DNA from: Candidatus Thorarchaeota archaeon
GTDB taxonomy: Archaea; Asgardarchaeota; Thorarchaeia; Thorarchaeales; Thorarchaeaceae
Direction of reading: 5' to 3'
Assembly: GCA_046482545.1 (NCBI GenBank)
Contig: JAWOEX010000045.1
Span: 20,069 to 84,068, forward strand
Length of the DNA: 64,000 nt
The notes under the pieces were generated by a model. That model was not told where the DNA came from. It was given only the letters and a program-made list of their open reading frames with translations, and did no database searches. Both the position numbers and the translations under genes were made by a program. This document shows positions 1 to 64,000 of this stretch, piece after piece (position 1 is the first letter of the stretch; every line of letters starts with the position of its first letter).

Positions 1-20
1 TTTAAGAAACACGCCTGAAC

Positions 21-381
21 CTAATTTGATGAGACAATACAAACAATCAGAGAAAAGTGAGTGTGCCATATAGCTGCTATTCTCTCTTTCAAATCTTTCA
101 AGAATTCTTTCGCTGCTTCAAGTTCCAGCCGTATATTTTCACTCCCCCATTTTTCCAGTTGCTTTTCATAGATACTGATTGCTTCTTCCACGCGCTTTTT
201 CGCTGGAGAGGATTTTCCGTCTTTCAACAAGGACCTCAGCAAGGTCGGCCTGCTCAAGCGGGTCTGCTGAGGTTTGTTTCCGGTGATACTGGACTTTGCG
301 CTTCAACAGGTCGACACCCCGTTCCTTTTCCAGCTCCGCAAAGATGATACTTGGAACCAGCTCCTCGATTTTCCTCATCAC
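21..381 (-). pseudogene. Probable frameshifted helical-repeat (TPR-like) protein remnant
   Basis: Two overlapping minus-strand ORFs (166..381, 21..257) join into a TPR-like helix pair (DLAEVLVE / AKKRVEEAISIYEKQLE) if one frameshift is assumed near 220. Confidence 0.3.
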
Positions 382-437
382 GTAGTCGTGGTTGACAAGC
401 TTCTTCCCGTAACCTGACTCTCATCAGAGCAGAGAAA

Positions 438-893
438 TCATACAATATCACTTGGTGTAACAATGATATCCTGCAATCCTGCTTCCTTGAGGAACATCTT
501 GAACTCGTCATCAATGGTGAGAAATGCGCAGTTATTTCTGAGAGAAATTGCATACAGAAGATTGTCAATCATGTCTGTATGTCCCTTCTGATAGAGCCTA
601 AGCGCAAGCATATGGTCTTCAGCACTAGCATGGAGTACTTGGTACATCCCTGTCTTGGTAATACTCAACATACCACGTCTGAATACCTCTTCCTTGTACT
701 TGTCTCTCTTCATTTGCCTGATGGCGAACCAAGTAGTTTCAAGCATACTTGGGTCTGAGTAGAATATTGATTGTTGCTCGAAATCCAGTGAAGATAGCGC
801 CTTTATGACTTGATCTGTGACAGAAATACCAAACGTTGGAAGAAGGAACGATGTATCAAGCAGAATCCTTGGTATACTTCGATTGCTCTTCAC
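438..893 (-). CDS. vapC: PIN-domain ribonuclease toxin (VapC family)
   Basis: N-terminal ILLDTSFL motif, D(M)IDNLLYA and FLTIDD acidic PIN motifs; overlaps the upstream antitoxin. Confidence 0.85.
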   Translation of the reverse strand: MKSNRSIPRILLDTSFLLPTFGISVTDQVIKALSSLDFEQQSIFYSDPSMLETTWFAIRQMKRDKYKEEVFRRGMLSITKTGMYQVLHASAEDHMLALRLYQKGHTDMIDNLLYAISLRNNCAFLTIDDEFKMFLKEAGLQDIIVTPSDIV

Positions 894-1110
894 GGCTTAT
901 GCCCTCCATCTCCTCAAGTGTCATGGTAGCGAATTTCTCTCCCTTAACAGCGAGAGTTACTGGGTCGAGGAGGGGCTCGATGATGATTTGATTTCCCTCG
1001 ACCCTGATGAGGATTTTCATTCCCTCCTCCACCTCGGTCTCTTCGACGACTTCTAGTGGAAGGTAAATTGTGTGTTTCTTTCCGATGCGACTTTCAGTTG
1101 TCAGGCCCAT
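856..1110 (-). CDS. vapB: AbrB/MazE/SpoVT-family antitoxin (VapB)
   Basis: SRIGKKHTIYLPLEV...EGMKILIRVEGNQIIIEP swapped-hairpin pattern; directly upstream of the PIN toxin. Confidence 0.85.
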   Translation of the reverse strand: MGLTTESRIGKKHTIYLPLEVVEETEVEEGMKILIRVEGNQIIIEPLLDPVTLAVKGEKFATMTLEEMEGISREEQSKYTKDSA

Positions 1111-1351
1111 ATTTATTCACCTGAATAAAGTATTCTTACCGGACTATGATATAATATACTGAATATAGATTTAAACTCATGGTAATAAACGATTATCAGC
1201 ACAAGTAGTCTTTGGTTTAACAAACCATGGTTTCCCAAAATCCGTAGAACATACAAGCGAAGTGATTGCTTAAGTTCCATAGACTTAATCTATCGAAAAA
1301 CCAAAACCGACAAGCCTAGAGAATGTAATGATAATTCCGAGCCGACTTGAG

Positions 1352-1467
1352 GTACAGACGAGCGGGGTTAGAGGAACAGGGGTTTACCCAACTGACACTG
1401 TTGAGCACCCTCTATGTTTTGCACAAGATTACAACGCCGAGTTGAAAGATCGTTTGACTACTGACTA
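1352..1467. repeat. ~115-bp conserved structured intergenic repeat, copy 1
   Basis: GTACAGACGAGCGGGGTTAGAG...CTGACACTGTTGAGCACCCTCTA..TTTTGCACAAGATTACAACG also occurs, same orientation, at 12655-12771. Confidence 0.9.
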
Positions 1468-1488
1468 CTGTCAATATTCATGAGAAAT

Positions 1489-2916
1489 TCAGTGTTTCTT
1501 GATTATCTTCCGCATCTCTTTCTCGATATCCTTGTCTAGCGGTTCAACTTCATGTGTTTCTAAGATTTCCTTCACCTTCTCTCTGGCTCTCTGAACCATG
1601 TCCTTCTTGCCTTTGGCTTCCCAATCGGGTCGAGAAGATCGGTCCGTGATTTTGGGGTGCCACTGTTCATTTTGTACATGTTTCATAGTGAATTCCAATC
1701 CTGCATCTGCTGTCAGATGGTTTGTCTCGTGTCCGACTGCTTCTATAACATCAACTGCCAGCGTTTCCTTTGTTACATCCATGCCTTTTGCCACACGCTT
1801 GATTGCTTCACATATGTCATTGCTTATTGCAAATTGCTCGTAGCATGCGGTGACTCCAGCCTCCAAGATTCCATACACTCCATCATGGATAACATCTGCT
1901 CCAGCCAAGGTGGCAATAAGAGCATTCATGGTGTTTTCGTAGGCGGCTTGTGGGTCGGGTGCCTTTGAATCTACAACTCCCGCCGCACCATAATATGGTA
2001 TTCCATAATAATTCGCCATTTGAATGAAGGCGGCATGGATCAACCCATTCTCAGGGCAACCATAGGCTGCAGTGCCGCCTCTTTGGTCCAGGATTGTACT
2101 GCATGAACCCCACATAATAGGTGTGCCGGGTCCTTCAAGCTGAGTTAGTACCACGACTGCGTGATTCTCTGCGATTCCCTGAACAACCATGCCAGCTAAT
2201 GTGACTGGCCCGCTTGCACTTGCTAGTGCCCCTGTACTGATATCAAATGGAATTCTATACTTTGCACATTCAAGTATCATTTCAATAATGTCGTGTGAGT
2301 ACTTCAAAGGTGGAACGTTGTTGAATCCAGTGTCAATGATGGATGGATGCTTGATGAACTCTTCTTCCCCTCCGGCTAGAATTTTCGCCATCTCTATGAC
2401 ATCTCTGAATCCTTCCGGAGTCAAAGCTAGAACACTACAGTGTTTTTCGGTATTTTTGAACATAGAAAGGGCCATCTCTTGTTGCAGTACATCCTGGGAG
2501 AGATCTTGAGGCATAATATTCGGCTTGACGTAATCAACAGTGGGGAAATAATCTGAAAGAAGAGTAAATTCATCGAGGTCATCTAGCGTTGCAAGCCTAC
2601 GTTCTTGCGTTTCGAGATCTATGACATAGTGTGCCCCAAATGCATTTGTGAAATATGAGTTGCCATCACCAATCAGGATGTTGTGTTCCGGATTCCTAGC
2701 TCTGAGCAAGTCTCTGCTTGGCGTCCTTGTCAAAGCTTCACGGACAAGATACTCAGGAATCTTGGCGAGCTTTTTCTTTTCATCAACTATTGCACCGGCA
2801 TCTTTGAGAATTTTGAGTGCTCGATCGTGTTGAATTCTAACTCCAACTCTTTCAAGAACTTCCATCGCCGCCACATGTATGTCATATACTTCTTCTTCAG
2901 TTAACAAGCTGAACAT
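1489..2916 (-). CDS. mttB: Trimethylamine methyltransferase (MttB) superfamily protein, non-pyrrolysine
   Basis: LLTEEEVYDIH..AMEVLERVG N-terminus, GPVTLAG, AAYGCPE, DSKAPDPQAAYE motifs; no in-frame TAG. Confidence 0.9.
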   Translation of the reverse strand: MFSLLTEEEVYDIHVAAMEVLERVGVRIQHDRALKILKDAGAIVDEKKKLAKIPEYLVREALTRTPSRDLLRARNPEHNILIGDGNSYFTNAFGAHYVIDLETQERRLATLDDLDEFTLLSDYFPTVDYVKPNIMPQDLSQDVLQQEMALSMFKNTEKHCSVLALTPEGFRDVIEMAKILAGGEEEFIKHPSIIDTGFNNVPPLKYSHDIIEMILECAKYRIPFDISTGALASASGPVTLAGMVVQGIAENHAVVVLTQLEGPGTPIMWGSCSTILDQRGGTAAYGCPENGLIHAAFIQMANYYGIPYYGAAGVVDSKAPDPQAAYENTMNALIATLAGADVIHDGVYGILEAGVTACYEQFAISNDICEAIKRVAKGMDVTKETLAVDVIEAVGHETNHLTADAGLEFTMKHVQNEQWHPKITDRSSRPDWEAKGKKDMVQRAREKVKEILETHEVEPLDKDIEKEMRKIIKKH

Positions 2917-2979
2917 CAGTTTTTCACCTCTATCAAACGGAGGACACTATAATTGCAGTTCGCATCACGCGAGAACAAG

Positions 2980-3633
2980 CTAGGCCCCCTCTTTGCCAAT
3001 CAATTTCTTTGCAAGAGCTGCAGCAGTAACCGCATCCCCCGCATATCCGTCAGCTCCTATCTCATCTGCCCATTCTTGAGTGGTGGGCGCTCCCCCAATC
3101 ATCACCTTGATATCATCCATTCCAGATTCTCTAAACGCTTTGATGACTTCCCCCTGTTTAGGCATTGATGAAGTGAGTAATGCCGATAATCCAACAATAT
3201 CTGCATCGTGCTCCTTTGCTTTTTCAATAAATGTATCGGCCGGTATATCTTCACCCAGATTGAGGACCTCGAAGCCATTAGCTTCAAGTAACGTTCCCAC
3301 AATGTCCTTTCCAATGCTGTGGATGTCCCCCTCTACTGTACCAATAATTACTGTTCCCGCAGTTTCCATTTCTCTTCCTGAGGCCTTCACTTCCGGGAGT
3401 AGGACTGACATACCAGTTTTCATAGCTTTCCCTGAGGTTATCAGTTCGACAAGGAATACCTCACCCTTACCAAACTTATCTCCCACTTCTTTTACCCCTT
3501 TTGCCAATCCTTCAACAATGGCATCAAGGGGAGGAACACCACTCTTTAGTGCTTTCCGAGCCGCAGCTTCTGCTTTGTCTGAACTACCTTCAACAACTGA
3601 TTTTCTTAGTTCTTCAATTATTTCTGACGACAT
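2980..3633 (-). CDS. Cognate corrinoid (B12-binding) protein, MttC/MtbC-like
   Basis: GTVEGDIHSIGK (DxHxxG), SALLT, VMIGGAP motifs; adjacent to mttB. Confidence 0.92.
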   Translation of the reverse strand: MSSEIIEELRKSVVEGSSDKAEAAARKALKSGVPPLDAIVEGLAKGVKEVGDKFGKGEVFLVELITSGKAMKTGMSVLLPEVKASGREMETAGTVIIGTVEGDIHSIGKDIVGTLLEANGFEVLNLGEDIPADTFIEKAKEHDADIVGLSALLTSSMPKQGEVIKAFRESGMDDIKVMIGGAPTTQEWADEIGADGYAGDAVTAAALAKKLIGKEGA

Positions 3634-4083
3634 TTTTGAGCACTTCTCGTTTCGCTTTCTGTTTCAGTCTGTACAACGCCTTATTCCGTACTGTTTTCGA
3701 AAACCGGAAAGATTATTCAACCACTCAAATCCTCAAGAGCCTGAAGATAAGAACCTAGACGATGAGATTGTATGTACACAGTACTGAATCAGCCCAATTG
3801 CGATTTCTCTCATCATTCCACATTCCTATTTCGGAGTTCGACCAATTACTCTTTAGAAGTGGATGGCAATGCTTTCTTATATTTTTAATCCAAAGCTAAA
3901 TTCCTTTCGGACACTCACTCTTAAGCTTCTTATGTTTCTATTATGGCTACGAATTGAAGTGCAGCTAGTATTTGCCACGTCAATACTGATGTTTCGAGTG
4001 GGACAATCCGAACTTAGATTATGCGTAGAAATCGGTAGTTGCATGCTTGTTTTTATACCCTTTCTACTCCCGGTTGGAAGTTG

Positions 4084-4115
4084 AAGAAAAAGAAAGGTGG
4101 GGGGCCAAGCCCCCC
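4084..4115 (-). terminator. Hairpin plus U-tract terminator after the APC permease
   Basis: Minus strand reads GGGGGGC-TTG-GCCCCCC then ACCTTTCTTTTTCTT, ~25 nt after the stop at 4140. Confidence 0.6.
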
Positions 4116-4139
4116 TGAGAGAACGCGATCTCTGAGCTC

Positions 4140-5753
4140 TTACTCTGGCGGTAATGAGCTATATACTGTCTCGACATCAATATCTTCTTTCTCAAGTTTA
4201 CGACTGAATGCCACAAACCAGAGAGCAGAGAAGCCGTACTGGACACACATCGAAATAATCGATAGGAAGGCCGCCCCTTGGAAGAATCCAATCATAACAA
4301 AGAGCGATACCGGGAGTAAAATGATTCCCAATAGCGAGACAACCGAATATCCAGCTATTTCCGGTTGCTCTCGTATGCTTCCTTTATACAGTGGTTTCTT
4401 AAGGTATGGAAGCCCTAAGGCTGCAATTGATTGAAAGATCATTTCAATGCCGTAGAGTCCAGTAAGCGATGTGACAACATTGATGAAGTTTCCGTAACCG
4501 GCTGCTAACACAAATGCGAAGGGTAATCCGAAGAAGAAGTAGTAGGCAATTGCGTATTTCGGCGTATGGAATCTAGATAGCTTAGCAAAGAACTCAGGCA
4601 TCATTCTATCTAGGGACGCTTGGAAGAATCCTCGCGTAACCCAAGCCATATTCATTGGCGTTGCCGTAAGACCCACCACAACTGGCGACAGGAGAATCCA
4701 TCCTGATATGATGGGATTGGATGCCAATACGGCTGTAAAAGTACCTAGTCCTGTCTGGAAATACGCCGGTTGCGTGAGATTCCCTGTTTGTGCGGCAACC
4801 GTATATGCGGTCGAAAAGCTCCCAAATGTGGATTGGAAGAGCGCCGCAGCGGAGCTTAGCAGAACAGCCAAAATCCCTCCCCCAAGTACCTGTGTGAGTA
4901 CTAAGTTCTTTGCTGGGTCTGATATTTCACCTCCATAATGGAGGATTAGGTACGGCCAGACCAATCCGATGGGCCACACAGTTGCCATGAGAGTCATCTG
5001 CAGGTTGAAACTGGCAGCAGAGAAACCAGCCGTAGAAGCCACATTCACAACTTCCTGATACGCTCCACTACCCCAAACTGCGTTCCATTGACCGGGAACA
5101 GCAGATGCAGGAGTTAGTAACAGAACAAAAATAGCCATTACCCATCCAATTGTTGAGAACACCCCTCCGGCCATCTGGACAATTGGTTCCACTTTAAATA
5201 GTGGACCCAGATAGGCTACTAGGGAGAAGAGAGCCATTAGGAATATTGAAACACCAGCTAGTACCCAAGGGCTCTGATTGGAAAATGTAACACCCAGTGA
5301 AGTCAAGGTGGTGTTGTTTGTTACTCTACCCCAGTTCGCAAATGCTGAACCTAGGAAAACCAAAAAGAGGTAAAACTCACTCATCTTGATGATTGGATTG
5401 GCAATGATCCCACGCCAAACAGCAAGGATGCCAACAATGGGATTGACACCTCTTGCAGAAATCTGGTAAATTCCTGCAGAGCGTGGCATAGCCAATGATA
5501 GCAGGGTTATCATGACTGTATAAATGAGCATGAAACCCATGCCTATACTCCAAGTCATACCCGCGTTGATTCCCGGGTACATATCTTGAAGAGTGCCAAC
5601 AAAGAGCCATTGGAACGTTCCCAAGCTGGCTCCTATCAATGCGAAGAGTGCAGTCCATGTACCAAAGTATTTGGTTAATCCTGAGGTTGGTCGCAAGAAT
5701 AAAATCTTGGAAGAAGACGAGCTTTCCATTTTAATATCCTCAGTACGGTTCAT
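4140..5753 (-). CDS. APC-superfamily amino acid/amine permease
   Basis: About 12 hydrophobic segments; LFLRPTSGL, AMPRSAGIY, GGEI, LDRMMPEFF, C-terminal LPPE. Confidence 0.85.
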   Translation of the reverse strand: MNRTEDIKMESSSSSKILFLRPTSGLTKYFGTWTALFALIGASLGTFQWLFVGTLQDMYPGINAGMTWSIGMGFMLIYTVMITLLSLAMPRSAGIYQISARGVNPIVGILAVWRGIIANPIIKMSEFYLFLVFLGSAFANWGRVTNNTTLTSLGVTFSNQSPWVLAGVSIFLMALFSLVAYLGPLFKVEPIVQMAGGVFSTIGWVMAIFVLLLTPASAVPGQWNAVWGSGAYQEVVNVASTAGFSAASFNLQMTLMATVWPIGLVWPYLILHYGGEISDPAKNLVLTQVLGGGILAVLLSSAAALFQSTFGSFSTAYTVAAQTGNLTQPAYFQTGLGTFTAVLASNPIISGWILLSPVVVGLTATPMNMAWVTRGFFQASLDRMMPEFFAKLSRFHTPKYAIAYYFFFGLPFAFVLAAGYGNFINVVTSLTGLYGIEMIFQSIAALGLPYLKKPLYKGSIREQPEIAGYSVVSLLGIILLPVSLFVMIGFFQGAAFLSIISMCVQYGFSALWFVAFSRKLEKEDIDVETVYSSLPPE

Positions 5754-5862
5754 TATAACGCCTTCGCGTTATTTAAATGCACCGAGTTATCTTAAAGGAT
5801 ATTAAATTTAGATATGCCTTTCCTCGCAATAGAAGCGCATCTGGAGTAAATTGACGGCTGAA

Positions 5863-6546
5863 TTAAGTCAACTTCACAAGATAGTGCTTTCGCCAAGGTT
5901 TCGGTTCTTTAACAACCTCAATATGATTATAGTCAAGGAGACCAACCCCGACTAGATGATCTTCAGGATTTTCGTCTTTGTGACTAATATATTGACGCAA
6001 TTGTTCAATTAACAATTGCACAGCTTTTCTTACTTCCTTCTCACGGGCCTTATTGACTTCCGGATTCTCCTCGAAGAAGTTGTTTATGCGTTTTGAAATC
6101 ATCCCGCCTATTATGTAGCGCGCTCCGACCCCAATAAGAATCGCGGCGAAAGTTGTAATCATGACATAGGGTGCTATAGCACCAACGAATGGAATATCAG
6201 GAAAGAATAGGCCCACAAACAACATTATGAAGAGTATAGGAACAGGTATCTGCCATAATGCTTCTGTATAGGTTTGGATAGTAGCCAGCCTAACCAAACC
6301 GGGAATCGATGAGGTCACTCTGGCCATCTTCACCATTTTTCTTCGAAGCGGTTTCCAGATTTCTGCAAACTTCCTTCCCAGTGTCCGATTCTCGACCATC
6401 TTATCGATATGAGTTAGTTCGTAGAATGCATGCTGTCTATACCCATCAATGGCATAGATGGCTTTCCGGATATCATCTGGATCAAGTCTATCCATTCGGC
6501 GGTCTATTGCAGCACTATGCTTTTTTTCCCTGCTACGCTTTCTCAT
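5863..6546 (-). CDS. Hypothetical membrane protein (2 TM)
   Basis: 227-aa ORF with two hydrophobic segments, co-oriented with its neighbours. Confidence 0.6.
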   Translation of the reverse strand: MRKRSREKKHSAAIDRRMDRLDPDDIRKAIYAIDGYRQHAFYELTHIDKMVENRTLGRKFAEIWKPLRRKMVKMARVTSSIPGLVRLATIQTYTEALWQIPVPILFIMLFVGLFFPDIPFVGAIAPYVMITTFAAILIGVGARYIIGGMISKRINNFFEENPEVNKAREKEVRKAVQLLIEQLRQYISHKDENPEDHLVGVGLLDYNHIEVVKEPKPWRKHYLVKLT

Positions 6547-6571
6547 TGATTCTTCCCACAGATAAACTACG

Positions 6572-7525
6572 TTAGGCGGATACGTTTAGAGTTCTAACTT
6601 TCTCATCAGGTTTTTCTGGTAGATCTACAACGAAAGCGTTGAGCATACCTTGTATATAGATCGAACCCGGATTGAGACAAAGCGTTTTCCCGATGTATTC
6701 GGTTCCAGCCGACTCGTGGATGTGCCCATGAAGCCCAAGTAGAGGTTGATATTCCTCAATGGTTTCGCGGACACTTTTGCTTCCGACGCTTTCCATAGGT
6801 GGTCGACCAAAACGAACTTTGACTTGGAGATTCTCATCCAGTTTGGGCGCTCGGTCAACCCTAGTTCCATATGGTGGGGCATGAAAATTACAGATTAGGT
6901 TCTCGTGATTACTAACTCGGTTGAACTCCTTTTCAAGTCTATCCCTTAGCTCATCTTCTGGGCATTCTCGAGGCGTATTTTTCCAAGGCGTAGTGTTAAC
7001 CCATGCACAGCTAATCATGGGATGATTCTCGTCTATTTCAATTGCCTTGTGAATCGGATAGATTGCTTTATCGCTTGCCTTTATCAATTCATCAATTGAA
7101 GCGTCATCATCATTGCCTGGAGAGACTATTGTTTTCACATCATCCGGTACTTCTTCTTCTATTACCTCTAACCACCATTTCATCCTTTCTAGCATGAGCT
7201 CTTCAAACAGCTTCTCAACCCGTTCTTCATCAGCCTGTAATTCACTCAGCTCATCTGGAGTGGTCAAAAACCAATAGAATCCTCTCTTCTCGTATTTCTT
7301 CTTCGCTTTGTTCAACGCGTCTTCTGACTTGTATTCTTCTTTATCACCATAGGGTGCTGACCACCATTTGCCTTCTTCCTCTTCAACAATGGGCACGACC
7401 GCTTTCCCAGTAAGGTCGCCACACATCATTACTACATCGCAATTGTACTTCTTATGCACTCTTGCCATTTTTCGGAGAACAGGCACACTACCATGAGCAT
7501 CACAGGAGAAGAAAACGCGAGTCAA
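6572..7525 (-). CDS. Calcineurin-like (Icc-type) metallophosphoesterase
   Basis: DAHG, GDLTGK, PGNDD, HAPP, LHGHIHE, NPGS motifs; likely TTG start at 7525. Confidence 0.88.
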   Translation of the reverse strand: MTRVFFSCDAHGSVPVLRKMARVHKKYNCDVVMMCGDLTGKAVVPIVEEEEGKWWSAPYGDKEEYKSEDALNKAKKKYEKRGFYWFLTTPDELSELQADEERVEKLFEELMLERMKWWLEVIEEEVPDDVKTIVSPGNDDDASIDELIKASDKAIYPIHKAIEIDENHPMISCAWVNTTPWKNTPRECPEDELRDRLEKEFNRVSNHENLICNFHAPPYGTRVDRAPKLDENLQVKVRFGRPPMESVGSKSVRETIEEYQPLLGLHGHIHESAGTEYIGKTLCLNPGSIYIQGMLNAFVVDLPEKPDEKVRTLNVSA

Positions 7526-7614
7526 GGGTAAACCTCGCGCGGATTGTTCGCAACAGATATTTAAGGATTTACTTATTGTCGAAAAAACAGTAACCCAATA
7601 CTGAAGGATTTGCG

Positions 7615-8385
7615 ATGACCACCCGAACAAAACAAGACGATTTCATCGATGAGGGAATGAGATTACTTGAAGAGGCTGAGAAACAAGATATCATTCTGAG
7701 AGTAATGGGTGCTATTGCAATCAGGCATCATTGCCCTGATTTTCGCGAGCTGCACCAAAAAATGGGTAGAGAGATTTCAGACATAGACTATGTTGGCTAT
7801 GAGAAACAGAGCGATGAAATCGAGGATTTTTTCAAGGAACAGGGCTATAAAAGCCGAGTACTATCTTATAGCTATCGGCAGGTTGGCCGGATGATTTTCT
7901 TCGACGAAGCCACGAAGCGCCATGTGGATGTGTTTCTAGATAAGCTAGCTATGTGTCACACCATAGATTTCTCTGATCGGCTTGAAATTGATTATCCCAC
8001 TATTCCTCTCGCAGAAATACTCTTGCAGAAAACCCAGATTATTATGCTCAGCGATAAGGATGTCATAGACACAATGGTAATGTTCAGGGAGCACGATGTT
8101 GGTGCGTCTGATGAAGATATGATAAATATCGATTATATCGCTGGCATTCTGGCCCGAGATTGGGGCTTCTATCATACGGTAACGACAAACCTCCAAAAGG
8201 TTAAGGACTTGCTACCTGACTATTATCTATTGACCGATGAAGATAGGCAAATCATTGCAGACAGAATTGATAGGACTATTACAAGATTCGAAGAAGAGCC
8301 GAAGCGCCTAAAGTGGAAGATTCGTTCCAAGATTGGTACTCGAATGAAATGGTACAAGGACGTGTACTCTGCACCAAAGGAATGA
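7615..8385 (+). CDS. Nucleotidyltransferase-fold hypothetical protein
   Basis: RVMGAIAI...ISDIDY (G..DxD) and later VDVFLD; divergent from the phosphoesterase. Confidence 0.6.
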   Translation: MTTRTKQDDFIDEGMRLLEEAEKQDIILRVMGAIAIRHHCPDFRELHQKMGREISDIDYVGYEKQSDEIEDFFKEQGYKSRVLSYSYRQVGRMIFFDEATKRHVDVFLDKLAMCHTIDFSDRLEIDYPTIPLAEILLQKTQIIMLSDKDVIDTMVMFREHDVGASDEDMINIDYIAGILARDWGFYHTVTTNLQKVKDLLPDYYLLTDEDRQIIADRIDRTITRFEEEPKRLKWKIRSKIGTRMKWYKDVYSAPKE

Positions 8386-8437
8386 CGGACATCCTAACTA
8401 CGGCGAAGCTCTCTCACACAATCACTATTCTCTGACA

Positions 8438-9523
8438 CTAGTCCGGAAAGGTGATTTGTACCTTGATTGACTTTTCCTTTTCTTTATCGAGTGCAGCTGC
8501 GTAAGCATCATTAATTTCTTCTAAGGTATATCTGTGGGTTACTAGCTTCTCCGCATCTATCCTACCTTTGTAAAGCAAATCCATGCCCACTTCGAATTCT
8601 CTCCTATGGCTCCAGTATCCATATCCCCAAGCAGTCGTTACGTTAAGCTCTTTTGTCAGAAGCCCGAAAAGATCCGTTTCAATGGGTTCTACAAATATAC
8701 CGGTTATGACTAGTGTGCCTTGAGGCCTTAGCATGTTTATAGCATCATTAATGACTGTGGTCTTTCCTCCGACAGCTTCAATTACCTTATCTACCCCCTT
8801 GCCTTCTGTCATGTCAAGTATCTTCTCAACCGGATCTTCTTTTCTTGCATTGATTGCCGTCGTTGCCCCCACTTGCTCAGCGGCATCTACCTGAAAATCA
8901 TGAGTTCCCACAGCATATACGTCTCTTGCGCCAGCGGCTTTAGCGGCTTGTACTGCAAATAATCCAATACTCCCAGCCCCTATAATCACCACATCGTCTT
9001 CGTTAGAAACACCAGCTTTCCTGATTGCGTGCTCTGCGACGGCAATACAATCACCGGTCGCAGCCTCCTGCAAAGAGATGTGTTCTGGCACCTTGAAACA
9101 TTTCTCTGCCGGTACGGCACAGTATTCTGCAAAACCGCCCAAGTAGTAGAATCCTATCAATTTGTACTCCTTGCATAAATTGTAACTACCCGTTTGGCAC
9201 CATTTACACACTCCGCACCCAACGATGGGTTCAACTACTATTCTGTCTCCTTTCTCAAATCCCTGTACATCTTCCCCAGTTGCCTCGATTGTCCCGGCAA
9301 ATTCGTGACCTGGAACGTACTTTCCCTCACCAAGCACAGAATGAATTCCGATGGATGTTTTCTCCTTATACAGGTGTAAGTCACTGCCACAAATGCCTGC
9401 AGCTTTCACCTTTACGAGAACCCAGCCGGGTTCCAGAGCGGGAACTTTAAGCGTCTCTATTCTCATGTCTCTGGGTCCATGAAAAACCGCCGCCTTCATT
9501 TTTTCTGGATACATTGGAGTCAA
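8438..9523 (-). CDS. Zn-dependent alcohol dehydrogenase (sorbitol/threonine DH-like MDR)
   Basis: GICGSDLH, GHEFAG, CGVCKWC..G..NLC, GAGSIG. Confidence 0.92.
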   Translation of the reverse strand: MTPMYPEKMKAAVFHGPRDMRIETLKVPALEPGWVLVKVKAAGICGSDLHLYKEKTSIGIHSVLGEGKYVPGHEFAGTIEATGEDVQGFEKGDRIVVEPIVGCGVCKWCQTGSYNLCKEYKLIGFYYLGGFAEYCAVPAEKCFKVPEHISLQEAATGDCIAVAEHAIRKAGVSNEDDVVIIGAGSIGLFAVQAAKAAGARDVYAVGTHDFQVDAAEQVGATTAINARKEDPVEKILDMTEGKGVDKVIEAVGGKTTVINDAINMLRPQGTLVITGIFVEPIETDLFGLLTKELNVTTAWGYGYWSHRREFEVGMDLLYKGRIDAEKLVTHRYTLEEINDAYAAALDKEKEKSIKVQITFPD

Positions 9524-9840
9524 CTCAGTTCTATTGATGTTTCTGCTCTACATAAGCATTCTTCTGAATCTTTTGAAATACTGTTCGAATCTATCAACTT
9601 GCTGCCTTGCTTGGCGGTCGTTTGGAGCATTCCTCACATAAGCCACTTGCTGGTTAGTTGTTGGTGGTTGTTCTAAGTGTCTCAGCTGGTATCATCCACA
9701 AGTTCTGGCTATTTCGAAGTCTTAAAATGCTAGAATGAGTAGCTTACGAACGTAACTGTGTTAGACTGGGCCTTAGCGCCCATCAAGGCTTGAATTGGAG
9801 GCCTTGTTTCAATTCCGCAGTGTCAGGTGCTGACTAGACC

Positions 9841-10860
9841 ATGAATTCATCCCCTATTGATCTCATTAAAACAACTATTTCACATGAAGAGCCGGAACGC
9901 GTTCCTGTACTCCCTCTTGTCGGTTTACTTTCTGCCAAGCTTTCAAATGAATCAACATTGGAGCTTCTTAGAAATCCCGATGTACAAGCTAAATCTCTTC
10001 TTCATTCAATGGAGAAGTTTGGCTATGATGGGGTTTTTACCGTAATGGACTTGACTGTGGAGTCTGAAGCACTTGGTGCGGAAATCGAGTACGGTTCGGA
10101 CAGATTTCCTTATGTATCTCGACACCCTCTGAATGATTTGAGTGAAGTTTCGGATTTGAATATTTATTCCTCGGAAGAGAGTAGATTATCAGTTTTCGTA
10201 GGGGTGACGGAACGCCTCAGACAGTCTATTGGCAACACACATTTAGTAAGCAGTTATGTAGTGGGTCCTTTCACATTGGCAGGACAATTGTTCGGTGTTA
10301 GCACGATATTGGAGCGAACAGTCGATGATTCAGACTCCGTGAAGAGATGTATCCACGACTGTACTCGTCTTCTTCAACCGTATATCACCGACTTAATTGA
10401 TGCAGGCGCGCATAATATCGTGATTTTGGAACCAACTGCCAGTAATAACGTGATATCTCCCCAGTATTTCGAAGAATACTGTTCACCATATGTTCGGGAC
10501 ATGATTGAGTCAATACAATCAGCAGGTGCCATCGCTACGCTTCATATTTGTGGAGATACAAATAGAATAATTGGGAATATGTGTGATACCGGAGCTAACG
10601 CACTTAGCATTGATTCTGCTGTGAATCTTGTCCAGGCAAAAAGAGTGGCTCGAAATAAGTCTACTCTGATTGGTAATGTGGACACAACGCTTTTGCTGAG
10701 AGGCACACATCAAGAGGTATTGAATGCGGCCAACGAATGTTTAGAAGCAGCTTCGAAGGGTGGAGGTTTTATTCTTAGCAGTGGTTGTGATTTCCCTATT
10801 GAGACGCCACCAGCGAATCTTGAGGCCCTAGTACAGGCGGCAACCACTCATGTTGCGTAA
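9841..10860 (+). CDS. MtaA/CmuA-family methylcobamide:thiol methyltransferase (URO-D fold)
   Basis: DLTVESEALGA, GPFTLA, LHICG (HxC) and ILSSGCD Zn ligands. Confidence 0.85.
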   Translation: MNSSPIDLIKTTISHEEPERVPVLPLVGLLSAKLSNESTLELLRNPDVQAKSLLHSMEKFGYDGVFTVMDLTVESEALGAEIEYGSDRFPYVSRHPLNDLSEVSDLNIYSSEESRLSVFVGVTERLRQSIGNTHLVSSYVVGPFTLAGQLFGVSTILERTVDDSDSVKRCIHDCTRLLQPYITDLIDAGAHNIVILEPTASNNVISPQYFEEYCSPYVRDMIESIQSAGAIATLHICGDTNRIIGNMCDTGANALSIDSAVNLVQAKRVARNKSTLIGNVDTTLLLRGTHQEVLNAANECLEAASKGGGFILSSGCDFPIETPPANLEALVQAATTHVA

Positions 10861-10890
10861 GACCTTTCATGTTTGTGAAACTCTTCATAG

Positions 10891-12528
10891 GTGGAGTACA
10901 GATTGGAAAAGAAACTGCTGATTTTTGAGCCATCTGGTGCAAGAATCCTAGTTGATGCGGAAGCGACCTATCTAAAAGCTATACGAGAAAGCGGAAGATA
11001 TGTCCCTGCTGATTGTGGGGGGAAGGGCACATGTGGAAAATGCCGCATAGTGGTACAACCTAGTCCATCCCCAACGAACTCCGATTTGGAGCACTTGTCC
11101 GAAGAAGAATTAGAGTCTGGAGTACGACTTGCATGCCAGCATACCGTTGAGAATAATCGTCGAATCCTAATTCCTTCTGAAGCTGGAGAGGCCAAAATCC
11201 TTGTTGACGCTTTAATTTCCCGGCCGCTAGTCCCTGAGATTGGTGAAGCTGGAGACATCGGTATTGCGATTGATCTTGGTACGACGACAATTGTATGTTA
11301 CTTCATAGAATTAGGATCTGGGACACAGATTGATGTAAGAAGGGAGATTAACCCGCAGATTGCATTTGGCGAAGATGTGATAAACAGACTGACCTATGCA
11401 ATGAACAACCCTGGCGGACTTCAGGAATTGCAGGATGTCGTGTGGTCCAAAATCGCCACGTTGGTGGAAAGCTTTCTTGAAGCAAGTGGAACTGAAAACA
11501 TGAGACTGACAACCGGGGCCATGGTGGGGAATACAGCTATGCATCACCTAGCCTTGGCTCTACCTGTTGAATCACTATCTACAGCCCCGTACAAACCTAC
11601 TGAAACCAAGTCTCGTATAGTACAAGGGTCAGACTTGGGTCTCAGCTGCCTTCCTCAATGCGAATTCTACTTCGCACCTAATATATCGGGTTATGTGGGG
11701 GGTGACGCACTGGGTTTCATTCTGTCACAAGCACTTCACGAGTATCAGGGAGTTGCGCTGGGGATTGACGTAGGAACAAATGGTGAGATAATTGGTGTTG
11801 ATAATGGAGAACTTTATTGCTGTTCCGCGGCCGCGGGTCCTGCCTTTGAGGGTGCTAGAATCGCCTGCGGAATGAGAGCACAAGATGGTGCCATAGAGCA
11901 TATGATAACAGCAAGTTCGGAGGCAGCACCAGAACTATCGGTTCTAGGGAATTCCAAGCCTGTTGGCATCTGTGGTTCTGGAGTTCTTGATGCAATAGCT
12001 GAGTTAAGAAAAGTCAATCTCATCGATAAATCGGGGAGACTTCTGGATGGAAAGCGTATACACAAAATCGGACAGCACGAGAAAGCCTACGTGATTGCAT
12101 CGCAGAATGAGTATGGAATTAAAAAGCCAGTTTTCATCAGTCAGAAAGATGTGCGAGAAGTACAGCTAGCAAAGGCGGCAATTCGAGCTGGCGCTGAGAT
12201 CGTTCTCGATAAGCTTGGCTATACCGCTACCAATTTGGATGCCGTATTTTTGGCAGGTGCATTTGGGAACTACATGAAACCGGAAAGCGCATTGAGTATA
12301 GGGCTATTACCTCCAATAGACTCCGACAAGGTTGTACCAGTTGGTAACGCCGCAGGTGATGGCGCAAAGAGAATACTTGTGTCACATCATGAAAGAGAGA
12401 CCATTGAACGGATTTCGGAGTCCGCTAAATACATCGAACTTGCTTCCCAGATAGAATTCAATGATCTCTTCTCTAGAGCAACTCAACTCACACCTGAAGT
12501 CCCGACTATAGACGAGCTTACATCTTGA
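10891..12528 (+). CDS. ASKHA-type corrinoid reductive activase (RamA/RACE, DUF4445) with N-terminal 2Fe-2S domain
   Basis: CGGKGTCGKC, RLACQ, DLGTTT, DVGTNGE, AAAGPAFEG, GICGSG, LAGAFG. Confidence 0.92.
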   Translation: MEYRLEKKLLIFEPSGARILVDAEATYLKAIRESGRYVPADCGGKGTCGKCRIVVQPSPSPTNSDLEHLSEEELESGVRLACQHTVENNRRILIPSEAGEAKILVDALISRPLVPEIGEAGDIGIAIDLGTTTIVCYFIELGSGTQIDVRREINPQIAFGEDVINRLTYAMNNPGGLQELQDVVWSKIATLVESFLEASGTENMRLTTGAMVGNTAMHHLALALPVESLSTAPYKPTETKSRIVQGSDLGLSCLPQCEFYFAPNISGYVGGDALGFILSQALHEYQGVALGIDVGTNGEIIGVDNGELYCCSAAAGPAFEGARIACGMRAQDGAIEHMITASSEAAPELSVLGNSKPVGICGSGVLDAIAELRKVNLIDKSGRLLDGKRIHKIGQHEKAYVIASQNEYGIKKPVFISQKDVREVQLAKAAIRAGAEIVLDKLGYTATNLDAVFLAGAFGNYMKPESALSIGLLPPIDSDKVVPVGNAAGDGAKRILVSHHERETIERISESAKYIELASQIEFNDLFSRATQLTPEVPTIDELTS

Positions 12529-12654
12529 TTATATGAATGATAAAATGTATGCAGCAATCATATTTCAGAGGCCTAATCATACTTGAAGAATTCATTCGAA
12601 AAGAAATGCAGCAAAGGCCCATAGCTGAGAAGGCATGGAATAAGTCAATCAGAA

Positions 12655-12771
12655 GTACAGACGAGCGGGGTTAGAGAACAGGGAGTTTACCCCTCCTGAC
12701 ACTGTTGAGCACCCTCTACATTTTGCACAAGATTACAACGTTAAGTCGACAGGCCGTCCGGCTACAGACTA
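12655..12771. repeat. ~115-bp conserved structured intergenic repeat, copy 2
   Basis: Direct-orientation match to 1352-1467. Confidence 0.9.
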
Positions 12772-12981
12772 TCTTCGATTTTTTTAACAATCCGTTTGCT
12801 ATTTCCAATTCTATTCGCAAGTCCTCAGTATCCCATTTCTCCAGTTGTTTCTCATAGACGCGGTAATTCTCCTTTGATACTGATTTATACTGAAGAGCAA
12901 AACTGGATTATTTTCATGAAAGATACAATGTTTTCGTCTATCAATATACAGAGGCGGAGAGTGTTATTGGATCTGTGATAT

Positions 12982-13071
12982 TCATCCCTTTCTCTTTGCT
13001 CGTTTCTTGATTATCTTGGCCATTTCTTTCTCGATATCTTCATCGAGAGGTTCAACTTGGTGCACCTCCAG
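12982..13071 (-). pseudogene. 3' remnant of an mttB paralogue
   Basis: Translates LEVHQVEPLDEDIEKEMAKIIKKRAKRKG*, versus LETHEVEPLDKDIEKEMRKIIKKH at the end of 1489..2916. Confidence 0.85.
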
Positions 13072-13381
13072 ATAACCTGTTCCTTACAGTTGCGTAGACT
13101 GCATGAAACTTCTGTGTTCCACCCTTCCCCTGCCAGCGTCACCGCCCCCAAGGCTACCCGAAGGCCCGTGAGTCAGCAGGGGCTTTGTCCGCGTTCATTG
13201 GAACAGGGTTCCTCCCGCGGTCCTGGCTTCCGTCTCCTGTCGTTGCTCCGGGTCACACTCCCGGCGACAGCGAGGTCTTCCACAGTTCTTACCACGGCGT
13301 GGTCATGATCACCCATCTCAGCCTTGTCACCGTAGCCGAGAAGGTCCATTACAGAACGGTGAACAGCCGCGGACTCTCCAG
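13072..13381 (-). ncRNA. 5'-truncated copy (C) of the ~490-nt structured RNA-like element
   Basis: Reverse complement aligns with 58926-59233 (TGGAGAGTCCGCGGCTGTTC...GGGAAGGGTGGAAC...TACGCAACTGTAAG.AAC.GGTTAT); bounded by CTCCAGATA direct repeats at 13066-13074 and 13376-13384. Confidence 0.85.
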
Positions 13382-13639
13382 ATAGACCTCTTTTTGGCTA
13401 GCCTCGATTTTCAGTTCTTCCGTTGCCTTGGCTGATAAGATAAGTCGACTGAATTCTCTAAGATGAATTGCGTTTCGGTTGACCTGATCTGAGAGATTAT
13501 TTAGAACTTCCACTACATTCTTCTCACCTGATTCTATTATAAGATTCAACGTAGCGATTCTTTCAGAATTGATGTAGAGTTGTTGTATTTCATCCTCCCT
13601 CATGCAATAATCTGCGAAAACATTACAGTGTTCAATCAA
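13349..13639 (-). CDS. Hypothetical ORF interrupted by element copy C
   Basis: Runs into the element after ...KEVYLE; removing 13072-13381 joins it in frame to the mttB-like tail. Confidence 0.35.
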   Translation of the reverse strand: MIEHCNVFADYCMREDEIQQLYINSERIATLNLIIESGEKNVVEVLNNLSDQVNRNAIHLREFSRLILSAKATEELKIEASQKEVYLESPRLFTVL

Positions 13640-13785
13640 GCTGATGAAATTACAGAACGTAGTATTATGTATGAACGATCAATCGATAATGTGAGATGGT
13701 GAATCATTTGAATGGAGATTCATCTAGGCTAACAGAATTTCGCTGAAGTGTAGCTCTTTTATCCCACACGAGACAATATTTCACC

Positions 13786-14661
13786 TTGATACATATGTCA
13801 AAACCTTTCAAAGAGCTTCTTGCAGAGAAATTGGCCTACAAGCTTACGAAAGAAGAGCTAAAAGCTTTACCATCCGGCTATCAACGGATCGGTGATATTC
13901 TCATAGTTCACCTACGAGCTAAGATTGCGGAATACAAATCTTTGATTGGTGAGACTATTCTCAGATTGGTTCCGCATGTGAGAACGGTGTGTCAGAAAAC
14001 CGGAGGAATTTCAGGAGCCATGCGTCTGCCAGAAATCGAGGTCATTGCGGGGGATCCAAATACTGTTACAGTGCATAAAGAGAACGGATGTCTCTTCAAG
14101 CTCGATGTCTCCGAAGTGATGTTTGCGAAAGGAAACATTACTGAACGGGCACGCATTGCACAAGAAGTTGGCGAAAACGAGACCGTTGTCGACCTGTTTG
14201 CTGGGATCGGTTACTTCTCCATCCCGATTGCGGTCTTGGCCAAACCAACCCGTATCTACTCAATAGAACTAAATCCAACGAGCTTCAAATTTTTGAAGGA
14301 AAACATCAAAATCAATGAAGTTGAAGACACCGTGACACCTTTACTCGGTGACTGTAGAGATCATGCAGTTCGACTGGCTGATGTTGCAGACCGCGTGATT
14401 ATGGGATATCTGCCTGCGACCTATGAATTCCTGCCAGCAGCCTTTCGGTCTCTCAGTAAGCATGGTGGTATTATCCATTACCACGACGTCTTCCATGAAT
14501 CTGAGATTTTCCAGAGACCCGTAGAGATTCTTGAAGAACACGCGGAGGAAGCGGGTTATCAGGTGGAACGCGTTCTGACAAAACGTGAGGTGAAAAGCTA
14601 TGCACCAAGAGAGCTGCATGTAGTGCTTGACGTTGAATTTGCAGAATCGAACACACGGTAA
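13786..14661 (+). CDS. Trm5/Tyw2 (Taw2)-family SAM-dependent tRNA modification enzyme
   Basis: GYQRIGDI, HKENGCLFKLD, VDLFAGIGYF, ADRVIMGY, VKSYAP. Confidence 0.88.
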   Translation: MIHMSKPFKELLAEKLAYKLTKEELKALPSGYQRIGDILIVHLRAKIAEYKSLIGETILRLVPHVRTVCQKTGGISGAMRLPEIEVIAGDPNTVTVHKENGCLFKLDVSEVMFAKGNITERARIAQEVGENETVVDLFAGIGYFSIPIAVLAKPTRIYSIELNPTSFKFLKENIKINEVEDTVTPLLGDCRDHAVRLADVADRVIMGYLPATYEFLPAAFRSLSKHGGIIHYHDVFHESEIFQRPVEILEEHAEEAGYQVERVLTKREVKSYAPRELHVVLDVEFAESNTR

Positions 14662-14810
14662 GGATTTGAGAATCGACTTTCCGAACTACAGGTAGAGCTT
14701 CTTATCTACCATGAAAAATTATACGCGTCAAACCATCAAATTTCAGCTTGGAGCTGATAATCTTCCTTTGAGCGGGAAATTCAATGAATCGGGGCGAGTG
14801 AGAGAAGGAC

Positions 14811-15133
14811 CGCAGCCTGTGGCCCCTCTATCTCAGAGACTCCCAGCTTGTTCTCATCACAACAGACAGCACACTAGAAAGCGTACTATGGGCCAGAAGA
14901 ATGCTTTCCGATATCCATTCTTGGACCGGGGTGCAATTCTACTGTGCATAGCAAATAAACAGGATATTCCTACCGCACTTACAGGGGAACGAGTAGGAAG
15001 TATCCTAGGAATTGAAACGATTCCACTAACAGCGCTCGATATGTTTGACTCCTTGGAGCGCTCAAGTCTCATAGAGAGGATAATCGATTTCCTTGGCCTT
15101 CGGCGCGATACTCCTCATCTGAGAGCAGTATGA
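14811..15133 (+). pseudogene. Frameshifted C-terminal half of an Arf-like small GTPase
   Basis: One frame reads RSLWPLYLRDSQLVLITTDSTLESV (switch II/beta4-like); the other reads AILLCIANKQDIPTAL...LGIETIPLTA (G4 NKxD, G5); no P-loop upstream. Confidence 0.65.
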
Positions 15134-15211
15134 ACTTGTGTGGTCAGTACGTGGAAGAGATGGCCAAACAGATATTCCTTGACAATCTCATCTGTGTGGT
15201 ATTTTCTCCTC

Positions 15212-15796
15212 TCAATAGCTCGTATAATGAACCATGAAGTAGGCTTGGTCGTGGTCACACGCGGGACATTTCGGTGGGGGAGTATCCCCTTCGTGTCTAT
15301 AACCGCAGTTGGAACAACGCCACTCGATTTTTTCATCCCGCTTGAGAAGAGTACCCTCCTTCAGTTGTTCAGCCAAACCAATGTAGCGCTCGTGGTGCCA
15401 CGTTTCAGCTTTCGCAATCATTCTCCAGGCGGTTGCTATCGTGCTGAAACCCTCCTCCTCTGCTATATCTGCATAATCTGGATACATCTCGGAGAACTCA
15501 TGCTTTTCTCCTTCAGCAGCAGCTCGCAGATTCTCTTCGGTGCTTGCAAGCGGACCGGAAGGGAAATCCCATTCAATTTTCAGCGTTGAGGTTGCTCCTC
15601 CTTCCTTTAAGAATTTGAAGAAGCGTTCAGCGTGCTCCTTTTCATGACCGGCAGTCTCTTTGAAAATATCTGCAATGTGGGGAAACCCCTCTTTCTTTGC
15701 TAGACTCGCGTAGAAGGTATACCTCATTCGAGCTTGGCTTTCTCCAGCGAAAGATGTCAGCAGATTCTTCTCGGTTTCTGTTCCTCTCAAATTCAT
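15212..15796 (-). CDS. rbr: Rubrerythrin
   Basis: FAGESQARMRY, EKEHA, GEKHE, ETWHH diiron ligands plus WRCSNCGY...CPACDH rubredoxin domain. Confidence 0.95.
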   Translation of the reverse strand: MNLRGTETEKNLLTSFAGESQARMRYTFYASLAKKEGFPHIADIFKETAGHEKEHAERFFKFLKEGGATSTLKIEWDFPSGPLASTEENLRAAAEGEKHEFSEMYPDYADIAEEEGFSTIATAWRMIAKAETWHHERYIGLAEQLKEGTLLKRDEKIEWRCSNCGYRHEGDTPPPKCPACDHDQAYFMVHYTSY

Positions 15797-16150
15797 CCGT
15801 GATTACTCCTTACCTTGCTGCTCTAGATACTTCCTGTTATCAATGCAGAGGTCAACAAGTATCCGTTTTCTCGTTGGTCTTCTAATAAGACTGGAGTTAG
15901 ATACGCCTAAGTTTACAGCTAATCGACCTCGACCTACGGGGCCCTATCCATGATTGATGCACTGTTTATGCTACTCAGCACAAGCGATTTGATTGTAGAA
16001 CTGGGCCTGATTGTGGTTTGAGAATCATGTGTTAACCGTGTGTATGTTCTTGACCGTTTTTACTAGTACTTCGGGTGACTATGAACAACGACGGATATCG
16101 GTTGTTGGTGCTTTTATGATACACTACGATACTCATTTGGGGAGCAACAA

Positions 16151-17302
16151 TTGGAACGTGACGAGCACATCATTGAAGCAGCAAAATGGCGCCAGTACGA
16201 CCTTCTGAATCAACTGGTAGAACGAGAAATATCTGAATGGGGATGGTTAAGCATCAAGAAGATATTCCTTGTACGCGAGAACAAGATTTCTCTTCCCCGG
16301 ATTAGGGATGCTGTTCTTCATCTCTTGGGACTAGATAGTGTTCGGGGCATTGATACCGGTTACGAAACCCTGCTGCGCAATAGAGATGTAGGTGGCGAAT
16401 CACTTGCCAAGGTTAGAGAGTCTGCTCATGATATTGCGAATGAAATACTCTCGGACATGATTGAGAACAGGAATACCTACCTCCTTGATATTGATGCTAT
16501 GTCAATTGGACCCTTTGCAGTACTAATACCGGATATACTGGATGCGAGAAGAGCCGAGATTCTTGACCTTCCTTCACATTGCACAGTCAGTAATATGGTT
16601 GAGACAGCCTATGGCTATTCTGTTCTCACAACATGTGGCTCCTTGACTTCAAGTAGGCAAGAGGGCTTTCAACGTATGAGGACAGCGATGAATGAGATTG
16701 CAGAAGAGATGGATACGGAAATTACAATCAGCTCCTCACCGCTGCAACTAGGCAACCGCATCTCTGGTTTTGAAAACTGCAGTCGCTGTACACGAGATGT
16801 CCTCTGGCACATTCTTAGGATGATGACTTACAGAGGTAAACAGGCTGTTCGGAAATCTGCCAAGTTCGTCAGAGATCATGCAGACTCCCGTTTCCTACCT
16901 TGGTTACATCGCTATCTATCCGATGCTAAGCTCTACTACACTGCTGTCAAAATCATGAAGGCACTAGGGAATATTGGACACCCCTCATCAGCTGACTACC
17001 TGCTTCCTTTTACCCGTCGTAGGGGCAACTGGGGACGAAGCTCAATCAATGCGTTAGCAAATCTCTCAGGCAATGATACTGCCAAACTGCTCATCAAGAC
17101 TGTCAATACTCGATACCATCGTATCTATCGGCTTTATCGTCTTCTCAGTAACCGCCCTCCGGAAGAGGTTCTCCCACTCTTGGAACAACTGGATGACGAT
17201 TCCAACGGTTACTCAAACCGGTTGATTAACCGTCTCAAGACACGGAAACAAAAGGAATTACACGAACGGGAAGCGGCTCTTGCGTCTCGTGAAAGAAACT
17301 GA
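16151..17302 (+). CDS. HEAT-repeat-containing protein
   Basis: C-terminal KALGNIGHPSSADYLL-type repeats; paralogous to 28081..29256 (NTYLLDID / NTFFIDIE; VETAYGY / VQTYYGF). Confidence 0.65.
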   Translation: MERDEHIIEAAKWRQYDLLNQLVEREISEWGWLSIKKIFLVRENKISLPRIRDAVLHLLGLDSVRGIDTGYETLLRNRDVGGESLAKVRESAHDIANEILSDMIENRNTYLLDIDAMSIGPFAVLIPDILDARRAEILDLPSHCTVSNMVETAYGYSVLTTCGSLTSSRQEGFQRMRTAMNEIAEEMDTEITISSSPLQLGNRISGFENCSRCTRDVLWHILRMMTYRGKQAVRKSAKFVRDHADSRFLPWLHRYLSDAKLYYTAVKIMKALGNIGHPSSADYLLPFTRRRGNWGRSSINALANLSGNDTAKLLIKTVNTRYHRIYRLYRLLSNRPPEEVLPLLEQLDDDSNGYSNRLINRLKTRKQKELHEREAALASRERN

Positions 17303-17459
17303 ATAGGAATCGAGTCCATCTTACTATCTGCTTCTTTTGACACCTATCTTCTCATTTGTTTGGTCACTGAGAAGCAGAATAACTCAGAAGACACATATCC
17401 TTTTCAGGAAGAATCATTTGTCACTGTAAACCATACGTACCTGATTAGGGGAAGGTGCC

Positions 17460-18416
17460 TTGGTCAATCAAGAGTCAATAAGCGAGAACGCTGACCTAGA
17501 CGAAATACAATGTAATCGGGACCTAGAGTATCAGCTGTTTAGAGTGAACAGTGATTATTTGATTGACAACACTTTCATCCTGAGGTCAGACAGCTCGCTT
17601 GAGATACTCCTTTCTCCTTGGATTGTAGGTGCAAATCTTGCTGGAAGCGCACAAATCAGCAGTGCTGAATTCCTCCGCGTCGCCTTCGAGATATGTCCTG
17701 AACTTCGAGAAGCAACCCTTGAACAGGTCGCTGAAATTGTTCCTCTTGCCGGTGCTCTATACTATCGTATGACACAGGCATTTCAGGAGATCTTTGGTGA
17801 GACACTTAACCGCTGTTTCGTAGGGGCCCAGAGAAGGAAGACCACGGATGGTTGGATTACGGACTTATCATATGAGAATTATGAAGCAATGCCTTCAAAT
17901 GCGGTTGTACTGATTGGTGATACTATTGCAACCGGGGGAACCCTGCAACGTATAATCCGCATGACTCTGAAACGCGGTTCTGATATTAGCGCTATAATCA
18001 TATTCTCAATAGCAGGTGGTGTTAAGGGAGCGGCACGTATCAGCTGCTATAGTGAGACGATTGGAATTCCTGTTTATCAATTCTATTCCAACGCCATCTT
18101 CGGCGTGGCACCCAATGGTACTGACATGTCGTGGTTGCACCCAGCAACAATCTCTTCGCCTGAAGCTCTAGAACGGGCTATTGCAACATATGGAAGATAT
18201 CTCTCTAAGAACTGGTGCACCGTGTGGGATTGGGGTGAAAGAGCAAAGCAACCAGTGAAACATCTTCAGCGGGTCTTGGCCGCATGTAAGATAGAGCGGC
18301 AACGGGATTTGTCAGCTAAAACCCTTTCCAAGATTGAGAACATCGCTCAGAAAACACAGCATGTTTTGGACCACTGGAAGACCAAGCTTACAGAAATACG
18401 GAACACTCAATCCTGA
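17460..18416 (+). CDS. Type I phosphoribosyltransferase-fold protein (UPRT-like)
   Basis: PRPP-loop VVLIGDTIATGGT. Confidence 0.65.
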   Translation: MVNQESISENADLDEIQCNRDLEYQLFRVNSDYLIDNTFILRSDSSLEILLSPWIVGANLAGSAQISSAEFLRVAFEICPELREATLEQVAEIVPLAGALYYRMTQAFQEIFGETLNRCFVGAQRRKTTDGWITDLSYENYEAMPSNAVVLIGDTIATGGTLQRIIRMTLKRGSDISAIIIFSIAGGVKGAARISCYSETIGIPVYQFYSNAIFGVAPNGTDMSWLHPATISSPEALERAIATYGRYLSKNWCTVWDWGERAKQPVKHLQRVLAACKIERQRDLSAKTLSKIENIAQKTQHVLDHWKTKLTEIRNTQS

Positions 18417-18562
18417 AAACTAGTACCCAAATTGAAGTCCAAGAAGGGACAATCCTGTGTATTCTATCATTGGTTTACTTGAACATCCCTGCCGTCAAAG
18501 AATACTTCGGTCAATAGAATGAGCCTAACTGAACCGTACACTTCTTTCATTTGCTGTGTGGA

Positions 18563-18586
18563 TATTTAGAACATGTGTTCTAAATA
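18563..18586. promoter_or_regulatory. Palindromic operator-like site
   Basis: TATTTAGAACA-TG-TGTTCTAAATA perfect 11-bp arms; near-identical site at 20052-20071. Confidence 0.55.
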
Positions 18587-18743
18587 ACTCAGTTCGAGTG
18601 CTGGCTTCACACAATTATCCCATGGATGTTCATCGTATTGATGTCCAAAAGATTGAACTTCTATTCCTTCTCGCCCCACGATGTGTATTTGCTCAATTGG
18701 TCACATGACAGAGATTATTTTGAATTAGGCGAGAAAACCATCT

Positions 18744-19031
18744 ATGATTGACATTCGGCTTTATGGTAAGTTCCGCAAACTTGTAGATGGAAGCAAGGCA
18801 AGCGAAAACACAGTATTAAGGGTAGAATCCAAGATTAGTGAGACTTTTGGAGATTTGCTTAAACGATTGGGATTGGATTCAAGCGACATAGGTGATTGCT
18901 TCATCAATGGAAGATTGACAAAGCTCTCAGATAAAGTGGAAGATGGTGACAGAATAGGCATCTTTCCTTTCAATATGAGACTAATTGACGGGGGTATGCA
19001 TCTGAAGTACCATCCCCAGCGCCGGACATAG
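18744..19031 (+). CDS. MoaD/ThiS/SAMP-like beta-grasp protein with internal GG
   Basis: IRLYGKFR, FINGR, VEDGDRIGIFP...DGG followed by 11 extra residues. Confidence 0.75.
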   Translation: MIDIRLYGKFRKLVDGSKASENTVLRVESKISETFGDLLKRLGLDSSDIGDCFINGRLTKLSDKVEDGDRIGIFPFNMRLIDGGMHLKYHPQRRT

Positions 19032-19033
19032 TG

Positions 19034-19921
19034 TTATTTGACAGTTTCAACCCGGGTTTCTGTTTTTGAGGATCTTGAAGGCGAAGCAGCAGAATCTCCG
19101 TTTTTCACTTTAAGGAAATAGATCGCCATTATTAACAGATAGAGGAGGTATACGGTGACTTCCAATGCTGATGGATTTCCGTTGTATCCAAAGATGCTCT
19201 TTGCCAAGCTTCCAATAATACCATCTTCATGTAATGGGTGGACAGCACCTCCCGGTAACGAGGGTGGATTTATGTTCCATATCTCGAGAGGGCCAATAAT
19301 AAGAAAACCTGCTTCCTGTAATTCATGTATGCCATATGCCAACATTCCTGCTGCAAATAGAATGAGGATGATAGATGTCCACTTGAAGAATGCACTGAAG
19401 CTAAGTTCAAGGGATCCTCGATAAATCCCCACGCCTACTGCAGTTGCAAGAATGAGCCCAAGAGTAAGCCCAACGTACGTCTGATACCCCTCCCGGATTG
19501 CTAGCGCTACCGTGAATAGAACTATTTCCACTCCTTCTCTGAGAACTAGCGCGAAGCTTAGTCCTATGAGCCCCCATCTCCCATTTTCTTGCAAGCTACT
19601 GGTCATCGACTCTTCAATATCCAAAGATATTTCCTTCCCTTTTCTCTGCATCCACACAATCATCGTCGTCAGCAGAAGTGCCGCGATGATAACCAGCACA
19701 CCTTCAAAAATCTCTAGTACTACCTCTTCTACACTACCCCAGATTACTACTACTCCCGCTCCAATCAGAATACTCACGATACCGGCCAAAACGAGACCCG
19801 AAAAAACATAGATGTTCATTGCGGATTGATTCGATTTGCGGAGATACGCAAGCATAATCACTATGACCAAAGCTATCTCCAATCCTTCTCTCAGAGCAAT
19901 CAACAGTACTGCTATCAACAA
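19034..19921 (-). CDS. FTR1-family iron permease
   Basis: Two REGLE/REGVE motifs; 7 TM segments. Confidence 0.92.
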   Translation of the reverse strand: MLIAVLLIALREGLEIALVIVIMLAYLRKSNQSAMNIYVFSGLVLAGIVSILIGAGVVVIWGSVEEVVLEIFEGVLVIIAALLLTTMIVWMQRKGKEISLDIEESMTSSLQENGRWGLIGLSFALVLREGVEIVLFTVALAIREGYQTYVGLTLGLILATAVGVGIYRGSLELSFSAFFKWTSIILILFAAGMLAYGIHELQEAGFLIIGPLEIWNINPPSLPGGAVHPLHEDGIIGSLAKSIFGYNGNPSALEVTVYLLYLLIMAIYFLKVKNGDSAASPSRSSKTETRVETVK

Positions 19922-20051
19922 ATGCCACCAATCCCGTTCTGTTACTAGTGTACGTTATGAATAACTATAGTTAATTACACTTATGCCTTTGGATATGGTT
20001 GTTACAATAATCTTTCCAAATGTATTCCGGTAATTTTCTACATTGTCATAG

Positions 20052-20071
20052 TTTAGAACACGTGTTCCAAA
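20052..20071. promoter_or_regulatory. Palindromic operator-like site upstream of FTR1
   Basis: TTTAGAACA-CG-TGTTCCAAA. Confidence 0.5.
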
Positions 20072-20123
20072 TTTTCGACTCTATCCGAGCCAACCTGCCT
20101 GTTCTTTTGCTCGAGTTCTTTCA

Positions 20124-21077
20124 TTACTCTTTGAGTGAACTTTGGATAGTCGCTTTCCTCTTGGCTTGGCTGATTTGGATCAGGGTGATACTCAGGCCCA
20201 GCATTGCGAGTCCGACCCAGTCAAGAACCCTAGGCATCTCTCCGAGAAACACAACAGAAAGAATGACGATTTGAGGCAACATTGTGCTATTGATTAGTGA
20301 AATATCAACCGCCCGTAGCACACGCATGGCTCTATTCCAAAGGGTAAAGGCAAGGGCGGTATTCACAACCGCAAGCCAGAGCACATAGATTATGCTAACT
20401 GGTGAGATGGGAACCACTCCTTCCAGAGTCAGACCCGAAAGAAGCAGGACGCCTGAACCAATGGCCATACTGAGAGTGGTGATTACGACAGGATGGACTG
20501 CACTGTTTCTATTGATTTTTCTTCCCAAGAGAGACGATAACGCATTGGCTATTAATTCCGCTACTGCGATAAGCAAACCAAGGGCCTGAACTATTGGCAG
20601 GTTCATTGGATAGAAATAGATCAGAACACCTACTAGTCCAACGACAATAAGTAGTAACTGCCCTTTGGTGGGGGTCTCGTTCAAGAATAGGATGCCCATA
20701 AAGAGTACTACGACGGGTGTAAGGTTGAGTAGCATAGATTCCGTAATAGCTGGAAGAAGAGATAACGCAACGAAGTGAGCTCCCTGTGTAACGGATACGA
20801 AAATCACTCCATAAATTGCAATTATCATCCACCACTTTCTCTTTCTCCCGGCAATCTGCCCTCGATACTCTCCTTGAGATAACACAAAACCGAGGAGGAC
20901 TACGGACGCTATAGAATATCGAAGTCCTGAGAAAAGGAGCGGCGGTAACTCCTCAAGACCGATTTTTATGATTACATACGATGACGACCAGAGGATAGTC
21001 ACGAGCAGCGCTTCAAGCGATGCCATAATATGTTCCGTGGATAGACTGTTTTCTTTGGTTGCATGGAGATTGGACAC
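20124..21077 (-). CDS. DMT/EamA-family transporter
   Basis: LWSSSYVIIK, PPLLFSGLRY, two EamA repeats, LGE motif. Confidence 0.9.
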   Translation of the reverse strand: MSNLHATKENSLSTEHIMASLEALLVTILWSSSYVIIKIGLEELPPLLFSGLRYSIASVVLLGFVLSQGEYRGQIAGRKRKWWMIIAIYGVIFVSVTQGAHFVALSLLPAITESMLLNLTPVVVLFMGILFLNETPTKGQLLLIVVGLVGVLIYFYPMNLPIVQALGLLIAVAELIANALSSLLGRKINRNSAVHPVVITTLSMAIGSGVLLLSGLTLEGVVPISPVSIIYVLWLAVVNTALAFTLWNRAMRVLRAVDISLINSTMLPQIVILSVVFLGEMPRVLDWVGLAMLGLSITLIQISQAKRKATIQSSLKE

Positions 21078-21154
21078 TTTGCAGCCCCCATCTGAAAATA
21101 CGAAGAGTTATGACTGGGATGAAGATTTACCCGTCATAAGACGGGTGTTTAATA

Positions 21155-21811
21155 GTGATCCGAAGCAGCTTTGCAATCAGCGCGCGTGACTATTATTCTT
21201 GTGAACTCACTCGCAAGATACCTGTTCGTGTCTTGATTGTAACGATCAATGGTCCCACTGGTTTTGGAATTGTTGAGAGTCTCAAAGGCGAAGAAGAATC
21301 TATTGAGAAATATGTAGAGGGTCTCCATCTTTCTAAAAGCATCACTGAGGTTTCTGTGACCTACAGGTCATCAACAGCCTACTGGACCAAGGTAACCCAC
21401 GATTTGGAATTTCCATCAATCTACGAGACCATCCTTGAGTGTGGTTCTATGACTAGACTCCCCATCATAATCCAAGAAGGCACTCAGAAACATTTAGTGT
21501 TATCCCCTTCGAGGGAACGCCTTCGAGTACTCCTGAAAACACTACGCGAACGGTTTACAACTGCTAGGATAAGGTTGCTCAAGACGACCCCTTCCAGCCC
21601 ATTCGAGCCACTCCTCACCGATAAACAAATGGAAGCCTTCTCTGCAGCGTACAATGCCGGCTATTACGAGATTCCTCATCGTGTTACTGTGCGAGAATTA
21701 GCCAGCGATATCGGTATCAGTAGAGTAGCAATGCAGGAGCGTTTGAGAAGGGCGGAAATTCGTATTGTAGAGTCCTTTACAAAAGGCCTAAGCCATCATT
21801 CCGAGTTATGA
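21155..21811 (+). CDS. Bacterio-opsin-activator-type HTH regulator
   Basis: C-terminal LTDKQ..A..AY.AGYYEIP..VTVRELA..IGIS..A..ERLRRAE. Confidence 0.88.
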   Translation: MIRSSFAISARDYYSCELTRKIPVRVLIVTINGPTGFGIVESLKGEEESIEKYVEGLHLSKSITEVSVTYRSSTAYWTKVTHDLEFPSIYETILECGSMTRLPIIIQEGTQKHLVLSPSRERLRVLLKTLRERFTTARIRLLKTTPSSPFEPLLTDKQMEAFSAAYNAGYYEIPHRVTVRELASDIGISRVAMQERLRRAEIRIVESFTKGLSHHSEL

Positions 21812-21980
21812 TCTCACAATGGGCGTAAGAGATGCTGAACCATGGGGAACCCCATAATTGAAACTGGCAATCATGCTTATCGACGTGATTGGACCATTTT
21901 TCAAATCAATCGAAGGTCTAATCCAGTAGCTCTAGTAAAGGAATCTCTTGTTTTGAAAGAAGATCCGAATAATAAGAATG

Positions 21981-23156
21981 CTATTTTCGTAGAGCGGTTG
22001 TCAGAACTAAGAACGTGATTAGAGCAAAAATAGCACCGAAAAGAAATGGCAGCGTCACTCCGCCTATTATAAAGGCTATTCCCATGATTGTCGGGCCTAG
22101 TGTTTGCCCCCCTCTAAGTGCCATTCCATTGAGTGACATCACAGCTGCTCGATATTCCTCTGATGAGGCCTCGGCAAGGAGATTTTGTCTTGTTGGAATA
22201 TTCATACCCTGTGCAGCTCCAAATATGGTAAGTGGAATGAGCATTACCCACAGGCTATTCACAAACGGAATCGTAAGCATCACCACAAAGTAGAGGAGGA
22301 AAGCTGTCTGCAGGAGTTTGATTCCATCATATTTGTGTCCATACCTTGCCAGAAACCAAGATGTAAGACCTGTTGCTACAGAGACACTTGACATAACGAT
22401 ACCAATCACCAGCGACGAGGAACCATATTCCTCATCTAACAGAATAGGTACGTACGTCTGGTGTGCCCCATATAGCAGAATGAATGTCATGATGCTCACA
22501 AAAAGCATGACAATGACCTCGGCATTCTTGATGCCGTTCCACGCATTTTTCAGATAGCCGTGGAACTCGGGTGCCCCCTGTGGTTCAATGTCATCCAACT
22601 TCAATAGCACCAGACCGGCTATGGGGATGGCGAAAATTGCCAAAAGGAACGGAAAATGCCAGTTGAGGGACGCAAGGGCACCACCAATAGAAGGATATGA
22701 AGCAGTTCCGATGCTCAGCACGCTTGCATTGTATAACATGGCTTTCTTCTGTCTTTTGCCTGAATACAGGTCCCCAACAAGTGTTATTGTCAACGAGCCC
22801 AGAGCTGCGCCTCCCACTCCTTGAATGAACCGAAGTATCAATAGCATTAGAAATGATTCAGCAAATGCGCAAGCAGTTCCTGCGAACCCGAAAAGCAACA
22901 GGGATGGCACGAGTATTTGTTTTCTCCCAAATCGATCGGCTAGTATACCCAATCCGAATGTTAGGAAGATTCCAGGCAAGGTGAAGACTGTAATCAACAA
23001 GCCAACTTGCTCGGGTCCTATTTGAAGTGCGCGAGATATTTTTGGCAAAGCGGGAGAAATGCTTGATACACCCAGCACAGCCATGAGAGTGATGCAATAA
23101 ACAACTCTGATCTTTGCATCAAGATAAAGCGGCTCATCATTCATATTGAGGTACAC
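21981..23156 (-). CDS. MFS transporter
   Basis: GILADRFGRK motif A; 12 TM. Confidence 0.92.
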   Translation of the reverse strand: MYLNMNDEPLYLDAKIRVVYCITLMAVLGVSSISPALPKISRALQIGPEQVGLLITVFTLPGIFLTFGLGILADRFGRKQILVPSLLLFGFAGTACAFAESFLMLLILRFIQGVGGAALGSLTITLVGDLYSGKRQKKAMLYNASVLSIGTASYPSIGGALASLNWHFPFLLAIFAIPIAGLVLLKLDDIEPQGAPEFHGYLKNAWNGIKNAEVIVMLFVSIMTFILLYGAHQTYVPILLDEEYGSSSLVIGIVMSSVSVATGLTSWFLARYGHKYDGIKLLQTAFLLYFVVMLTIPFVNSLWVMLIPLTIFGAAQGMNIPTRQNLLAEASSEEYRAAVMSLNGMALRGGQTLGPTIMGIAFIIGGVTLPFLFGAIFALITFLVLTTALRK

Positions 23157-23834
23157 CTTGAAACAGCCTTATGGCCGGCGAAATTGGGCATATATTGCAT
23201 TACGTATTTCGCCGGCATCTTACCCTAATAATAGACTAGTGGTAGATGATATACCTGCAAACTTCAATTCTGCTCCAACATGAACCCTCATATTCTTCCG
23301 AATTGCCTACGAAACGCACTCATTGAATGGGTTGAAGAACTGCCTATCTTCAGGGAGAGTGAACCGACTGCGGCAAGAGACTGAAGACGACAAAGACGCG
23401 TCTACAACTGAGAACATCTTAGGAGTAATGGCTGATAAGATGCCCACTCCTGAGAAAGCTACTGAAAATGCAATATCTCTGAAGAATTGTTCACGCGTGT
23501 TAGCTCCAGGGTTAATTCCAATCTCTTCCTAGGTACATTCAAACTCCCAAGGGGGCATGGAATGGTGGCTTAAGATGCTTGAAGAAAGGCTCGACTTACT
23601 TGGGGTAGAGGAGGTTAGCATCACTATTGCGAATCGCTTAGAGTATCCCGGCACATTTTGAATGAAGTTGTCCGAGAAACTAGGAGAAACGGCGCCTTTT
23701 AGTGCAAAATGTGCATAATGACCGCAAGGGGGGAAGGCCAGCTGTAAGGGTTACCCTACTACAGTCTCTTGCGATCAGTAGCTTGGTTGCCCCTTATGAC
23801 CCCTCAATCCGAAAACCCGCCGCTGCTGCGATAA

Positions 23835-24350
23835 CTAAAAGGTCCCTTCTTCGTTGAGAACGAATCGGAAAAGGTAAACAAGTATTCCAATAAGGAAGCC
23901 TATCGTGCAGAATGTATAGATCCCGCTCGCAGATACAAGACCGTACAGGGGATTCCCAAGGAGTGGGAAGAACGGATTCATTTCAGCATACAGAAACGCA
24001 TCCAGTAACACATGTAAGTAGGTTCCGAATAGACTTGTGTAAATCAACCTGCCAACTTTCATATCTTGTTGTATTTTGAAAAGAGAGAAGATTTCTTGAA
24101 CAGGCATTTTCAAGATGTAAATCAAAAGGGCCGCTAATATCCCCATGACCGTTGCTCCCAATAATGTGTGCAGGATGCTATGTAATGGTCCCGGAAAACC
24201 AAGAAAGATCACCCCGAATGGTTCTATGTCAATTATTATACTGGAAAGCAAGAGTGCGGCAACATCAAAGAACGGGAAAAAGAGAAAGGCGAACAACATC
24301 GCAGGGCCAAAGTGAAACGGTGTGAACGGCATTTCTAGGACAACATCCAT
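23835..24350 (-). CDS. Membrane-bound metal-dependent hydrolase-like protein
   Basis: MPFTPFHFGP, DIEP, LHSILHT, HVLLDA motifs. Confidence 0.7.
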   Translation of the reverse strand: MDVVLEMPFTPFHFGPAMLFAFLFFPFFDVAALLLSSIIIDIEPFGVIFLGFPGPLHSILHTLLGATVMGILAALLIYILKMPVQEIFSLFKIQQDMKVGRLIYTSLFGTYLHVLLDAFLYAEMNPFFPLLGNPLYGLVSASGIYTFCTIGFLIGILVYLFRFVLNEEGTF

Positions 24351-24497
24351 GAATTGCTTGAATCGTCTAAAAGTGAAACTCTATCGCTTATCATCTTTTG
24401 CTACGATGGAGGGCCTTGGGATACTGAGATTTGATACCCTCTGGCCCCTCAAGGTGCCGCTTTTGATACATTTTAATAGCTGTTCAAGTATACAAAT

Positions 24498-24839
24498 ATG
24501 TTGGTGAAGACGTTGGAACCCCGAACAGAATCAATAACCACAGCCCCGGAGCTTGAACCTGAAGAAATTACCGAGATTGTGAAGATTTTCAAAGCGCTAG
24601 CGGATAGCTCAAGATTACAGATTATCAACACTCTGGCCGAAGATAGGCGTCTTTGTGTATCAGATATCGCAGAACAATTAGAGATGTCAGTAAGCAATGT
24701 AAGCCATCATCTGGGCAAACTTGATGATCTCGATTTTGTTAGTTACAAGAAGCAAGGTAAGGAAGTCTACTACCGCCTTGATGACGAGTGTATCCGAGAC
24801 ATTCTCTGGAGAGCTAGAGACCATGTCTGCGGACTCTGA
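24498..24839 (+). CDS. ArsR/SmtB metal-responsive repressor
   Basis: FKALADSSRLQII, LCVSDIA, SNVSHHL, GKEVYYRLDD; overlaps the ATPase start. Confidence 0.93.
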   Translation: MLVKTLEPRTESITTAPELEPEEITEIVKIFKALADSSRLQIINTLAEDRRLCVSDIAEQLEMSVSNVSHHLGKLDDLDFVSYKKQGKEVYYRLDDECIRDILWRARDHVCGL

Positions 24840-26730
24840 TGCTTATTGTGCCTATTGTGCAGCCCAAGAGGCCAAAAGCACCCCTTCTGATTTCAAGTAC
24901 AAGTATTCTATTATTGTGCTGTCAGCGATTGCACTTGGCATTGGTGTCATGCTGGAGCTTGCTTCGCTTCCAATGCAAATTTACTATGTTGCATACATCA
25001 TTTCTATGCTCTCAGCTGGCCGTTGGGTCATTCCAGCCGGGCTACGAGGTGCGGCAAGAGCACATCTGGACATCAGTTTCCTTATGACTTTTGCATCCAT
25101 AGGTGCTATGCTCATTGGTGCTCCTGCTGAAGGTGCATCGGTTATGTTATTGTTCTTCATAGCAGAGGTTCTTGAAGAGAAGTCCAGTGAACGAGTACGG
25201 ACTGAAATTGAAGATTTACTTGAATTGAAAACTCCAAGTATCACAATAAAGACTCCTGAGGGTGAGAAATGTGCATCTCCTGAAGATATTGAGGTTGGAG
25301 AAATCATGGCTGTTCGGCCAGGAGAGAGAATTGGACTAGATGGTACAGTAGTTCGCGGTTCCTCCGCTGTGAACCAAGCGCCGATAACAGGAGAATCTGT
25401 GCCGGTGAGCAAGGAAGTGGGTGATGAGGTCTATGCCGGCACCATCAACGAGAAGGGTTACTTAGAGATTGAAGTTACCAAAGAATCCGGCGATACTGTT
25501 CTGTCTAAGATTATTGATTATGTTGAACATGCACGGAAGGAGAAGGCGCCCGCTGAACTGACAGTAAACAAGTTCTCCCATATCTATACTCCTGCTGTCG
25601 TAGGCTTCTCATTAGCTCTTACTATGATTAGCTTCTTGTTTGGTTTATCTCTTCCTGAGGCGGTCTATCGTGGTCTATCGTTACTTGTCATATCTTGTCC
25701 TTGTGCGTTCGCCATTTCCATTCCAGTCAGCATGGTGTCCTCCATAACAGGTTCGGCAAGGGATGGCGTTCTTGTGAAGGGTTCAAAATACATCGAACAG
25801 TTGAGCAAAACCAAGACTGTGGCCTTTGATAAGACAGGAACGCTCACTCAGGCCAAATTAGAAGTCAAAGACATTCACGCTGTTAATGTCAGTGAAGAAG
25901 AGGTTCTCGCGGTAGCGGCATCCTTGGAACGTATGTCTGAGCATCCTATCGCTGAGACCATTGTTAAGGAATCCAACAATCAAGAACTCAATCTCAGGAC
26001 TGCATACAATTTCAGATCGCTACCTGGGAGAGGTATTCGTGCGCAAATTGACGGTGCTGTTTATCTTGTTGGAAATCGCAGGTTGATGGAAGAAGAATCA
26101 GTTGCCATATCATCCCAGGAAATGGGCACTCTAAGTGTAGGAACGTACGTATATGTGGCCAAGCAATCAGAACACATAGGAACATTGGTTCTTGCGGATG
26201 CCTTGCGCCCTGAGAGTAAAGCCACCATTGAAGCGTTAAGAGAGAAGGGCATACGAACCATCATGCTGACCGGCGATCACGCCGAGGTAGCAAGTGAGAT
26301 AGGGACCGAATTAGGGATTGATGAATGGCGAGCAGAACTGCTCCCTCATGAGAAAGTTGAGGCTGTGAAAGAGCTTGGCAAGGACGGTCCTATTATCATG
26401 GTAGGTGATGGGATCAATGATGCACCTGCTATGGCCGCAGCAGATGCAGGGATCTCAATGGGCGTCATATCAAGTGATATTGCCCTTGAAACCTCAGATA
26501 TTGCGCTTATGGAAGATGACCTTTCTAGGATTCCTGAGCTTCTGGAGCGCTCGAAGAAGACCATGGGCATTGTTCGGAATAACGTCACCATCTCCATTGC
26601 AACAAAAGCGATATTGGGCGCACTGGCTATTCCTGGTTTGGTAAGTCTCTGGATTGCAATCGGTGTAGGCGATATGGGCATAACACTAGCAGTTATAGCT
26701 AATGCTCTCAGGTTGGCAGTGCGTCATTGA
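24823..26730 (+). CDS. P1B-type heavy-metal ATPase (ZntA/CadA-like)
   Basis: TGES, CPC, DKTGT, SEHP, TGD, GDGINDAPA; short N-terminal CxxC. Confidence 0.95.
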   Translation: MSADSDAYCAYCAAQEAKSTPSDFKYKYSIIVLSAIALGIGVMLELASLPMQIYYVAYIISMLSAGRWVIPAGLRGAARAHLDISFLMTFASIGAMLIGAPAEGASVMLLFFIAEVLEEKSSERVRTEIEDLLELKTPSITIKTPEGEKCASPEDIEVGEIMAVRPGERIGLDGTVVRGSSAVNQAPITGESVPVSKEVGDEVYAGTINEKGYLEIEVTKESGDTVLSKIIDYVEHARKEKAPAELTVNKFSHIYTPAVVGFSLALTMISFLFGLSLPEAVYRGLSLLVISCPCAFAISIPVSMVSSITGSARDGVLVKGSKYIEQLSKTKTVAFDKTGTLTQAKLEVKDIHAVNVSEEEVLAVAASLERMSEHPIAETIVKESNNQELNLRTAYNFRSLPGRGIRAQIDGAVYLVGNRRLMEEESVAISSQEMGTLSVGTYVYVAKQSEHIGTLVLADALRPESKATIEALREKGIRTIMLTGDHAEVASEIGTELGIDEWRAELLPHEKVEAVKELGKDGPIIMVGDGINDAPAMAAADAGISMGVISSDIALETSDIALMEDDLSRIPELLERSKKTMGIVRNNVTISIATKAILGALAIPGLVSLWIAIGVGDMGITLAVIANALRLAVRH

Positions 26731-26827
26731 CATTCATACACCTTGCCTTCCACGTTACCTTAATGAGCTTCAATTGTCATCAATTGGTGGAAGCAGCTTG
26801 GACGGTGACTTTCCAGGGGTACTCTGG

Positions 26828-27601
26828 ATGACTCAAAATAAAGCGGACAATGATGAATTAGAGTGGCACGAAATGAAAGATATGTGGCAGTTGATGGCCC
26901 CAGTCGTATTTCCCCCGGGATTGCTTGACATGACGAAATCTGAGGTTACGGGTTTGATCGAACTATTGGATATAGAAAAGAGTAACCGGATTTTGGACCT
27001 GTGCTGTGGATATGGAAGGCATGCCCTTGAGCTATCGAGGCGAGGTTACGATGTTGTCGGTGTGGACATCAACGAGCACTTCATTGAACAGGCAAGTGAA
27101 GCAGCCTCCGAAGAAGGCCTACCAGTAGAGTTTCGAATGGGGGACATGCGTGAATTCTGCGAACCCGAGTCTTTTGATGCTGCAATCAACATGTACGGCT
27201 CTTTTGGCTACTTCGCAGATTACAGTGATGAACTACTTGTCCTAAGAAATATCTACAAGTCATTGTGCACTCCGGGGAAGCTGCTCATTGATCTCTGGGG
27301 CAAGGAAATCGTGTTGGAACTATTTCCAAGGGCAAGTGAGATAGAGTCGGAACGCGGCCTTCATGTTATTGAGAGCGACATAATCGATAACGAATCAAAG
27401 TTGGAGACTACTTGGAACTTGCTTGACAAGGATGGCACGTGGCACGAATGGACTTCTGTTCAGAATCTGTATTCCGCTGCTGAGCTCGCGGATATGCTGG
27501 AGGAATGCGGTTTCTCGGGAATGAACGCCTATGGCAGTTTCAAGGGAACCGAATACAATGAACATGCCGAGCGGCTTGTAATGACTGCCTTGAAAGAATA
27601 G
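26828..27601 (+). CDS. Class I SAM-dependent methyltransferase
   Basis: ILDLCCGYGRH, VVGVD, GDMR, SFGYF. Confidence 0.88.
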   Translation: MTQNKADNDELEWHEMKDMWQLMAPVVFPPGLLDMTKSEVTGLIELLDIEKSNRILDLCCGYGRHALELSRRGYDVVGVDINEHFIEQASEAASEEGLPVEFRMGDMREFCEPESFDAAINMYGSFGYFADYSDELLVLRNIYKSLCTPGKLLIDLWGKEIVLELFPRASEIESERGLHVIESDIIDNESKLETTWNLLDKDGTWHEWTSVQNLYSAAELADMLEECGFSGMNAYGSFKGTEYNEHAERLVMTALKE

Positions 27602-27674
27602 AATCAGCTTATGAGGTAAACCAAAGTGTCTTAAAGCAGTGAAGGCTCCTTAAAAGTACAGGACGTGATTAAAA

Positions 27675-27983
27675 ATGCCCGAATTCGCAGACCCTTTTTC
27701 TGGATTAGCAAATGATCGAAAACTTAGCCATTCCGAACTTGTTCGCGCAATCAGATACATGATTTCAGCCGAGTACGAGGCCATACAACTCTATGTTCAA
27801 CTTGCTGAGTCAACCGATAACGAACTGGCGAAAGAAGTACTGATTGATATTGCAGACGAGGAAAGGGTTCATGCCGGTGAATTCCTACGTCTACTCTATC
27901 ATCTTGAGCCCGACGAGCAGGATTTCTATGCGGAAGGCATAGAAGAGGTAGAAGAGGAGATTGAAGAGTTAGGACTGGAATAG
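27675..27983 (+). CDS. Small ferritin-like protein (encapsulated-ferritin-like)
   Basis: AEYEAIQLY...DEERVHAGEF half-bundle. Confidence 0.8.
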   Translation: MPEFADPFSGLANDRKLSHSELVRAIRYMISAEYEAIQLYVQLAESTDNELAKEVLIDIADEERVHAGEFLRLLYHLEPDEQDFYAEGIEEVEEEIEELGLE

Positions 27984-27995
27984 TCATGTGACTAC

Positions 27996-28027
27996 AGAGG
28001 AGAGGCACTGCCCTCTCTCACTTTTTG
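27996..28027 (+). terminator. Hairpin plus U-tract
   Basis: GAGAGG...CCTCTC stem followed by CACTTTTT just after the stop. Confidence 0.45.
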
Positions 28028-28080
28028 TGCCTCCATAACGTTATGTTTTTCATCTCATGCTCTGATTTTGGGTACCAACC

Positions 28081-29256
28081 TTGCCTGATGAACATATCAT
28101 CTCTGAGCTAAAGCAGGACATTGCCTGCTTACGCGTAAATAACCTTAGACAACGGATTACTTCCATATGTAGAGCTGGAAACGAAGGACAGGTCATTGAA
28201 GCCGTGAATGCCCTCTCTCAGAAAGAATTCAAAGACCGTTGGGGCTTTCTAAGACGTGTTCTTTTCGAAGCTCTGAACATACCTAATCTCAGCTGTATTG
28301 ATAGGAATCCAATCAGCATACTAGTATCAGCATTAGATGATGCTGGGTCCAATTTCCTTTCTCACATTGAAGAGGTAACAATGACCTCTCTCAGAAAACA
28401 GGTGGAACTGGGTAACACTTTCTTCATTGATATAGAGAAACTCAGAAAGACACAAGCGGCAATTCTCATTCCGGAAATAGCTTCAACAAGGATTGAGAAA
28501 CTGCGAGACATTTGCAGAGACAGTTTCGACCCTCGAAAATTCGTACAGACTTACTATGGTTTCAAACTCGTATCTTCCCGGGTTCGCAATGGGACCTTTG
28601 CCAAGGAACTACCTGGCGTTCTTGAAAAGTTGGGGGTGACAGTGCCGTCGGATATTTGTACTACCGTCTTCGATTTTGATACCGCGGGTCTAGAATTCGA
28701 TAATGTTTCAGCTAGAACGCACGAGCTTCTCTGCGAAATACTTCGTCTCACCGGAAACAACTCCGGGGAACGGGCGAAGGCTGCTGAAACTCTGGGGATA
28801 ATTGGTGATCCCCGTGCAGAACCGTATATCCGTGCGGCCACACAAGACAGGTATGTTTGGGTGAAAAAAGCAGCAATAGAGGCACTCGGAAAAATCCGGT
28901 TATCATCAAGCATTGATGCGCTGGTAGAGTGTCTCTATGATTTGGAGTCAAGTGTACGAGAAAAGGCTGCACGCAATCTTCCTTATTTTGGGAATGAAGT
29001 AGTTCCGCAGCTTGTCAGCGTGCTAGATCATGATAGACAAGTACATTTCGAAAATGCCCTTGAGGAGGCCGAAGCATCCCATCCTCGCTCTCTGGACACT
29101 TTTGCTGCTGCTTTGTTGAACCGAAATTCAGAAGCAAAGCGGCTCGCCAGAGAAGTCTTGAGCGAACTCAATCATTCGGCTGAAGATAAGATAGGATTAA
29201 GCGGTTCAAATACAACCCTGAGTCAAACTAATTCCCTTTCTGAGCCGATTGACTAG
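28081..29256 (+). CDS. HEAT-repeat protein
   Basis: RAKAAETLGIIGDPRA, VKKAAIEALGKI, VREKAA repeats. Confidence 0.8.
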   Translation: MPDEHIISELKQDIACLRVNNLRQRITSICRAGNEGQVIEAVNALSQKEFKDRWGFLRRVLFEALNIPNLSCIDRNPISILVSALDDAGSNFLSHIEEVTMTSLRKQVELGNTFFIDIEKLRKTQAAILIPEIASTRIEKLRDICRDSFDPRKFVQTYYGFKLVSSRVRNGTFAKELPGVLEKLGVTVPSDICTTVFDFDTAGLEFDNVSARTHELLCEILRLTGNNSGERAKAAETLGIIGDPRAEPYIRAATQDRYVWVKKAAIEALGKIRLSSSIDALVECLYDLESSVREKAARNLPYFGNEVVPQLVSVLDHDRQVHFENALEEAEASHPRSLDTFAAALLNRNSEAKRLAREVLSELNHSAEDKIGLSGSNTTLSQTNSLSEPID

Positions 29257-29280
29257 TGGGCACCTTACTTGCCAGAAAAC

Positions 29281-31290
29281 CTATTTCTCTATCAGAGCTT
29301 TTGCTCTCTTGATGACATTGCTAACAGTGAAGCCATACTTCTCAAATATGACTTTGTAGGGTGCAGAAGCCCCAAATTTCTCAACCCCTATAATATCTCC
29401 CTTTTCACCAACCCATCGATTCCAGCCTAGTGGCACGCCGGCCTCAACTGCCAGTCGTGCTGTGACATCGGGTGGAAGAACAGACTTGCGGTACTTGTCA
29501 TCCTGTTGTTTGAATAATTCCCAACTCGGGAAAGACACCAGTCTAACGTTGATTCCTTCCTGTGTGAGTTTTTCTCCTGCTTCTACAATAAGATGCACCT
29601 CTGAACCAGAAGCCATCAGTAACAAGTCGGGCTCCCCTTCGCCAAGGTCTGCAAGAACATAAGCACCCTTGTGCAGCCCTTCTGCTTCAGCATATTTCTC
29701 ACGGTCAAGAATCGGGACTTTCTGACGAGTAAAGGCGAACGCTGTTGGCCCCTCTGTTCTCTTTATTCCCGCTTTCCAAGCTTCAACTACTTCATCTGCG
29801 TCACAGGGGCGAATCACTACGAGATTGGGAATAGCTCGAAGGGAGGCTAGGTGTTCTACTGGTTGATGCGTCGGCCCATCTTCCCCTAATCCGATGCTGT
29901 CATGGGTGAATATCCACAAACTATTGTGACGAGAGAGCGCGGACATCCTGATTGCCGGGCGCATATAATCGGAGAAAATGAGGAATGTCGCGCCATATGG
30001 CCTAATCCCGCCATGGGCTGTCATCCCATTGACAATAGCGGCCATAGCGTGTTCCCGTACTCCGAAATGGACGTTTCGACCTTCTGGGTTATCTGCTTGC
30101 AAAGATGTACTTTCGTCTATCCATGTTTTGTTTGAGGGTGTCAAATCTGCTGAACCGCCAATTAGCTCGGGGAGGTGTGGTGCGAGAGCGTTGATAACTT
30201 GCCCAGATGGTACTCTCGTTGCCAAATCCTTGTCATCTTTTGAGTAGCTCGGGAGATCAACATCCCACCCTTCGGGAAGCTCTCTTTCTACTCGGCGGTT
30301 GAATTCCTTCATGAGTTCAGGATACTTCTCTCCATACTCCCGAGTCCGAGATTTCCATTCCTTCTCTAATTCCTCACCCCGGGGTATCGCCTCTCTGAAG
30401 TGTTTCAGTACATCCTCAGGGACATAAAAGCGAGGTTCAAGGGGCCATCCGAGATTTTTCTTAGATTTTTCCAGTTCATCCTCCCCCGGAGGCTCTCCAT
30501 GAGCTTTGGCAGTATCCTGTTTGTTTGGCATACCGTATCCAATATGGGTCTTGCAAGATATCAGCGATGGTCGTGGATTTTCTTTTGCTTCTTTTATTGC
30601 CGCATCAATTGCTTCAATGTCATTACCATCTTCGACTGTCTGCACATGCCAGCCAAACGCCTGAAATCGCCTCTGCACATCTTCTGTAAACGTGATATCT
30701 GTACTGCCGTCAATAGAAATCTCATTATCATCATACAGAACTATGAGTTTACCTAGCTCAAGATGTCCAGCCAGAGAACCCCCTTCGGAGCTTATTCCTT
30801 CCATCATGTCACCATCTGTTACCAAGACATACGTATGATGGTCGATAATTTCATGCTCATCTCGGTTGAAGACTGCCGCCAAGTGCTTCTCTGCAATGGC
30901 CATTCCGACAGCATTTCCAAATCCCTGCCCAAGTGGTCCAGTTGTCACTTCCACCCCTGGAGTCAAATGACATTCGGGATGACCTGGAGTTGGACTGCCC
31001 CATTGTCTGAATTCCTTGATATCTTCCAAGCTAAGGTCATAGCCAGTAAGATAAAGTAATGAATAGAGGAGCATCGAGCCATGCCCTCCTGAGAGTACGA
31101 ACCTGTCTCGGTCTACCCATTCCGGATTACGTGGGTTAAACCTGAGATGGCGCTTCCACAGCGTATAGGCGATTGTGGCGGTACCCATCGGCATTCCCGG
31201 ATGACCGGAATTGGCACGTTGAACCGCATCTGCGGATAGAAAGCGAATTGTATTGATGGCTTTCTCATGAATGGATTCTGCTTCTGACAT
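29281..31290 (-). CDS. tkt: Transketolase (single-chain, bacterial type)
   Basis: [31 protein letters not shown] motif, [22 protein letters not shown]. Confidence 0.97.
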
Positions 31291-31548
31291 CTGTCAAATC
31301 TCCTCACTATTGGTAAATTAGATATTGTTCAAGCGCGGCTTGAAATCCTCTGTCGGCCAACTTCGGCTCGTTGCTTTTGGTTGTTGTGCTTTTTACTACT
31401 ATCTCGAAAGTGACCCACTCGGGAATTGACTCAATCTTTAGAGATTTCCCCCGAAGATAAAGGTCTTACCTAGTCCACACTTGCAGCTGACAGCTTTCAC
31501 AGATCATCAAAGAAATCTGCAGCCAAAGTACAGTATTGCTCTCTGAAT

Positions 31549-32115
31549 CTATCCCGCAATGGTTGAACCCGGTGGATAGTCTTCCATGAACTCATCTTTC
31601 AAGATGTCCATTGCCACAAAATCATGGAATTCGCCCTGTGTGTAAGCTGCTTTTCTGAATGTCCCGCACTTCTTGAATCCGGCCTTTTCATAGGCATTGA
31701 TGGCACCCACGTTATGATCAAGTGTAAGCAAGAATATGCTATTGAGACCGAGTACATGAAATCCAATCCACAGCATAACTCGCGTTGCATCAGTGCCATA
31801 TCCCTGACTGTGATTTTCTGGATTATGAATAGCAATTCCAAATTCAGCTCGGCTGTGTTGTTTTGATATATCCATGAGACTCACAGTTCCCAGAAATTCA
31901 CCAGTCTCTTTGTCTTCAATCGCTAAGGTTAAACCCCCATCTTTCCATGGTTGACTTTTGCTTGCGCTTTCCAGCCACTCTTTCTCTGTTCCCTTAGACA
32001 TCGGAACCGCTGAGTACAGGAACTTCCTTGTTTGGTAGGTATTCCAATGCTTCATTATGCTGTCTAAGTCATCTATCTCTAGTGCCCGAAGCCGAACTTC
32101 CTTGCCGGAATACAT
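31549..32115 (-). CDS. RimJ/RimL-type GNAT acetyltransferase
   Basis: AEFGIAI, QGYGT, N..AI.AYEKAGF. Confidence 0.88.
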   Translation of the reverse strand: MYSGKEVRLRALEIDDLDSIMKHWNTYQTRKFLYSAVPMSKGTEKEWLESASKSQPWKDGGLTLAIEDKETGEFLGTVSLMDISKQHSRAEFGIAIHNPENHSQGYGTDATRVMLWIGFHVLGLNSIFLLTLDHNVGAINAYEKAGFKKCGTFRKAAYTQGEFHDFVAMDILKDEFMEDYPPGSTIAG

Positions 32116-32269
32116 GATTTGACTCCTATTTTGATATATTCGTAATGCTACTATTTCGAGCAGGCGCTATCCTTTTAAATTACCGATTCGCCAGTAAGAA
32201 CAAGAGGTATCGCTTGAGGAGGTTCTTACCATACTACAGTACGATTTACCGATTGGCATATCGCAAAGC

Positions 32270-32599
32270 TTGATCTATCTGGTGCTTCTGGCTGTCATAT
32301 CACTGGTCATAAACGCTATCTTCCTAGGAATAGCACTCGGCTTTGTGAACGGCAAGAATAGAGATTTGGGAGATACGGTCGTTACAGCATTTTTCATGGC
32401 TATCGTGATGATTATTCCCTGCATAGGATGCATTCTACAGTGGTGGATTATCAAATCACGCCATAAGATAGGATGGGGCAAGGCAATAACAGCTTGGATT
32501 ATGACTTTTATAATTGAAATAGTCGTTTTCGCGGTCATTGCCATAGTATTCCTAGGTGGCTTAAGCGTTCTCTGGTCACTAATACCAATCAGCCCGTAA
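32270..32599 (+). CDS. Small membrane protein
   Basis: Three hydrophobic segments. Confidence 0.6.
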   Translation: MIYLVLLAVISLVINAIFLGIALGFVNGKNRDLGDTVVTAFFMAIVMIIPCIGCILQWWIIKSRHKIGWGKAITAWIMTFIIEIVVFAVIAIVFLGGLSVLWSLIPISP

Positions 32600-32649
32600 T
32601 ACTGCATGGATGACTATAGTCAATCCGCGGTGCTCGGAAGGATTCCCGC

Positions 32650-33318
32650 ATGGAAGACGGTGGAAGTCCAAACGGGGTTCTACCCGACTCCCCTTCCGAT
32701 ATTGAAAGCAACGATTCTCTAAAGCCAGAGTATCAAGAAATACTCACGCACCCAATACGATTTTTCCAGATTGCTTCACCCTTTCTCACGTCCCACCATC
32801 CTGCCTGCCCGGAATTTTCACTCCACACTTTTGAATTCAGAGGCCGTCATTGGTGTATAGGTTGTTTTTTCAATACCCTATCATTTGTAGTTGGCATCCT
32901 TGTATTATTCTCCCTCTGGCTAACTCAGATTGTATCTTTCAATCGGTTCTTTCTATTCTGGGGCGGAATTGTAGGAGTCCTAGTTTATTTACTGGCCAGT
33001 GCTCTTCACCTAACTGAGACTAAACGAATCAAGATACTATCCAAGTTTCTTCTTGGGGGGTCATTTGCAGCTGTTGTTTGGTCAATCCTCCTAGCTGATG
33101 GCCTTCTCTCAATGCTGCGGGAGAAAGTGGCACTCATTTTTCTTCTCTATTTTATTGCCGTTGCCGCGTTAAGCATCAAACGAGTACTTGAGACGACAGA
33201 TGTGTGTGAAAATTGTGAGTATGAAATGGATTGGCGAAACTGTCCGGGTTTTGAGCCAATAGTGCCCAAGCTGGTGAAGGAAGGGTTCCTTGTAAAGGAA
33301 TCAAGGGCACACACCTGA
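32650..33318 (+). CDS. Membrane protein with His/Cys clusters
   Basis: SHHPAC..H, WCIGC, CENC...C and four TM segments. Confidence 0.6.
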   Translation: MEDGGSPNGVLPDSPSDIESNDSLKPEYQEILTHPIRFFQIASPFLTSHHPACPEFSLHTFEFRGRHWCIGCFFNTLSFVVGILVLFSLWLTQIVSFNRFFLFWGGIVGVLVYLLASALHLTETKRIKILSKFLLGGSFAAVVWSILLADGLLSMLREKVALIFLLYFIAVAALSIKRVLETTDVCENCEYEMDWRNCPGFEPIVPKLVKEGFLVKESRAHT

Positions 33319-33350
33319 ATCTTGGTAAGCCATACGCGGATAAAGCCATT

Positions 33351-33995
33351 TTGCGTAAATGCCAAGACCCTTTCACGTTCATTCGAGAGAGAACAGGTAT
33401 GAATCCTTACAAGGAGGAATTCGATCCGCCCATTGTGAAAGTTCCTGCTGAAAAGGTGCGCTTTCCAGATATCTGTCCGGTTTGCACTTCTGAGGCAACC
33501 AACAGAATACGGGTGTTAGCTTATCCCAACAAGGAACAGTATCTACGTCCTAGTTGGAATCCCGCCCACACTCCAAGTGCGAGAAGGCGGTTAGATATTC
33601 CCACTCCTGACTCAAGGACCTTCTTGGTTCCCGTTTGTAGCGACCACTACCATACAGGAAACATTGACTGGCGCTTGAAGATAATGTGTGTACTCGGAAA
33701 TGGCATCAGCTTTTCTTTACTGTTTTTTGCTTGGTTGAACCTTGCCAATGCTCTAACGATGGAATCGAGGATTCAATTCTGGATATTCGGAGCTGGAATC
33801 TTCTTTGCGGCAACGATTTTAGCTATTCCCCTGGCATTTGGTAGGAATAAGTTGCGGAACTCTTTTCGAATCATTGGTTTCGACTCTGATGCTCAGAATG
33901 TTTGGTTTCAGTTGACAAATGATAATTATCGCGAAAGGTTCGTTGAAGAGAACGCTATGGACGCCGAGCTGGTCAACTGGGTGAAACGAGCCTAA
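33351..33995 (+). CDS. Hypothetical Zn-ribbon plus 2-TM protein
   Basis: FPDICPVC ... VPVCSDH; two TM helices. Confidence 0.6.
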   Translation: MRKCQDPFTFIRERTGMNPYKEEFDPPIVKVPAEKVRFPDICPVCTSEATNRIRVLAYPNKEQYLRPSWNPAHTPSARRRLDIPTPDSRTFLVPVCSDHYHTGNIDWRLKIMCVLGNGISFSLLFFAWLNLANALTMESRIQFWIFGAGIFFAATILAIPLAFGRNKLRNSFRIIGFDSDAQNVWFQLTNDNYRERFVEENAMDAELVNWVKRA

Positions 33996-34083
33996 TTTGG
34001 ATTAAGGATTTTGAGAAGGAGTTTCCTACCTGTGGATTAAAAAGGGCGATGTGGCCGGTACAGGCCACATCGTACCGTTTGTT

Positions 34084-34473
34084 CTACTTGACTTTCAGCT
34101 CTTTCTCGTCTTTCCAGAGTCCATGTATGTTGCAGTAACTGGTCGCAAGCAACTTACCCGGCTTCTCTGTCTTGAAAGCGAACGCAGCATACGGTTCACA
34201 GTATACAGTACTCGTGTCTGCTCCCTTTACTGATGCACCATGTGAATCGAACGATACATAGCCGATTTCATACGGGAAATTCTCGCCTTCAGGCCAGAAG
34301 AAGAGGTCTGCCCACTTTATGTGGTGTGCTGTTGTGTTCGGGTGAGGGATTTCCTTGCCCACCTCTATTGTGACATGCACAACTTCTCCCTTTTTCACCG
34401 CATCAGGAGCATCAATCACCGGTACATGCTTTTCGTTCTTCCAGTCGTCACTTTGTAGCCAATTCCTATCCAT
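34084..34473 (-). CDS. sor: Superoxide reductase (neelaredoxin type)
   Basis: EKHVP, HPNTTAHHI, YCNIHGLW. Confidence 0.93.
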   Translation of the reverse strand: MDRNWLQSDDWKNEKHVPVIDAPDAVKKGEVVHVTIEVGKEIPHPNTTAHHIKWADLFFWPEGENFPYEIGYVSFDSHGASVKGADTSTVYCEPYAAFAFKTEKPGKLLATSYCNIHGLWKDEKELKVK

Positions 34474-34633
34474 TTTGTCCCAACCTCAAGGGTCACATTT
34501 ATGATATGACCAACGTAAATAACTAACGGGGAGTTGTTAAAATCCTTCCCTTATCACAGTAATCGCACCTTCTGGGCATGGTCAACGAAATGCTAGCTAT
34601 CGGTTAGCCTGCGACGCCAAAGTTCCCGAATCA

Positions 34634-36124
34634 TTATGGCTTTTCTTCGAACCCCCCTAGCTTTTCAAGCGACCATTCGCCCTTTTCTGTGAGGGTGTAG
34701 TACTTCGTCTTGCGTGCGGCTTGTTCCATTTTCGTTGACGTGAGAAGCCCCTGTTCTTCCAGCTCTTTTAGGTGCTGATAAACTGTCGCCACGCGAATCT
34801 CAATTCCAAATCGCTCTGCGAGATCCTTCCAGAGCTGGTATCCGTATGATTCTCTTTCTGAAAGGAGTTTGAGGATTGAGAGTTTGGATCTTCCCAGCTT
34901 AGTGGTGAATTTCCGGTGCTCAACCTGATTGAGGATATTGCGGAGTTTTCGTTCTCCCTTGACCAGTTCTCGTGCCACTTCTGGGTATTTGAGCCCCATG
35001 CCTGTGATGACACAGACCACCGTTGAGTCACCCCCTATGATATCATCTTCACAGAGTTGTCGCAATGCAACCAGTGTTGTCGCAGAAGCAGGTTCTGCAA
35101 ATACGCCCTCCTTCTTGGCAAGTTCTCCTACTGCAGCAAGCATGTCCTCGTCCGGCACTGAGAGAGCGAGCCCATCTGATTCCTTGAGTGCCTGAAGTGC
35201 AAGCTTTCCACATGAGGGATTCCTCATACTGATGTCCATTGCCACCTCCGATACTCCAGCTGGCATCTCAATGTGTTCTAACCCCTCTTGAAAGGCGTTA
35301 ACGATTGGTGCACATTCCTCAGCCTGTGTACCCACAAGCCGAGGGAGTCTCTCTATGAACCCAAGTGTATGTAGCTCTTTCAGCCCTTTCCAAATCATGG
35401 AAAGATGCCCGCCGTTTCCCATAGGGACAATCAGCCAATCGGGCGTTGACCATCCTAGCTGGTCACTGATTTCGTATCCAGTTGTTTTGAGCCCCTCAAG
35501 AAACCACGGATTATCGGGCCGCAATATGCGGCTATGATTTTCTCTGGATTTTGCCTTCCTCATCGCTTCTTTATGGTTTCTGGATACTTCAACTTCGGCG
35601 CCAAAGGCTATAATCTGGTATAACTTGCCCATGTCTATGCTCCTATCACGTGGCAAATGGATTATTGGACGGATTGCAGCTCTGGCGCCATAGGCTACCA
35701 GTGATGCGGCAAGGTTTCCGCTAGATGCACAATGTATCGATTTGAACCCAAATTCGCGGGCGACAGATATCTCAACTGCTGCCCCTCTGTCTATGAACGC
35801 TCCAGTAGGATTTGTTGTTTCATCTTTGAGATACAGCTTTGCGCAACCTAAGCTACTGGCAAGCCTTTCAGAGGTATGAAGTGGAGTTCCTCCTTCGCCA
35901 AGGGTGACGATTTCACTTCGCTCTGATAAGGGAAGCAGTTCATGGTACTTCCAAACGCTTGCTGGTCTACATAGTATGTCTTCTTTCTGCAAAACTTGTC
36001 CGATATGGTTCAAATCATAGCCAACCTGAAGAACTCCACCGCATCCACTACAGTGAGTAACCATGGACTGGGCATCAAACTCGTCTCCACACTTCGTGCA
36101 TACTAGCCTCGACACAAATACCAT
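34634..36124 (-). CDS. Threonine-synthase-like (fold II PLP) protein lacking the Schiff-base Lys, fused to a C-terminal PadR-type wHTH
   Basis: N-terminal Zn ribbon, TLGEGGTPL, NPTGAFIDRG (canonical FKDRG), SSGN, PMGNGG, EPASA; C-terminal ILKLL...YGYQLW...VYQHLKELEEQGL...KYYTLTEKG. Confidence 0.85.
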   Translation of the reverse strand: MVFVSRLVCTKCGDEFDAQSMVTHCSGCGGVLQVGYDLNHIGQVLQKEDILCRPASVWKYHELLPLSERSEIVTLGEGGTPLHTSERLASSLGCAKLYLKDETTNPTGAFIDRGAAVEISVAREFGFKSIHCASSGNLAASLVAYGARAAIRPIIHLPRDRSIDMGKLYQIIAFGAEVEVSRNHKEAMRKAKSRENHSRILRPDNPWFLEGLKTTGYEISDQLGWSTPDWLIVPMGNGGHLSMIWKGLKELHTLGFIERLPRLVGTQAEECAPIVNAFQEGLEHIEMPAGVSEVAMDISMRNPSCGKLALQALKESDGLALSVPDEDMLAAVGELAKKEGVFAEPASATTLVALRQLCEDDIIGGDSTVVCVITGMGLKYPEVARELVKGERKLRNILNQVEHRKFTTKLGRSKLSILKLLSERESYGYQLWKDLAERFGIEIRVATVYQHLKELEEQGLLTSTKMEQAARKTKYYTLTEKGEWSLEKLGGFEEKP

Positions 36125-36147
36125 GTATCTAACATCCTTGGTTAGTG

Positions 36148-36174
36148 CCTATATATAGGTAGAAACTTATATAT
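36148..36174. promoter_or_regulatory. Overlapping palindromes in the divergent promoter
   Basis: CCTATATATAGG (36148-36159) and ATATATAGGT-AGAA-ACTTATATAT (36151-36174). Confidence 0.4.
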
Positions 36175-36279
36175 TGTTCTTTCAGAGAGTATAGTATGCT
36201 CAAAGCAATTGAACCGGTTATGGTGATGTAAGAAATTGCATTTCCGGCCCGATTGGTGTTCCACAAACTCCCTAGATAG

Positions 36280-36849
36280 GTGCAAACTACTATGGAATCG
36301 AACGAATATGCTCATGCCAGTAGAACAGTCTACCTAGCAATCATGGCCATACTAACAGCTCTCACAACAGTTGCTACAGCTGTGTTTATTATTCCGTTCC
36401 CCACATCAACGGGCTATCTGAATTTTGGTGACATACTTGTTATGATCAGCGGTATTCTCCTTGGACCGGTTGGAGCGTTCTTTGCTGGTGGTGTCGGTTC
36501 CGCCACCGCAGATGCGGTAATGGGTTACATACCCTTTGTTCCTATTACATTGGTAGTGAAAGGCTGCGAAGGAATGACTGTTAGTCTCATATCCCGGTTT
36601 CGAGATGGCGGTAGCAGTCTTCGCATTTTGGATGTAGTCGCTCTTATTGCCGCTGCATCTGTCATGTTAACCGGCTATCTCCTCGGTGAAGTTTTCATAA
36701 TTGGATTGACTTGGGAAGCAGCGTTTCTGGAATTGATTTTCTTGAATCTGCTTCAAGTCATAGTAGGTGCCATAGCTGCGGCCATTATCGGTCCCATTAT
36801 CAGGAGATATCTTCACCAAGAAATAGGGAAGCTGGAAATCAGTTGGTAA
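36280..36849 (+). CDS. ECF transporter substrate-binding S component
   Basis: IMAILTALTTVAT..IIPFP.STGYLNFGD...GGVGSA.AD...Y..F.P.TL.VKG.EG pattern. Confidence 0.85.
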   Translation: MQTTMESNEYAHASRTVYLAIMAILTALTTVATAVFIIPFPTSTGYLNFGDILVMISGILLGPVGAFFAGGVGSATADAVMGYIPFVPITLVVKGCEGMTVSLISRFRDGGSSLRILDVVALIAAASVMLTGYLLGEVFIIGLTWEAAFLELIFLNLLQVIVGAIAAAIIGPIIRRYLHQEIGKLEISW

Positions 36850-37474
36850 GAACGATTTAAGCCCCTCATAAACCTATAGTGTTTTTATTGGCGATTGTCA
36901 CCGATTCCAATGAACTTGGACGGAGCATCACAGCAATGTCTTCAAGAGATTGTATCTGAAACACGCTAGGATGGGAAGACAAGTAGAATCGTCAGTGATA
37001 TCCGATATATCGAGGGCAAGTTAGAAGATACTGAACGGCGGCTGAAGGTCTTACTTGGCTAGCGCTCGGAGTACAACTGCTTGCTTCCAAACTTGAGTCC
37101 GAAATCAATGATTTGAGAATTGAATGTGGTTTTTTTGCGCGTTGGATTATGTAGAACATTCAGATGATACCATCTGCGGTCAGAAGAAGTGTTTGAGAAT
37201 CACCACTAGCGTGGACAAGTTTATCAAAAAACCAGCTTGGGGCAGAAATCAAACCGAGTGAAATCCCAGAAGAAGCAAACCGACTTCTTGTAAACGATTT
37301 TTGGTAAAGCCAGACTGTTTTCGTGTGATTATCCCTCTTGTCCGAACCCCGCTTTGTGCCACTAGCCCCTTGTTACCATTCCGGCATAACGGCTTTTAGG
37401 ATAGTTTCAAAAAGAAGAAACGGTTATGTATTAACATGAGTTGATACAAACTGTATTGACTGGAAGTATCCCCT

Positions 37475-38752
37475 ATGGACAGACGGAAGCTGAAGATAGA
37501 CCCTAAGAGACTGGCTGAAATAAACGACCTATTGGTCAGTGAAGACAATCCCCTAGTTGATGAATTACTAGAGGTGATCGAGAAACATGGTGGTGTTGAA
37601 GAAATAAATGCCAAGGCGGAAGAAGCCAGAGAGCTTGACAATTTAATGGCCCGTCTTCGTGATAAGGACTCGCCCTTTGTAGAAGACCTTGAATGGCTAC
37701 AAAATGCACGGGACGATAGTGAGTTCATTTCTGTTCCGTCATACCGGCGTAAGGTTCTTGGTGACACATATGAAAGCATGACATTTGACGATGAACATGC
37801 AGTTACTCTTGAAATCAGTGCATGTCAGTTCTTCCCATGGGTGATACGAGAGGCGAGGAAGGCAATCGAGCATGAGGAGCTGATGCCCGGGAGATTCATC
37901 CGGGTGCGGTCAATGGAAGAGCAAGTGAAAGACGATCATGTTCTCGCCTTCGCCGCCGCGATGCAGATTGTTGGTGCTTCGTACGTTGAGACGCTTGATA
38001 CGAAGGGAACTCTACCTGGCCCTGATGGTCAGCCTGCTAACATTCATCTTGGTGGCCCTGACACGCTCACGGGCTATTTCGGTGGGGTCGGGATGCCTAA
38101 CGATTTCGCTCTGAAATGGGCCGATGAATTCTTGCACTACTATACTGAATATGGAATCAAACAGGTTCTTAATATTAACCCTGGTAGTGTACTCGTTGGT
38201 TACATGATGCACAAGCTAGGCATCGACATGGAATTCAAAATCAGTGTTTTCATGGGTAATGACAATCCATATGCTTGTTTGTGGACCCTGCTGACAGCCA
38301 AGCTGTTCAGTCGGAATGATGGAACAACTCCGCTGATAGGGTTCAACCTCAGCAATAGTGTGAACAAAGAGACCATTGAACTCGCGGCACAGATTCGTGA
38401 ACACTTCGGTTTTGGTGATGTTGTGCGCATTGAGCATCACATAACTGAGACTTACAAGGGCATTGTAAGGCAGCCCTACGATCGCCTAGACGAGCTCGTT
38501 GAACTTGCAGGTCATGTGAAGAATATCAGTGCGAAACATGAGGGTGGAATTCCGGAAGTGGATGCTGCACGAGACCATCCCAGCAACATTTTGGAATACT
38601 TTCTCAGCAAAGAGGAGATAGAAGAGCGCGGTTTGATGCCTGATTTGCTGACGAACTACTTGGATAAACATGACGCTCTCAATCGCACAGCCAAGGTGCT
38701 GACCGAAAATGGGCTCAGTTTCGTGGCGGCTAGAAACCTACATCACAACTAA
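37475..38752 (+). CDS. Conserved-looking hypothetical protein (soluble, enzyme-like)
   Basis: 425-aa ORF with Gly/His-rich motifs (LEISACQFFP, HLGG..T.TGYFGG, RIEHH, SAKHEG); no function recognised. Confidence 0.6.
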   Translation: MDRRKLKIDPKRLAEINDLLVSEDNPLVDELLEVIEKHGGVEEINAKAEEARELDNLMARLRDKDSPFVEDLEWLQNARDDSEFISVPSYRRKVLGDTYESMTFDDEHAVTLEISACQFFPWVIREARKAIEHEELMPGRFIRVRSMEEQVKDDHVLAFAAAMQIVGASYVETLDTKGTLPGPDGQPANIHLGGPDTLTGYFGGVGMPNDFALKWADEFLHYYTEYGIKQVLNINPGSVLVGYMMHKLGIDMEFKISVFMGNDNPYACLWTLLTAKLFSRNDGTTPLIGFNLSNSVNKETIELAAQIREHFGFGDVVRIEHHITETYKGIVRQPYDRLDELVELAGHVKNISAKHEGGIPEVDAARDHPSNILEYFLSKEEIEERGLMPDLLTNYLDKHDALNRTAKVLTENGLSFVAARNLHHN

Positions 38753-38812
38753 GTGATGTAGAGAGGGAATCGCTTAGTATCCCAAACTCACACGGAGATA
38801 AGTGAGTGATTT

Positions 38813-39277
38813 CTACATCCACGGTGTGATATTCTCATCGTACATCTGCTGTAGCCGATTCTTGTGGCTTTCCTCTTCCTTTGCCAAAGCTCGGAATATC
38901 GCTTTACTAGATGAATCCTCAGTCAGCTCGGCAAGAGCTGAGTAGAACTCGAAAGACGCTCGTTCGCGTTTCATTGCGACTATGAGTACGTCTTGAGGCG
39001 GGGATGACGGATTCAAGGGCACTTCTATCAGGTAGTCCTCCAGTGCGCGCTTCTCAACTTCCTCTATTGTACAGGCAAAAGTTTCACATATACCCTCATC
39101 AAGTGCCTTTTGCAACTTTTCCTTGTGGTTCTTTTCTTGTTCTGCAAGATCTTCAAGGAGTTTTTTCGATGCTGGATCTTCAGCATTTTCTACTCCATCC
39201 ATATAGAAATCGTACGCTTCTTCTTCTCGCTCGATGGCTAGATTAATCATTTTCCTGAAGGCTGCTTGGACACTCAC
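38813..39277 (-). CDS. Rubrerythrin/ferritin-like diiron protein
   Basis: AIEREEEAYDFY...EKNH and AMKRERASFEFY...EESH. Confidence 0.88.
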   Translation of the reverse strand: MSVQAAFRKMINLAIEREEEAYDFYMDGVENAEDPASKKLLEDLAEQEKNHKEKLQKALDEGICETFACTIEEVEKRALEDYLIEVPLNPSSPPQDVLIVAMKRERASFEFYSALAELTEDSSSKAIFRALAKEEESHKNRLQQMYDENITPWM

Positions 39278-39725
39278 TAGAGTTCCCCGCCATTCTGAGA
39301 TAGTAATCGTGTTTTAAGCATAATGGCATGTCGTGTATTCATTGCCAGATTTCTGGTATGTGTACCTTTTTGGAGGGAGAAAAGTAGAACACAGAAGTTT
39401 CAGGCATTTTGAATTCACTCACCTATAAGAAATATGTTATCTGGAGGATTTCGGAAATATACGGGGCACAACAATCTCTAGCTATTTCAGGGCAATAGAG
39501 AGGGATGAGTGGAAAGTTGCTGGAAAAAACCAGATGCGCGCATTGACGGCTGATTTCATTGTGAATTACGTTCAATGAGCTTTCGGATGGCTTATGGATA
39601 TTTTCAGCAAGTAAAAGTTGCCTTCCTAGAGCAGTCTCCTAGCTTTTCGAATCATTTGTTAACAAAACAAAAGACAAATCAGGCACCATTCCTAGTGTAT
39701 GCATAAGAGATTGAGGCGGCGAGAT

Positions 39726-40154
39726 ATGGACTTTTGGAGTGATGATTTTAAGGATGGCGAGGTCATTCCGGATAAATGCGCATACAAGAAAGACAACATC
39801 AATCCACATTTAGCGTGGAAGGATATTCCTGAAGAAACAGAAAGCTTTGCTCTAATTTGTAATGACCCTGATGCTCCGGTCGGCAATTGGCTGCATTGGC
39901 TTGTGCATGCAATACCACCGGATATACGGAGTATTGCGGCAGGTGCTCCTGTTCCTGGCAAGGAAGTTGAGAATGACTACGGTGAAGGAACATACGGTGG
40001 CCCGGCACCTCCCTCAGGTACGCATCGTTATTTCTTCACCTTGTACGCCTTGGATACTTCCGAGTTGAAGCGTCCTAGCAAGGGAAACTTCCGTGATTTA
40101 TGTGAAAAACACATGATAGAGAAAGCCCAAATCATGGGCACATACTCAGCTTAG
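39726..40154 (+). CDS. YbhB/YbcL (PEBP)-family protein
   Basis: DPDAP..W.HW, YGGPAPPSGTHRYFF.LYALD. Confidence 0.92.
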   Translation: MDFWSDDFKDGEVIPDKCAYKKDNINPHLAWKDIPEETESFALICNDPDAPVGNWLHWLVHAIPPDIRSIAAGAPVPGKEVENDYGEGTYGGPAPPSGTHRYFFTLYALDTSELKRPSKGNFRDLCEKHMIEKAQIMGTYSA

Positions 40155-40244
40155 TGAAGATTAGTGGCTTTCCGAATTTTTAATTAGCTATTCGGGTCAA
40201 GCCTTTCATTGAGTTGAACTTGCTATCGAAGAGGACAGTATACT

Positions 40245-41018
40245 ATGTCAGATGCCAAATTACTGGAAATACGGGACTTGCGGGTGGAAGTAGAAGGAAT
40301 TCCGATTCTGAAGGGCCTCGATCTGGGCTTCAGAGAAGATGGAGTATACGCCATATTGGGGCCGAATGCATCTGGAAAATCCACGCTTGCTAAGACTGTC
40401 ATGGGGTTGCCGAGCTATGAAGTCACTGGTGGAGATATTCTGATGAGCGGTGAATCGATACTCGATAAGAGTATAGACGAGCGTGCCAACATGGGCATTG
40501 CCTATGCCTTTCAAAGCCCACCCAGTATACCTGGCGTCAAGCTGGAAGATTTCATCTGTCGTGTGTGCCCGGACTACGGCTGCAAGGAACCACAAAATCA
40601 CCTTATGGGGAAGTCGTGTGCTGCACGACAGGAGCTCTATGAGAACTTCGAGCGGCTTGGTATAAAGAATCTGGCAAATCGCGACTTGAATACTAACTTC
40701 TCGGGTGGAGAGCTGAAACGGAGTGAACTGTTTCAAGTGCTATCACTCAAGCCGAGAATAATGTTCCTTGATGAACCCGATAGCGGTCTTGATTATGATT
40801 CGCTTAAGACAGTGGGTCGCGAGCTCAAGGCGATGCGAGACGAGGGAACTTCAACGATGGTAATCATATCCCACCACAGATACGTGCTTGAGTACCTCGA
40901 GGTTGATACTGTATACATTCTTGAAAATGGGCGACTCGCCTATGTTGGAGGCATGAAAGATATACCCGTTTTAGAACAGAAAGGCTACGACCGCTTCTTG
41001 GCGGAGGTTGCCAATTAG
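40245..41018 (+). CDS. sufC: Fe-S assembly ATPase SufC
   Basis: GPNASGKST, AFQ.P, FSGGELKR, LDEPDSG. Confidence 0.9.
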   Translation: MSDAKLLEIRDLRVEVEGIPILKGLDLGFREDGVYAILGPNASGKSTLAKTVMGLPSYEVTGGDILMSGESILDKSIDERANMGIAYAFQSPPSIPGVKLEDFICRVCPDYGCKEPQNHLMGKSCAARQELYENFERLGIKNLANRDLNTNFSGGELKRSELFQVLSLKPRIMFLDEPDSGLDYDSLKTVGRELKAMRDEGTSTMVIISHHRYVLEYLEVDTVYILENGRLAYVGGMKDIPVLEQKGYDRFLAEVAN

Positions 41019-41046
41019 GCTTACCGAAGAAGGTGGTGCAAAAGGG

Positions 41047-42279
41047 ATGGCAAGCGATAAGGATATCGAGAAACGCGCAAAAACAGCCAAGGACAAACGA
41101 GCGAAATACGGGTCTGATTTAGAACTCAACGAGTACGAATTCGAAGATAGGGGGAAGAGCGAGCTTGAAAGTCTGGACGCTCTGTCTGAAAATGACCGTA
41201 GCTTGGTTCAAGAGGTTGGGTTCGATCCCTCCGAACGGCAAGTCTCTGGATCATACCTGCAGATGGACAACGAGAGCATTCTCGCTGACGTGATGATGGA
41301 CCAAGAAGGTCTCGAGCTTCTTCCCCTCTCAAAGGCATTGGAACGATATGATTGGTTGTCAGATTATCTGTGGAATCTTGTTGAGGTTGATGTTGACAAG
41401 TATACAGCAGAGAGTGCATTGAAATCGTACGATGGATATTTCATCCGGGCAGAACCTGGCGCCAGAATAAAGATGCCGGTTCAAACCTGTTTGGTCTTGA
41501 AACGAAACCGGTCTATACAGAATGTTCACAATATCATACTCGCTGAGGAAGGGTCCGAAATGCACATCGTGACTGGATGTGCCACACCAACGAACACAGA
41601 ACGCTCACTACACCTCGGTATATCCGAGTTCTATGTGAAAAAAGACGCCAAGCTTAGCTTTACCATGGTGCACAAATGGAGCGAGCAGACTGATGTTCGA
41701 CCTCGCTCTGCGGCTCTGGTAGAGAAATATGGAGTGTTCCTTTCGAATTATGCGATTCTCAGCCCCCTCAAATCAATTCAGACATTTCCGAAGGTACGAT
41801 TGGCTGGAATCCATGCCAAGGCTGATTTGAACTCCGTTGTATACGGGACAAAGGCTTCGCACTACGATGTTGGAGGGGCCCTGAGCCTTGAAGCACCGAG
41901 GGCAAACGGAAAGGTCCTTTCTCGGTCCATTGCAACTGAACAGTCTCATATTACTGCTAGAGGTGATTTGATTGGTTTATCGGAAGGAACGAAGGCGCGC
42001 CTAGAATGTGATGGATTACTCCTGAGTGATGAAGCTTCCATTACAGCTGTTCCTCAGTTGCAGGCACGCGCCGAAGGTTCTGAACTCAGCCATGAAGCAA
42101 CAGTTGGCAAAGTAGGTGAAGAACAACTCAGTTACCTCATGAGCAGGGGGCTCGACGAAGAAACCGCCACTTCTCTCATAGTAAGCGGCTTTGTTCATCT
42201 GGACATCCCAGATCTTCCCGATGAACTCCAAGCATCTATAGACCAAGCGGTTGAAATGAGTCTCAAGGGCGGCATGTAA
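41047..42279 (+). CDS. sufB: Fe-S assembly scaffold SufB/SufD family
   Basis: QNVHNII, TGC, GISEFYV, ECDGLLL, LSHEATVG, YLMSRGL. Confidence 0.9.
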   Translation: MASDKDIEKRAKTAKDKRAKYGSDLELNEYEFEDRGKSELESLDALSENDRSLVQEVGFDPSERQVSGSYLQMDNESILADVMMDQEGLELLPLSKALERYDWLSDYLWNLVEVDVDKYTAESALKSYDGYFIRAEPGARIKMPVQTCLVLKRNRSIQNVHNIILAEEGSEMHIVTGCATPTNTERSLHLGISEFYVKKDAKLSFTMVHKWSEQTDVRPRSAALVEKYGVFLSNYAILSPLKSIQTFPKVRLAGIHAKADLNSVVYGTKASHYDVGGALSLEAPRANGKVLSRSIATEQSHITARGDLIGLSEGTKARLECDGLLLSDEASITAVPQLQARAEGSELSHEATVGKVGEEQLSYLMSRGLDEETATSLIVSGFVHLDIPDLPDELQASIDQAVEMSLKGGM

Positions 42280-42364
42280 TCGAGTCGGTGAGTAGTGTGT
42301 GGATCCAGCCGTCCAAATGGAGACCCTACAGTATTAGGTAGATTGTCCCCTCAAATCATCGGCT

Positions 42365-43456
42365 TCATTGATTGAGTAGATTAGCATAGATGTCTTCAAG
42401 CAATCTGACCTGTGTTGTCCATGAATACTTACTCTCTATTTTCTGCCTACATTTTACTCCCATTGAGCGGCGAAGGGCTTCATCCTCGCCAAGCATCTTC
42501 ATCGCATTGTATATTGCGTCATCGTCATCTGGCTCAACAAGTATGCCTTCTTCAGAAGACAGAAGATTAGCTGTCTCCCCAATCTTCGTAGTGATGACAG
42601 GTAGTCCGCAGCTCATGGCCTCCATTACACTTAGTCCCAGCCCACCGATACTCTGCGGCAGAACAAAGACATCTGCATTCTGAAGCACTTTTGGTACCTT
42701 CGAGTGGTCTATCTGACCTAACCAACGGACAGAATCCCCGTCATATGATTTCTGAAAGATATGCTTCAGAATACCCTCTCCGACAAGAGTAAGCCGGGAA
42801 TATGGATTATACTTGTGGTATTTCCTGAAGGCTTTCAGCAAGACATGAATTCCTTTCTCGACGCTTAGTCGCCCTACATATACAAACTCCACCCTTTCAT
42901 TCGGCTTGGAATTGGTGTTTGGTATGAATAGTCTTGTATCTACTCCATTGGGAACCACAGTAAGTTTTTCCTCGCTCACTCCTAAACGGGTGAATATCGA
43001 TTTCTGAGATGGGTCTACCAATACCACTCTATCATACACTTTGCAAGCCATTACAGAAACCTTCCATGCAAATTCAAAGAAGGTTCTGATTAGAGGATTA
43101 CCATCCGCATAAGCTAGGTGAAATGTAACAACTATAGGGGGCAAAAAATGCTTGAAGATTGGTAGCAGGAACTCGGTGGTACTGGAGTTCATCTGAATGT
43201 GGAGTACATCTATCTCGTTTCTCTTGCATTCATCTGCAATCATCTTGCCCACTCTAGGAGAATCCAACCAGAAATGGGGATTCACTTGAACTGCAGGAAA
43301 AGTATGGACATGAGAATCGGGAAGATTGGGGACATCTGTTACTTGAGTGAACGCATGAACCTCGTGACCTAGGGTCACTAAACCATTCAGCACATGCTGA
43401 GATCGAACACACAGGCCATCTGCTGCGCCAAACTTACTGATAAGGCCGATTTTCAC
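42365..43456 (-). CDS. GT4 glycosyltransferase
   Basis: VPNGVD, YVGRLSVEKG, MEAMSCGLPVI. Confidence 0.9.
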   Translation of the reverse strand: MKIGLISKFGAADGLCVRSQHVLNGLVTLGHEVHAFTQVTDVPNLPDSHVHTFPAVQVNPHFWLDSPRVGKMIADECKRNEIDVLHIQMNSSTTEFLLPIFKHFLPPIVVTFHLAYADGNPLIRTFFEFAWKVSVMACKVYDRVVLVDPSQKSIFTRLGVSEEKLTVVPNGVDTRLFIPNTNSKPNERVEFVYVGRLSVEKGIHVLLKAFRKYHKYNPYSRLTLVGEGILKHIFQKSYDGDSVRWLGQIDHSKVPKVLQNADVFVLPQSIGGLGLSVMEAMSCGLPVITTKIGETANLLSSEEGILVEPDDDDAIYNAMKMLGEDEALRRSMGVKCRQKIESKYSWTTQVRLLEDIYANLLNQ

Positions 43457-43559
43457 GCTTCACCCACTCCATAACGGCTATTCGATAGCCTTGTGAGATT
43501 CTGAATCCTAGAGGAACTTTCCCGCTTTTATCCTCTTTCCTCAAACATCTCTAGTTTTC

Positions 43560-44213
43560 CTATTTGTCGGGATAGGGGCACAGTTCATTGACCGGACACT
43601 CAGAGCATTTTGGATTTCGTGATTTGCAGATTTGTCTGCCATGAGCCCCTATGACCCGAGCATACTCATCCCACATCTCTTGGGGCAATAAGTCCATGAG
43701 GTCCTTTTCTATCTTGTCACGTTTCTTCTCGTTCGTTAGCCCCAAGCGCTTCGTAACTCGCATAACGTGCGTATCCACCACAACGCCCTCCCTCTTATCA
43801 AACGCTGTACTCAAAATGACATTGGCCGTCTTCCTGCTTGCTCCCTTTAACTTAGTTAGATCTTTCATATTGGAGGGAACTTCCCCGTCAAATTCCTCGA
43901 CTATAGTTCTTGCAGACTCACGAATATAGTCTGATTTCCTGTTGTAGAGCCCTACTGACCGAATTATATCTTTTAGCTCTTCAATATCGGCATCCTTCAT
44001 AGTCTCTGGATTAGGATATTTCTCAAACAAATCAGGGGTTACATTGTTGACTGATACATCTGTTGTGTTAGCCGAAAGGATAGTGGCTATAGTAAGCTCG
44101 AAGGGGGTGCTCCAATCAAGATATGTCTTTGGCGCATCTGGATAGGTTTCCTGAAGGATTTCGATTATCTGCGCCGCTCGATTTTTTTCATCCTTCAATG
44201 GTCGTCTCTCCAT
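43560..44213 (-). CDS. nth: Endonuclease III
   Basis: ATILSA.TTD..VN, L..LKG..RKTANV HhH, VDTHV, C-x6-C-x2-C-x5-C 4Fe-4S. Confidence 0.95.
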   Translation of the reverse strand: MERRPLKDEKNRAAQIIEILQETYPDAPKTYLDWSTPFELTIATILSANTTDVSVNNVTPDLFEKYPNPETMKDADIEELKDIIRSVGLYNRKSDYIRESARTIVEEFDGEVPSNMKDLTKLKGASRKTANVILSTAFDKREGVVVDTHVMRVTKRLGLTNEKKRDKIEKDLMDLLPQEMWDEYARVIGAHGRQICKSRNPKCSECPVNELCPYPDK

Positions 44214-44262
44214 GACCGGTTGTGAAGGAGCTGTATATAATCTGACTGTTGCCAATCGCCTG

Positions 44263-45630
44263 TTACATGGATGCCGTCTTGCCCCCATTGTGCTGCACTA
44301 ATAATCCATTTTTGGCAATTGAAGCAAGAATTCCTACATTCAGAACTAAGATGACAAGGAACAAAACCGTCGGATGAAGAAAAGCAAAAAGTAATCCTCC
44401 AATGAATGGCCCAACAGAATTGCTCACATAAACTATTGTCCAGAAGACGCCTAGTACCTTCGATGTATCTTGACGCGGCATCATTTTCTGGATAATTGTT
44501 ATAAGCATGAGTCCCCAAACAGCGTCGCTCACATACTTGAGTACAACAGCAAGAAACGGCGTACTAAACACAACTTCGAACACAGGAAGAAATGATGAGA
44601 CAGATGAAATGATGCTGGCTGGAGCCCAATAGGGAACCACTGCAGCAAGCAAGAGTAGTATCACTGAAATAGGCATGAGTGAATAGACTGCAAGAGTGGC
44701 CTTCCTAAGTGATTGGTCAGCAATCCTCCCCATTTTAAGCAACAAGGGCACGCTGACAAGAAGCTGGACCATAATGATGATGCTGATACCTTGTATGGAG
44801 ACACCCAACCATTCATTGGTGTATATCAATGCACCAAAGCTGAAGAGTGAATCGCTGAAAGAATCGAGGATTGCAATAATAAGTACAGCTGGAAGGGCCG
44901 TAACAACGAGTTTTATTGCACGCTTATTGTCTGTGATAAACCCGTCCAACAAGGACTTCTTTCGGTTTCTTCGATTGTGGGTACTGCTCTCTAGGTATTT
45001 TGCTCGTACTATAGCTGAGATAAGCAATCCAATCCCTGCTACAGCAAACAAAGCTCTCATACTACTACCAAAACCAAACTGAGAAACCAAGAATGCGAGG
45101 ATAATGAGGGTTCCAACGCCAACTGCCTGTAACGCTGTGAAAAGCGATAATGCCAATCCGCTATCCTCTTCAGGAATATTGTCCATGATAAAGGCGGATG
45201 ATCCACCCTTAGCTACTGTTGAAAGCGAATAGATTAGTAATGCAAAAAACACCACAACGAACTCTGTAGAGACACCAAGCAAAAAGTAGTACACAGAGAA
45301 CATAAGAGCTGCAATAACTGCTAGGTTTTTTCGATTGACCACATCTCCTACATAACCACCGAAGAATTTGGATGCCGCCGACACCGAGGATGTAATAGTT
45401 ATGATGAATCCAAGGAGAACGAAACTCCAACCGATTTCCCTAAGATATAAGTTTGTAAAATTGCCAAGGATACTGAACGCCGAGAAGACTGTGTAAGTGG
45501 CCAGATAAACCCGATAGTTTTTCCACCTGAAGATATTACGCAACGATTGTCTGATGCCATAATCGCTCTCTATATCATTTCCTTTCTCTCTATGTGCAGT
45601 ATCAGCCCAGTCCTGCCCCTCTTCAGTCAC
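44263..45630 (-). CDS. MFS transporter
   Basis: GGYVGDVVNRK motif A; 12 TM. Confidence 0.85.
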   Translation of the reverse strand: MTEEGQDWADTAHREKGNDIESDYGIRQSLRNIFRWKNYRVYLATYTVFSAFSILGNFTNLYLREIGWSFVLLGFIITITSSVSAASKFFGGYVGDVVNRKNLAVIAALMFSVYYFLLGVSTEFVVVFFALLIYSLSTVAKGGSSAFIMDNIPEEDSGLALSLFTALQAVGVGTLIILAFLVSQFGFGSSMRALFAVAGIGLLISAIVRAKYLESSTHNRRNRKKSLLDGFITDNKRAIKLVVTALPAVLIIAILDSFSDSLFSFGALIYTNEWLGVSIQGISIIIMVQLLVSVPLLLKMGRIADQSLRKATLAVYSLMPISVILLLLAAVVPYWAPASIISSVSSFLPVFEVVFSTPFLAVVLKYVSDAVWGLMLITIIQKMMPRQDTSKVLGVFWTIVYVSNSVGPFIGGLLFAFLHPTVLFLVILVLNVGILASIAKNGLLVQHNGGKTASM

Positions 45631-45664
45631 TCTATTTTCCTGCCTTTGCTTAAGCTAGCTCTTT

Positions 45665-46153
45665 ATAACCTATTTCTTAGAATTGTCTCAAGTGCTTGTA
45701 ACTCCTGCGTTCCACCTTTCCCTTGGCCAATGTTACCGTCAAACCGAGATGCTGCCCCTGGTCGAACAAGGGCTTTCTGCACGTTCATCGGGATGGTATC
45801 CCTTCTGCGGTTTTGCTTTCCTTTCCCAATCATCATCCCAGTTCATTACACCCGGGGACAGATAGCTCTTCCACAGTTCTTACCACCATGAGGTCATGAT
45901 TTCCTCTCAGATTTGTCACCGCTGTCGAGAAGATTCATCTCGACATGGTGAACAGCCGTGGACTCTCCAGAGCTCGATGAAACTCTTTCCTCGGAGAGTA
46001 AGGACTTCTGCCTAACGGAACGAGTCTATCTCACAATCTTCGGGGCTGAGCTCTTCTCCCGCTAGGGAGTGGCCCACCGCCCTAGTCCCACTGAGAAGAT
46101 GTTCCATATTGGACGTAATAAAGCCCCCTGTCGTTGGGGATAAGAGATAGGAT
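45665..46153 (-). ncRNA. Full-length copy (B) of the ~490-nt structured RNA-like element
   Basis: Reverse complement aligns end to end with 58740-59233 (GACTCGTTCC..GCAGAAGTCC, TGGAGAGTCC.CGGCTGTTC, AAAGCCCTTG, GGTGGAACGCAG, TAAGAAA..GGTTAT) with compensatory changes. Confidence 0.85.
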
Positions 46154-46375
46154 GTTCAAGAGAACTATCTTGAAACCCGTCTCTTGGTTTAGAGGAAATT
46201 TTGCAGAACTCCCATACACCGATATAACGACAACTCATGAATCTGCAGGATTTCCATTACTTTTCATTTTGATATTTGAACACCCTAGTCTCATATATTG
46301 GCATATAGTCTCTGGTTTGTATGGGAGGGTTAGAGCCCCCGTGACATTCCGTGTTTAGTATTGTCTTGTATCTTC

Positions 46376-46630
46376 TCACAGCTCAAAAACTTGCACCTTA
46401 ACACTCTCTTCGGTTGTTGGTCTTGCCACCAACCGATAGCTGCAGATATCTGCTGTAAGAACCAAGCACTCTAGTGCACTTCCGGAATTCATCAGATTTT
46501 TCACAGCGAGTTCCAGATTGAGTGCAACCAGTCTGACGGGTTCAGGGTCAGTAAATGGATTAACCTCTCTACCTTCCTCTGGGGCCAGATCGTCTCTGAA
46601 TGTGATTTCTGCATTTTCTGTTCTTAACAT
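46376..46630 (-). CDS. Small hypothetical protein
   Basis: 84-aa ATG ORF upstream of element copy B. Confidence 0.45.
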   Translation of the reverse strand: MLRTENAEITFRDDLAPEEGREVNPFTDPEPVRLVALNLELAVKNLMNSGSALECLVLTADICSYRLVARPTTEESVKVQVFEL

Positions 46631-47288
46631 TGTTTTCTTTCTCCGTTGTTCTGCGGGTGTACCGCTGTTTCTGTCTTACCATGGTGTTGGGTCAGGATTT
46701 CCTGGATCCGTCACATTATTCTCCTCCTTCTTTGAAATCTGCCGCATGACAATCTCAACTCTGAAGTTGAGTGCTCAGTTTGAACATCTCCTATTCATAC
46801 GTGGTACCAACTGCCGTTTGAGTTGCAGAAGTTAGAATGGCGTTGGGTCCTCACACGGTGGTTGAACCACTGTGGAAATGTCACAAATACCGATGGACAG
46901 AAGTTCGAGAGCCGTACGATTTGTGGTCATGTTCTCGTACACTGTCCGCATCGATTCTGACGAAATTTATTGCACCTCCTTCGTCTCCGATTGTCATACT
47001 TAGCTGCATTGGATAGCATTCACAACACCTATTGCCGGCCACAACGACCGCCATCTGTAGATGATGGCCCACTGTGTGAGGACTGCCTCAATGCAACTCA
47101 AGAGAATAAGCTAGCATAGATACATATTAAATAACTCAACTTGTTTGAACCCCTTTCTGTCCCCTCTAGACACGTTTTCTTGCCCTTTGAATGGCGATAA
47201 ATCCAAATGCTGAAATGAGGTTTACAAAACGGACAGTTTATTCCTCTTCCTCTAAACAGTCGGACACCATCCTAACAGGTGATAAAGG

Positions 47289-48353
47289 TTGAGAACTCTG
47301 GGACCAGCTGAACAGACATTATTGAATCGGCTTGCAATTGATCCCCATCTACGGCAAGCAGAGCTGGCGAATGAGCTTGGTGTTACACGATCCGCTGTTA
47401 ACCAAGTTTGGAACAGATTAGAGGCTGAATTCCAGCTACGTGTTCGTGGGAATGTGGATTACGGAAAGCTTGGGCTTCATTACATCTTCGGCTGGGCACA
47501 ATCAACTCAAGAGGACGAGAACATGGATAAATTCTGGAGTTGGCTACAAGCCTATCCTTTCACTATTTTAGCTAAAGAATCAGCCATGACCTCAACTATG
47601 GACAAACGGGTCTATTATGAGATTCTTCTTCCAACAGGTGACAGTCACCATTGGTTTGTAAACCAGCTCCGCAGATTTCAAAAAGAACCTTACAATCTCA
47701 CCTTATTCACGGAAAATGTTGATTATACCTCAAATCATCTGAATATTGGGCTTTTTGATGGAACAAATTGGGATTTCAATTACGATTTCCGTATAGAAGC
47801 AAGCATGGATGTCGCTAAGGATTTCGCTGATGTGCTTCCTATTACTGCCCAAACAAAGCAGAGCACCGTATCCGACTTGGATTGGAATCACATACCGGCC
47901 GCAAGACAAGTAGAATCTCACTACTATGCAACTTCAACCTCGTTGGCACAGAAGCTGGAACAGCTTGACCTGCCGGTTCCTAGTGAAAGAACCCTGCGGA
48001 GGCGATTAGCTTACGTTCGGGATAACATAGCAGAACCATATATCACTCTAAGCAATATTGGCATTGAACAGGAGGTTGTTGTTTGTGTTAGAGAATTTCC
48101 TTCGCGTCTAAGCTTCTCTCGTCTACTCCAAGCTCAAGGTCGAACGTTTCCTAGAACAAGGGTAGTCTCTGGGAGTCAGTTGGATGTGATTCACATCGGA
48201 ATACCAAAACATGTTGACTGGGTGTCGCTATCAGCATCAATCACCGCTCTGAGTAGCGGTGCAGCTGAAATATGTACATTCATAACGGACTGTGTGGAAT
48301 CAAAGAATGTGTTAGAGACAATCCTGTCCAAAAAAGGGGTAGGCAATTCCTAG
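47289..48353 (+). CDS. Lrp/AsnC-like multi-domain HTH protein
   Basis: N-terminal QAELANELGVTRSAV HTH, VDYGKLGL linker, second HTH-like SERTLRRRL. Confidence 0.65.
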   Translation: MRTLGPAEQTLLNRLAIDPHLRQAELANELGVTRSAVNQVWNRLEAEFQLRVRGNVDYGKLGLHYIFGWAQSTQEDENMDKFWSWLQAYPFTILAKESAMTSTMDKRVYYEILLPTGDSHHWFVNQLRRFQKEPYNLTLFTENVDYTSNHLNIGLFDGTNWDFNYDFRIEASMDVAKDFADVLPITAQTKQSTVSDLDWNHIPAARQVESHYYATSTSLAQKLEQLDLPVPSERTLRRRLAYVRDNIAEPYITLSNIGIEQEVVVCVREFPSRLSFSRLLQAQGRTFPRTRVVSGSQLDVIHIGIPKHVDWVSLSASITALSSGAAEICTFITDCVESKNVLETILSKKGVGNS

Positions 48354-48365
48354 AAAAATCGCTTC

Positions 48366-49838
48366 TTGGCTGTGACATGGATGAATCAGTCTCGCTCTGG
48401 TCAAAGGAAGGAGAACAACGAATTGGATTCGGGGAATACCATGTTGTCAAGTATAGAGACACCCTATGACGACGTGATGCCTTCTGTAGACGAATCGTCA
48501 GCCAAATTCTATATCGAGGCAATTCGTGTTTATCTGGGAATTTGTGCTGGAACAGTCAGCTTCGAGCAAGCTCTCAGAGCTGTTGAGGAACTGAAGCAGA
48601 ATTCAGAATTTGCCAAATATCCCATAGATCCAACTGTTCTTCCTGTAAACGATGATCTCAAGGATAAGCTATTAGAGAACCTTAGAACCGCACGCAAATA
48701 CAAGCTCTGTACAGCTGAATCAATCAAATCCGCATATAGCTTTGCGGTTCTAAACCAAGATGCCCCAGCTAGCACTAGAGATGTGCAAGTTTTGCGTTAT
48801 TTCGCATCAGCACCAACAGATACTCTTGTGGAATGTTCTGATGCGTTGGGCTTTACTCCACGAACAGTATCTCGTTCTCTTAAGCGGCTCCGCGAAAGAA
48901 ATTCTGTACGATTTGGTTGCCTTATTGACCAATCTGCCTTTGGTGTCATTTCCGCTATTGTGTTTTTCAAATTATCAGACGACATCGAATGGGAGTACGT
49001 TCAAACGGCTATCTCGGAGTTTCCATTTACAAAAGCTCTATTGAAGACTAGCATATCACCTTTTGGATACTTTTCACTTCTCTTTCCAAATAGTGAAAGG
49101 AACAGATTGGTTCTCAGATCCAGCCTTGAGGAGCTTTCGGGAAGGGTTTTCACTTACACAAGCTACCACGAACAACAGGCTAGCGGTGCTGTGGTGAATC
49201 TTTCTTTGTTCTCTAATAACAAATGGCAATTTACTAACAAATTCCAGAAGAAGCTTGAAAAAGGAAGTGAGAGCGATTCGCCCCCTATATTGCTCGGAAA
49301 TAGGGGCGAAATGATTAATTTTAGGCCGAGAGATTATGCTGTTCTTTCGCAGTTTACAGCTGATGTACGTGCATCCCCGAGCGAGGTGAACACTCGCCTA
49401 CGAAGTATAGGCTGGGACCTGAATTCACGACAAGTTAGCCATATCTATCGGCGAATGCGTGATGAGGATGTCTTTCTTCCCTATGTAACCATTGGTGGTA
49501 TGGGCCTCTCAGCAAGCTTCTGTTTTGAAATCTTATGCACACCAGACTGGAGGAAACCGATTATATCTGCTGTTGCAGAACTCCCTCAATCAATGTACTA
49601 CCTATCTGATAAGGGTGTAATAGTATGGATAAGAACACCTCCCAACCATCAAGTGGAATACTATCAAGTGTTCCGGTCTCTTGAACAGCATTCAGGTGTC
49701 AAGTCAGTTGAATCGATAATGACCATCTCTTTGAAAGGGTCACGATCCATGTATGATATCGCTGGCAAATGGGACTATGTCAACGGCAATTGGCAGGTAC
49801 CTTCCCATGTTCTTGATTTGTCCGGCTATTTCTTCTAG
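48366..49838 (+). CDS. Lrp/AsnC-like multi-domain HTH protein
   Basis: CSDALGFTPRTVSRSLKRL HTH plus RAM-like segments, repeated; operonic with the previous gene. Confidence 0.65.
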   Translation: MAVTWMNQSRSGQRKENNELDSGNTMLSSIETPYDDVMPSVDESSAKFYIEAIRVYLGICAGTVSFEQALRAVEELKQNSEFAKYPIDPTVLPVNDDLKDKLLENLRTARKYKLCTAESIKSAYSFAVLNQDAPASTRDVQVLRYFASAPTDTLVECSDALGFTPRTVSRSLKRLRERNSVRFGCLIDQSAFGVISAIVFFKLSDDIEWEYVQTAISEFPFTKALLKTSISPFGYFSLLFPNSERNRLVLRSSLEELSGRVFTYTSYHEQQASGAVVNLSLFSNNKWQFTNKFQKKLEKGSESDSPPILLGNRGEMINFRPRDYAVLSQFTADVRASPSEVNTRLRSIGWDLNSRQVSHIYRRMRDEDVFLPYVTIGGMGLSASFCFEILCTPDWRKPIISAVAELPQSMYYLSDKGVIVWIRTPPNHQVEYYQVFRSLEQHSGVKSVESIMTISLKGSRSMYDIAGKWDYVNGNWQVPSHVLDLSGYFF

Positions 49839-49856
49839 TTTGAAGAGTGAGCCCGC

Positions 49857-50774
49857 TCATGGTTTCATCTCGTTCAATGCACAAAGCAGCTGTTTGACAT
49901 TACTCTTCTCTTTGCCTACTGGAGGGCCAAAAACAACCATGTCTGTACCGATAGATTCTATTTGTTTCAGGTACTCTTGCACCCCCACCTCTGTTGTGCA
50001 TAGAGAGAATTTCTGCAGCGATTCTTGGCTTATCGCTTCTAACACTTCTCGGTCAATATACCCCTTATCTCTATGCAACTGCTTTGCATCTGAAAGACTT
50101 TCGTCAATTGATAGTTCTTTTATGGCAGACTGACTCAACCCTAAGATGACCATGGCGGCTGCCCGCTTGACTTCGTAAGAGAACTCACATTCATTGTTCT
50201 GCGTTATGTGCGTGGGAGGGAAAACGCTCACAATGAATTCTGAACTGACGTTATCGAGTCTATTTAGTGCCCACTTGATATGCTCCATAGAGGAGTAATT
50301 CAGGATAACTCCATCTGTTTTCATTGATTCAGCAATCATTTTCGGGCCCTGTGCTGCCATGAATACCCTACAATCGAAACCTTCTTCGGAAACATAGCTC
50401 TTGAGTTCAATTGCATCATCCACAAGACGGTTCACGAGAGTATCAATCTCTCCATAGTCAACCCCAACGTTCGCAAGTGCAAATCTGTCTCCTGGTCCAA
50501 TCAGTATATCAAACCGTTCTCCGTATCGCGAAATGAGTGATTGAATTGTTCGCTTGATTTGATCAAGAGGATGTAGTAGCGGACTGAGTAATCCCATACC
50601 AAAACGCATGCTCTGCGTTTCTTTGGCTAGAGCAGCAGCTACAATGGGTGCGTAGCGGGTAGCAGGATAGTCAGTCACCCAAATCTGATTGATGTTACTA
50701 CCCTTGCTGGCTTGGATGATTTCTCGTATTTCCTCGATGGATTCTCGTATGTTTACAGCTAATCCAAACTCCAC
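49857..50774 (-). CDS. LLM-class (Mer-like) F420/flavin oxidoreductase
   Basis: IWVTD, IGPGD, FMAAQGPKM...DGVILN, FGPP. Confidence 0.8.
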   Translation of the reverse strand: MEFGLAVNIRESIEEIREIIQASKGSNINQIWVTDYPATRYAPIVAAALAKETQSMRFGMGLLSPLLHPLDQIKRTIQSLISRYGERFDILIGPGDRFALANVGVDYGEIDTLVNRLVDDAIELKSYVSEEGFDCRVFMAAQGPKMIAESMKTDGVILNYSSMEHIKWALNRLDNVSSEFIVSVFPPTHITQNNECEFSYEVKRAAAMVILGLSQSAIKELSIDESLSDAKQLHRDKGYIDREVLEAISQESLQKFSLCTTEVGVQEYLKQIESIGTDMVVFGPPVGKEKSNVKQLLCALNEMKP

Positions 50775-51766
50775 TATCTCCCGCTCCTTTCTTTGATTAG
50801 ATCCATAACTGCTTTCATTCGCTTTCTCCAACCCCTTGAGTACGGTGGACCAAGGATGATATCTGTAGCTCCCATCTCACCGAGTGCATCAAACTGGTTC
50901 ACAATCTGCTCTGGGGTCCCTGAGATGGCAAAGGTATCAAGCATTTCCTCTTGTACATACTCAGCTCCTGCACTTGGGCCTTCTTTAGCAACCGTCTTTA
51001 TGACTTGGTCTAGCTTCTCTTCATCAATATCTAACATTTCTAGGACGAATGGAGGCATGTCAGAAGCCACAAGAGCTACTACGCGTTTAGCCAACTGGTT
51101 GGTACCCCGCCCCTCTTGTACGATTGTTGGCAGCCAGACTACCTTCTCCACATCCTTCGGGTCTCTTCCATGTTTCGATGCTGAATCATTGACAATCTGA
51201 AATGCTGCCCGCAGGTATTCAATTGGTCCGGAGAATATGACTCCATCTGCAATCCTTCCAGCAAGCTTAAGCATCTGTGGGCCTCTGACGCCCATGAACA
51301 CGGGAATAGTAGCTTGCTCGTCTATTCCAAGGCTATAACCTTCAAGATGAAATAGATGGCTGTCTATAGATGCACGTTCTCCCGACCAAAGCCTACGAAG
51401 GGTTTGGATTCCGCGTTCAAGTTCTGTGACGGGTTTCGTCACATTGATGTCCCGCCTTTTGAGATCCTGTAATCCGCCTATTCCCGTTCCAAAGACATAG
51501 CGCCCTTCTCCAAGCTCGTATAGTGTGAAGGCGGCACGTGCAATTGTACTGATATTATGAACGGTGATTGGAATGATGCCGTTGCTTACTCTAACACCTT
51601 TCGATTGCATGATAGTTGCTGCTGTCAGCACGAAAACATCCTGCCCGAGACCTATATCCTCCCCAATCCATATACCATCCAACCCTAATTCACGAGCATT
51701 ATCAGCTATCCAGTCAGTTGCAGATTTTTGCATATTTGTTGTCATACCCGCGCTTACTCTGTACAT
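50774..51766 (-). CDS. LLM-class (Mer-like) F420/flavin oxidoreductase
   Basis: IWIGED, GRYVFGTGIG, GVRGPQMLKLAGRIADG, ISGTPE, LGPP. Confidence 0.88.
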   Translation of the reverse strand: MYRVSAGMTTNMQKSATDWIADNARELGLDGIWIGEDIGLGQDVFVLTAATIMQSKGVRVSNGIIPITVHNISTIARAAFTLYELGEGRYVFGTGIGGLQDLKRRDINVTKPVTELERGIQTLRRLWSGERASIDSHLFHLEGYSLGIDEQATIPVFMGVRGPQMLKLAGRIADGVIFSGPIEYLRAAFQIVNDSASKHGRDPKDVEKVVWLPTIVQEGRGTNQLAKRVVALVASDMPPFVLEMLDIDEEKLDQVIKTVAKEGPSAGAEYVQEEMLDTFAISGTPEQIVNQFDALGEMGATDIILGPPYSRGWRKRMKAVMDLIKERSGR

Positions 51767-51924
51767 ATTTCATCTCTCATTGACAATCTGTTGCTTAGTC
51801 TCGGATACACTTGAAGGTGTGCGTACTACGCGGCGACAGTAACAGCACCTTGAAATACGCGTAGTGTGCGCATAAAATCGACACGGTCACTGGTTGTGAA
51901 TGATGCTCTCAGGAGAGACGATAA

Positions 51925-53232
51925 TTGCCACTAACAGAGAAGGATTCTTCCCGCTTACCAGACGGCTTTGAAATAGGAATAGTCCAGTCTGATGAGGAAA
52001 TCAATGAGCTCATCGACTTCAATGCCGCCATACATAATCGAAATGATGCCGAAGTACTACGCCGTCTGATAGATAAACTCCCTGATTTCTCTCCAGAGAT
52101 GAATTTCTATGTCAGAGACACAGACAAGGATATCATTGTGTCATCTCTCAATGCTATTCCAAGCACATGGGACTACGATGGTGTGCTGTTGAAGAACCTT
52201 GAGCTCGGCTATGTTGGAACAAAGGAAGAATACCGTCGAAGAGGCTTCATGCGAATACTCTACCAGTTGTTCGAGAAAATCATGCTCGATGGTGGTTATG
52301 ACATTTCCACTATCCAAGGCATTCCGTATCTCTATCGTAATTTTGGATATGACTTCATACTCCCTCTTTCCAAAGCTGTCTCTATTCGAGTTGACCAGAT
52401 TCCTTCAGAGGACACATCATTTCCTTCCGCTGTTTCTGATATAACCATCAGAGAATCGCGGACAGAGGATCTCGACAGCATCATGAACTTGTACGATAGA
52501 ACGAGGGAGAAATTCCTTGTTACAGCCCGTCGTTCGGAGCAGATATGGAACCTTCAAGAGCGCTTGAAGAAAGAGTATGCAGCCGATTTCAAGTCACTTG
52601 TAGTTGAGGGGGATGGAGATATTCGCGGGTATTTTAGACTGGTCACACGCGGGGATTCATCTAAGCCCGAAGGTGGCGCTGTCCTTGATGTTATGGAAAG
52701 TAGCATAGTTTCGTATGAAGGAGTACTTGCTACATTGAGATACCTCCGTGAGGATGCAGTTTCTAAGGGGCTGTATCGGATAGCGTTACCTGGAAGTGAA
52801 TTATCGAATCTTGCAGGGATTGCCCTCGACTTGGGCGGAAATATGAACCGCGGCTGGAAATATCAGATTCGTGTTCCGAACATGCTACAATTCCTACAGA
52901 AAATCAAGCCTGTTTTGGATAAACGTCTCAAAGGAACGATGTTCCAAGATTTGTCCTACACATTGGCATTGAACACCTATCGATACTGCTACGATTTGGA
53001 GATTACCAATGGGAGTATCGTTGGGATATCCGATTCTGGTCAATCCAAGATAGGTGAGAAAACAGACTTCAGGGTGCCACCGAAGGATTTCGTGCGATTG
53101 GTCATGGGCGAGTATCAGCTGGCTGAACTATCCAAGATGAACGCAGACTTTCTGGTATCTGGTAAAGTGAAATCCCTTGTTTCAAGTCTATTTCCGCAGA
53201 AGGAGAGCAATATTTCATATTACCTCTGCTAG
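51925..53232 (+). CDS. Eis-like GNAT acetyltransferase
   Basis: VGTKEEYRRRG, GIPYLYRNFGY, C-terminal SCP2-like region. Confidence 0.8.
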   Translation: MPLTEKDSSRLPDGFEIGIVQSDEEINELIDFNAAIHNRNDAEVLRRLIDKLPDFSPEMNFYVRDTDKDIIVSSLNAIPSTWDYDGVLLKNLELGYVGTKEEYRRRGFMRILYQLFEKIMLDGGYDISTIQGIPYLYRNFGYDFILPLSKAVSIRVDQIPSEDTSFPSAVSDITIRESRTEDLDSIMNLYDRTREKFLVTARRSEQIWNLQERLKKEYAADFKSLVVEGDGDIRGYFRLVTRGDSSKPEGGAVLDVMESSIVSYEGVLATLRYLREDAVSKGLYRIALPGSELSNLAGIALDLGGNMNRGWKYQIRVPNMLQFLQKIKPVLDKRLKGTMFQDLSYTLALNTYRYCYDLEITNGSIVGISDSGQSKIGEKTDFRVPPKDFVRLVMGEYQLAELSKMNADFLVSGKVKSLVSSLFPQKESNISYYLC

Positions 53233-53392
53233 CGGGAATTAGACTCCTTGTTAAATCGTGAGCTTTTCGTGAGGACCCCTTCTCGTCTGAATTTGCCTTT
53301 GAGAAAGCTATTTGTAAGAAAAGAACAAGAGGTAGATTATAGACCCTGCTTGTTTACGGAAAAAGCGGAGGCACCACTGGACTACAATACGG

Positions 53393-54169
53393 GTGAATGC
53401 CATGAAGAAACGAATACAACCCCATCTGCGAGTTGGTGAAGGCGATGTTGAGGATATCTGTCTTATAGCTGGTAATCCTGATCGGATTCCAAAAATTGCC
53501 GCCCAAATGAACGATGCTGAGCAAGTTGCTAGATACCGCGGTCTGGTGACTTATCGCGCTTATACCCCGGGCGGTGTCCCTGTAACCCTTTCTGGCACCG
53601 GCATGGGTACTCCCAGCACACATATTTGCATAGAGGAACTGGCGAACCTTGGTGCTCAGGTCATAATCCGGGTGGGAAGTTGTGGTGGAATAGCTCATGA
53701 TGTAATCACGGGAGATGTTGTCGTCCCTACAGCATGTGTCAGAGACGAACGAACAGGCTTGAACTATGCTCCCATAGAATATCCTGCTGTTGCTTCTCCT
53801 GTCTGGCAGAAAGCTCTCTTTGATGAAGCGTCTGCCATTTTTCCCGAGGATCGGGTTCACAGGGGCATTTGCTGGACAACGGATGTGTACTACAACAATC
53901 CCGAAATGGGGAACCCCTTGGATATCTGGACTCGAGCAAATGTGAAATGTGTTGAGATGGAGGCTTCTCTCCTGTTCGTTTTTGCCACTACCAAGGGCTT
54001 GGAGGCAGCATCTATCCTAGCGTGTGATGGGAATCTACATGGAGATCAAAAGGGTGAACTGAGTGACGCCACTGAAGAATCAGGTGAGGAGGATCCGTTA
54101 CTCAAAGAAGCTGTTGAGAAGGAGATTGAAGCCACAATCGCAGCAATCGACTCTGTCCGTGCAGATTAG
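53393..54169 (+). CDS. Nucleoside (uridine) phosphorylase, PNP/UDP family
   Basis: GNPDR, TGMG.PS..I..EEL, IRVGSCG, VEMEAS. Confidence 0.9.
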   Translation: MNAMKKRIQPHLRVGEGDVEDICLIAGNPDRIPKIAAQMNDAEQVARYRGLVTYRAYTPGGVPVTLSGTGMGTPSTHICIEELANLGAQVIIRVGSCGGIAHDVITGDVVVPTACVRDERTGLNYAPIEYPAVASPVWQKALFDEASAIFPEDRVHRGICWTTDVYYNNPEMGNPLDIWTRANVKCVEMEASLLFVFATTKGLEAASILACDGNLHGDQKGELSDATEESGEEDPLLKEAVEKEIEATIAAIDSVRAD

Positions 54170-54234
54170 CGTCAAAAGATCTTGCCAATAGATTGTTAAC
54201 CTCCCAAATCTATCGGGACTGTGGTGGATTCATC

Positions 54235-54873
54235 ATGCCTCCGCAAGAAGAGTCAGAATCGAATATCAGCCACTATCTCATCATGAAGGCTGACGCGGAA
54301 GAGGCACTGAGACTCGCACGTGATTGGTGGGAAGATAAGAAAATTCCCAGCTATATCGAAGTACGGCGGTTGAAGGAAACCGAGGTTGAAGAATTCGTTA
54401 CGCTCTACAATCGTTGTTTTCTTGCTTCCCCAGACCCCTTTTGTCCGTTAACGACAACAGAAGCTGAAAAGCTTGAGACGGAGGGGATTTTCGTTGCCGA
54501 GCTCTGGGGTGAGCTTTCCGGATTCATTGCTTGCTTTGTAGAAGAGGACGATCGTGGCGTATACGGAGAAATCACAGGTATCGGTGTCTTGCCTGAGCGT
54601 CGACGACGGGGTGTTGGAACAGCTATGATTCAGCGCGCCTCGGAGTATTTCATCGATGCAGGAATCGAGGAGATTTACTGCGAAATTTTTGAAGAGAATC
54701 ATCCCAGTAAGATGCTGGTTATGGCCTATGGCTTTGAAGAAGTTCGAAGAAGGCCTGTTAAGCTGAAAAAATCTGGCCAGCCAGCTGAGGAGGAAGAGGT
54801 TCCCGGTGGCAAGATTATGCGTCGGCTTGGTTTACGTCCTCGTCCAGGTTGTGATACCTGTAGAGACATATGA
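54235..54873 (+). CDS. GNAT acetyltransferase
   Basis: IGVLPERRRRGVG, N..S......GF; C-terminal CDTC. Confidence 0.8.
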   Translation: MPPQEESESNISHYLIMKADAEEALRLARDWWEDKKIPSYIEVRRLKETEVEEFVTLYNRCFLASPDPFCPLTTTEAEKLETEGIFVAELWGELSGFIACFVEEDDRGVYGEITGIGVLPERRRRGVGTAMIQRASEYFIDAGIEEIYCEIFEENHPSKMLVMAYGFEEVRRRPVKLKKSGQPAEEEEVPGGKIMRRLGLRPRPGCDTCRDI

Positions 54874-54948
54874 TTCTGTATGATTTGACCTTGCATGCAC
54901 CTGCTCTAGCTTGCCTACTACTGGCAAACCTTCTTAGGCCCGCCTGTT

Positions 54949-55989
54949 GTGGTAAGAGCCATGCAGGCTGAGTATACCCGATGGTTACTACTGGGGATAA
55001 CAGTCGTTCTTCTTTTTGCTGGTAAGCCAGTTCAGGGTGCTCACACGCCCATATTCGATGGAGGACGGGCATATACCCATCTGATCGAGCAATGTGAATT
55101 TGGTCCACGTCCACCGGGCTCAGAGAATCTCAATGCATGTCGAGTATACATAGCGGATACACTTGCAAACTACGGCTGGAATGTAACATTTCATAATTTC
55201 ACGTACCAGGGCGTCTTCTGTGCGAACATCCGTGCTACTTCTCCTAGTAATGACTCCCCATCAATCATCCTTGGAGCTCACTATGATACGCGTCCCAGAG
55301 CAGACAAGGATCCTCATCCTGCAAACCGGTCTCAACCTATTCTTGGCGCCAACGACGGGGCGAGTGGTGTTGCAGTCCTTCTTGAGCTTGCACGGATACT
55401 TCCTGATGAAGCCAACAGCAAAATCGAGCTAGTCTTTTTTGATGCCGAGGACTCTGGCAACATCAACAGCTGGGAGTGGATTGTCGGTTCCACAGAGTAT
55501 GTCAGTTCATTACCGGACACGAGAAAAGACAAGATTTCTGCGATGATTCTCCTCGATATGGTTGGCGACAAGAACCTGCGCTTAGAAAAGGAAACCAGTT
55601 CAACAGAATCTCTACAGGATGCGGTTTGGGAGCGCGCTGCAGCTATGGACAGGAACGATACCTTCTTGCCGACAAAAGGTGCGAGGATATTAGATGATCA
55701 TCGCCCGTTTCTAGAGGCAGGAATCCCTGCCCTCGATATCATCGAACATGCTCCGTTTCCTGAATACTGGCACACTCTTGAGGACACCCCAGACAAGTGC
55801 AGTAGTGAAAGTCTAGCTATCGTTGGCGAAGTTATGGAAGTGTTCCTTGTTGATGATTTGGTATCTGATTTCGCGTTTGAGGCTGATGCTTTCCCCTTTG
55901 TCGAAGTTGGACTCGTTGCTACCTGTTTTGTCGTTGCAGGTGCGGGATATGTCTGGTACAAGCGCAAAGACCAACCTCCAAGGCTTTAA
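54949..55989 (+). CDS. M28 peptidase/glutaminyl-cyclase-like, membrane anchored
   Basis: GAHYDTR, GANDGASG, FFDAED, LLDMVG, DDHRPF, WHT; signal peptide and C-terminal TM. Confidence 0.9.
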   Translation: MVRAMQAEYTRWLLLGITVVLLFAGKPVQGAHTPIFDGGRAYTHLIEQCEFGPRPPGSENLNACRVYIADTLANYGWNVTFHNFTYQGVFCANIRATSPSNDSPSIILGAHYDTRPRADKDPHPANRSQPILGANDGASGVAVLLELARILPDEANSKIELVFFDAEDSGNINSWEWIVGSTEYVSSLPDTRKDKISAMILLDMVGDKNLRLEKETSSTESLQDAVWERAAAMDRNDTFLPTKGARILDDHRPFLEAGIPALDIIEHAPFPEYWHTLEDTPDKCSSESLAIVGEVMEVFLVDDLVSDFAFEADAFPFVEVGLVATCFVVAGAGYVWYKRKDQPPRL

Positions 55990-56042
55990 GACCGGAAGTG
56001 CTGATGGTATGATGTGTATTCAAGTAAAGATGGTGCGAAGCA

Positions 56043-56924
56043 TTGGAGAAACAGGTCGTCTATCAGTCCGAATCACCTAACCCGATTCCACTGACCTGTC
56101 TGTCCATCGATAAGGCGGGGAAACGTGCTGCCTGTGGTACTACTGAGGGCCAGATTCTGCTGATTGATCTAGAGGAAGGAACTCCATTAAAGACGTTGAC
56201 GGGACATGAAGATATTGTTTCCAAGGTACGTTTTCTTGAAAAGGGAGCTCACCTTTTGTCCAGCTCCTGGGACGGTACAACCCGCTGCTGGTCTCTGCAA
56301 AAAACTAAGAACGAACCAAGCATATTGAAACATGACTCCGCGGTCAAATCGCTGGCTATTGCCAAAGACGAAAACAAAGGTGCCGCTGGGGCCAGAAGTG
56401 GCGAAGTGAAGGTTTTCTCGGTACAGTACATGAAGTGCATCCGGAATATACAGGCAGACAATCCAGATGTGTTAGGGCTCCATTTCAGAAATGGTGATTC
56501 GCAGCTGCTAAGTGCATCCTGGAATGGAAGCTGTTGTGTTTGGAATCTGAAAGACTATGAGATGCTCTCTACACTTCACGAGGATGACACACGTATTCGC
56601 TGCTTCGAAGTCACTCCTGATGATACACAGGTTCTTCTGGGTCTTCATGATGAGAGAATCAGGGTGTTCAGCGCCGAAGACCCATCCGATGCGTTTACCC
56701 TGGAAGGTCACACCGATCGGATAACCGATTTTGCTATTCTTCCGGATAACCGTCTTGTATCATCCAGCTGGGACCGGACAATCAGGTTATGGTCACTCAA
56801 TGACGAAGAGGAGCTGCAACAGGTAAAACTCTGGAGCGGTGTCTGTTCTGTGCAATGGTGCACTGCCTGCGAGAAACTATTTGCAACCGATCTTTCAGGC
56901 TCACTTTTGGCTTGGCGGTTTTAG
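56043..56924 (+). CDS. WD40 beta-propeller protein
   Basis: GH...SSSWDGT..W repeats. Confidence 0.9.
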   Translation: MEKQVVYQSESPNPIPLTCLSIDKAGKRAACGTTEGQILLIDLEEGTPLKTLTGHEDIVSKVRFLEKGAHLLSSSWDGTTRCWSLQKTKNEPSILKHDSAVKSLAIAKDENKGAAGARSGEVKVFSVQYMKCIRNIQADNPDVLGLHFRNGDSQLLSASWNGSCCVWNLKDYEMLSTLHEDDTRIRCFEVTPDDTQVLLGLHDERIRVFSAEDPSDAFTLEGHTDRITDFAILPDNRLVSSSWDRTIRLWSLNDEEELQQVKLWSGVCSVQWCTACEKLFATDLSGSLLAWRF

Positions 56925-57496
56925 ATTTCCTCAGGTTTTCCAAGCTTTTCCCCTTCCACCCTGATGTCAACCCCCACATAGCCAGCCTTTTTCCACGTCA
57001 AGCGTACCCGTCCGTGATCTCGTTTCCCGGATGCAAGCTCAGTAAGGATATCCATATTGCGGTTTCGCGTGCGCTTGTCATAAGGTATGGCTATTTCTTC
57101 ATCATCTGCAGTAAAGAGGATAGTGGCAGACGGCTTGACCTTGATGATGGGCTTTGAGAATATCATCTTATCCTCTTCGAAGTAGGGCGTTTTGTTCCGC
57201 AGGCTTCTCATCGACCGAGCCATTGCTCTGTGCTGTCCAATCTTCACCCTAGCCGTTCTGACCACATCTTCCAGATACGCAACCCGGGGGTCAAACCTGG
57301 AAGTGAACTCTTCGCGCAATGCGTCTACCGCCTGTGATGCAGAAGTCAGGTGCTGTTCGAGGATTTCAGTGAGAACATAATTGGTGGCACTCGTGTATTT
57401 ATCGAACTCCTCTTTGATTCGATCCTGTTTCGTCTGGGTCAGAAGCACACTGAGTAGTTTGAGAATCTCAACATTGCCAGCAGACATTTCAGCCAC
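56921..57496 (-). CDS. Hypothetical protein resembling the N-terminal (WED/REC) half of TnpB/Cas12f, no RuvC
   Basis: beta strand, then Y.SA.NY helix, LR..F, R.A helix, P.F, I.IP, G.VRL...G...I.V pattern; ends at 191 aa. Confidence 0.4.
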   Translation of the reverse strand: MAEMSAGNVEILKLLSVLLTQTKQDRIKEEFDKYTSATNYVLTEILEQHLTSASQAVDALREEFTSRFDPRVAYLEDVVRTARVKIGQHRAMARSMRSLRNKTPYFEEDKMIFSKPIIKVKPSATILFTADDEEIAIPYDKRTRNRNMDILTELASGKRDHGRVRLTWKKAGYVGVDIRVEGEKLGKPEEI

Positions 57497-57553
57497 TAGC
57501 GAAAATGTACCACTTGTTCCTAATGAATGTGTCCGAAGTGGTGCATAGTTTAG

Positions 57554-58585
57554 TCACCCAACAGCAAGCCTACCGAGGACGAACTTCGATTCATCAATGG
57601 CGCGACTAATCGCTCTTGGTTGCAGGTTGAACTCACAATACGAGAGCAGCATATCCTCGTAGAACTCGTTTTCTTTCTCCCGGAGGGATGTTATGAATTC
57701 CAGACTGTCAGGTTCCTGTATACCATGCATGGCCAGCAGGGCATTTGCAATCATGAATATCGAATGGCGCATCTCTAGGACGGCCAACTCATATGAATTG
57801 TTGATAGTCAGAGATAGTGCCCCGAAGTAGTGTCGGTGTGCCCGATTGAGTAGGGGGATAACAACCGTATCCAAATCGCTTTTCTCAAGGCGATCTTCTA
57901 CCTCTTGCAGCCAGCTCTTGACATCGTCAAGGACGTTCATAATCTGCTCTTCGTTCATGCTCCGCAGCTTGAAAGTTCTGAGGAACATTTTGTACATGGT
58001 GGGATTCAGGAGCCTTGATTGCGAGACCACATCTGCTGTCCTGATGATACCGAAATTGTTGTTGGTCATCAAAATAGTTCGTGCCAGGTCGAAGAGTGCA
58101 TTTCGCAGCTCACAAATGGAGCTGACGCGGTGCTCATCCAGAAGTTCTTTCGATCTGTCTAGTTCCGCAGCGGTTCGTTCCTTGACGGCGATAACCACAT
58201 CCTCTGGCCACGTATAGTTTTCTGCAGTAGCCCTCCATTCTTCAAGCTTCCCCGATTTATCATAGGCCACCTTCGAACCTTTCACTCGTTCGATGACTTC
58301 TGCAATCTGTTGAGGGTTCTTACTTTTCCTGTTCAACACTTCTTGGATGGTTGCTGGGGTGATGAAGGTCATGTCGATACGGACGCCTTTGTGGTGTGAG
58401 AGAAGGCGAACTGGGGCTTCTTCTTCGTTCCAGACAATACACACGTCGAGGTCAGAATCTGGTGTTTGTGCTTTGTTTACATATGACCCGTAGACGAAGA
58501 TACCCTCCACATGTTCTTGTTTCTTCCATTCATCTACGGTGTCCTGAAGTGCTTGTTCGAATTTAGCTCGAATATTCATCATCAC
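57554..58585 (-). CDS. Nucleotidyltransferase-domain protein with helical (HEPN-like) C-terminus
   Basis: FVYGSY...SDLD, RIDM; helical remainder. Confidence 0.7.
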   Translation of the reverse strand: MMMNIRAKFEQALQDTVDEWKKQEHVEGIFVYGSYVNKAQTPDSDLDVCIVWNEEEAPVRLLSHHKGVRIDMTFITPATIQEVLNRKSKNPQQIAEVIERVKGSKVAYDKSGKLEEWRATAENYTWPEDVVIAVKERTAAELDRSKELLDEHRVSSICELRNALFDLARTILMTNNNFGIIRTADVVSQSRLLNPTMYKMFLRTFKLRSMNEEQIMNVLDDVKSWLQEVEDRLEKSDLDTVVIPLLNRAHRHYFGALSLTINNSYELAVLEMRHSIFMIANALLAMHGIQEPDSLEFITSLREKENEFYEDMLLSYCEFNLQPRAISRAIDESKFVLGRLAVG

Positions 58586-58739
58586 AGTTCACCATAATAC
58601 GGGTTCAATCCCGCCATGTGACATGACTTGGATATTCTAATACAGTTTGAAATAAAAGAGTATGCCCGCTCTAAGGAGATATAAATCTTACAAAATCCCA
58701 AATAAATGGGCACATAGAAGGGTAAGATTTCTGTGAGAT

Positions 58740-59233
58740 ATCCTGCAACTCCTTTTCGGACAGCAGATGAGGGGAGTTTGTTAGGCTCAGTACGGGATCC
58801 CAGTTCAGTAGGATTAGGCAAGTGGGCTAGTGCTGTAACACGACGCCCGCGGCCGAAAGCTGTGAGGTGGACTCGTTCCACTAAGCAGAAGTCCCCACAC
58901 TCCGAACAAGGGTCCTCATCAGGCCTTGGAGAGTCCGCGGCTGTTCGCTGTGTCCAACTGGACCTGTCCAGCTTCGGCGACGAGACTGGACCGAGCGATA
59001 ATAACCCTGCCGTGGCAAAAACTGTAGGACCACTTGCTGCCCCCAGATGTGATGTGTCTGGACGCGAACAGGAGATAGAAGCCGAGACTGCAGGAGGGAC
59101 GGTGTCCTGATGATGGCGGCCAAAGCCCTTGCTTGGCCGGAGGTAGCGCCCCTGTATGGCGGCGACGCTGGGCAAGGGAAGGGTGGAACGCAGAGGTTTC
59201 AAACAGTGTACGCAACTGTAAGAAACGGGTTAT
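58740..59233 (+). ncRNA. Full-length copy (A) of the ~490-nt structured RNA-like element
   Basis: GC-rich intergenic block homologous to 45665-46153 and 13072-13381; multiple covarying stems and GNRA loops. Confidence 0.85.
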
Positions 59234-59284
59234 ATCCGACAGTCATTAATACCGGTATCTACCAACCCCACCAGAGTTGGTATA

Positions 59285-59992
59285 ATGGTCCGGCAAGACG
59301 GCCGCGAAAATGACGAGCTCCGCCCAGTAGAAATCACACGCGATTATCTCAAGCATCCAGAAGGTTCGGTGTTGATTACAACTGGCGAGACGAAAGTGAT
59401 ATGCACCGCTACTGTAGAAGATGGTGTACCGGGTTGGCTGAACGGAAAAGGGCAAGGATGGTGCACTGCAGAGTACGGTATGCTCCCGCGATCCACTGAT
59501 AATCGTATCAATCGATACCGAAGAAGCGGTCGTACCTATGAGATTCAGCGATTGATCGGACGGTCACTGCGAGCAGCTCTGGACCTCGGATCCTTGGGTG
59601 AACATACCCTCCGCATCGATTGTGATGTCATCCAGGCAGATGGCGGTACCCGCACAGCATCGATTACGGGTGGTTACATCGCTCTTGTTGATGCTGTGGA
59701 TTACATGCTGACGATGGAGATGATACCGGAGACCCCCCTTGTTGGTACCGTTGCTGCTGTGAGTGTTGGTGTGGTCAACAGTGAGTGTCTCCTCGATTTG
59801 TGTTACATAGAGGATTCCACTGCTGACGTTGACATGAATATCGTGATGAAGGATAGTGAATTCGTTGAGGTACAGGGTACTGCTGAAGGGGAGACCTTCA
59901 ATCGGGTCCAGATGGATGAGATGCTGGATCTGGCTGCCAAGGGCTGCCAAGAATTGATGGAAGAGCAGGAACGCAGCCTGTGTCCTGAGTAG
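59285..59992 (+). CDS. rph: Ribonuclease PH (bacterial type)
   Basis: [63 protein letters not shown]. Confidence 0.93.
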
Positions 59993-60176
59993 TGTCTGTG
60001 TGTGTTTCACGTTCTGCACATTCAGATAGCATAGCTAAATGCATCTGAAACCAAATGTTTATGAGGAAAGTGTCTACGATAAGAATTGCTTGCATACGGT
60101 GAGTAGGGAACGCATTATACGGCGGCTATAGCAAGGTCGCTGTGACGTAGTTCTGATAGCTCGGCGTATAGCAATG

Positions 60177-60184
60177 TTTAAATC
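60177..60184 (+). promoter_or_regulatory. Putative TATA box of the 23S rRNA transcription unit
   Basis: TTTAAATC immediately before a GC-rich structured leader. Confidence 0.4.
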
Positions 60185-60418
60185 GCCAGCGTAACTGGCT
60201 GGCTGAGCGCGCACACCTCAGACTGTGCGTGTGTTTACAGGTCCAAAGTCCTCGCGAGAGGCTCCCGAGAGCTGCACTCAATGTGCGCTTGATGACAGGA
60301 CTCATCGGGACCAGACGTTGCGATTGGAGTCATTCCCGATGGGGGACCGTCGATGCATACGCTTTGGAGTCGTACTCCCGCCACCAAGTTTGTGGCAGAA
60401 GTGTGTGGATTGATTGCA

Positions 60419-60475
60419 GAGGATGGAGGTACGAATGAGGTTTACTCAACTCCTTGGCAGCAGGTAATGCTGCAC
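60419..60475 (+). other. 5' arm of the pre-23S processing stem with BHB motif
   Basis: GAGGATGGAGGTAC pairs with 63858-63871; CTTGGCAGC/AGGT/AAT bulge/GCTGCAC pairs with 63810-63832 (ACCT helix, AGA bulge). Confidence 0.85.
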
Positions 60476-63068
60476 CGGTTATATGATTAGGACTGCAATT
60501 CGTTGTACGGTTGTTGGTGGATGACTCGGTTGACATGCCGAAGAAGGACGCGACAAGCGGCGATATGCCGTGGGTAGGCGCATGAAGCCATTGATCCACG
60601 GGATTCCGAATAGGACCTCTGAGCACGGGCTATTACCTCGTGCTATTCCCGAGTCATTTCGGGAAGGGGAACGCTCAGAACTGAAACATCTTAGTATGAG
60701 CAGGAGTAGAAAACAAGTCGTGATTCCCTTAGTAACAGCGAGCGAAAAGGGAAAAGGCCAAACTGAACCCCATCACGAAGAGTGCTGGGGGATGTGGTGT
60801 ACGGGCCACGGACAAGTGCCTCAACGTTGAAATCAAAGTCGTCTGGAACGACGCGGCAGAGAGGGTGACACCCCCGTAGGTGTAAGACGTTGGCATGTCT
60901 GTGAGTCCCAGAGTAGCATGGGTCAGTTGTCTCGTGTGAATATCGCAGGTACAATCTGCGAAGCCTAAATACTATGTCAAACCGATAGCAGACTAGTAGC
61001 GCGAGCGAAAGTTGAAAAGTACCGCGGAAGCGGGGTGAAAAGTACCTGAAACCAGCAATCTAATCAAAGGATGCTGATTAAAAGAGGAGATACTCAGGGA
61101 ACGAATCAGGAGAGATCCTGTACTAGGACCTGAGTGGATCGAATCAGCATCATCCGTCTTGAACCACGGACCAGGGAGTTCATAGAAGTGGCGAGGATAA
61201 GGTGTAACAGCCGTAAACGAAGGGAAACCAACATGCCCGCAGCCGGGCAATCCGGTGAGGGGCGACGTCTACAAGGGCGTGTAGTCACAGCTATGACACG
61301 AGAAACCAGTCGATCTAGGCTTGGTCAGGGTGAAGCCGGGCGAAAGCTCGGTGGAGGCCCGATAGGGTTCTGATATACAAATCGTTCCGTTGAACTGGGC
61401 CTAGGGGTAAAAGGCTTATCTAGACTGGTGATAGCTCGTTCTCCGCGAAGTTGGTCGCAGCCAAGCTCTGCCTGAGATATCATGTGGTGTAGAGCACTTT
61501 CGGACGACTCGGGATCCCTTACGGGATTTCACCGTCCTGAAAACTCCGAAGTTGCATGAATCGTAGATGGCAGGAGAAGGGTACCCGGGGTAAGCCCGGC
61601 AGGCCGAGATGGGGAGAACCGAGAGTGTGGTTAAGGTCCCTAAGTGCCAGATAAGTGCGATAATGAAGGGCGTCGAGAGCCCAAGACAGTCTGGGGGTGA
61701 GCTTAGAGGCAGCTATCCCCGAACGAAAGCGTAACAGCTCACAGACCGAGGCTCTTGGCCTCTAAAATGGACGGGGCTAAATCTGGCCACCGAGACCATA
61801 CCGCACGCGGGTAACACTGCGTGATCGGGTAGCGGAGCGACCTGATGGGATAGAAGTAGGGCCGTGAGGTCCTGTGGACCCGTCAGTTTTGATCATCCTG
61901 GTAGTAGTAACAGCGAAGCATGGTGAGAATCCATGCCACCGAAAGGGAAAGGGTTCTTCGGCAATGCGTCGTCAGCCGAAGCTTAGTCGGTTCTAAGTGG
62001 CATCGTAATTCGCGTGTCACGAAAGAGAATCAGGTTAATATTCCTGAACCTCGGAAGTACTCTACGCGGTAACGCTAAGCCGGACTTGTAACTCATCCGG
62101 ATATGCCAAATACAGCCTTCGCTGTATTTAACAAGATAATCCTGCCGAGTACCGTAATGGTGAGACGTAGGAGAAACTTGGAATAGCGGGTGGTTGATCA
62201 TCCGTTTGGCCTATTCCCGGTGACCTTGAAAAACGAGTCCGGAAGAATCTTCCGAGTCCGTACCCAGATCTGACACAGGTTCCCTGGCTGAGAAAGCCAA
62301 GGTGTATCCAGTTCACTCCAGTTGAGGGAAATCGGCCAATTAGCAGCGTAACTTCGGGATATGCTGTGCCTAGGTTGGTTCACGCCTTCCCAGGTCTTTT
62401 GTTACTAGGGGGTCCCAACTGTTTAATAAAAACATAGCTGACTGCGAGCGCGTAAGCGTTAGTACAGTCAGTGACTCCTGGTCTGTGCCCGTATGTTAAA
62501 GCTCCGGAAGGGGTCCAAGCACGGGTCAACGCCGGGACTAACTATGAGTCTCTTAAGGTAGCCATACGCCTTGTCGGTTAAATGCCGACGTGCATGAAGG
62601 GATTAATGAGGGCCCCACTGTCCCCAACTGGAACTGGGTGAACCTACACCGTACCGAATAGTGTACGTAGCGCCAATGGGAAGAGAAGTCCCTGCGGAGG
62701 TTTACTACGCAGCCTGTTATTGCCATCTTTGCCTTCGTGCAAAGCGTAGTCAGGAGCGTTGAACCCCAACTCCTGGGTTGGGAGGATGCGACCATGTAAC
62801 ACTGACCACGTAGACGAGGGTGGCTAACCTAGGCCCAGTGTGCCTAGGGACACTTTCAGGTAGGCAGTTGGGCTGGGGCGGCACGCGGCTGACATCAGAT
62901 CAGCCGCGACCAATGCTGAGCTCAGAGGCGACGGAAACGCCTCGTTGAGATTAAGGGCATAAGCTCGGCTGATGGGATCCCGCCACGCAAAGGATCCCGG
63001 GGCGAAAGCCTGGCCTATCGAACTTCCTTATAGCCAATTGTAAGTGCAGGAAATGACAAAAAACTTAC

Positions 63069-63100
63069 GGGTCTTCAGAGTCATTCTGAAGGCCGAGGAA
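63069..63100 (+). other. 32-nt archaeal BHB intron after the position equivalent to E. coli C2440
   Basis: Interrupts CTTAC|CCCAGG; 10-bp hairpin GGTCTTCAGA/TCTGAAGGCC; bulges AC^G and AA^C. Confidence 0.85.
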
Positions 63101-63110
63101 CCCAGGGGTA

Positions 63111-63296
63111 TGTAACCCCGGTATTGTCATTCCGAGTCGCTTCAAGGCTGTGACTTCTCTCATCTACGTAAGAATTGATTTGAGATTATAGTCTTGAGTC
63201 GATTCGGGATACTGTACTGGCAGGCTGACGGAGCTGGTAAGTTATAGCAAGTTACAACTGGCTCCGAAGCTTGAGATTCGTTCTAGTTACTCCCAT
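63111..63296 (+). other. 186-nt ORF-less archaeal BHB intron between the equivalents of A2450 and A2451
   Basis: Interrupts GGGGTA|ACAGAG; GTAAC/GTTAC stem, GGGG/TCCC central helix, bulges TA^T and AT^A. Confidence 0.88.
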
Positions 63297-63809
63297 ACAG
63301 AGTTGTCGCGGGCAAGAGTTCATATCGACCCCGCGGCTTGCTTCCTCGATGTCGGCTCTTGGTATCCTCGGGTTGCATAAGACCCGAAGGGTGCGGGTGC
63401 TCACCGATTAAAACCGATCGTGAGCTGGGTTTAGACCGTTGCGAGACAGGTCGGTTTCTATCTATTGGCGCTGTTGGATGTTTGATGGCAAGATAATGTT
63501 GGTACGAGAGGAACGCATTGTCGCAGCCTATGGTGTACCCATTGTCCGGAAGGGCAGCGTGGGGTAGCTAAGCTGCAATGGATAACAGCTGAATGCATCT
63601 AAGCTGGAAGCCACACCAAAAAAGAAACATCCACTTACTAGACAATTGCTGCAAAGCAGCGTGGCACTGGTGACAGTGACGCGTGTCTGGAAACGAGGAC
63701 TCTCGTAGAAGACGAGGTTAATAGGGCGGGGGTGTAAGCACCGAGCTCCGGCGAGGTGTTCAGCTCACCGCTACTAATGTCCGAGGCGAGCAGACCGAAA
63801 ATATAGCTC

Positions 63810-63871
63810 GTGCAACACCTAGAGTTGTCAAGATTTGGGTCAGACCTCAGTAAAGCAGTACCTCCATCCTC
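63810..63871 (+). other. 3' arm of the pre-23S processing stem
   Basis: Complementary to 60419-60475. Confidence 0.85.
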
Positions 63872-64000
63872 AGCATGTATTTTATTTCAGTAGAGTTGTT
63901 TTTGAAAAGAGCTGATTTTCCGTGTAGCCCCCTGCATTCTATACTTGCTTCTACTTCCTCTGGAAATCAAATCCTAGAGCAAGTAAGTCAAGGCGCTCGA

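Follow-up and report, generated by a model that had tools for sequence, protein, structure and literature searches.

The archaeal vitamin regulators ThiR and RbkR each consist of an enzyme domain joined to a helix-turn-helix (HTH). They govern predicted cofactor regulons for thiamine and riboflavin, respectively (PMC10746257). For vitamin B6 the closest described systems are bacterial, namely PdxR and other members of the MocR family, in which a sensor derived from a PLP enzyme is combined with a winged HTH, the gene lies divergent from pdxST and autoregulation is predicted; the PdxR and PdxQ regulons hold pdxST, pdxU and sometimes GNAT or DMT genes, and MocR factors are reported to be absent from Archaea (PMC5320631). 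We found no literature description of an archaeal B6 regulator, nor of a family in which threonine synthase (ThrC) is fused to PadR, in a search that most subscription journals lay outside.

Here we describe a locus in a 64,000-nucleotide stretch of Candidatus Thorarchaeota DNA (the window, to which all coordinates refer unless a contig or locus is named) from a genome of 3.05 Mb that is 98.9% complete (G000). We consider it likely, at a probability of roughly 0.8, that the ORF at 34634-36124 (minus strand) encodes a one-component, B6-sensing transcription factor for vitamin B6 homeostasis, its ligand, DNA binding and sign of control being those that we infer from sequence comparison. The features of the locus are:

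34634..36124, minus strand: ThrC-fold pseudoenzyme plus PadR winged helix, 496 aa, a predicted vitamin B6-responsive regulator (domain search, predicted model)
36041..36100, minus strand: N-terminal Cys4 zinc-ribbon (C9, C12, C25, C28), kept in fused and unfused homologues
35000..35908, minus strand: fold-type II PLP domain PALP, residues 73-375, the predicted sensor domain (Pfam; PLP-contact positions)
35792..35794, minus strand: Ile111, codon ATA, at the Schiff-base lysine position (alignments, contigs from another study)
35501..35503, minus strand: Phe208, where threonine synthases have the Arg that binds the substrate phosphate (alignments to 2zsj, 2d1f and 6cgq)
35408..35425, minus strand: glycine-rich PLP-phosphate loop PMGNGG (homologue alignment)
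34661..34891, minus strand: PadR-type winged HTH, about residues 412-488, with an invariant recognition-helix motif YQHL
36148..36159, no strand: predicted operator, main palindrome CCTATATATAGG, the best position weight matrix (PWM) site in the whole genome
36166..36177, no strand: weaker second copy at a distance of 18 bp, which overlaps the TATA-like TTATATAT at 36167-36174 (PWM, alignment)
36292..36849, plus strand: lone ECF S-component, PF07155, HmpT/PdxU2-like, with predicted B6-vitamer uptake (Pfam, PDB search, pocket alignment)

The PadR-like winged helix that an earlier reading of the sequence alone (hereafter the sequence-only reading) had placed at the C-terminus was confirmed by Pfam, which identified PALP at residues 73-375 (E 8.5e-65) and PadR at residues 417-487 (E 1.6e-17; 63.7 bits against a cut-off of 27), and the predicted secondary structure of the PadR region has a helix-helix-helix-wing topology. 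The predicted model of the protein (mean pLDDT 86.9) is structurally closest to threonine synthases (TMt 0.88 to 2zsj). Fold (TMt 0.81-0.88), identity (about 37-39%), PLP-contact residues and a Cys4 ribbon are all held in common with ThrC of the Zn-ribbon type (NF006050/PRK08197; 2zsj, 2d1f, 1uim, 6cgq), from which the ribbon was inherited. The nearest homologues are named Thorarchaeota/Promethearchaeia proteins. Databases label the gene threonine synthase, because the score of its product against NCBIfam NF006050, 328.4 bits, exceeds the cut-off of 303, and the Atlas holds two archaea-only clusters of identical architecture, both carrying the same label. A second NCBIfam model named threonine synthase, NF004170/PRK05638 (442 positions), aligns residues 8-488 of the regulator to its positions 3-440, winged HTH included, at a score of 303.5 (below the cut-off of 421); this enzyme-labelled model may itself have been built from members of the PadR-fused family. 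Contigs from RNA libraries span the regulator and S-component genes, although contig depth cannot show expression.

Alignment to solved threonine synthases places Ile111 at the catalytic Lys, as the sequence-only reading had claimed. The position is occupied by Ile in 106 and Leu in 14 of the best 120 homologues, and by Lys in none; across the family the Ile, Leu or Val found there is written with many different codons, and the codon is likewise ATA, with 0 differences, in contigs that another study obtained from two salt-lake runs. Together with the presence of two Lys-intact ThrC genes elsewhere in the genome, these observations rule out a sequencing error or recent mutation. Among representatives at 50% identity, excluding a search set whose pattern required Ile/Leu, Lys is kept in 2/71 PadR-fused proteins as compared to 79/82 unfused ones, and orthologous fusions thus generally lack it. 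The fused proteins form one clade (FastTree, 72 sequences, support 0.895), comprising a main subclade of 62 sequences (support 0.996) with non-Lys residues only and a small sister subclade in which the catalytic residue is Arg, Lys or Ser. As judged by these alignments, the regulator cannot form the threonine-synthase Schiff base.

The cofactor site, in contrast to the substrate sites, is preserved. Residues F110, N137, G236, G238, E344 and T374, which we take to be PLP contacts from the Thermus threonine synthase, are near-invariant among homologues. The Arg that binds the substrate phosphate in the T. thermophilus enzyme is Phe in 119 of the best 120 homologues, and the Asn-Ser...Arg site of ThrC aligns here with Arg202, Pro203 and Phe208, so that the site is absent. 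At the start of the carboxylate loop, 71/82 unfused proteins have Ser in first position, whereas fused proteins show free variation there. Of the motifs that had been considered intact, SSGN (134-137), PMGNGG (234-239) and EPASA (344-348) are indeed all present in the ORF; SSGN, however, is not kept family-wide, its first position being variable. The alignments indicate that the regulator keeps the PLP pocket and has lost the substrate-phosphate site, and we infer that, in the absence of Lys, such a pocket would take up PLP or PMP without a covalent bond. Sensing of threonine or of phosphohomoserine, the latter a candidate ligand in the sequence-only reading, is disfavored. The protein thus differs from ThrC in Ile for the catalytic Lys, Phe for the substrate-phosphate Arg, a variable carboxylate loop, the fused PadR domain and the lack of any link to the thr pathway, and we do not regard it as a threonine synthase, since two defining features (the Schiff-base Lys and the substrate-phosphate site) fail.

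The divergent gene encodes an ECF S-component (PF07155, E 2.3e-30) with no EcfA or EcfT gene adjoining it at the locus, consistent with its description as a lone S-component and with a group II ECF S-component of the HmpT/PdxU type; EcfT genes occur elsewhere in the genome, two of them accompanied by ATPase genes and without an S-component within 1.5 kb. Its longest ORF begins at GTG 36280, and an SD-like AGGTG at 36278-36282 precedes an ATG at 36292, which is probably the start. The arrangement is divergent, as had been stated, and the spacer would measure about 167 bp rather than 155 bp. The sole PDB match of the S-component is 4HZU_S, HmpT/PdxU2 (E 4.4e-10), which was originally assigned to hydroxymethylpyrimidine (HMP) and is reported to bind pyridoxamine (PMC4860826). 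The residues at six HmpT pocket positions (D51, K94, E97, Y133, N156 and Q159) are all conserved sites here. Although overall identity is low, Tyr120, Asn140 and Gln143 of HmpT are identical and Glu41 is Asp/Glu, while Gln87 is replaced by Glu and His84 by Lys, the latter suggesting that the exact cargo may differ from that of HmpT. We predict that the S-component imports a B6 vitamer.

This pairing extends across Asgard and TACK archaea, as examination of the synteny of orthologous fusions revealed. In all 30 Thorarchaeia regulator loci examined an S-component gene lies within 1.5 kb, upstream on the opposite strand (in some with a GNAT gene in between), and in 80 wider Asgard and TACK loci the neighbor is an S-component in 62 and pdxS-pdxT in nine (eight divergent, one directly downstream of the regulator), related genomes not being independent samples in these counts or in those for the DNA element below. 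A PF07155 gene is also beside the regulator or one gene away, convergent, in 4/5 sister-subclade loci examined; L213, L215, L217 and L220 are such fusions (with Arg, Lys or Ser) convergent to an S-component, and a variant element with an 18-bp period lies upstream of some sister-subclade S-components. Against the proposed role, about half of the Thorarchaeia have the S-component and lack the regulator.

Other genes surround the pair. The 425-aa hypothetical protein at 37475-38752 (plus strand) belongs to no Pfam family, has at least 8000 homologues, is 60-77% identical across Asgard and is found in a Polaromonas plasmid; it is modeled as a TIM barrel (pLDDT 88) to which no solved structure is clearly related, and an Atlas feature search for it returned nothing. 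Its membership of the system is not supported, as Thorarchaeia have it after the S-component whether the regulator is present or not, and in other Asgard it lies beside genes for DapA-like, aminotransferase and oxidoreductase proteins, neighbors which suggest that it is probably an undescribed amino-acid catabolic enzyme. Between it and the S-component, at 36850-37474, are the decayed remains of a 201-aa ORF; two genomes of the same genus (L010, L011) have this ORF intact, on the opposite strand. A desulfoferrodoxin/neelaredoxin-type protein (34084-34473, minus strand) and a rubrerythrin (38813-39277, minus strand) are encoded near the locus and are syntenic across Thorarchaeia, and around it are a small ferritin-like protein (27675-27983, plus strand) and a SufC/SufB-like pair (40245-42279, plus strand), named by sequence appearance only.

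The palindromes that had been noted at 36148-36174 proved to be real and conserved among relatives. The element at 36148-36177 occurs in 42/43 Thorarchaeia genomes with the regulator versus 1/36 S-component-positive genomes without it (the lone exception being a site at a contig end), and it lies upstream in 66 of the 80 wider loci. Reversed-pattern controls gave 0 matches. That the element is AT-rich and overlaps TATA boxes counts against the proposal. Conservation of the CC/GG flanks of the element extends through Asgard and TACK lineages. In relatives without the regulator, the S-component is still preceded by the TATA half, but the palindrome is gone. A PWM scan of the source genome found one strong site and no second, and no Rfam match (riboswitch or other RNA) was found at 33900-39000.

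As loss of the element together with the regulator could mean that it is merely the regulator's own promoter, we examined distant targets. In G100, where the regulator is on another contig, the element stands in target orientation before pdxST (score 32.1) as well as before the S-component (27.3), and in G102, G116 and G121 it precedes distant S-components (22.6-28.3) while their regulators lack a strong site of their own; only 0.4% of random windows score 20 or more. In total, a distant-target element is found in 4/7 genomes whose regulator has neither target adjacent. In the nine genomes with the regulator beside pdxST the distant S-component has no element site. The presence of the element before distant pdxST and S-component genes where the regulator lies elsewhere argues that it follows the targets, and at the level of genome sequence both kinds of target, whether near or distant, bear the same DNA element. 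That pdxST is the alternative divergent partner and shares this element strengthens the guess of vitamin B6 in the sequence-only reading.

Further sites precede a gene for a DUF89 phosphatase in G028 and G052 and one for a GNAT protein in G061. In the source genome, homologues of the DUF89 and ThiL-like proteins have no element. The two Thorarchaeia DUF89/ARMT1-like damage-control phosphatases with an operator-like element (L149:140-1072, L150:4926-5834) possibly act on B6 phosphates.

PdxS was not found in any of 87 Thorarchaeia genomes, nor PdxJ in the source genome, from which it follows that Thorarchaeia would need to take up B6. Among 40 other regulator-bearing genomes PdxS is present in six, none of which has the S-component beside the regulator. 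The 87 Thorarchaeia also yielded no PdxK/ThiD-family kinase, which leaves a hole in the pathway between the imported vitamer and PLP; either the S-component brings in a phosphorylated vitamer, as the His-to-Lys change might allow, or an unrecognized kinase exists. A candidate for a non-orthologous vitamin kinase, for B6 or thiamine, is a ThiL/HypE-like AIR-synthase-family protein encoded near the regulator or S-component in five TACK loci (e.g., L113:3140-4162), which has a 40% identical homologue in the source genome at C20:105063-106055.

The missing kinase and the original assignment of HmpT to HMP (PMC4860826) are also compatible with a regulator of the same genes that senses another compound, such as HMP-phosphate or an amino acid, with an S-component that imports HMP. 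Because thiamine-related genes (ThiN/ThiD-like, ThiL-like) adjoin the regulator in a few TACK genomes (L087, L097, L101, L112), we still give this alternative some weight, at low odds. It is unlikely, however, as the element lies directly before pdxST, both adjacent and distant, and decay has affected the amino-acid carboxylate and phosphate sites but not the PLP pocket; moreover, as the ThiD family was likewise not found in Thorarchaeia, salvage of HMP has no better support. Less probable still is that the protein binds or stores B6 and regulates itself alone, the element being the back-to-back TATA boxes of its own promoter. In its favor, the element consists of TATA-like runs, lies 10-40 bp from the regulator start, would be lost on gene deletion and has only one strong site in the source genome; against it stand the sites that precede pdxST and S-component genes far from a regulator whose own upstream region has a low score, the CC/GG flanks shared by Asgard and TACK and the empty reversed-pattern controls. 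That the protein is an active threonine synthase or other PLP enzyme, with Ile111 an error or recent mutation, is highly improbable, since against its NF006050 score, its database name and the two sister-subclade fusions that keep Lys stand the 120 Lys-free best homologues, the independent ATA contigs, the lost substrate Arg and the two intact ThrC genes.

The B6-sensing regulator would thus be PdxR-like in working, and on genomic evidence its predicted action on pdxST/pdxU promoters via a conserved operator matches that of MocR/PdxR; the GNAT and DMT/EamA genes near the element in some genomes mirror the bacterial regulons. It is not a MocR protein, because fold and HTH differ: in MocR a GntR winged HTH is N-terminal to a fold-type I aminotransferase-like domain, whereas here PadR is C-terminal to a fold-type II (ThrC) PALP domain without the Schiff-base Lys, in an archaeal host and with a different operator. 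The Lys loss, synteny and element all support the proposal of the sequence-only reading that this is a one-component regulator built from a fold-II pseudoenzyme and distinct from MocR/GabR. ThiR and RbkR, although likewise archaeal vitamin regulators with an enzyme domain and HTH, have unrelated domains (ThiN; riboflavin kinase) and serve other vitamins.

In the mechanism that we propose, the ThrC-like domain would bind a phosphorylated B6 vitamer (PLP or PMP) non-covalently, one regulator dimer would sit on the main palindrome (36148-36159) and another on the weaker copy that overlaps the TATA box (36166-36177), and in the source genome both the S-component and the regulator's own gene would be controlled. 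The same TATA-like run is placed to serve a short-leader promoter of the regulator, and the position of the palindrome between the TATA and the start of that gene would imply autorepression. As to the sign of control, we lean slightly toward ligand-bound repression of uptake, since the TATA box lies partly within the second copy and relatives lacking the regulator still have the promoter. Archaeal activators bind at the BRE. Activation by the ligand-free form, as by bacterial apo-PdxR, is a possible but less probable alternative, suggested by that precedent and by the palindrome abutting the BRE.

Only tentatively, and at somewhat less than even odds, would we extend these predictions to a regulator of B6 that is general to Archaea. 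It would be the first transcription factor to derive from a fold-type II PLP enzyme and would sense B6 phosphates without a Schiff base; in Thorarchaeia, free of PdxS and PdxK, it would either control an S-component importing phosphorylated B6 via the His-to-Lys pocket change or point to an unrecognized B6 kinase. The family would fill a gap, as thiamine and riboflavin have predicted archaeal regulators and our searches found none for B6, and it would do so with a specific protein, a predicted operator and predicted targets. Its recognition corrects a widespread misannotation as threonine synthase that could mislead metabolic reconstructions of Asgard and TACK archaea, suggests what a transporter present in nearly all Thorarchaeia probably carries and shows that a B6-phosphorylation step is missing. 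If our interpretation is true, the family represents an independent, convergent solution to B6 sensing derived from a different enzyme fold.

Follow-up and report, generated by a model that had tools for sequence, protein, structure and literature searches.

Putative antisense arms in an intron at the peptidyl-transferase centre of an Asgard archaeal 23S rRNA gene: a candidate cis-acting splint

The 23S rRNA gene at the end of a 64,000-nt stretch of DNA (the window, meaning the whole stretch that was analysed) is interrupted at the peptidyl-transferase centre by two inserts, which are very probably protein-spliced BHB introns, cut by the two-subunit EndA of the host and joined by RtcB. Intron 2 appears from its sequence to carry four antisense arms directed at strands of the peptidyl-transferase centre, which a preliminary description of this DNA had overlooked, and these arms are likely to be under selection. 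The reading favoured here, to which a probability of roughly 0.55 is attached, is that intron 2 acts as a cis-acting splint, which delays helices 73, 74, 88 and 89 and replaces an absent exon-exon helix, with intron 1 being spliced first. The novelty of the locus is carried by the arms; the micro-exon between the introns is, on its own, a modest addition to known cases.

The inserts and their junctions

A search of the genome returned this gene as its only 23S copy. The features discussed below are collected in Table 1, where the E. coli numbering of the sites (2440/2441, 2450/2451 and the A2451 equivalent) follows a motif alignment.

Table 1. Positions in the window of the host gene, its two introns and the elements discussed in the text
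Feature	Position	Strand	Description
Host 23S rRNA gene	60493..63796	+	Rfam RF02540, 2416 bits; sole full copy in genome; unlinked to 16S
Arm b target	62682..62690	+	about 2054-2062; helix 73 / joint to helix 74
Helix 74 5' strand	62690..62703	+	mature partner of mini-exon and exon 1 end; duplex -16.8 kcal/mol
Arm a target	63038..63059	+	about 2411-2432; helix 88 3' strand and joint to helix 74
BHB1 5' half	63063..63069	+	central helix 63063-63066; bulge 63067-63069; cut after 63068
Intron 1	63069..63100	+	32 nt; site 2440/2441; hairpin, stem 63070-63079 / 63085-63094; central-helix strand 63095-63098; absent in congeners
10-nt exon (2441-2450)	63101..63110	+	same bases as in intron-less congeners; cut after 63110
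Intron 2	63111..63296	+	186 nt; site 2450/2451; no ORF; four-way junction; closing helix 63112-63116 / 63286-63290; central-helix strand 63291-63294; cut after 63296
Stem A	63119..63219	+	long hairpin; 5' strand bears arms a and b; 3' strand buries them once transcribed
Arm a	63124..63145	+	antisense to 63038-63059
Arm b	63152..63160	+	antisense to 62682-62690, 9 bp
Stem B	63221..63273	+	63221-63234 / 63261-63273; covarying; arms c and d in conserved loop
Arm c	63236..63243	+	antisense to 2434-2441; spans intron 1 junction (63062-63068 and 63101)
Arm d	63254..63259	+	antisense to 2455-2460 (63301-63306, helix 89 5' strand)
Stem C	63274..63284	+	conserved 3-bp hairpin, 5-nt loop
3' exon start	63297..63306	+	A2451 equivalent at 63297; arm d target 63301-63306

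Much of the preliminary description holds. Its coordinates and lengths for both inserts and the 10-nt exon are exact, its placing of intron 2 directly 5' of A2451 is supported (intron end at 63296, A2451 equivalent at 63297), and the host appears, as it had supposed, to be an Asgard archaeon, with a family that is probably of the Thorarchaeia. It had proposed an alignment to intron-less Asgard 23S genes: two genomes of the same genus (G001 and G002) have unbroken sequence with the junctions exactly as predicted, as do 25 further genomes of the window's family, and the 10-mer, which it had called exon, matches the corresponding segment in the intron-less congeners. The partner that it had assigned to the mini-exon at 62690-62697 is real, and helix 74 covaries in relatives (U2441 with A2070, and U2442 with A2069). 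The claim that neither intron encodes a homing endonuclease also stands, as the longest stop-free stretch in six frames is 40 codons, leaving no long ORF and no LAGLIDADG frame.

The intron region folds far better than its shuffles (z = -6.5), and intron 1 has its own fold (z = -3.7 against shuffles). Counterparts of intron 1, of 32-33 nt and with different stems, are found in three further loci (L002, L009 and L187). In Rfam there is no family for either intron, and weak matches to microRNA hairpins are chance.

That the inserts are retained expansion segments, or an artefact of assembly, is extremely improbable. A chimeric assembly was one of the circumstances that the preliminary description had named as refuting it, and as far as this is testable the DNA argues against it: a contig from DNA run X1, which may or may not be the source sample, spans 63077-63326 with 0 differences (100% agreement). 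Four loci carry both inserts at the same bases with BHB ends; were the inserts retained, helix 74 would be disrupted and A2450 parted from A2451. In RNA contigs from salt-lake metatranscriptomes the two flanks are covered and the inserts are not, and one of these contigs continues across the joined exons. Over 381 nt it differs from the window at 3 positions, the corresponding figures being 14 and 20 for congeners without the introns. The joined contig suggests, rather than proves, splicing, because an intron-less strain would look identical; it comes from a near strain which may itself be intron-less, and that the RNA data are not from a genome proven to carry the introns is the point in favour of retention or artefact. 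The missing cover over the introns is not counted as proof of splicing, and no excised circle was seen in the RNA contigs.

Splice motifs and splicing enzymes

The relaxed BHB motifs reported at both inserts are borne out. Each consists of a 4-bp central helix with 3-nt bulges, and with cuts placed behind the second bulge base the congener sequence is recovered at 4/4 sites. The central helix of BHB1 (63063-63066 / 63095-63098) comprises two Watson-Crick pairs, one G-U pair and one A-G mismatch, the last of these being identical in all four intron-1 loci (a relaxed form); it is accompanied by a 10-bp intron stem, and an exon-exon helix is absent. BHB2 (63105-63108 / 63291-63294) has four central pairs, a 5-bp intron helix and at most one pair at the exon-exon position. 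This geometry is kept in all four intron-1 loci and in 34/34 intron-2 loci, one of the latter having a single central-helix mismatch, and the intron-side helices vary in sequence among loci with their pairing kept. The exon-exon outer helix of the strict hBHBh' motif was found at neither site in any locus: intron 1 has zero pairs there, and most intron 2 loci have a single pair. Both introns are of the relaxed HBh' form, not the strict hBHBh' form. An origin of G2448 as a change that completed the splice motif is not supported, as intron-less relatives across the phylum carry G2448 too.

The genome encodes two EndA subunits and RtcB. The catalytic Tyr/His/Lys triad is present in EndA alpha (187 residues), whose K42 aligns with K44 of the best PDB match, and the second subunit lacks the catalytic His. 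In EndA the loop lysine at the K44 position has been tied to the cleavage of relaxed motifs (PMC5829648), and by this residue the two-subunit enzyme of the host would seem to be of the broad-specificity kind that is able to cut them. Several tRNA genes of the genome are also intron-bearing.

The nearest likeness in motif is to relaxed HBh' tRNA introns cut by the (alpha-beta)2 EndA with a Crenarchaea-specific loop (PMC5829648): the 4-bp central helix, the 3-nt bulges, the presence of an intron-side helix without an exon-side helix, and the matching enzyme type are all shared. However, in those substrates the cloverleaf holds the tRNA halves, whereas here the intron itself appears to be the splint.

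Distribution of the introns

At site 2450/2451 there are 34 intron loci in five families of the Asgard phylum. Six are of the window's type and nine are of a LAGLIDADG-bearing type, counted together with its ORF-less derivatives. A further type, of 335-423 nt and without an ORF, is found in 17/17 genomes examined of family f5, which is inferred to be the Heimdallarchaeaceae; the remaining forms are one of 114 nt (L169) and a 30-nt hairpin (L184). Introns at this site are common in the phylum, a point on which the preliminary description was overstated, and relatives carry a LAGLIDADG gene there.

Intron 1 was found four times, each time beside a window-type intron 2. It is present in three of the five genomes with a window-type intron versus none of the 32 others (Fisher p = 0.0013, which is a guide only, because kin are not independent), and the fourth copy, in L187, is one of one metagenome hit. 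Another metagenome match (L186), near a tRNA gene, was discarded as chance. The carriers are scattered over the tree, in different genera and alongside intron-less sisters; in the window's family intron 2 is absent from 27 of the 37 genomes. The introns are only 66-81% alike across their most conserved 85 nt, and the sequence of the exon flanks tracks the host genus, not the intron.

The arrangement has precedents in the 16S rRNA of the Thermoproteales. In Pyrobaculum, pairs of introns at sites 1205/1213 and 901/908 enclose 8 nt and 7 nt respectively, and a hairpin intron there spreads by co-conversion (PMC4496867). As in those pairs, a short hairpin BHB intron lies 5' of a larger BHB intron with a tiny exon between, and the hairpin is not seen alone (PMC4496867). 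The present pair differs in lying in the catalytic centre of 23S rRNA in an Asgard archaeon, in its 10-nt exon, in a larger intron without an endonuclease, and in its antisense arms, of which none are described in the PMC4496867 survey. Since short exons between tandem rRNA BHB introns are known, the micro-exon is a further case of a known arrangement, and the preliminary description overstated how unusual it is: 16S intron pairs only 7-8 nt apart were already on record (PMC4496867).

Antisense arms of intron 2

Three of the four arms covary with the exon across Asgard families, and the fourth tracks each host. The weight of the case, as read from the alignments, is in this covariation, not in the lengths of the matches in the window alone, where two 8-base upstream matches and one 6-base downstream match arise in 20 of 3000 shuffles. 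A permissive scan of the whole gene with the window-type intron gave recurrent 7-bp matches at about the same level in controls as in the real sequences (6 versus 3-9). Because the background of so loose a scan is high, only arms with compensatory changes were counted; unsupported 7-bp matches at about 788, 1074, 1458 and 1920 were rejected, the null of the recurrence scan being too high. A candidate arm running from stem C to domain II was not borne out by the relatives, and a loop motif shared by intron 1 and stem C holds in three loci and fails in L187.

The target stretch of arm a differs between genera and, with the introns taken as a set, own-host pairing ranks first of 120 permutations. 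The region of arm a also tops an unbiased scan of 280 windows, in which further windows at about 1571, 1611 and 2201 fall within the expected number of false positives. The arm is at its weakest in the window's own copy, where it ranks 16 of 21 exon variants. Arm b is present in five of the six introns of the window's type. It follows position 2062 across families (U2062 here, A2062 in f5) as well as the host-specific bases 2050-2051; by chance, 9 bp is reached in 46 of 3000 shuffles.

Arm c is found in 20/20 introns tabulated from three families, with compensatory changes. It follows the exon at 2436, which is C here and G in f5, and opposite 2441 it has G only where the exon has C and A only where the exon has U, four loci being mismatched. 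Arm d occurs in the same 20 introns and is compensated in L169 at 2458 (U or C); alone, in a single sequence, it is not beyond chance, and it is worth -6.1 kcal/mol versus -17.0 kcal/mol for native helix 89. The order and spacing of arms c and d are constant in the three families. They lie in the invariant loop of stem B, which shows two-sided changes in 7 of 19 pairs (RNAalifold). Stem A folds at -48.3 kcal/mol (z = -8.1), and arm a binds the 3' strand of its own stem A better than it binds the exon in 6/6 introns.

The LAGLIDADG-type intron at 2450/2451 has an arm of its own to 2437-2445, at a fixed distance and kept in the ORF-less derivatives. Further recurrent arms in the f5 type are directed at about 2260-2270, 2481-2488 and 2508-2515, and at the 5' leader and 3' end of the 23S rRNA; those to the leader and 3' end show compensatory changes in L223 and L217. 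Within f5 itself the targets hardly differ, and for this reason no arm emerged as specific to its host. A literature search, with most subscription papers outside it, turned up no account of introns at these positions in Asgard 23S rRNA, and none of BHB introns bearing antisense arms.

It could be supposed that the introns are selfish passengers, intron 2 being the remnant of an endonuclease intron with which intron 1 was co-converted, and the complementarity a functionless result of templated copying. Co-conversion of a hairpin intron 8 nt from a homing intron is documented for Pog.S1205 with Pog.S1213 (PMC4496867), LAGLIDADG introns occupy 2450/2451 in relatives, the carriers are patchily distributed, and in 4/6 loci the 3' strand of stem A is 60-75% sense-identical to the exon over 20-25 bases, like a decayed copy. 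However, arms c and d lie in a loop without a sense copy, where they are invariant while the surrounding stem changes, and they are compensated across families; the target of arm b is 400 nt away; and intron 1 lies beside none of the six endonuclease-bearing introns at 2450/2451. The passenger explanation is unlikely.

It is less likely again that the arms guide mobility, with a circular intron recognising spliced rRNA or an intron-less gene for reverse splicing and reverse transcription. Arms c and d do bracket the insertion site on the spliced sequence, and introns without an ORF turn up in scattered genera with intron-less sisters, but the 66-81% likeness and the host-tuned arm a fit long residence with repeated loss. 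Nor is a partner enzyme evident, the genome's only LAGLIDADG match being to a 1221-codon frame elsewhere.

Comparison with guide RNAs and group I introns

The arms do not conform to known modification guides. In an H/ACA pocket the 3' strand pairs 5' of the target U and the 5' strand pairs 3' of it, followed by the ACA; for arms c and d the order is reversed, and what they enclose is 13 exon bases rather than a U-N step. Box C/D guides have conserved C and D boxes, with guides of 10-21 nt immediately before the D box; here no D box lies at a fixed distance from any arm in the alignments inspected (A1 and A4), and there is no Rfam match to a box C/D RNA. The intron of euryarchaeal pre-tRNA-Trp holds a box C/D guide, and like it intron 2 would be a BHB intron with guides directed at the RNA in which it resides. 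Unlike it, intron 2 has no conserved C/D boxes at guide distance, its arms are of 6-9 nt or interrupted, and its host is an rRNA.

Group I introns are known at the neighbouring LSU site 2449. With those of archaeal and organellar LSU rRNA (PMC6125680) intron 2 shares insertion in the catalytic centre, and its arms recall the group I internal guide sequence, in that an intron-borne guide pairs with both exons. The differences are several: there is no Rfam match to group I at E values up to 10, the junction bases differ (no terminal G and no 5' exon U), the ends are BHB, the length is only 186 nt, and the pairing of the arms lies at a distance from the junction instead of on it.

A proposed splint for splicing

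The pairing of the arms in the cell, its timing and the order of splicing are proposed here from sequence, geometry, covariation and the enzyme genes. The introns sit where the exons cannot form the outer BHB helix and where native helices 74 and 89 would compete for the splice-site bases; native pairing of helices 73, 74, 88 and 89, to whose strands all the arms are directed, would bury bases 2435-2440 and 2445-2450. During transcription, arms a and b would catch the upstream exon and the helix 73/74 strand, keeping the native core from closing over the splice sites. In the predicted nascent fold, with 55 bases of intron 2 made, arm a is base-paired to the exon, with intron 1 and the 10-mer lying inside the loop thus closed. 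Once made, the 3' half of stem A would strip arms a and b off the exon; the finished stem is predicted to bind arm a more strongly than the exon does, which would release the latter. Arms c and d, presented in the loop of stem B, would then hold the exon at either side of BHB2, each of them three bases away from the motif, replacing the missing exon-exon helix and holding the cut ends for ligation by RtcB.

Intron 1 would leave first, at a stage when intron 2 has yet to be released from the 10-mer. This order is the most likely because arm c spans junction 1 and competes with the central helix of BHB1, and it would explain why intron 1 is never seen alone. The preliminary description had held that the layout implies ordered splicing. 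An order is indeed proposed here, from the arms only, but the layout does not force one, since no nucleotide belongs to both BHBs and the two could coexist.

No free-standing copy of stem B was found in 87 genomes of the order (three weak matches have E values of 0.005-0.04). The lack of such an RNA in intron-less relatives fits a role tied to the intron, and it follows that this RNA is not an essential trans factor in the window's family. Several points weigh against the splint. As the 30-nt hairpin of L184 occupies 2450/2451 without arms, the arms are not strictly required at that locus. In the finished intron most of arms a and b is buried, and the predicted unpaired share of arms c and d is only 30-45%; arm d is also weak. 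The f5 arms to the 23S leader and 3' end are hard to reconcile with a local aid to splicing.

Two broader proposals take in the f5 version. The first, which is a tentative possibility, is that the intron at A2451 is a multi-armed folding scaffold, holding the peptidyl-transferase centre open until splicing and thereby providing a built-in checkpoint; jointly with this, the intron of the Heimdallarchaeaceae, where it is seemingly fixed, would also bridge the ends of the 23S rRNA. Viewed in this way, the f5 intron may represent a further step, in the direction of a chaperone such as the yeast snoRNAs snR190 or snR37.

The second, somewhat more doubtful, is that the intron, before excision or as a circle, is primarily a ribosome-assembly chaperone for the peptidyl-transferase centre, any help to splicing being secondary, and that in f5 it also organises the 23S ends, in the manner of snR190 and snR37. 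Several antisense elements to pre-rRNA that covary with their targets were found, as a chaperone of this type would have. In f5 an intron of 335-423 nt without an ORF is present in all 17 genomes examined, its recurrent arms include compensated ones to the 23S leader and 3' end, and the top four weak matches of the window-type model are f5 clamp hairpins (E 0.12-0.53). There is also a precedent in snR190, an RNA without a role in guiding methylation whose pairing partners are helix 73 and domain I (PMC8536666). Like snR190 (PMC8536666) and snR37 (PMC13015370), intron 2 has several short antisense elements to domain V, including helix 73, has no evident role in modification and would have to be released before the core folds. 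The snoRNAs, however, are trans-acting C/D or H/ACA particles from their own genes, whereas intron 2 is an intron of its own target and is without such boxes at guide distance or an Rfam match. The absence of the intron from 27 of 37 genomes of the window's family, with no free copy, further argues that a chaperone is not essential there.

Significance

Archaeal rRNA BHB introns have so far been described as passive hairpins or as carriers of endonucleases, needing only the BHB. An intron whose antisense arms track the host would show how protein-spliced introns persist where the ribosome tolerates least change, and how room is made for a second intron 10 nt away. As a small and testable system it bears on what holds the rRNA halves for RtcB when an exon helix is absent, and on whether the peptidyl-transferase centre had RNA chaperones before the snoRNAs of eukaryotes arose. 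Should the folding-scaffold proposal be true, it would mean that the closest prokaryotic relatives of eukaryotes have an intron-encoded, modification-free rRNA chaperone like snR190.

Introns of relatives at 2450/2451

The site occupied by the window's second intron (2450/2451, E. coli 23S numbering) also carries introns in other genomes. In one family, f5 (probably Heimdallarchaeaceae), an intron of 335-423 nt that lacks an ORF was found at this position in 17/17 genomes examined (loci L170-L183, L197-L200 and L213-L232). It contains recurrent elements antisense to 23S rRNA (see table), and those directed at the 5' leader and 3' end show compensations, in L223 and L217. A second type of intron at the same site codes for a LAGLIDADG_3 protein of 242 residues; ORF-less derivatives of this type (L025, L166 and L168) retain the arm, a short stretch antisense to the host's own 23S rRNA, that is directed at 2437-2445.

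Features located in the window and in the 23S loci of relatives
Feature	Location	Strand	Remarks
f5 intron antisense element	target ~2053-2063		recurrent
f5 intron antisense element	target ~2260-2270		recurrent
f5 intron antisense element	target ~2434-2441		recurrent
f5 intron antisense element	target ~2455-2461		recurrent
f5 intron antisense element	target ~2475-2488		recurrent
f5 intron antisense element	target ~2508-2515		recurrent
f5 intron antisense element	target 23S 5' leader		recurrent; compensated
f5 intron antisense element	target 23S 3' end		recurrent; compensated
LAGLIDADG_3 intron type at 2450/2451	L015:2121-2849; L023, L150-L152, L167		
RNase PH gene, bacterial-type	window 59285-59989	+	TIGR01966, 344 bits, above cut-off
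GC-rich non-coding stretch	window ~58800-59260	+	motifs recalling RNase P RNA by eye; no Rfam match (E up to 1)
PYLIS_3 (pyrrolysine insertion, mttB)	window 1878-1977	-	Rfam, 41 bits vs cut-off 38
Repeated segment, partial copies	window 63737-63930; contigs C13, C17, C18, C19, C31, C32, C45		~30 copies, 75-98% identity

The rRNA genes of the window's genome

Two bases of the window's 23S gene are unusual: a U at 2062 (window 62689) in place of the usual A, which is family-wide, and a G at 2448 (window 63108), again replacing A, which is widespread in the phylum, intron-less genes included. The bacterial-type RNase PH gene lies immediately 5' of this unlinked 23S gene. The final 60 bases of the 23S gene, together with ~130 bases 3' of it, belong to a repeat family with partial copies on several contigs of the genome. 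Two 16S-like genes are present (C2:258-1487 and C33:32736-33800), sharing just 93% identity over 586 nt; in the C33 copy, a hairpin of ~28 nt is inserted close to position 907. A divergent copy, a pseudogene and contamination are candidate explanations for the dissimilar pair.

Further inserts in 23S genes of the phylum

By eye, L185 (genome G267; minus strand, ~365-505) has an apparently nested pair of BHB introns near 2431/2432 and a 31-nt intron at 2446/2447, which appear to isolate a helix 74 exon of ~15 nt. Many more inserts are found in the 23S genes of L219 (G398), L230 (G371) and L232 (G144), some of 300-680 nt and some separated by just ~5-13 nt, as is the case near 785/790 and 1698/1711. 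The introns near 2596-2600 in L218, L219, L224 and L232 all show an antisense match, 7 bases long, to one and the same segment of the upstream exon. Because of this shared match, there is a hint in the sequences that arms may also occur at further sites of the catalytic ring.
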